Shown: positions 1 through 24,512 of the stretch, one piece after another | Position numbering within the stretch: position 1 is the stretch's first letter | Layout of the letters: each line of letters begins with the position of its first letter | Assembly: GCA_943354625.1 (NCBI GenBank) | Contig: CALRCS010000001.1 | Span: 1-24,512 of the forward strand | Length of the DNA stretch: 24,512 nucleotides | Direction of reading: 5' to 3' | From: Candidatus Nomurabacteria bacterium | Lineage (GTDB): Bacteria; Patescibacteriota; Minisyncoccia; Phycocordibacterales; PALSA-1337 | The notes under the pieces: generated by a model | The model's input: only the letters and a program-made list of their open reading frames with translations | Told to the model about the DNA's origin: nothing | The model's database searches: none | Program-made: the position numbers and the translations under genes

Positions 1-387
1 ATAGAGATTTCTATTGCCAAGTCCGGTGGTCCAGGAGGTCAAAATGTAAATAAAAGAGAAACAGCTGTGCGTATAGTTCATAAACCTACAGGGCTTTCAG
101 TACATGTGACATCGGAAAGATCTCAAGCACAAAATAAAGAGAGGGCATTGGATATATTAAAGGGTAAACTTTTTAAACAAATGGAAGAAGAAAGAATAGC
201 GAGAGAAAAAGGAATGTATATAAGTAAGATAACAGCCATAGAATGGGGAAATCAGATACGTTCATACGTTTTTCATCCTTATAAAATGGTAAAAGATCAT
301 AGAACAAATGTTGAGACAAGCCAGGTTGATAAAGTTCTTGAAGGTGATATAGATGAGTTTCTCTTTGCTGAAAGAACTATGATATAA
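1..387 (+). CDS. prfB: Peptide chain release factor 2, C-terminal part (5' end outside window)
   Basis: Frame 1 is open from base 1: [27 protein letters not shown] (GGQ motif), then [23 protein letters not shown], typical of RF2. Directly upstream of ftsE. Confidence 0.93.
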
Positions 388-388
388 T
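380..388 (+). promoter_or_regulatory. Extended -10 promoter (TGaTATAAT) for ftsE, overlapping the prfB stop codon
   Basis: TG 380-381, TATAAT 383-388, ATG at 395 (6-nt spacer), no SD. Confidence 0.6.
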
Positions 389-394
389 CTAGTA

Positions 395-1075
395 ATGATT
401 TATTTTGATAAAGTTAGTAAAATTTACCCAGACCAGTCAGTAGCTCTAGACTCGGTGAGTTTCTCTATAGAGCCAAACGAATTTGTAACCATCGTAGGTC
501 ATTCTGGTGCCGGTAAGACCACATTGATGAAGATGGTTATAGCAGAGGATAGACCTACACAAGGGGCAGTCTTTTTTGAATCAGCAAATATTCACAAACT
601 AGGAAAGGGGCAGATGAATAAACTACGTCGTCGTATCGGTACTGTCTTTCAGGATTTTAGATTGATAGCAAATAAAACAATATATGAAAATATTGCTTTT
701 GCCATGGAGGCATCAGGACGTCTGGATAGTGAAATAAAATCAGACGTTCCACATGTTCTAGAGCTAGTAGATTTGAGTAAAAAAATATGGAATTTCCCAC
801 ATGAACTCTCTGGTGGTGAAAAACAAAGAGTAGCTATAGCGCGTGCTATTGTTAATCAGCCTGATATAATAATTGCCGATGAACCAACTGGAAATCTAGA
901 CCCAATAAACACTCTAGAAATAGTTAAGATTCTTCGAAAGATTCATAAGCTTGGAACAACGGTTATACTCACTACCCACGATAAAGATATAGTAGACGAA
1001 GTTTGTGGTAGAGTTATAACTATGGAAAGAGGTAAAGTAATAAGGGACGATAAACATGGAAAATACGTACTATGA
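395..1075 (+). CDS. ftsE: Cell division ATP-binding protein FtsE
   Basis: Walker A GHSGAGKTT, LSGGEKQRVAIARA, IADEPTGNLD, RRRIGTVFQDFRLI; overlaps ftsX (ATGA). Confidence 0.93.
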   Translation: MIYFDKVSKIYPDQSVALDSVSFSIEPNEFVTIVGHSGAGKTTLMKMVIAEDRPTQGAVFFESANIHKLGKGQMNKLRRRIGTVFQDFRLIANKTIYENIAFAMEASGRLDSEIKSDVPHVLELVDLSKKIWNFPHELSGGEKQRVAIARAIVNQPDIIIADEPTGNLDPINTLEIVKILRKIHKLGTTVILTTHDKDIVDEVCGRVITMERGKVIRDDKHGKYVL

Positions 1076-2028
1076 TATTCACAAACTTTAAAAGAATAAT
1101 TAAATCAGGATTTATAAATTTTTGGAGAAATGGTTTTCTTTCTTTTTCTGCTATCGTCGTTATTACTGTATCCTTAACCGTGTTTGGTGCATTAATTTTC
1201 GGTAGTGCTTTTAGTCGTGCTCTTATAAAAGAAATAAAAAATAAAGTAGATATAAATGTCTATTTTACACTTGATGCACAAGAGTCAGATATTTTTGCTT
1301 TGAGGAAAACAATAGAGGCTTTGCCAGAAGTAAATAAAGTAGAGTACATCTCTCGGGAACAAGCACTAAGTGACTTTAAGGAAAAGTGGAAAGATAATTC
1401 TCTTATGATACAAGGATTGGAGGAAATTGGCTCAAATCCTTTTCCTGCCGCTTTAAATATTAAAGCAAAAGAGCCATCTCAGTATGCTGGTATAGCAACT
1501 TTTTTGGATAGTAAGGGTGCAACTTCCCAGCCTGGTTTGAATATCGTAGATAAAGTGAATTATAATCAAAATAAATTAGTTATAGATCGCCTAGGTAGAA
1601 TTATTCCTGCTGTAGAGAAGTCCGGAACTATTATCGCTATTATCTTTATAATGGTAGCAATTATTATGGTTTTCAATACAGTTAGGATTATAATATTTAC
1701 AGCAAAAGATGAAATATCTGTAATGAAGCTCGTTGGTGCATCAAATTTCTATATTAGAGCACCATTTGTTGTATCTGGTATTATGTACGGTATTTTTTCT
1801 GGAATTTTTACACTAGGTATACTTGGTGTCTTTGCATTCTATAGTGATGCAATGATAGTAAAATTTTCTGGAGTCCAAGGTGTAAATGATTTTTCACTAC
1901 TAGCAAACGTTTTTTCAAGTTATTTTATTCAGAATCTTGGACAAATCTTCGCTATCATTATGGGTTCAGGTATTGTTTTGGGAGCTATATCTAGCTATAT
2001 GGCTGTAAAGAGGTATTTACGAGTTTAA
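1072..2028 (+). CDS. ftsX: Cell division permease FtsX
   Basis: N-terminal TM, extracytoplasmic domain (YISREQAL, NPFPAALNIK), EISVMKLVGASNFYIRAPF motif and three C-terminal TMs. Confidence 0.92.
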   Translation: MIFTNFKRIIKSGFINFWRNGFLSFSAIVVITVSLTVFGALIFGSAFSRALIKEIKNKVDINVYFTLDAQESDIFALRKTIEALPEVNKVEYISREQALSDFKEKWKDNSLMIQGLEEIGSNPFPAALNIKAKEPSQYAGIATFLDSKGATSQPGLNIVDKVNYNQNKLVIDRLGRIIPAVEKSGTIIAIIFIMVAIIMVFNTVRIIIFTAKDEISVMKLVGASNFYIRAPFVVSGIMYGIFSGIFTLGILGVFAFYSDAMIVKFSGVQGVNDFSLLANVFSSYFIQNLGQIFAIIMGSGIVLGAISSYMAVKRYLRV

Positions 2029-2034
2029 AATATT

Positions 2035-2043
2035 TGATACAAT
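2035..2043 (+). promoter_or_regulatory. Extended -10 promoter (TGaTACAAT) for pyrG
   Basis: TACAAT 2038-2043, ATG at 2050 (6-nt spacer). Confidence 0.55.
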
Positions 2044-2049
2044 ACATTT

Positions 2050-3765
2050 ATGAAAAGAAAGACAGTTATGAAAGCAAAGAAAGAACAGAGACGCAAACAC
2101 AGAGATAATCATAAGTATATTTTTGTTATCGGAGGAGTAATGTCTGGAGTGGGAAAGGGTATTGCCGCTTCTTCTCTAGGAACCCTATTGCATGCAAAAG
2201 GCTTTGATGTTAATCTCGCAAAAGTAGATCCTTATCTAAATGTCGATGCTGGAACAATGAACCCCACTGAACACGGTGAGGTTTTTGTTTTAAATTCAGG
2301 GATAGAAACTGACCAGGATATGGGTAACTATGAACGCTTTTTGAATAGAGATCTTATGCGTGAGGATTATATGACTTCCGGAATGGTTTATAAACATGTA
2401 ATTGATAAAGAGAGGAACCTTGGTTATGGTGGAAAGTGTGTAGAAGCTGTACCACATATTCGTGATGAAATAGTTAGTAGATATGAACATGCTGCCAAGA
2501 TAAATGAATCAGAAATTTCAATAATAGAAATAGGTGGAACTGTCGGAGATTATCAAAACATTATGTTTATAGAAGCAGCTCGAGTTCTAAAGATTAAACA
2601 TCCAGATGATGTGATTTTTATTATGGTTAGTTATCTTCCAATTCCAAGTAAGATTGGAGAAATGAAAACTCGCCCAACTCAAAATGCTGTAAATCAATTG
2701 TCTGGTTATGGTGTTCATACCGATATAATCATTGCCCGTTCAGAAGTTCCTGTGGACAAGAAAAGAAAGGAAAAGATAGGCGTAGCTTGCAATATTCCAG
2801 AAGAAAATGTCATCTCTGCGCCAGATATCGATAGTGTTTATGATGTACCATTAAATTTTGAAAAAGATAAAATAGGGGAAATTGTTTTAAAATCTTTAAA
2901 ATTAGAAAAAAGAAGAGGTCCAGGATTAAATGCATGGAAAAAGTTTGCAGATGCTGTAAAAAATACTGAAAAAGAAATAAATATTGCTATAGTCGGTAAA
3001 TATTTTAGTACCGGTGACTTTGTCCTAACTGATTCATACGTTTCAGTTTTGGAGGCTATAAAATATTCTGCATATGCACAAAAAGTAAAGCCAAAGATAC
3101 ATACAATAAACGCAAATGATTTCGAGAAGACAAATCCTGATTACAGTATACTTGATAGTTTTGATGGAATCATCGTCCCAGGTGGATTTGGAGAAAAGGG
3201 AATTGAGGGTAAATTGAACGTTATAAGGTATGCTAGAGAAAATAAGATTCCATATTTTGGTTTATGTTATGGTATGCAACTTATGACTATTGAGTATGCA
3301 AGAAATGTATTGGGACTTGAAGGTGCCCAGACTGCAGAGATTAATCCAAATGCTCCTCATTTAATTATCGATATTATGCCAGATCAAAAGAAGAAACTTT
3401 TGGAGAAGAATTTTGGAGCAAGTATGAGATTGGGTTCATATCCTGCAAAAATAAAAATTGGTACACTCGCCCACACTGCATATAAAAATAGTTCAATAGT
3501 CGAAAGGCATAGACATCGATATGAAGTAAACCCAGAATATATAGAAAGACTTACAAATGCTGGTCTTATTTTTTCTGGAACATCCCCAGATGAGAAGCTT
3601 ATGGAAATTGCAGAATTACCAACTAGTGTCCACCCATTCTTTTTGGGAACACAATTCCATCCAGAATTTCTTGCTAGACCACTTTCCCCACATCCACTTT
3701 TCACACAGTTTATCAAAGCTTCAAAGGACAAGCGTAGCACTGTCCCCGTATGGGGACAAGCGTAG
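2050..3765 (+). CDS. pyrG: CTP synthase
   Basis: GGVMSGVGKG, KVDPYLNVDAGTMNPTEHGEVFV, ETDQDMGNYERF, glutaminase PGGFG, GLCYGMQ (catalytic Cys), ERHRHRYE, QFHPE. Confidence 0.97.
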   Translation: MKRKTVMKAKKEQRRKHRDNHKYIFVIGGVMSGVGKGIAASSLGTLLHAKGFDVNLAKVDPYLNVDAGTMNPTEHGEVFVLNSGIETDQDMGNYERFLNRDLMREDYMTSGMVYKHVIDKERNLGYGGKCVEAVPHIRDEIVSRYEHAAKINESEISIIEIGGTVGDYQNIMFIEAARVLKIKHPDDVIFIMVSYLPIPSKIGEMKTRPTQNAVNQLSGYGVHTDIIIARSEVPVDKKRKEKIGVACNIPEENVISAPDIDSVYDVPLNFEKDKIGEIVLKSLKLEKRRGPGLNAWKKFADAVKNTEKEINIAIVGKYFSTGDFVLTDSYVSVLEAIKYSAYAQKVKPKIHTINANDFEKTNPDYSILDSFDGIIVPGGFGEKGIEGKLNVIRYARENKIPYFGLCYGMQLMTIEYARNVLGLEGAQTAEINPNAPHLIIDIMPDQKKKLLEKNFGASMRLGSYPAKIKIGTLAHTAYKNSSIVERHRHRYEVNPEYIERLTNAGLIFSGTSPDEKLMEIAELPTSVHPFFLGTQFHPEFLARPLSPHPLFTQFIKASKDKRSTVPVWGQA

Positions 3766-3788
3766 CACTGTCCCCGTATGGGGATAAG
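3726..3788. repeat. 28-bp tandem repeat (2 exact copies plus a 7-bp degenerate start) with internal palindromes, REP-like
   Basis: GGACAAGCGTAGCACTGTCCCCGTATGG at 3726-3753 and 3754-3781, then GGATAAG. Hairpin TGTCCCC-GTAT-GGGGACA at 3741-3758. Confidence 0.85.
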
Positions 3789-4035
3789 GCTATATATAAG
3801 GGTTTGAAAAAATGGTTTGAAATAAAAATTTCATTAAAATTTTATCAAAATTTTATACGGATTTTATCAGTGTTTGATAGGCTTATGTCATGTTATAGAG
3901 GTCGATATATAACATTTCAATATTAACGAAACACTCTACTGACGGGTACCAGTAGGGTGTTAGTTGTATAGACATAGTTTATAGCCTATGTTATTGTCTA
4001 GATTGGAATAAAGTCAACATTAACATGGGGGGTAT

Positions 4036-4242
4036 ATGAAAGATGTAGATAAAGTTCTCGAAATACTCGGTAGGTGTGGTCATGAAGGAGGCAGTGTGGT
4101 ATCAAATGGTTCATTTGCCACAATAGAAATCGTACTCACTGATCTTACGCCCGAGCAAGTCGAAATGGTCAATGAAGGAAAGGCTATTTTCAAAATCAGC
4201 ATTGAGCCAAAATCTCAAAGCGGAGGAATGGGGAAATTATGA
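4036..4242 (+). CDS. Hypothetical protein, 68 aa
   Basis: ATG preceded by GGGGGG (SD-like); protein-like composition; coupled by ATGA to the next ORF. No recognisable family. Confidence 0.6.
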   Translation: MKDVDKVLEILGRCGHEGGSVVSNGSFATIEIVLTDLTPEQVEMVNEGKAIFKISIEPKSQSGGMGKL

Positions 4243-4394
4243 AAATTCTTGAGATCATTTGTGGTCTATCAGCCATTGTCCTCTCGTCTATTGGACAGTT
4301 CTATAAAATAGATATTCTATTCATTCCTGCGGGTATTCTATTTTTGATTGCATTCGGCGTGTGGCTTCAGAGTAAAGAACCAAACCGTCTATGA
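4239..4394 (+). CDS. Small two-TM membrane protein, 51 aa (not in ORF track)
   Basis: MKILEIICGLSAIVLSSIGQFYKIDILFIPAGILFLIAFGVWLQSKEPNRL*; ATGA overlap with the upstream stop; GGAGG upstream; followed by a terminator. Confidence 0.65.
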   Translation: MKILEIICGLSAIVLSSIGQFYKIDILFIPAGILFLIAFGVWLQSKEPNRL

Positions 4395-4400
4395 TTTTCC

Positions 4401-4438
4401 AAAAGCCTGATCGTGCTAAGTGTACGACAGGCTTTTTT
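4401..4438. terminator. Probable bidirectional intrinsic terminator between the small-ORF pair and secA
   Basis: AAAAGCCTG-a-TCGT...ACGA-CAGGCTTTTTT: GC stem with an A-tract on one side and a T-tract on the other, between convergent genes. Confidence 0.8.
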
Positions 4439-4449
4439 ATTATTATTTA

Positions 4450-6930
4450 CTATTTATTCACTCCATGACACTTTTTGTATTTCTTCCCAGATCCACAAGG
4501 GCATAAATCATTCCTACCAACCTCATCCTTTTTTGGAGCTTGTTGCACTGCTTTATCACCATCACCGCCACCGATTATCTGAGCTTGTTCGTGTACCTCT
4601 TTCAATTCCACTGCTTCAGGGGTAATAATTCCACCACCCACATGAGGTAAAAGATTTATTATTTGATTATTTATGGCAAGTTGCATTTCACGGAAAAGAC
4701 GAAGACCCTCTTTCTTATATTCTACCAATGGATCTCTTTGGCCATAAGCACGAAGATTCACACTTGAACGAGTATGATCCATCACTTCTAGATGTTCTAC
4801 CCAGAACATATCTATAGCTTGAAGCATAAGTTGACGAACTACTGTTAGAAAACGTTCTTTACCAAGTTGGGCTATTTTATTTTCGATTATTTTATCTAGA
4901 TCGGTATTTACTCCTACAACCTCTCTCATCTTTTCTTCCACTTCATCCAGAGTACCTAGTAGGATTTTTCTACGACGTTCATAAACAGTTTTTCTTTGGT
5001 GGTTTAGAATATCATCATATTCTAGAATATGTTTTCTAGAATCAAAGTTGAATCCTTCGATTTTTGACTGTGCACCCTCAAGAGATCTTGTGATTATACG
5101 ATTCTCAATTGCTTCGTCTTCTGCAACACCTAGTTTACCCATTAGGTTTTTTATAGTATCTGAAGCAAAAATTCTCATCAGTGAATCCTCAAGAGAAACA
5201 AAGAATTGTGTGGCACCTGGGTCACCCTGACGACCAGATCGTCCTCGAAGCTGATTGTCTATACGACGTGCTTCATGCCTCTCTGTTCCTAGAACAAAAA
5301 GTCCACCGACGGATTTTATTTCTTCATAAAGGGTGGGGGATCCTGGGTTTCCACCAAGCCTGATATCCACACCTCGTCCAGCCATGTTTGTTGCAATAGT
5401 TACAGCACCCCTTTTTCCTGCTTGAGCTATAATCTCTCCTTCGCGTTCGTGATTTTTTGCATTTAGAACTTCATGAGGTACTCCTTCGGCATGTAGGAAT
5501 TCTGAAAGAACTTCATTCTTTTCAATTGAAACTGTACCAATGAGGACTGGCTGGCCGGTTTTATTTAATTCTTTTACCTTTTTTGCAATTGCTTTATACT
5601 TACCAATTTCTGTTTGGAATATAAGATCGTTATTGTCCTTTCTTTGTTGGATTTTATTTGTCGGAATTATAATAGTTTCAAGTCCGTACACTTTATAGAA
5701 TTCTTCACTTGATGTTGAAGCTGTACCGGTCATACCTGAAAGCTTTTTATATAATCTAAAGTAATTTTGGAAGGTAATAGAAGCAAAAGTTCTAGACTCC
5801 TTTTGTACAGTCACACCTTCTTTTGCTTCAATAGCCTGATGGAGACCCTCAGACCAACGACGTCCTGGCTGAAGTCTACCTGTGAATGTATCAACGATTA
5901 CTACACTGTCCTCTTTGATAACATACTCAGTGTTTAGATTGAATAAAGCCTTTGCCTTTACTGCGGTTTCTAGGTGGTGTACGTACTTGATTCCTTTTTC
6001 TGTATAAATATTTTCTACACCAAGCTTTTTTTCAGCTTTTTCTATGCCTTTATCTGTAAGAGCTATTGTTTTTTGTTTTTCATCTACGGTATAATCTTCA
6101 TCTTTTATAAAATCTCTTACCATTACTGCAAATATTTGATATAGATTTTCGGAATCTGTTGTGGGCGATGAAATAATAAGAGGGGTACGAGCTTCATCTA
6201 TCAAGATAGAGTCAATCTCGTCGACGATAGCGTAATTGAACTCTCTTTGGCGAAGTGAAGAAGCTTCATATTCTAGATTGTCTCGCAAATAGTCAAAGCC
6301 AAATTCATTGTTTGTTCCATAAGTTATATCTGCCATATAAGCTTCATGACGGGTGACTGGACGTAGATATTCATGAACTACTTTAAATGAACCTAGCTGA
6401 TCACGTTCCGCATCTAGAGACTCCACATGACTAGGGTCATATATAAAGGAACTTTCATGATTTATAACTCCAGTTGTAAGACCTAGGAAATTGTAGATCT
6501 GACCCATCCATACAGCGTCTCGGCGAGAGAGGTAGTCATTTACGGTCACAACATGCACTCCTTTTCCTGTAAGCCCATTTAGATACGCTGGAAGGGTGGC
6601 TACCAGTGTCTTACCTTCTCCTGTACGCATTTCTGCAATACATCCACTATTTAGAATAGCTCCACCTGTTATCTGAACATCAAAATGTCTTTGTTTCAAT
6701 ACTCTTTTTGAGGACTCTCGAACTACAGCAAAAGCTTCTGGGAGTATAGAATCTAGCGTTTGACCCTTTGAAATACGGTCTTTGAACTCTAGTGTCTTAG
6801 CGCGAAGAGCCTCATCTGAAAGGGCAGAAATCGCAGGCTCAAAAGCATTAACGAGGCCTATTATAGGCTCGTATTTCTTAAGTAGTTTCTTATTTGGGTC
6901 TCCAAAGATGTTTTTTATTGAGAATGCCAT
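4450..6930 (-). CDS. secA: Preprotein translocase subunit SecA (probable start ATG 6930; ORF track starts at GTG 6954)
   Basis: AEMRTGEGKTL, VTVNDYLSRRD, VDEIDSILIDEARTPLIIS, IATNMAGRGVDI, RRIDNQLRGRSGRQGDPG, C-terminal SEC-C CPCGSGKKYKKCHG. Confidence 0.97.
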   Translation of the reverse strand: MAFSIKNIFGDPNKKLLKKYEPIIGLVNAFEPAISALSDEALRAKTLEFKDRISKGQTLDSILPEAFAVVRESSKRVLKQRHFDVQITGGAILNSGCIAEMRTGEGKTLVATLPAYLNGLTGKGVHVVTVNDYLSRRDAVWMGQIYNFLGLTTGVINHESSFIYDPSHVESLDAERDQLGSFKVVHEYLRPVTRHEAYMADITYGTNNEFGFDYLRDNLEYEASSLRQREFNYAIVDEIDSILIDEARTPLIISSPTTDSENLYQIFAVMVRDFIKDEDYTVDEKQKTIALTDKGIEKAEKKLGVENIYTEKGIKYVHHLETAVKAKALFNLNTEYVIKEDSVVIVDTFTGRLQPGRRWSEGLHQAIEAKEGVTVQKESRTFASITFQNYFRLYKKLSGMTGTASTSSEEFYKVYGLETIIIPTNKIQQRKDNNDLIFQTEIGKYKAIAKKVKELNKTGQPVLIGTVSIEKNEVLSEFLHAEGVPHEVLNAKNHEREGEIIAQAGKRGAVTIATNMAGRGVDIRLGGNPGSPTLYEEIKSVGGLFVLGTERHEARRIDNQLRGRSGRQGDPGATQFFVSLEDSLMRIFASDTIKNLMGKLGVAEDEAIENRIITRSLEGAQSKIEGFNFDSRKHILEYDDILNHQRKTVYERRRKILLGTLDEVEEKMREVVGVNTDLDKIIENKIAQLGKERFLTVVRQLMLQAIDMFWVEHLEVMDHTRSSVNLRAYGQRDPLVEYKKEGLRLFREMQLAINNQIINLLPHVGGGIITPEAVELKEVHEQAQIIGGGDGDKAVQQAPKKDEVGRNDLCPCGSGKKYKKCHGVNK

Positions 6931-6984
6931 TTGAGTGCGTGGCGAGTACGCCACATGAGTGTTCGACTCTACGAGTCTCCCTCA

Positions 6985-8004
6985 CTATATCACATATTCC
7001 ACTTCAGGTTCAATCTCTATTCCTGTTTTTTCATATACTCCATCTACCATTTTTTGTGCTAGGGCAATGACCTCAGCAGACGTTGCATTTCCCAGATTTA
7101 TAATAACTAATGCTTGATTTTTATATGTACCTACATTACCCTTTTTTACACCACGAAAACCGCAAAGATTGTCTAGAATCCAAGCTACAGGGATTTTTAC
7201 CTTTTTATCATTTAATGGGTGAACTATCATCTCTGGGTATTTTGTTGTAAGCTCTTTTGCTTTTGTTGCAGACACTATGACATTTTTGAAAAATGATCCT
7301 GCACTACCACAGTCGCGCAAATCTGGGAGTTTTTTCTTTCGAATTTCTATTATTGCATCACGTACCTGTTCTAGGTTTGGTTCCTTTATCTTTTTATATG
7401 TAAAATACTCTTTCAGGTCTTTATATTCGTAATTTAATTTTCCCTTTTTATTTAAAATAAAAGTAACAGAGAGTACTACGTATCTCCTTGGGTCTTTTTT
7501 GAAAATACTATTTCTATATGAAAATTTACAGACTTCATTGGAAAGATCCAAGTATTCATCCTTCAGAACATCCAATACATGCACTGTCTCTATCATGTCC
7601 TTCACTTCACTTCCATATGCTCCGATATTCTGCACGGGAGAAGCGCCAACTGTACCAGGAATATATGAAAGGTTTTCAAGACCATAAAATCCTTTTTCAA
7701 CTGTCTCCTTTACTAGGGTATCCCAATCCTCCCCAGAAGCAACCGTTACTTTTACGGTATTACCATCTTCCATATATGTAATTCCTTTCATTTCCATTTT
7801 TATAGCTATACCGGGAAAACCATCATCTGAAACAAGGATATTTGATCCTTTACCAAGAATGAAAAAGGGCAGTTTACTTTTTTTAGAAAAGTTGATTGCC
7901 TCAATCAATTCATCTTTATTTGTAACAATACAAAAAAACCGAGCGGGCCCGCCAATTTTAAATGTCGTATATTCCTTTAGGGATTTTTTCTTTTCTATAA
8001 TCAT
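6985..8004 (-). CDS. murB: UDP-N-acetylmuramate dehydrogenase MurB
   Basis: YTTFKIGGPA, ILGKGSNIL, GLENLSYIPGTVGASPVQNIGAYG, SYRNSIFK, GSAGSFFKN, LEPEV-like C-terminus. Confidence 0.96.
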   Translation of the reverse strand: MIIEKKKSLKEYTTFKIGGPARFFCIVTNKDELIEAINFSKKSKLPFFILGKGSNILVSDDGFPGIAIKMEMKGITYMEDGNTVKVTVASGEDWDTLVKETVEKGFYGLENLSYIPGTVGASPVQNIGAYGSEVKDMIETVHVLDVLKDEYLDLSNEVCKFSYRNSIFKKDPRRYVVLSVTFILNKKGKLNYEYKDLKEYFTYKKIKEPNLEQVRDAIIEIRKKKLPDLRDCGSAGSFFKNVIVSATKAKELTTKYPEMIVHPLNDKKVKIPVAWILDNLCGFRGVKKGNVGTYKNQALVIINLGNATSAEVIALAQKMVDGVYEKTGIEIEPEVEYVI

Positions 8005-8028
8005 ATTGGCGTTTGTTGTAAATTTTAG

Positions 8029-8120
8029 ATTGCGTCGAGTGTTGACGAACGGGTGAAAGCTCCAAATATAATGTCTAAATTAAAATGTGAGTACAGCCGT
8101 TCGTCAACACTTGAAACAAT
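8029..8120. repeat. Long inverted repeat/hairpin in the murB leader
   Basis: AGTGTTGACGAACGG (8038-8052) is the exact reverse complement of CCGTTCGTCAACACT (8097-8111); pairing extends imperfectly to 8029/8120. Confidence 0.85.
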
Positions 8121-8126
8121 ATGTTT

Positions 8127-8156
8127 ATTATAGCAAAAAGTCAATGAATTATACAA
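8127..8156 (-). promoter_or_regulatory. Sigma70 promoter for murB(-secA)
   Basis: Minus strand TTGTAT-N18-TATAAT with extended TG (TGcTATAAT at 8135-8127); predicted +1 near 8120. Confidence 0.6.
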
Positions 8157-8164
8157 TTGTATAA
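8149..8164. promoter_or_regulatory. Perfect 16-bp palindrome, candidate operator between divergent murB and kinase promoters
   Basis: TTATACAATTGTATAA equals its own reverse complement. Confidence 0.55.
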
Positions 8165-8194
8165 AATGAGTCCTTTTTATGTTAGAATTAAATT

Positions 8195-9016
8195 GTGAAT
8201 TATCAAATAATAATAAATCAAAAAGAGGTCCTTTCTGGAGATATTTTTATTTTGACTCTGACAATTTTATTGGTTATAGCGTTGATTGTATATATATTAA
8301 GGACTATTTTTAAAAAACTAAGTGCTTATGAGGTTATGAAGTACGAATTCGTCACTATTATAGCTCATAAGTTTCGCACTCCACTTACTCAAATCAAATG
8401 GCTATTAGAAAGTATATTGTCAGACGAAGAGGATTCCTTTAAAAAAGAGAGTTTGCAGAATATTGGAAAATCAACGGAGACTTTGATAGGTCTTACCAAT
8501 GCTCTAGTTGAGCTTACAAATTCAGCAGATAATGTAAAATCCATATATAATTTTGAAAAAATTAATATTTGTGAAATGGTAAAAAAAGTTAGTGGTTTAT
8601 TGAGTGTGCATTTTCATGAAAAGAACATCTTTTTTGGTATAGAGTATTCTAGTCCAGAAATATATGTAAACGCTGATCATTCCAGAATGGAATTTGTGCT
8701 ACAGACTCTTTTTGAAAATAGTATAAATTACAGCCACACCGGAAGGAATGTCGATATCCAGGTTTTACAAGAAAAAAATAAAGTGATTATATCTGTAGTT
8801 GATTATGGTATCGGTATAGACCCCTCTGATCTTCCTAGAATCTTTTCAAAGTTTTTTCGTGCTAGTAATGCGCGAAATATGGATACAGAAGGTTTTGGTG
8901 TTGGATTGTATTTGGTAAAATCAGTAGTGAAAAGACATCATGGAACACTTGAAGTATTTTCTGATGGGATAGAGAAGGGGACAACTTTTGTTTTGACCTT
9001 GCCTATTTACAAATAG
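8195..9016 (+). CDS. Orphan single-TM sensor histidine kinase (HisKA + HATPase_c)
   Basis: H-box AHKFRTPLT, N-box LFENSINYS, G1 VVDYGIGI, F-box IFSKFFRA, G2 GFGVGLYLVK; TGtTAGAAT 6 nt before the GTG. Confidence 0.9.
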   Translation: MNYQIIINQKEVLSGDIFILTLTILLVIALIVYILRTIFKKLSAYEVMKYEFVTIIAHKFRTPLTQIKWLLESILSDEEDSFKKESLQNIGKSTETLIGLTNALVELTNSADNVKSIYNFEKINICEMVKKVSGLLSVHFHEKNIFFGIEYSSPEIYVNADHSRMEFVLQTLFENSINYSHTGRNVDIQVLQEKNKVIISVVDYGIGIDPSDLPRIFSKFFRASNARNMDTEGFGVGLYLVKSVVKRHHGTLEVFSDGIEKGTTFVLTLPIYK

Positions 9017-9049
9017 AAAAAAATTCAAATTTTTCAACCTGACTAATAG

Positions 9050-9137
9050 AAACACAAAATCCTGCCGAGGCAGGACCTTATGTAGACATTTTATATTGAA
9101 GTACTCCATCTAGGCTTACGCCTTTTCGTACTCACAC
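9050..9137 (-). ncRNA. Candidate ~85-90 nt small RNA (unassigned family)
   Basis: TTGCAA-N17-TATAAT promoter; two-stem 5' domain with a GUAA tetraloop; 3' GC hairpin followed by a U-rich tract; no real ORF. Confidence 0.45.
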
Positions 9138-9143
9138 AGGTAT

Positions 9144-9195
9144 ATTATAACTTAGGATATTTTTTGTTGCAAGAAGGGAAGAATTAAGGTATTTT
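9144..9195. promoter_or_regulatory. Divergent sigma70 promoters sharing one palindromic -35 (TTGCAA 9167-9172)
   Basis: Minus: TTGCAA-17-TATAAT (9149-9144). Plus: TTGCAA-17-TATTTT (9190-9195), upstream of the tRNA. Confidence 0.55.
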
Positions 9196-9205
9196 ATAGA
9201 TACAT

Positions 9206-9279
9206 TGCCGGATCGTATAAAGGTAGTACGTCGCTCTCTGAAAGCGAAAATTTTGGTTCGATTCCAAGTCCGGCAGCCA
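9206..9279 (+). tRNA. tRNA-Gln (anticodon CTG)
   Basis: Acceptor TGCCGGA/TCCGGCA, anticodon arm TCGCT-CTCTGAA-AGCGA, T arm TTTGG-TTCGATT-CCAAG, discriminator G, encoded CCA 9277-9279. Confidence 0.95.
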
Positions 9280-9290
9280 AAATAATTTAT

Positions 9291-9847
9291 ATGAAAATCA
9301 CTTTTATTACAGGTAATATTGGAAAAGTAAATGAGGTCAGCCGATACTTAGGAATTGAAGTTGATCACCAGAAACTTGACCTCGGGAGATTCAGTCGCTT
9401 GACTTAGAAGATGTTGTTAAGGACAAAGCTGCTCGAGCCTTCGAAAAAGTTGGCGGACCAGTCTTGGTAGAAGATGTTTCTTTTGTCTTCCATGCCCTTG
9501 GCAAGTTACCCGGACCTTTTATTAAATGGTTTTTATCACAATTAAAAAATGAAGGCCTTTGCAAGCTTGTTGATGGAAAAGATCGTGGTTGTACCGCAAC
9601 AGTATGTTATGGATATCATAATGGGAAAACGATTCATTTGTTCAGTGGCTCAATGACAGGATCAGTTGTTTCCTCTCCAAGAGGAAATAATAGTTTCGGG
9701 TGGGCCCCAATATTTTTGCCGGATGGTTATGATAAAACATATGCCGAACTTTTAGACAAAGAACAAGCACCTATTTCCATGAGAAATATAGCGCTTGCGA
9801 ACCTGCGAAGGTTTCTTGTTTCTGATTCTGGCGGGCTAATCTTGTAA
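9291..9847 (+). pseudogene. rdgB: RdgB/HAM1-family non-canonical purine NTP pyrophosphatase with a 1-nt frameshift near 9384-9386
   Basis: Frame A: MKITFITGNIGKVNEVSRYLGIEVDHQKLDL, stop at 9405. Frame B from 9386: EIQSLDLEDVVKDKA...VLVEDVS...LPGPFIKWF...FGWAPIF...ISMR. Joined length is about 185 aa. Confidence 0.88.
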
Positions 9848-9980
9848 AAAGGTTCCAACTTCGTACCACACCTCCAGCCATTACCATCGAAATAGCATCG
9901 CTATTTGAGATGGGCATCTGTCCAGATATGGATCTAGGATTTAGGGTACCTCCTAATGTCAGTTATTCGACTAAAACCGC

Positions 9981-10009
9981 TTGCTTTCTTTACATCATTT
10001 GTATATACT
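9981..10009 (+). promoter_or_regulatory. Sigma70 promoter of the TA operon with an inverted repeat in the spacer
   Basis: TTGCTT-N17-TATACT, ATG 7 nt later; TACA-N5-TGTA at 9991-10003. Confidence 0.6.
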
Positions 10010-10016
10010 TTTTGGT

Positions 10017-10721
10017 ATGACCAACAAGTATATAAAAAAAATAAAAGAGTTTCGTATTGAAAAAGGACTTTCGCAAGAACAAGTGGCACAAGCAATTGGC
10101 GTATCTCGTCCAACGTATACTGCTATCGAGGCAGGAAAAAAACAAAATCTCGATCTCGATGAAGCACAGAAACTAGCTAATTTTTTTGGTATTAGCCTAG
10201 GCGAACTTATTACTGGAACAATTGAAAATGTGGAAAAGTATAAACAGATGATACTTTCGTATCTTCGAATGAATATTTCCAGTTCTAGGGGTGGAAAAGT
10301 TACGAAGACTAAACTTGCTAAACTTCTTTACCTTGCTGATTTCGCTTGGTTCTATGATCATTTGGAGAGTATGAGTGGCATGCAATACAAGAAGTTTGCC
10401 TATGGTCCAGTACCGGATACCTTCTTTCGAGTTCTCGATGAACTTGAAGGAGATGGAAAAATCAATATCGCAAGAATAAAAGAAGGCGAAAAAGATGTGT
10501 TTTTGATTAGTGAATCAGAAAATAATAAGAATGAAAAAATCACGACTATTTCCGGTGAAGAGCAGAAGTTGATGGAGAAGATAGCGAAGAAATGGAAAAA
10601 TAAGAACACGCAGGATATCGTGACTTTTACGCACAATCAATTGCCGTACACTATTTGTCGAGATAATGAGGTGATTCCTTATGAGCTTATAATTCAAGAA
10701 AACCCTGGAGATGTCTACTAG
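10017..10721 (+). CDS. XRE-family HTH + DUF4065 (Panacea/SocA-like) antitoxin
   Basis: HTH: RIEKGLSQEQVAQAIGVSRPTYTAIEAG. DUF4065 motifs: KLAKLLYLADF, YGPVP, FTHNQLPY...IPY. Probable start ATG 10017. Confidence 0.88.
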   Translation: MTNKYIKKIKEFRIEKGLSQEQVAQAIGVSRPTYTAIEAGKKQNLDLDEAQKLANFFGISLGELITGTIENVEKYKQMILSYLRMNISSSRGGKVTKTKLAKLLYLADFAWFYDHLESMSGMQYKKFAYGPVPDTFFRVLDELEGDGKINIARIKEGEKDVFLISESENNKNEKITTISGEEQKLMEKIAKKWKNKNTQDIVTFTHNQLPYTICRDNEVIPYELIIQENPGDVY

Positions 10722-11106
10722 ACACACTGTCATTGTTGCGCCCTTTGCTGAGCGTCATTTCATAAAGAGCTTTTCAAAAAAGTACAAAGGTGCTTGGGAC
10801 ATCACATGGACAGGTATTCTGGAGCAATTTAGAAGTTTCGATGAACTATTCAAGTCATCTATCGCCGAAATGATCGTTCATGACTCCAATCTCAAAATAT
10901 GCAAAGTTGAGTTCCGTGTTTATGGTACGCAAGTGTCTCGTCATGGCTCAGGTAATAGATGTATCGTCGTAATCCACGAAAATACAAACACAATTTCTGT
11001 TCTTCTTGTATACGGCAAAACCGATTTAAGTGGTCATAATGAAACAGCGGAGTGGAAAAAGCTTGTTATAGAGAATTATCCGGAGTACAAGGAGCTTTGT
11101 AAATAA
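10711..11106 (+). CDS. Uncharacterised 131-aa protein, candidate RelE/HigB-like toxin
   Basis: Overlaps the antitoxin by 11 nt. Pattern of N-terminal strand + FIKSFSKKY helix, K-x-EFRV, SGNRCIV and ISVLLVYGKTDL resembles RelE-superfamily toxins. Confidence 0.6.
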   Translation: MSTRHTVIVAPFAERHFIKSFSKKYKGAWDITWTGILEQFRSFDELFKSSIAEMIVHDSNLKICKVEFRVYGTQVSRHGSGNRCIVVIHENTNTISVLLVYGKTDLSGHNETAEWKKLVIENYPEYKELCK

Positions 11107-11133
11107 GATAGAACTGTGCTAGTATTATCATTG

Positions 11134-12036
11134 ATGTATCATATTCTCGAATCTCAACAGTTTGATCAAATATTAATCAATAGGATTTTTTCCATCGCAA
11201 ACAAGTTAGAAAAGAAAACCGATAATTCTTTAAAGGGGAAAATAATGGCATCATTATTTTATGAACCGAGTACAAGAACTCGGTTTTCTTTTGAGTCCGC
11301 AATGTTGAGACTTGGCGGTAACGTCATAACTACTGAAAACGCTAAGGAATTTTCTTCTGCGGTAAAGGGAGAGACTTTGGAAGATTCAATAAGAGTAATC
11401 AATAATTATGCTGACGTAATTGTCTTGCGCCACTATGAACAAGGTGCCTCTCATCGAGCTTCTCTAGTATCTGACGCTCCGGTGATTAATGCAGGTGATG
11501 GAATAGGACAACATCCGACACAGGCTCTCCTAGATCTCTATACAATAAAGAGAGAATTGGGAAAAATTAATGGAATTTCAATTGCGTTTGTAGGAGACTT
11601 GAGACATGGAAGAACAATTAGATCGTTGGCATATTTGTTAGGAAAATATAAAAAAGTAAAGATATATTTTGTATCACCAAAAAAACTAAAAGTAGGAGAA
11701 GACATAAAGGAATATTTAAGGAGGTACAAGATATCATACGTTGAGACGGAGTATTTGGAGACGGTAATCTCTCATGTGGACGTTCTCTATCAAACGAGGA
11801 TTCAGAAGGAAAGGTTTAGCGATAATAAAGAATATCAGAAATATAAGGGTTGTTATCGAATCAATTTACATTTGGTGGCTAAGATGAAAGGAAAATCTAT
11901 TATAATGCACCCATTACCACGTGTAGATGAAATTCTTACTGAAGTTGATAATTCCCCTAAAGCGGTGTATTTTAAGCAAGTGGGGTATGGTCTATTGATC
12001 AGAATGGCATTACTTAAATATGTTCTAAGGCCATAA
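11134..12036 (+). CDS. pyrB: Aspartate carbamoyltransferase catalytic subunit (probable start ATG 11134)
   Basis: FYEPSTRTRFSFE, INAGDGIGQHPTQALLD, VGDLRHGRTIRSL, YQTRIQKERF, IMHPLPRVDEI. Confidence 0.96.
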   Translation: MYHILESQQFDQILINRIFSIANKLEKKTDNSLKGKIMASLFYEPSTRTRFSFESAMLRLGGNVITTENAKEFSSAVKGETLEDSIRVINNYADVIVLRHYEQGASHRASLVSDAPVINAGDGIGQHPTQALLDLYTIKRELGKINGISIAFVGDLRHGRTIRSLAYLLGKYKKVKIYFVSPKKLKVGEDIKEYLRRYKISYVETEYLETVISHVDVLYQTRIQKERFSDNKEYQKYKGCYRINLHLVAKMKGKSIIMHPLPRVDEILTEVDNSPKAVYFKQVGYGLLIRMALLKYVLRP

Positions 12037-12163
12037 GTCTTGTTCGGATATAATTCCACACGGTCAGCTCGTAAATTTGATAGCAATAGTTGATTCGGTT
12101 GACGAATTAAAGTACTTAGTTAAAAGTTGAATTAGAAATAAAAGAGTATATACTTAAAAACAT

Positions 12164-12325
12164 ATGGTAATAGACATAGAGTTAACATTAAATAGGTTTG
12201 GATTCGGTAAAATTTCAGAAAATAAATTCCAAATTTTGTGTTTTAGATTTTCTAAATGGAAAATTCAAAATAAATATTCTATTTCCTTTGAAATAAATTG
12301 GCGGAATAAGAATGAAAATACTTGA
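12164..12325 (+). CDS. Hypothetical 53-aa protein (not in ORF track)
   Basis: MVIDIELTLNRFGFGKISENKFQILCFRFSKWKIQNKYSISFEINWRNKNENT*; preceded by TTGAAT-N16-TATACT; fills an otherwise empty gap. Confidence 0.45.
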   Translation: MVIDIELTLNRFGFGKISENKFQILCFRFSKWKIQNKYSISFEINWRNKNENT

Positions 12326-12349
12326 TTAAAACTTTGATATACTAATTCT

Positions 12350-12886
12350 ATGAAATTACCAACGCGCGAAGAAGGTCAGACCCTTCTTGAATCACATGTG
12401 AAAAACGACTACCAACGACTTCATGCTCAGATGGTTGCAACTGCCATGGAAGGATATGCAAATCTTTTTAATGAGGATGCAAATCTGTGGTATTTAACGG
12501 GTTTACTTCACGATATTGATTTTGAAGAGCATCCTGATACACATCCTGCTGAATCATTGAAATGGTTCAAGGATTGGGGATATCCAGAGGATTTGATTCA
12601 CTCAGTAGAAGCACATGCATATAATTATAATGGATTTAGTACATTACCAAAGACTAAGTTGGCATCAGCTTTAACAGCATGTGATGAAGTCAGTGGTCTT
12701 TTTTATGCCTATCAAAAGCTGAATCCTATTCCTTTTGGTCAAATGAAAGCAAGTTCAATTAAGAAAAGGTTAAATGAAAAATCATTTGCCGCTAAGATTG
12801 ACCGCTCAACTATCACAAGAGGATGTGAGTCTTTGGAGATTAGTGTAGATGATCATATTAGTAATCTTATTAAATTTCTTTCATAA
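12350..12886 (+). CDS. HD/HDIG-domain phosphohydrolase (COG2316-like)
   Basis: RLHAQMV, GLLHDIDFE, HSVEAH, ACDEVSGL, KSFAAKIDR; TGaTATACT 6 nt before the ATG. Confidence 0.88.
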   Translation: MKLPTREEGQTLLESHVKNDYQRLHAQMVATAMEGYANLFNEDANLWYLTGLLHDIDFEEHPDTHPAESLKWFKDWGYPEDLIHSVEAHAYNYNGFSTLPKTKLASALTACDEVSGLFYAYQKLNPIPFGQMKASSIKKRLNEKSFAAKIDRSTITRGCESLEISVDDHISNLIKFLS

Positions 12887-13050
12887 TGGATTCAAAAAAA
12901 CTTACATGGTTGGGTATGGTAGTAGGTACATCTCTTGGAGGATATTTGCCATTGATCTGGGGTGGTAGTGCTTTTTCTTTCACTTCAATTTTTCTTGGCG
13001 CAGCTGGAGGAATTGCAGGAATTTTTATTGGATTTAAGTTGAGTCAATAA
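12886..13050 (+). CDS. Glycine-rich two-TM small membrane protein, 54 aa (not in ORF track)
   Basis: MDSKKLTWLGMVVGTSLGGYLPLIWGGSAFSFTSIFLGAAGGIAGIFIGFKLSQ*; TAATG overlap with the HD gene stop; GxxxG repeats. Confidence 0.75.
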   Translation: MDSKKLTWLGMVVGTSLGGYLPLIWGGSAFSFTSIFLGAAGGIAGIFIGFKLSQ

Positions 13051-13103
13051 TTAGGATTGTAAGGAGGATAGTATAAATTTTGGTATAGTATATAATACGT
13101 TAC

Positions 13104-13799
13104 ATGAAAACACACATAGAATATGTTCAGGAATGGTTACCAGATCTTCTACAAAAGAAAATATTGGATTTGGGATCAGGGTTGGGCGCTGTACTTATTG
13201 AAATTGCTAAAAAGGGAGGAAATGCTGTTGGTATTGAGACATCACTCGAATATGTTGAAATCACTAAAGCTAGAGCTAAGGAAGCTGGGGTAATTGTGGA
13301 TGTGAGGCAAGGAAAAGGTGAAGAACTGCCTTTTGATGATAATCAATTTGATTTTGTAAACATGACAGAAGTTATCGAACATGTGATCGATCCAGAAAAA
13401 GTTCTCAGACAAGCTTATCGTGTTTTAAAACATGGTGGACAATTGTATGTGAGTGTACCGAATCGTTTTGCTTTTAAGGATCATCATTATGATTTGATTT
13501 TTGTGAATTGGTTGCCGAGGTCGCTTTCACAGACATATATAGGTATATTTGGAGAGCATAAAAATTATTCAAAAACAGGTCAGATAGGACTCGAAAGACT
13601 GGATGAAATGCATTACTATACTTTTGGTGCAATAAAAAGACTGTGTGAAAAAGTCGGTTTTAAAGTTACTGATATTAGAATAATAAAAATTAAAAAAAGA
13701 TACCCATCAAAGATTGTTCAAACTGCGTCAATATTTATATATAAATTCGCTAGTTTATTTTATTTTGAATCGTTTCATTTACAGTTAATAAAGGATTAA
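13104..13799 (+). CDS. Class I SAM-dependent methyltransferase
   Basis: ILDLGSGLG motif I, LPFDDNQFDFV, EVIEHV, RVLKHGGQL. Confidence 0.9.
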   Translation: MKTHIEYVQEWLPDLLQKKILDLGSGLGAVLIEIAKKGGNAVGIETSLEYVEITKARAKEAGVIVDVRQGKGEELPFDDNQFDFVNMTEVIEHVIDPEKVLRQAYRVLKHGGQLYVSVPNRFAFKDHHYDLIFVNWLPRSLSQTYIGIFGEHKNYSKTGQIGLERLDEMHYYTFGAIKRLCEKVGFKVTDIRIIKIKKRYPSKIVQTASIFIYKFASLFYFESFHLQLIKD

Positions 13800-13816
13800 A
13801 GGAATTAATATATTTT

Positions 13817-13851
13817 AAAAAACACACCCCGCTATTTCTAGCGAGGCATAT
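13817..13851 (-). terminator. Intrinsic terminator of the zinc-finger gene
   Basis: Minus strand CATATGCCTCGCTA-GAAA-TAGCGGGTGTG-TTTTTT: GNRA loop, G-U pairs, U-tract. Confidence 0.7.
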
Positions 13852-13872
13852 GGAGTGAGGCTTTTAAATTGA

Positions 13873-14298
13873 TCACTCAAATGTAATAGGTTGGTTGGGG
13901 AAATACGATTGTCGCAGATGAGATTGTACCTCCGAAATAGCATATTTGGGTGAATAACCGAAGACACCACCAGCTAGCCATTTAAGTTGGTTCGGAAACT
14001 GCAGTCTTATGATCCCTCTATCACTAGTATCACTTAAAAACTTGACTCCGACACTAATGCGCTTGCCATCCTGAAACACCACGACCACGGGTTGGGTGTC
14101 GATCCATGTCCCACTCATGAGGAGGCCGATTGGTAATGGCTCTTCTCCACGTGCAAACTTGTCAGATCTCTGTCCTATACATTTTTCACAGAGTTCGACA
14201 CTTATTCCATCAGGAATAGGATTACCACTATATGTCCCGAGTTTTGCTCTAGAAGAGTAGCAGTCCTCGCAACGATCTTTCCAGATTCTTTCTGCCAT
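13873..14298 (-). CDS. Hypothetical protein with N-terminal CxxC...CxxC zinc-binding motif (probable start ATG 14298)
   Basis: MAERIWKDRCEDC...LCEKC; followed by its own terminator. The ORF-track extension to 14373 overlaps the likely promoter region. Confidence 0.7.
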   Translation of the reverse strand: MAERIWKDRCEDCYSSRAKLGTYSGNPIPDGISVELCEKCIGQRSDKFARGEEPLPIGLLMSGTWIDTQPVVVVFQDGKRISVGVKFLSDTSDRGIIRLQFPNQLKWLAGGVFGYSPKYAISEVQSHLRQSYFPNQPITFE

Positions 14299-14394
14299 AA
14301 CAATTTTGGGTTTGAGGTTGATTGTTCGGTTGTTATCCAAACGGATTCTACTCCATAGTATTGTACAGGTCAAATAATCTGGTATAATTCCAAA

Positions 14395-14757
14395 ATGGAA
14401 AAAAGACTAAAATTAGTAAAGAAATTTCATAAGAAATTTAATGTTCCTGTACTCAAAAAGCCATCTCTAATCCCTAAAGACAGATCAGATTTTCGATATA
14501 CATTAATGAAAGATGAGGTGGATGAATATCCTCTTGGTGCAAAGAATGGGGACCTAGAAAATATTGCAAAAGAACTAGTTGATATACTGTACACAGTTTA
14601 TGGAACTGTTTTAGAACATGGTTTGCAGGATAAGATAGATGAATTGTTTGAGGAGGTACACCGTTCTCATATGAGCAAAGATTATCATCAGTACAAGATG
14701 GTTAAGGGCGATAAATATTTTGAACCGAATTTAAAAAAGATTTTGGATAATATTTAA
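14395..14757 (+). CDS. MazG-like/PRA-PH nucleoside triphosphate pyrophosphohydrolase (DR2231/dUTPase-like)
   Basis: VKKFHKKF, DEVDEY, KELVDILY..YG, FEEVHRSHMSK, KMVKG. Confidence 0.82.
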   Translation: MEKRLKLVKKFHKKFNVPVLKKPSLIPKDRSDFRYTLMKDEVDEYPLGAKNGDLENIAKELVDILYTVYGTVLEHGLQDKIDELFEEVHRSHMSKDYHQYKMVKGDKYFEPNLKKILDNI

Positions 14758-14797
14758 TTGTCTCCCATCACGAGTATAATGATATAATACTAGATAT

Positions 14798-15604
14798 ATG
14801 CTTAAAAGAATCTTCCTATATACATTTCTAGTCATTGCCGCTATTTTTGTTTGGCTTTTTTATATTAATAGTAGACCTTGCGTCAATCCTATAAAATACA
14901 AGATAGGAAATATTGATTCTAGGTTTGGAATAACAAAAGAAGAATTTATAAAAGATCTGAATACTGCATCGGATATTTGGAATAAGTCTATATCGAAAAA
15001 TCTTTTTGAATATGATCAATATGGATCTTTAACTATAAATTTGATTTATGATTATAGACAAAAGACCACAAATCTTCGAAATGAAATAGAAAAAAGGAAT
15101 GTTACTGCTCAGTCTATAAATGACCAATATAATAAATTAATAAACCAGTTTAATATAGATAAGAAAGCATATGAGACGGCAGTCCTTGAATTTAATGCAC
15201 AAAATAGTTCACATAATAGAGATATAAATACACTTATAGAAATGAAGAAACAAATCGATGTTCAAAGGTTAAAGTTGAATAGTCTTTCAGATCAAATTAA
15301 TGTTTATGTGAACAAATATAATCTTTTGATAGACGGCATAAATTCTGATGCCAAAATAGTGAATAAAAATGCAGGGGAAATTGAGGAGGGTATGTATACA
15401 TCAGGAATTAAAGTTATAGATATATATGAATATGGAAGCAAATTAAAATTGATTCGGGTAATTGCACATGAATTGGGACATTCTCTAGGTATTGATCATA
15501 ATTCGAATCCTGAATCCATAATGTATAAGATAAATCAAGGAAAAAAGGAAGTTCTGACTATTGATGATTTGGAAGCATTGAAAACTGTTTGTTATTTGAA
15601 GTAG
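14798..15604 (+). CDS. Membrane-anchored matrixin-family (metzincin) metalloprotease with a coiled-coil insert
   Basis: N-terminal TM; HELGHSLGIDH (HExxHxxGxxH); Met-turn SIMY; central heptad-rich segment. Confidence 0.88.
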   Translation: MLKRIFLYTFLVIAAIFVWLFYINSRPCVNPIKYKIGNIDSRFGITKEEFIKDLNTASDIWNKSISKNLFEYDQYGSLTINLIYDYRQKTTNLRNEIEKRNVTAQSINDQYNKLINQFNIDKKAYETAVLEFNAQNSSHNRDINTLIEMKKQIDVQRLKLNSLSDQINVYVNKYNLLIDGINSDAKIVNKNAGEIEEGMYTSGIKVIDIYEYGSKLKLIRVIAHELGHSLGIDHNSNPESIMYKINQGKKEVLTIDDLEALKTVCYLK

Positions 15605-15643
15605 ATTTGTTGTATAATAAATCTTCATTTTTAAATTATAAAT

Positions 15644-16120
15644 ATGGAAATTCATCCAGAGGTACAAATTGGACATATACATCTTACCGTCGCAGATCTG
15701 GAAAGGTCACTCGTCTTCTACCGTGATCTTTTGGGGTTTGAAGTTACCTCGAAATACGGAGACTCTGCCGTTTTTCTTTCTGCTGGAGGATATCATCACC
15801 ATATAGGACTAAATACGTGGGCAGGACGCGGTATCACTCCACCCCCAGCTGGGCATTCTGGACTTTTCCACTTCGCTATACTTTTTCCATCACGACGTGA
15901 GTTAGCTTTGGTTTTAAAAAGATTAATAGATGTGGAATATCCAATTACAGGAATGGCAGATCACGGTGTTTCTGAGGCAGTATATCTAAATGATCCAGAT
16001 TCTATCGGTATCGAGCTTTATGTTGATAGACCTCGCTCGAGTTGGAGAGTAAAGAATGATGGAGAAGTGGAGATGGTTACTGAACCGCTAGATATAGAGG
16101 ATCTTTTGGAAGAGATATAG
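15644..16120 (+). CDS. VOC/glyoxalase family protein (CatE-like single domain)
   Basis: IGHIHLTVADLERSLVFY, AGGYHHHIGLNTW, GLFHFAIL, DHGVSEAVYLNDPD..GIELYVD. Confidence 0.9.
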   Translation: MEIHPEVQIGHIHLTVADLERSLVFYRDLLGFEVTSKYGDSAVFLSAGGYHHHIGLNTWAGRGITPPPAGHSGLFHFAILFPSRRELALVLKRLIDVEYPITGMADHGVSEAVYLNDPDSIGIELYVDRPRSSWRVKNDGEVEMVTEPLDIEDLLEEI

Positions 16121-16156
16121 TTTTTATTATTTCATAATAGTGTTACAATTTATAAT

Positions 16157-16465
16157 ATGAATCCACAAAATACATTTGAAAAAGGGCCAGAAAAAATACC
16201 GACAAGAGATGAAGTGTTAGAGACTGTTCACGGTCTTATTGGTGAAAGAGATTCTACAATAGTATTTGAAGATCCTGATGAACAAGGACCAATTTTGCTC
16301 GATGTAGAGATTAAAGGTGAAAAACCTGGAGAGACTATCCAATATCAATATATGAGAAAAGGGAAATTTCCTGGCCAACCAGAGAGATCAAAGACTGAGA
16401 TACTAAAAACATATTATAAAGATGGGGAAGTTGGATATTCTGAAATTGTTGGTGAATTAGATTAA
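16157..16465 (+). CDS. Acidic hypothetical protein, 102 aa
   Basis: Clean ORF with TGtTACAAT 7 nt before the ATG; no recognisable family. Confidence 0.7.
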   Translation: MNPQNTFEKGPEKIPTRDEVLETVHGLIGERDSTIVFEDPDEQGPILLDVEIKGEKPGETIQYQYMRKGKFPGQPERSKTEILKTYYKDGEVGYSEIVGELD

Positions 16466-16493
16466 ATCACGTATTTATATTATAATCACTAAC

Positions 16494-17990
16494 ATGAAAA
16501 AAACCCTTAAACTTATTAAAAGTAAGCCTGTATTAGCTATTTTAATTATAATTTTGATATTTGTAGGTGTATATTTTTTATTTTTTAAATCAAAAGATAG
16601 TGTAGCAAGTACGATAGTCATTCATCCAAAAGATTTTATTCAGAAACTTTCTGTATCTGGTACAGTTGAGGCATCAGAAAATGCTGATCTCGGTTTTGCT
16701 CAGAGTGGGCGTATTTCTGGGGTATATGCAAATGTAGGTGATTCTGTAACGAAAGGAATGGTTCTGGCAAAGATTGAGAATGGAGATTTAGAGGCATTAC
16801 TTCTTCAGAAACAATCAGTCCTTGATAAAGAACGAGCAAATCTATCCACAAAACGCCAAGGTACTAGGCCAGAGCAACTTGCTTTAACCACACAAAAGTA
16901 CAAAGATGCTCTTTCGGCTTATGTTGCAACTTTACATAATAGCTATTTTCAAATTGAGGATGCTTTTCTTTTGAAGGCTGATACTCTTTTTACAAGGGGA
17001 ACTCTAAATATTCCTGCGGATAGTTGGAATGATAAGAGATCTATTGAAGGGAAGAGGGAGGCTATCACTTTTATACTTAAGAATTGGAAAATTGCTATAG
17101 ATAATATTAATTCACTAGATAATGTTAAGTCTACTACTTTAGATGTGTTGAATAAATCAAAAGAATTAGTAAATGATCTAACTCGTATTACTGGAAATCT
17201 AAATACAAGTATAGGATATTCACAAACAAGTATAGATTTGTATCGTTCAACAATAAATGGTGCTGGTCAGCAGATTTCAACTGTAATTTCGACAATAAAT
17301 ACATCTGAATCCACACTAAATAATGCACAAAATTCATTAACAATAGAGCAAGCTGGTTCAACCCAATACGATATCGATGCTCAAATAGCCGTAGTAAAAG
17401 CAGCTGAAGCAGATGTATTGAGTGCACAAGCGCAAGTAAATAAAACAATAGTAGTGGCGCCTTTTCCAGGAATAGTAACAAAGATGAATGCGAAAGTTGG
17501 AGAAATTGCCACATCAAATACATCAGATATTTCTATAAATGGTATAGGTTTATTTATTATAAAAAGTAATATTCCAGAAGTATATATTTCTAGTCTAGAA
17601 ATTGGAAATACAGCGACAGCCACTTTGGATGCATATGGTTCAGATATCTTTTTCCCATTAAGAGTTACAGCTATTGACCCAGCCCAGACAGTTGTAAATG
17701 GTGTATCAAATTATAAAACGACACTACAATTTTCTCCAGTAGATAAAGTCATTAGACCAGGTATGACTGCCAATATCGAAATAACTACACAAAAAGTGCC
17801 CAATGCAATTGTGATACCTAGAGGATGTGTATTTACCCAGAATGAACAACAATTTGTGCAGATTAAGAAGGGATCTAGTATTGTGACGCGAGCAGTAATA
17901 ACTGGTTCTGTTCTATCGGTCGGTGAAGTAAATATTGTTTCTGGTCTAGATGATGGTGATATTGTCTTACTCAATCCTATTATAAAATAA
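16494..17990 (+). CDS. Membrane fusion protein (HlyD/MacA-like periplasmic adaptor) with a long coiled coil
   Basis: N-terminal TM, LSVSGTVEA, SGRISGVYANVGDSVTKG lipoyl half, VAPFPGIV, IRPGMTANIEI, IVSGLDDGD. Confidence 0.9.
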   Translation: MKKTLKLIKSKPVLAILIIILIFVGVYFLFFKSKDSVASTIVIHPKDFIQKLSVSGTVEASENADLGFAQSGRISGVYANVGDSVTKGMVLAKIENGDLEALLLQKQSVLDKERANLSTKRQGTRPEQLALTTQKYKDALSAYVATLHNSYFQIEDAFLLKADTLFTRGTLNIPADSWNDKRSIEGKREAITFILKNWKIAIDNINSLDNVKSTTLDVLNKSKELVNDLTRITGNLNTSIGYSQTSIDLYRSTINGAGQQISTVISTINTSESTLNNAQNSLTIEQAGSTQYDIDAQIAVVKAAEADVLSAQAQVNKTIVVAPFPGIVTKMNAKVGEIATSNTSDISINGIGLFIIKSNIPEVYISSLEIGNTATATLDAYGSDIFFPLRVTAIDPAQTVVNGVSNYKTTLQFSPVDKVIRPGMTANIEITTQKVPNAIVIPRGCVFTQNEQQFVQIKKGSSIVTRAVITGSVLSVGEVNIVSGLDDGDIVLLNPIIK

Positions 17991-17992
17991 AT

Positions 17993-19255
17993 ATGTTTTC
18001 TCGCTTAAACATTCGTATTGGTTTTTATCTAGCTCTTCGCCAGATAAAACGTTCAAGTTTTTGGACAACTGGTCTGATTGTTTTTGTAATGCTTTTAACC
18101 TTTTTGAATTTGGTGGGAGTTACAGGAATACTCGTTGGTCTTGTCCAAGGTATTGGTAGAGGATATAAAGAACAATATACTGGAGATGTATTTATCACCC
18201 CCCTAGATGGTGAAAAAATTATTAGGAATAGTCCACAGCTTATTTCATTTATAAGAAATCTGCCACAGGTTGATGTGGTGGATCCTAGATATACATCGAG
18301 TGCTACTGTTGAAGCAAATTACAAAAGTGTTACAGATGTAAATAAAAAGCCTAATTCCGTAGGAACTTCTATCGTAGGTATTGATTTAGCTATAGAGGAC
18401 TCATTTTCTGGTATTTCAAAATACATAATAGAGGGGTCCTATCTCACTTCAAGTGATTACGATTCTATTTTGATTGGCTCAGAACTACTCGAACAATATT
18501 CTTTTGGCGGACCACGTCAAGGCGCAATACAATCTTTAAGGGATGTTCACGCTGGAACAAAGGTTCGCTTAACTATAAATGGTATACAGCGTGAAGTTAT
18601 TGTTAAGGGTATTGTAAAAGGTTCCGGTGGTAACCTTTCTCAAAGAGTTTTTATAAATAATTCAGAACTTCTGAGTCTAACGGGTGTAGAAGATTATAGT
18701 GTTCAAGAAATTGGTATTCGCCTGAAACCTAAGGAGGATTCTATTGTATTTGAGAATTTTCTTTTAAATAGTGAAGTTGGTAAAATCGCAAAGATTCAAA
18801 CTACTGAAGAGGCTACACCAAGTGGGGTAGCTCAGATCACTGCTACATTTGCAGCAATAGGTAATGTGGTTAGTTCTATCGGTCTTGTTGTGGCATCGAT
18901 CACAATCTTTATTGTTATCTTCGTGAATGCACTTACGCGAAGAAAGTTTATCGGAATATTGAAGGGAATAGGTATTGCTGGAGAAGCCATAGAGATTTCA
19001 TATATTTTTCAATCACTCTTTTATGCTATAAGTGGATCCGGTATAGGCTTAATACTTTTGTATCTAATAGTCTTGCCTATAAATACTGCTCACCCCATCG
19101 ACCTGCCACTTGGAAAGGTGATTATCTATGCTCCAGTTGCCGGAACTTTGCTTCGTGTCGCTTTACTCATCTTCGCGACTACGATTGCCGGATATATCCC
19201 AGCTAGGATGATAGTTAAAAGAAATACTTTGGATTCTATTCTTGGTAGAAATTAA
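17993..19255 (+). CDS. ABC transporter permease, MacB/LolE (FtsX-like) family
   Basis: One N-terminal TM, large extracytoplasmic domain, RRKFIGILKGIG motif, C-terminal TMs ending YIPARMI. Confidence 0.88.
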   Translation: MFSRLNIRIGFYLALRQIKRSSFWTTGLIVFVMLLTFLNLVGVTGILVGLVQGIGRGYKEQYTGDVFITPLDGEKIIRNSPQLISFIRNLPQVDVVDPRYTSSATVEANYKSVTDVNKKPNSVGTSIVGIDLAIEDSFSGISKYIIEGSYLTSSDYDSILIGSELLEQYSFGGPRQGAIQSLRDVHAGTKVRLTINGIQREVIVKGIVKGSGGNLSQRVFINNSELLSLTGVEDYSVQEIGIRLKPKEDSIVFENFLLNSEVGKIAKIQTTEEATPSGVAQITATFAAIGNVVSSIGLVVASITIFIVIFVNALTRRKFIGILKGIGIAGEAIEISYIFQSLFYAISGSGIGLILLYLIVLPINTAHPIDLPLGKVIIYAPVAGTLLRVALLIFATTIAGYIPARMIVKRNTLDSILGRN

Positions 19256-19272
19256 TTTTAAATAAAATATTT

Positions 19273-19932
19273 ATGCTAAAAGTCACAAATCTTATAAAAT
19301 CTTTCAAAAATGGCGATATTCAAACTCAAGTTTTGAAGGGGATTAATTTTGAAGCAAAAGATGGGGAATTTATCGCTATCATGGGACGTTCTGGTGCCGG
19401 AAAAAGTACTTTAATGTATCAAATGAGTCTTTTGGATGAACCGACTAGTGGATCTATTTATATTGATGGTGAAGAAGTACACAATCTATCTGAAAGAGAA
19501 AAGATGGAGTTTCGATTGGCAAAATTTGGGTATGTTTTTCAGGATTATGCTCTTTTGCCAGAATTGACTGCAGTTGAAAACGTTGCTTTACCTCTTCTTA
19601 TGGAAAATATTTCTCCAAATAAAGCAGATGAGATGGCAACTGAAGCTTTGATAAAAGTTGGATTAGGTAAACGTCTTCATAATCTCCCAAGTCAGCTATC
19701 AGGTGGTGAACAACAAAGAGTTTCTATTTCTAGAGCTATTGCACATAGACCAGATATTCTTTTTGCTGATGAACCCACTGCAAATCTCGATAGTGAGTCT
19801 TCAACTATCGTAATGAATATTTTTAAAGATCTACATAAACACGGACAGACTATTATTATGGTGACTCATGAAGAAGAGTATGGAAAGATGGCAGAGAGGA
19901 TAGTAAGGCTAGATGATGGACGTATAGTCTAG
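19273..19932 (+). CDS. ABC transporter ATP-binding protein, LolD/MacB family
   Basis: GRSGAGKST, GYVFQDYALL, LSGGEQQRV, ADEPTANLD, VTHE. Confidence 0.92.
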   Translation: MLKVTNLIKSFKNGDIQTQVLKGINFEAKDGEFIAIMGRSGAGKSTLMYQMSLLDEPTSGSIYIDGEEVHNLSEREKMEFRLAKFGYVFQDYALLPELTAVENVALPLLMENISPNKADEMATEALIKVGLGKRLHNLPSQLSGGEQQRVSISRAIAHRPDILFADEPTANLDSESSTIVMNIFKDLHKHGQTIIMVTHEEEYGKMAERIVRLDDGRIV

Positions 19933-19935
19933 GTA

Positions 19936-19984
19936 TGGTATACTTCAAATGTTATTAAATAATATTAAGAATCTCCTACGGGAG
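19936..19984 (+). promoter_or_regulatory. SWIB gene promoter and 5' UTR with an SD-sequestering cUACGg hairpin
   Basis: TGgTATACT 19936-19944; CTCC-TACG-GGAG 19973-19984, 9 nt before the ATG. Confidence 0.5.
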
Positions 19985-19993
19985 TAAAAAATT

Positions 19994-20251
19994 ATGGCAA
20001 CAAAATCAAATTCCGCATTTATGAAACCTATGACTGTTAGTGCTGACCTAGCAGCTGTTGTAGGAAAGGGTCCTATGCCCCGTTCAGAGGTTGTAAAGAA
20101 GATTTGGGTATACATAAAGGGTAAGAATCTCCAAAATCCAAAGAATAAGAGAAATATTATAGCAGATGCAAATCTAAAGAAAGTCTTTGGTGGTAAGGCA
20201 GAAGTTAGTATGTTTGAAATGACAAAGCTTGTTTCAAAGCATCTTTCATAG
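19994..20251 (+). CDS. Stand-alone SWIB/MDM2 domain protein
   Basis: FMKPMTVSADLAAVVG..PMPRSEVVKKIWVYIK..NLQNPKNKRNIIADANLKKVFG...VSMFEMTKLVSKHL. Confidence 0.93.
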   Translation: MATKSNSAFMKPMTVSADLAAVVGKGPMPRSEVVKKIWVYIKGKNLQNPKNKRNIIADANLKKVFGGKAEVSMFEMTKLVSKHLS

Positions 20252-20263
20252 TATCTTAGTTGA

Positions 20264-21724
20264 ATGTCAAAAGGAGAATCTATTCTAAGCTTCGATGAAG
20301 TGTCGTTTGAATTTGGCCATAATAAGCCTATTTTGGAAGAGGTTAGTTTCTCTGTGCGAAGAGGTATGAAAGTGACTTTAATGGGGCAAAATGGGGCTGG
20401 AAAGAGTACTCTTTTCAGTCTTATTACCCGTGAAGCAAAACCAGAGTCGGGCCAGATACATATAATGAATAATGTATCTATTGCTCACGCTAGACAAGTA
20501 ATATCTCGTGATCAACTAGATCTGACCATGAGGGAATTTTTTGAAAAATGCTTTGATGAAAAGACTCATGGAAAAATCTATGATATTGATAAAAGAATTG
20601 ATGAAGTATTGGAAATTGTAAATTTCCATGCTCCACACGACCGCATCGTCCGTTCATTTTCAGGTGGTCAGCAAGCTCGTTTACTTTTAGCCTCTGCAAT
20701 TATTCAGAATCCTGATTTGCTTCTTCTTGATGAGCCGACAAACAACCTAGATAAAGCAGGAATCGAACATCTTACGAGCTTTTTGAAGAGTTATGAGAAG
20801 ACAGTGATAGTTATTTCCCATGATGCTGATTTTCTAAATTCATTTACAGACGGGGTTCTTTATCTGGATGTTTTTACAAAAAAGATTGAGCAGTATTTCG
20901 GAAACTATTTTGATGTGAGAGAACAGATTATGCTTCGTATTGAAAAAGAAAATATGAAGAATGCTCAGTTGGCAAAAGAGATTCAAGAAAATAAAGATAA
21001 GGCTGGATTCTTTGCAAATAAGGGAGGGCAGATGCGTATGGTAGCGAAGCGTATGCGTGAGAAGGCAGAAGAGCTTGAGGATGAAATGGTTGATGTAAGA
21101 AGGGAAGATAAAACTATCCGACCTTTTATCATTCCTCACCAACCAGAAATTATCACTGATATTTTAAAAATAAATTCATATAAAGTAATTAAAAATCATA
21201 AAGCCACAAATCGTAAAACAGATATAACTCTTCGTAGAAATAATCACTTACTTTTAAGAGGTCCAAATGGAATTGGGAAGAGTACTCTTTTGGAAACTAT
21301 TGCCCAAAGGGGTAAAGGATCGATTATAGCGGAGGATGTTAGGGTGGGGTATTATCGTCAGGATTTTTCTACATTGAATTTTGAAGATACAGTTAGGGAA
21401 TCACTACTAGGTGTGACCGTAAAGAAGAATGAGGAAGATATGAGAACTGTGGCGGCGGGGTTTCTTATAACATCTGATATCATCAATACAAAGATAGGTA
21501 GTCTCTCAGAGGGTCAAAAAGGGCTTGTGGCCTTCGCTAGACTAGTTCTTGAACGTCCAGGTCTGCTTATCCTCGATGAGCCTACAAATCATATAAACTT
21601 CCGACATTTACCTATTATTGCAGAGGCTTTGAATAAATATGAAGGTGCTATGGTGCTTGTATCCCACGTGCCAGAGTTCGTGGAGAAGATTCGAATAGAT
21701 GAGGTGCTTGACTTGGAGAAATAG
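20264..21724 (+). CDS. ABC-F family ATP-binding protein
   Basis: Two NBDs (GQNGAGKST/FSGGQ/LLDEPTNNLD and GPNGIGKST/LSEGQ/LDEPTNH), helical interdomain linker, no TM segments. Confidence 0.92.
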   Translation: MSKGESILSFDEVSFEFGHNKPILEEVSFSVRRGMKVTLMGQNGAGKSTLFSLITREAKPESGQIHIMNNVSIAHARQVISRDQLDLTMREFFEKCFDEKTHGKIYDIDKRIDEVLEIVNFHAPHDRIVRSFSGGQQARLLLASAIIQNPDLLLLDEPTNNLDKAGIEHLTSFLKSYEKTVIVISHDADFLNSFTDGVLYLDVFTKKIEQYFGNYFDVREQIMLRIEKENMKNAQLAKEIQENKDKAGFFANKGGQMRMVAKRMREKAEELEDEMVDVRREDKTIRPFIIPHQPEIITDILKINSYKVIKNHKATNRKTDITLRRNNHLLLRGPNGIGKSTLLETIAQRGKGSIIAEDVRVGYYRQDFSTLNFEDTVRESLLGVTVKKNEEDMRTVAAGFLITSDIINTKIGSLSEGQKGLVAFARLVLERPGLLILDEPTNHINFRHLPIIAEALNKYEGAMVLVSHVPEFVEKIRIDEVLDLEK

Positions 21725-21745
21725 AATGATAGTGTTTCGGTATAT

Positions 21746-22228
21746 ATGAGTACATCAAAAACTAGGCATCGAGCGGTTGCGGTGGTTATTAGAACAAACC
21801 CCGTTTCAGAAAAGGTGGAGATTCTCCTAATCAAGAGGAGTAATTATGGTCAGCAATACTGGACTTTTCCAGGTGGTGGTATTGAAGATGGTGAGACACA
21901 TGAAGTAGCTTGTCTCCGTGAGCTTTTTGAGGAATCTTCAGTCAAGGGAAAGATTTTCAGGTCTTTAGGGACTATTCAGAGCATGTCTATACAACAAAGA
22001 ACTAAGGGTGATATTTTAATAAATGAAGTTTTCATTGTAGATCATATCTCTGGGGTTCCAAAGTTGAGAGAAGACTCTTCTGAGAGAAGAAAAGAACTCA
22101 AAGGCGCCGAAGGAGGTAATCAGTCGTACGTGCCACAGTGGATTGCAATTGATAAATTTGGTAGTTTGGCTGATATTTATCCAACCCCAGTCTACAACGC
22201 TGTTCATCAGTATATCTTTGTGTACTGA
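21746..22228 (+). CDS. NUDIX hydrolase
   Basis: Nudix box WTFPGGGIEDGETHEVACLRELFEESSV (terminal Gly replaced by Ser). Confidence 0.88.
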   Translation: MSTSKTRHRAVAVVIRTNPVSEKVEILLIKRSNYGQQYWTFPGGGIEDGETHEVACLRELFEESSVKGKIFRSLGTIQSMSIQQRTKGDILINEVFIVDHISGVPKLREDSSERRKELKGAEGGNQSYVPQWIAIDKFGSLADIYPTPVYNAVHQYIFVY

Positions 22229-22253
22229 GTGGTCATTTCAGTTTTGCGAAATC

Positions 22254-22278
22254 TAAGGCACTTGTTGCCTTATTTTTT
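22254..22278 (+). terminator. Intrinsic terminator after the NUDIX gene
   Basis: TAAGGCA-CTTGT-TGCCTTA-TTTTTT. Confidence 0.75.
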
Positions 22279-22296
22279 ATGATATACAATTTTAAT

Positions 22297-22536
22297 ATGT
22301 ATTACGTCTATATCCTTAAATGTTCTGACGGTACGCTTTATACTGGCTTTACAAACGATTTAGAAAAAAGGGTACTAGCTCACAACACTTCAAAAACTGC
22401 TGCGAAATATACACGTGCGCGCAGGCCTGTAAAACTTATGTATTCAGAAAAGTTTAAAAGTAAAGGTAAAGCTTTAAAAAGGGAGTGGGAGATAAAGAAG
22501 ATTGGGAGGGAGGGGAAGATGGAGTTGATAAAATAA
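22297..22536 (+). CDS. Small GIY-YIG nuclease family protein (UPF0213/YhbQ-like); probable start ATG 22297
   Basis: YYVYILKCSDGTLYTGFTNDLEKRVLAHN..AAKYTRARRPVKL..E..KRE..IKK; TACAAT 6 nt before the ATG. Confidence 0.92.
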   Translation: MYYVYILKCSDGTLYTGFTNDLEKRVLAHNTSKTAAKYTRARRPVKLMYSEKFKSKGKALKREWEIKKIGREGKMELIK

Positions 22537-22549
22537 TAGGAGTATTGTC

Positions 22550-22692
22550 CAATCTTCGAAAGTACTTTAAGTGAACTAAAAAGGCTGGAAGATAAACTCC
22601 CAACCGTTTTTAGCTCTGGCGAGACCCCAATTTCTCGCATACATGCCTCCCGTTAAGGAGCGCCGGACGGGGATTTTCCGCTCTTCAGATAT
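22550..22692 (-). ncRNA. Candidate ~140-nt structured RNA (unassigned family)
   Basis: TGaTAGCAT promoter at 22707-22699; hairpins at 22660-22647, 22638-22619 and 22616-22573 (about 20 bp, three G-U pairs that work only on the minus strand). Confidence 0.5.
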
Positions 22693-22715
22693 GTCATTAT
22701 GCTATCAAAACATTC

Positions 22716-23960
22716 TTATTTGTCAAACACATTACTCCCCGCCACCCACCCAGTCGTCCAACAAAGCTGAAGACTATATCCTCCAGAAGGTCTATCGATA
22801 TTTAAAACATCACCAACTAGGTATAGATTCTCGATTATCTTTGACTGCATTGTCTTGAAATCTACCTCAGTGAGGTCCACTCCACCAGAAGAAACAATTG
22901 CTTTATCTGAACCGAGAAGATTGCTAACTTGCATGGGAATTCCTTTTATTATTTCTATTAATTTCATTCGCTCTTCACGAGTTACTGCATTATTGATTTT
23001 ATCTTCATCTATATTTGAAAATTTGAGAACGATTGGGGCAAGGGAGGAAGGGATAAAAGAACCGAGAGAATTTTTTATTTTCTTTTTATCATCTATTTTA
23101 AATAATTCCTGCAAACGGGTATTCATCATCCCATGATCTAGAGAAGGTAGAAGGTCTAGACGGATTTCTACTTCACCGTACTTTAGTAGTTCACCTACGT
23201 CACGACTCATATTTAGAACTGTAGGACCACTTATACCAAAGTGAGTAAATAAAAGTCTACCTTTATGAATCTCTTGTTTAACGTTATTTTGAAAAGTTGT
23301 GAGCTTGATGTCTTGTAAAGTCACGCCTGATAACCCTTTTATCCAACCATCTTTTAATGCAATTGGGACTAGGGCTTCGTTTGAAGTCATTACATTGTGA
23401 CCAAGTTCCTTTAACCACTCAAATCCTTCACCAGTTGAACCAGTTTCCGGACGTGATGTTCCACCAGTTGCCAATACAAACTTTTTAGCATATATTTTTT
23501 CACCATTTTTCAATTTTACTGCAATTATCTTATTTTTTTCTTTTTCAAAACCAGACACTATTGCATTTGTTTTTATTTCAACTTTTTCTTTTTTCATTTT
23601 ATTAACTAGAACATCCCAGACTGATTGGGAACTATCACTAACAGGGAAAACACGATTTCCAGCTTCAATCTTTGTTGGCATACCACGATCATTAAAAAAC
23701 TTTATGGATTGTGTTACATCAAACTGGGAGAAAGCGGAGAACAGAAATTTATCATCATCTTTGTATTTTTTCAAAAATGTTCTGACATCATATTCTGCAT
23801 TTGTTATATTTGATCGACCACCACCAGTTATTAGAAGTTTTACACCTAGAGTTGGGTTTTTTTCAAGTAAAATAACCTTCGCGCCTAGCTCCGCGGCGCG
23901 TCCCGCAGACATCATCCCGGCTGGGCCACCACCTATTATTGCTATGTCGTATACATCCAT
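22716..23960 (-). CDS. HI0933/YhiN/BaiN-family NAD(P)/FAD-dependent oxidoreductase (probable start ATG 23960)
   Basis: IIGGGPAGM, LLITGGGRSNITN, LATGGTSRPETGSTGEG, LLFTHFGISGP, VSSGGV, GDVLNIDRPSGGYSLQ. Confidence 0.93.
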   Translation of the reverse strand: MDVYDIAIIGGGPAGMMSAGRAAELGAKVILLEKNPTLGVKLLITGGGRSNITNAEYDVRTFLKKYKDDDKFLFSAFSQFDVTQSIKFFNDRGMPTKIEAGNRVFPVSDSSQSVWDVLVNKMKKEKVEIKTNAIVSGFEKEKNKIIAVKLKNGEKIYAKKFVLATGGTSRPETGSTGEGFEWLKELGHNVMTSNEALVPIALKDGWIKGLSGVTLQDIKLTTFQNNVKQEIHKGRLLFTHFGISGPTVLNMSRDVGELLKYGEVEIRLDLLPSLDHGMMNTRLQELFKIDDKKKIKNSLGSFIPSSLAPIVLKFSNIDEDKINNAVTREERMKLIEIIKGIPMQVSNLLGSDKAIVSSGGVDLTEVDFKTMQSKIIENLYLVGDVLNIDRPSGGYSLQLCWTTGWVAGSNVFDK

Positions 23961-23961
23961 A

Positions 23962-24512
23962 TTAGTCAAAAATAGATACTAAATACGCATCGATATCTCT
24001 TTGATCCATATCATAGAATGTTTTATTTTGATTATGTAAATCAGTTGCAAGCTTTACACCTACGAATCTCCAATGCCACGGTTCAAAAACGTAGAATTTA
24101 TTATCCTTTGGATATGAAAGCACAAAACCAAAATGGTATGCATTATTATTTAGCCAAGTATATGCTTTTGTGCCTTCAAAATTATCAATATTACCATCTA
24201 TTCCAGAAGTTAGAAGATCAACAGTCGTACCGAGCTGATGTTCTGAATATCCTTGATCAGCAGAGAATTGATTTGAAGTTCCAGCTCCATATACAACCTT
24301 GTAACCAGATTTTAATGCTTTTTGTTCATTAAATGATCTATATGCAGAATCTACATATATAGGAATATCTACATTACTAGCATTATCAATCATTTTTTGT
24401 AAAAATGGCCAGGTATCTGTTTGTATTTTTAAGATTTTAGAATCCAAATATTTGTATTTATTAGGTATTTCAATTATTCTTGCGGGGGCATAGTTTTCAT
24501 TTAGAAAAAAGA
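23962..24512 (-). CDS. D-alanyl-D-alanine carboxypeptidase, VanY/peptidase M15B family (5' end outside window)
   Basis: SAYRSF..Q, SADQGYSEHQLGTTVD, EPWHWRF. The frame stays open to the window edge (FFLNENYAPARIIEIPNKYKY...). Confidence 0.9.
   Translation of the reverse strand, partial: FFLNENYAPARIIEIPNKYKYLDSKILKIQTDTWPFLQKMIDNASNVDIPIYVDSAYRSFNEQKALKSGYKVVYGAGTSNQFSADQGYSEHQLGTTVDLLTSGIDGNIDNFEGTKAYTWLNNNAYHFGFVLSYPKDNKFYVFEPWHWRFVGVKLATDLHNQNKTFYDMDQRDIDAYLVSIFD

Follow-up and report, generated by a model that had tools for sequence, protein, structure and literature searches.

The window analysed here, i.e., a 24,512-nt stretch of DNA from a Candidatus Nomurabacteria bacterium, almost certainly encodes a genuine and previously undescribed small RNA, which we call sRNA-1. 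Comparison of sequences indicates that this RNA very likely base-pairs with RNA-2, a large hairpin found in the 5′ leader of the murB-secA operon ~1 kb away. The two RNAs constitute a concrete and testable sRNA-target pair, which is kept across an order of bacteria and which presents multiple inter-molecular compensatory changes. Our literature search returned no regulatory small RNA or structured RNA motif described for CPR/Patescibacteria, and neither of the two RNAs was found described. The genome containing the window (644 kb, 92.6% complete) is referred to as G000; other G-numbers designate genomes of the genus, L-numbers designate loci or genomes of the genus or order and C-numbers designate contigs of G000.

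The sRNA-1 unit and its divergent neighbor present the following features:

9144..9172, minus strand: sRNA-1 promoter, with the −35 TTGCAA at 9172..9167, a 17-nt spacer and the −10 TATAAT at 9149..9144
9050..9137, minus strand: predicted sRNA-1 transcript of ~88 nt, whose 5′ end at 9137 is GUGUGAGUAC
9128..9137, minus strand: site A, the 5′-terminal GUGUGAGUAC (sRNA nucleotides 1-10), complementary to the RNA-2 loop segment GUACUCACAU
9099..9133, minus strand: 5′ hairpin predicted by RNAfold, with P1 GAGUAC/GUACUU, the internal loop GAAA/AGAUGGA and P2 AGGC-GUAA-GCCU
9083..9101, minus strand: site B, the linker CUUCAAUAUAAAAUGUCUA (sRNA nucleotides 37-55), complementary to the RNA-2 loop segment UAGACAUUAUAUUUGGAG
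9050..9083, minus strand: intrinsic terminator with a 14-bp stem, a CUCG loop and a U-rich tail
9206..9279, plus strand: tRNA-Gln(CUG), divergent from sRNA-1

A preliminary description of this DNA had proposed a complete promoter-to-terminator unit without a protein, divergent from tRNA-Gln, and every element that it describes is present in the sequence at the position given. The promoter TTGCAA-N17-TATAAT is present as stated on the minus strand; it matches 10/12 in our promoter scan and constitutes the top promoter-like site within 8000..10500. The 5′ end of sRNA-1 is located seven bases past the −10 TATAAT. RNAfold reproduced the proposed P1 helix and GNRA-capped P2 helix when applied to the minus strand of 9137..9050 (−31.6 kcal/mol, z = −4.57 relative to shuffles), and the fold of the plus strand was weaker (−20.0, z = −2.9). 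The terminator scan called a site on the minus strand (9083..9052) in which 14 pairs precede a U-rich tail, and the tRNA gene is indeed encoded on the opposite strand. Our covariance model of sRNA-1 (R2) matches 9049..9137 on the minus strand only. Beyond the sRNA-1 terminator, a 62-aa ORF (8921..9109) runs antisense to the kinase gene.

With the Rfam 15 covariance models, tRNA alone scored above the gathering threshold in the whole window. Between 8900 and 9500, the matches located on or beside sRNA-1 were OrzO-P (18.6 bits, its gathering score being 60), RF_site3 and MIR8024, and no credible match to sRNA-1 was obtained at E ≤ 10, in agreement with the earlier statement that it resembles no known family.

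The unit was then recovered in related genomes as a single-copy element of both the genus and the order. Using BLAST, we found sRNA-1 in a single copy in 42 of the 44 other genomes of the genus, and model R2 identified one full-length copy in 69 of the 151 sampled genomes of the order, distributed over many families. When the genus-level 3′ motif was used as a pattern to scan 185,579 species genomes, 46 matches were obtained, all of them in this genus; the wider spread of sRNA-1 and RNA-2 is visible with covariance models and was missed by the pattern scan. The length of sRNA-1 varies from 68 to 105 nt in relatives. When the genus sequences were aligned with their flanks, GUGAG at the 5′ end was invariant, and the −35 TTGCA and the −10 TATAAT/TATACT were found at a constant distance from this start in 42 genomes, with a spacer of variable sequence. 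The linker, ending AAUGUCUAC, and the terminator are conserved in the alignment, and sequences are unrelated outside the promoter and terminator limits. RNAalifold predicted 14 pairs in the terminator stem, five of which present compensatory double changes. Two segments of sRNA-1 are invariant: the 5′ GUGUGAGUAC and the linker ending AAUGUCUA.

We found no conserved ORF in either RNA, and reading frames shift with the indels of the stems. The mini-ORF AUG-UCU-ACA-UAA noted in the linker of sRNA-1 exists in the window, but its status as a coding sequence did not hold: the stop of this M-S-T-stop frame is lost in several relatives, with compensatory changes in the stem of the terminator. A type I toxin-antitoxin RNA was also rejected, as neither sRNA-1 nor RNA-2 presents a conserved small hydrophobic toxin ORF.

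The 5′ hairpin was predicted in 82 of the 82 homologues examined, with a length ranging from ~3 bp to more than 20 bp. Its asymmetric purine-rich internal loop, which lies beside a GNRA-capped helix in G000, had been described as kink-turn-like with possible tandem G-A pairs, and it could suggest that sRNA-1 is a protein-binding RNA built on a kink-turn and devoid of any base-pairing target. We consider this reading scarcely credible since it is contradicted by the alignment. The loop GAAA/AGAUGGA is confined to G000 and its closest relatives, and a kink-turn RNA, defined by a conserved 3-nt bulge and tandem sheared G-A pairs, was rejected on that ground. In most relatives the loop is replaced by the Watson-Crick pairs UAAUAA/UUGUUA and in others it is deleted; the tetraloop is unconserved, and the hairpin itself is nearly absent in G010, G021 and G042.

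We searched G000 for complements of the two invariant segments of sRNA-1 and identified GUACUCACA at 8094..8086 and UUAGACAUU at 8078..8070, both in the 5′ region of murB. This complementarity to the murB-secA leader had gone unnoticed in the preliminary description. The corresponding features are as follows:

8127..8135, minus strand: promoter of RNA-2 and murB, an extended −10 TGcTATAAT; RNA-2 begins just past this box
8024..8122, minus strand: RNA-2, the hairpin of the murB-secA 5′ leader, ~1 kb from sRNA-1
8110..8097 with 8052..8039, minus strand: stem of RNA-2, in which GUGUUGACGAACGG pairs with CCGUUCGUCAACAC and closes a 44-nt loop
8085..8094, minus strand: site A′, the loop segment GUACUCACAU, invariant in the genus
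8060..8077, minus strand: site B′, the loop segment UAGACAUUAUAUUUGGAG, containing an invariant SD-like GGAG
6985..8004, minus strand: murB (339 aa), the first gene past RNA-2, with the Pfam domains FAD_binding_4 and MurB_C
4450..6954, minus strand: secA (834 aa), 31 nt past murB, with the Pfam domains SecA_DEAD, SecA_PP_bind, SecA_SW and SEC-C

RNA-2 is present in 43 of the 44 genomes of the genus, and its covariance model (R1) identified one full-length copy in 80 of the 151 sampled genomes of the order; in the class outside this order, weak matches were found in one further family only. Nine pairs of its stem present compensatory changes and its loop is near-invariant in the genus, where the upstream TGnTAnAAT is conserved as well. 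The energy of the hairpin is ~−35 kcal/mol. The search against Rfam assigned RNA-2 to no family; its top match, MIR397 (29.7 against a gathering score of 55), reflects a generic long hairpin. In at least 12 genomes of the genus, the AUG of murB immediately follows the basal helix of RNA-2.

At the scale of the order, ten loci were inspected. RNA-2 precedes murB in seven of them, and the distance from RNA-2 to the start of murB varies from −4 to 189 nt across the order. In the other three loci, murB is missing, RNA-2 ends in a terminator of its own and ~500 nt of AT-rich DNA separate it from secA, with the TPR gene and sRNA-1 located upstream as elsewhere. RNA-2 possesses its own promoter everywhere examined. 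On the basis of these sequences, RNA-2 is not always a leader and looks like a free-standing RNA in three of the ten loci. The AT-rich spacer carries TTATCCACA boxes in two of the three loci without murB: in L142 and L146, the sequence between RNA-2 and secA presents perfect DnaA-box-like motifs of this type, which suggests that a replication origin may be located beside the RNA pair.

Both invariant segments of sRNA-1 map to the invariant 44-nt loop of RNA-2, which would be covered almost entirely by the two contacts. In a genome-wide duplex scan of G000, the murB leader ranked second among ~85,000 scanned windows once the antisense strand of the sRNA-1 gene itself was excluded, at −26.9 kcal/mol where the mean was −11.4 (sd 2.7). 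The site B duplex of G000 reached −14.8 kcal/mol with RNAduplex compared to −5.8 ± 2.2 for shuffled sequences. This duplex exceeded shuffles in 42 of the 42 genomes of the genus, with energies similar to or stronger than that of G000, and the site A duplex did so in 40 of 42. Site B is extended in many relatives by the sRNA UGUUAG and the loop CUAACA(C), and the short-form sRNAs of G010, G042, G046 and G047 present up to ~23 contiguous pairs at this site.

The two sites occur in the same 5′-to-3′ order on sRNA-1 and on RNA-2. This order is incompatible with RNA-2 being a reverse complement of the sRNA gene, and it requires a complex made of separate helices that meet at a junction. An antisense origin or an inverted duplication was accordingly rejected as the source of complementarity, since the blocks are in the same order and the pairs are matched even on separate contigs. 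Parts of sites A and B are paired together in the free sRNA-1 hairpin, such that binding would imply strand exchange. RNAcofold of sRNA-1 with the leader indicated no net gain unless the stem melts, a method that cannot represent binding of the loop with the stem intact.

Our computations on these sequences show that sRNA-1 and RNA-2 have co-evolved, staying complementary. Within the genus, the sRNA AUGUUUAC is associated with the leader UAAACAU in six of six genomes, and all others present AUGUCUAC with UAGACAU. In G021 and G042, the leader has changed from CUAACAC to CUCGCAC and the sRNA from GUGUUAG to GUGCGG. We conducted the same comparison at the order level with 40 sRNA-1/RNA-2 pairs from genomes of different families. 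The AAUGUCU core of site B in the sRNA covaries with AGACAUU in RNA-2, and this 7-nt core was fully complementary in 37 of the 40 cognate pairs against 14% of the swapped pairs with different variants. Four compensated variants were observed at site B: AAUGUAU/AUACAUU (three genomes), AAAGUCU/AGACUUU, AAUGUAA/UUACAUU (three genomes) and AAUGCCU/AGGCAUU. Site A presented three: AUGAGUGC/GCACUCAU (two genomes), GUGAGCGU/GCGCUCAC and GUAAGUGC/GCACUUAC. The energy of cognate duplexes was −39.6 kcal/mol compared to −34.1 kcal/mol for swapped duplexes and none of 10,000 permutations reached the observed value; this energy test is possibly inflated by shared GC content, a weakness that does not affect the position-specific changes. 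Two of the properties by which trans base-pairing sRNAs are recognized, besides a regulatory effect on the target, are found here: a predicted independent non-coding unit, and complementarity to a target RNA encoded elsewhere that is kept by compensatory changes.

The pairing with sRNA-1 largely accounts for the conservation of the RNA-2 loop. However, the segment UUUGGAGCU of RNA-2 is invariant beyond pairing needs, and the GGAG of the loop is not always paired with the sRNA (e.g., in L154), which hints at an extra constraint.

We clustered the ORFs flanking 42 sRNA-1 loci of the genus. The most common order was a Wzy_C/TPR membrane-protein gene, sRNA-1 and murB; in 29 of the 42 loci, murB was found downstream of sRNA-1 on the same strand in the order sRNA-1, RNA-2, murB. 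The upstream Wzy_C/TPR gene ends 17-52 nt before the +1 of sRNA-1, which indicates that the promoter lies inside this gene and that the terminator is shared. In the most common layout, a distance of 50-150 nt separates sRNA-1 from RNA-2, which follows it on the same strand, and the promoter of RNA-2 overlaps the terminator of the sRNA. At least 40 genomes of the order carry the two RNAs side by side, nearly always 50-600 nt apart, and in one genome they are divergent. The downstream gene is secA even where murB is missing, and the constant neighborhood thus consists of the TPR gene, sRNA-1, RNA-2, an optional murB and secA. In G000, the sRNA-1 unit has moved and is found beside tRNA-Gln, a neighbor common to just three other genomes, with no upstream coding gene on its strand. 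The order along the minus strand of the window is sRNA-1 (9137..9050), a kinase gene on the opposite strand (8195..9016), murB (8004..6985) and secA (6954..4450).

The most common layout might suggest that transcription reads through the terminator and that sRNA-1 is the upstream portion of a long murB leader, similar to a riboswitch or an attenuator, rather than a separate sRNA. We regard this as highly improbable. The histidine-kinase gene separates the two RNAs on the opposite strand in G000 and in five other genomes, and the gene order of G000 contradicts a cis reading for this genome. In addition, sRNA-1 and RNA-2 are located on separate contigs in several genomes of the genus, and both elements are intact with their own promoters in all separated cases, including the divergent one. 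Their location on separate contigs indicates that the interaction must be capable of operating in trans. Regarding a role of RNA-2 as a riboswitch or cis-attenuator, murB is found downstream at seven of the ten inspected loci of the order and RNA-2 ends with its own terminator at the other three.

Several observations concern the surroundings of sRNA-1 in the window. The histidine kinase at 8195-9016 (plus strand, 273 aa) presents HisKA and HATPase_c with no other Pfam domain detected, and no adjacent response regulator was found. In sister genomes, this kinase or an OmpR-type regulator occupies the slot between sRNA-1 and RNA-2 on the opposite strand, and the kinase is a candidate regulator of the module. 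The −35 hexamer TTGCAA (9167-9172) is its own reverse complement and is followed on the plus strand by 17 nt, TATTTT, ~9 nt and the first base of tRNA-Gln, which suggests that the hexamer may be common to both divergent promoters. Past tRNA-Gln, a gene for a Ham1/RdgB-type NTP pyrophosphatase (9291-9847, plus strand) looks frameshifted: a 38-aa ORF (9291..9407) resembles the N-terminus and a 127-aa ORF (9464..9847) corresponds to positions 63-185 of the Ham1p_like profile. This gene could be a pseudogene or the product of an assembly error.

Taken as a whole, sRNA-1 is probably a trans-acting partner RNA that controls murB-secA post-transcriptionally through its leader. RNA-2 constitutes the 5′ UTR of murB-secA in the genus, which makes control of this operon the most economical function. 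According to this model, sRNA-1 would be produced as its own transcript and would pair in trans with the apical 44-nt loop of RNA-2, its 5′ end GUGUGAGUAC contacting GUACUCACAU at site A and its single-stranded linker CUUCAAUAUAAAAUGUCUA contacting UAGACAUUAUAUUUGGAG at site B. Pairing would then alter the translation and/or the stability of the murB-secA mRNA. In the version that we prefer, sRNA-1 would mask the invariant GGAG segment exposed in the loop, and the long sRNA-1/RNA-2 duplex could be cut by RNase III, which would result in repression, the start region of the mRNA being located at the base of a hairpin of ~−35 kcal/mol. We infer repression as the favored outcome, and an effect of opposite sign is possible. 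The variable distance between RNA-2 and murB indicates that the ribosome binding site is not sequestered in every case, and the permuted topology that two helices would adopt inside a closed loop counts against the leader model.

Such a mechanism would resemble several known systems. In E. coli, the sRNA IstR-1 blocks a ribosome standby site in the structured 5′ UTR of tisB and triggers cleavage by RNase III. Here too, a trans RNA would act on an exposed single-stranded segment far upstream of an occluded start and form a long duplex suitable as an RNase III substrate. In contrast to IstR-1/tisB, no toxin is involved and the target is the housekeeping operon murB-secA; moreover, two contacts are made in one large hairpin loop, there is no sequence or Rfam relationship, and the standby role of the loop GGAG is conjectural. 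The sRNAs GlmZ (on glmS) and DsrA and RprA (on rpoS) remodel an inhibitory hairpin in the 5′ UTR by pairing with the strand of the stem that hides the ribosome binding site, and glmS, like murB, supplies the synthesis of cell-wall precursors. These cases share with ours an sRNA acting on a long leader hairpin whose base lies beside the start codon, but sRNA-1 pairs with the loop, such that opening of the stem is not implied. CPR bacteria are not known to possess Hfq or RapZ partners.

Other comparisons concern the geometry of the complex. In CopA/CopT, RNAI/RNAII and hok/sok, loop-loop kissing matures into a multi-helix junction between RNAs that are cis-encoded and perfectly antisense. As in these pairs, sRNA-1 and RNA-2 are structured RNAs with complementary sites in loops, whose hairpins would partly unfold and exchange strands. 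Unlike them, they are encoded by separate genes and their complementary blocks are in the same order, which is impossible for a simple antisense. T-box leaders are also contacted by a structured trans RNA, the tRNA, at two separated sites in the same order; this analogy is limited to topology, as we identified no tRNA, specifier codon or antiterminator/terminator switch for sRNA-1/RNA-2. Finally, sRNAs of the DapZ and MicL type possess their own promoter in the 3′ end of an upstream gene, which is similar to the most common layout of sRNA-1, with a promoter inside the Wzy_C/TPR gene and a shared terminator, whereas the unit of G000 has been displaced beside tRNA-Gln.

The target operon encodes a committed step of peptidoglycan synthesis (murB) and the Sec motor (secA). 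What makes the pair unusual is its architecture, in which two same-order contacts would span nearly all of a 44-nt loop, and the inheritance of its two genes as one module. Should the effect on murB-secA be confirmed, this would represent RNA-based control of the envelope in organisms with ~0.6-Mb genomes and would provide two new RNA families for the annotation of CPR genomes.

Alternatively, sRNA-1 and RNA-2 might each supply one half of a bipartite functional RNA (or RNA-protein particle) with a role other than the regulation of murB, in which case the adjacency to murB and secA would be mere synteny. Both RNAs are about equally conserved over the order and nearly always adjacent, RNA-2 carries its own promoter everywhere and its own terminator at three of the ten loci, UUUGGAGCU is invariant past the pairing requirement, and coverage of nearly the whole loop by the partner would yield a junction-like complex. 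Against this, RNA-2 passes straight into the AUG of murB in the genus with no terminator, neither RNA belongs to an Rfam family, the SRP-RNA version fails because Ffh and FtsY are undetectable, and a tmRNA is found elsewhere in the genome. We judge a bipartite RNA or particle of this kind rather unlikely. The more specific proposal of an obligate two-piece complex beside secA, kept as a conserved module of one Paceibacteria order, with a junction-like structure exposing the invariant UUUGGAGCU and a function beyond leader control, appears distinctly unlikely on the same sequences; for example, such a complex could associate with the ribosome or with SecA in a lineage without detectable SRP components.

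Two known identities were considered along these lines. A two-piece tmRNA was rejected as a normal tmRNA is encoded on contig C40 of G000. A divergent SRP (4.5S) RNA was also rejected for RNA-2 because the Ffh/FtsY domains and the DTAGR motif are missing too and no helix-8 motifs are present. This identity had been considered because the SRP RNA model RF00169 matched nothing in G000, in 26 genomes of the genus or in 151 genomes of the order. Regular expressions for helix-8 motifs (GNAR tetraloop, AGCA/GGA loops) returned no match. The SRP_SPB domain was detected in none of 26 genomes of the genus. For the SRP54 GTPase domain, the 151 genomes of the order yielded only P-loop fragments and no genuine domain, and no match was obtained at E ≤ 1e-10 in 151 genomes of the class and 121 genomes of the phylum. 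The motifs DTAGR, TKxDG and DxxRxAA are absent from every frame of G000. Either Ffh, FtsY and 4.5S RNA have really been lost over a very broad range, or the sensitivity of these searches, which were conducted without a CPR positive control, is limiting in this phylum.

It is very unlikely, in our view, that one RNA of the pair acts as a sponge or decoy for the other, for instance with the RNA-2 loop titrating an sRNA-1 that would in reality target other mRNAs: we found no further conserved target, and the co-variation is specific to the sRNA-1/RNA-2 pair. This possibility is nevertheless favored by a second sRNA-1-like element that also complements the RNA-2 loop in ~10 genomes of the genus, which makes RNA-2 look like a hub, and by a site near 7915 on contig C17 of G000 that scored −27.1 against −26.9 for the leader, driven by site A (−18.1).

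The second element (L190-L198, in ~10 genomes of the genus and not in G000) lies immediately ahead of the terminator of a small membrane-protein gene, within its 3′ UTR. The complementarity of this element covers the 3′ half of the loop of RNA-2 and extends to CACCCGUUC, a strand of the stem, which suggests that the element could open the stem of RNA-2. The site on contig C17 (~7876-7935, plus strand) contains GUACUCACAC, a perfect 10-nt complement to the 5′ end of sRNA-1.
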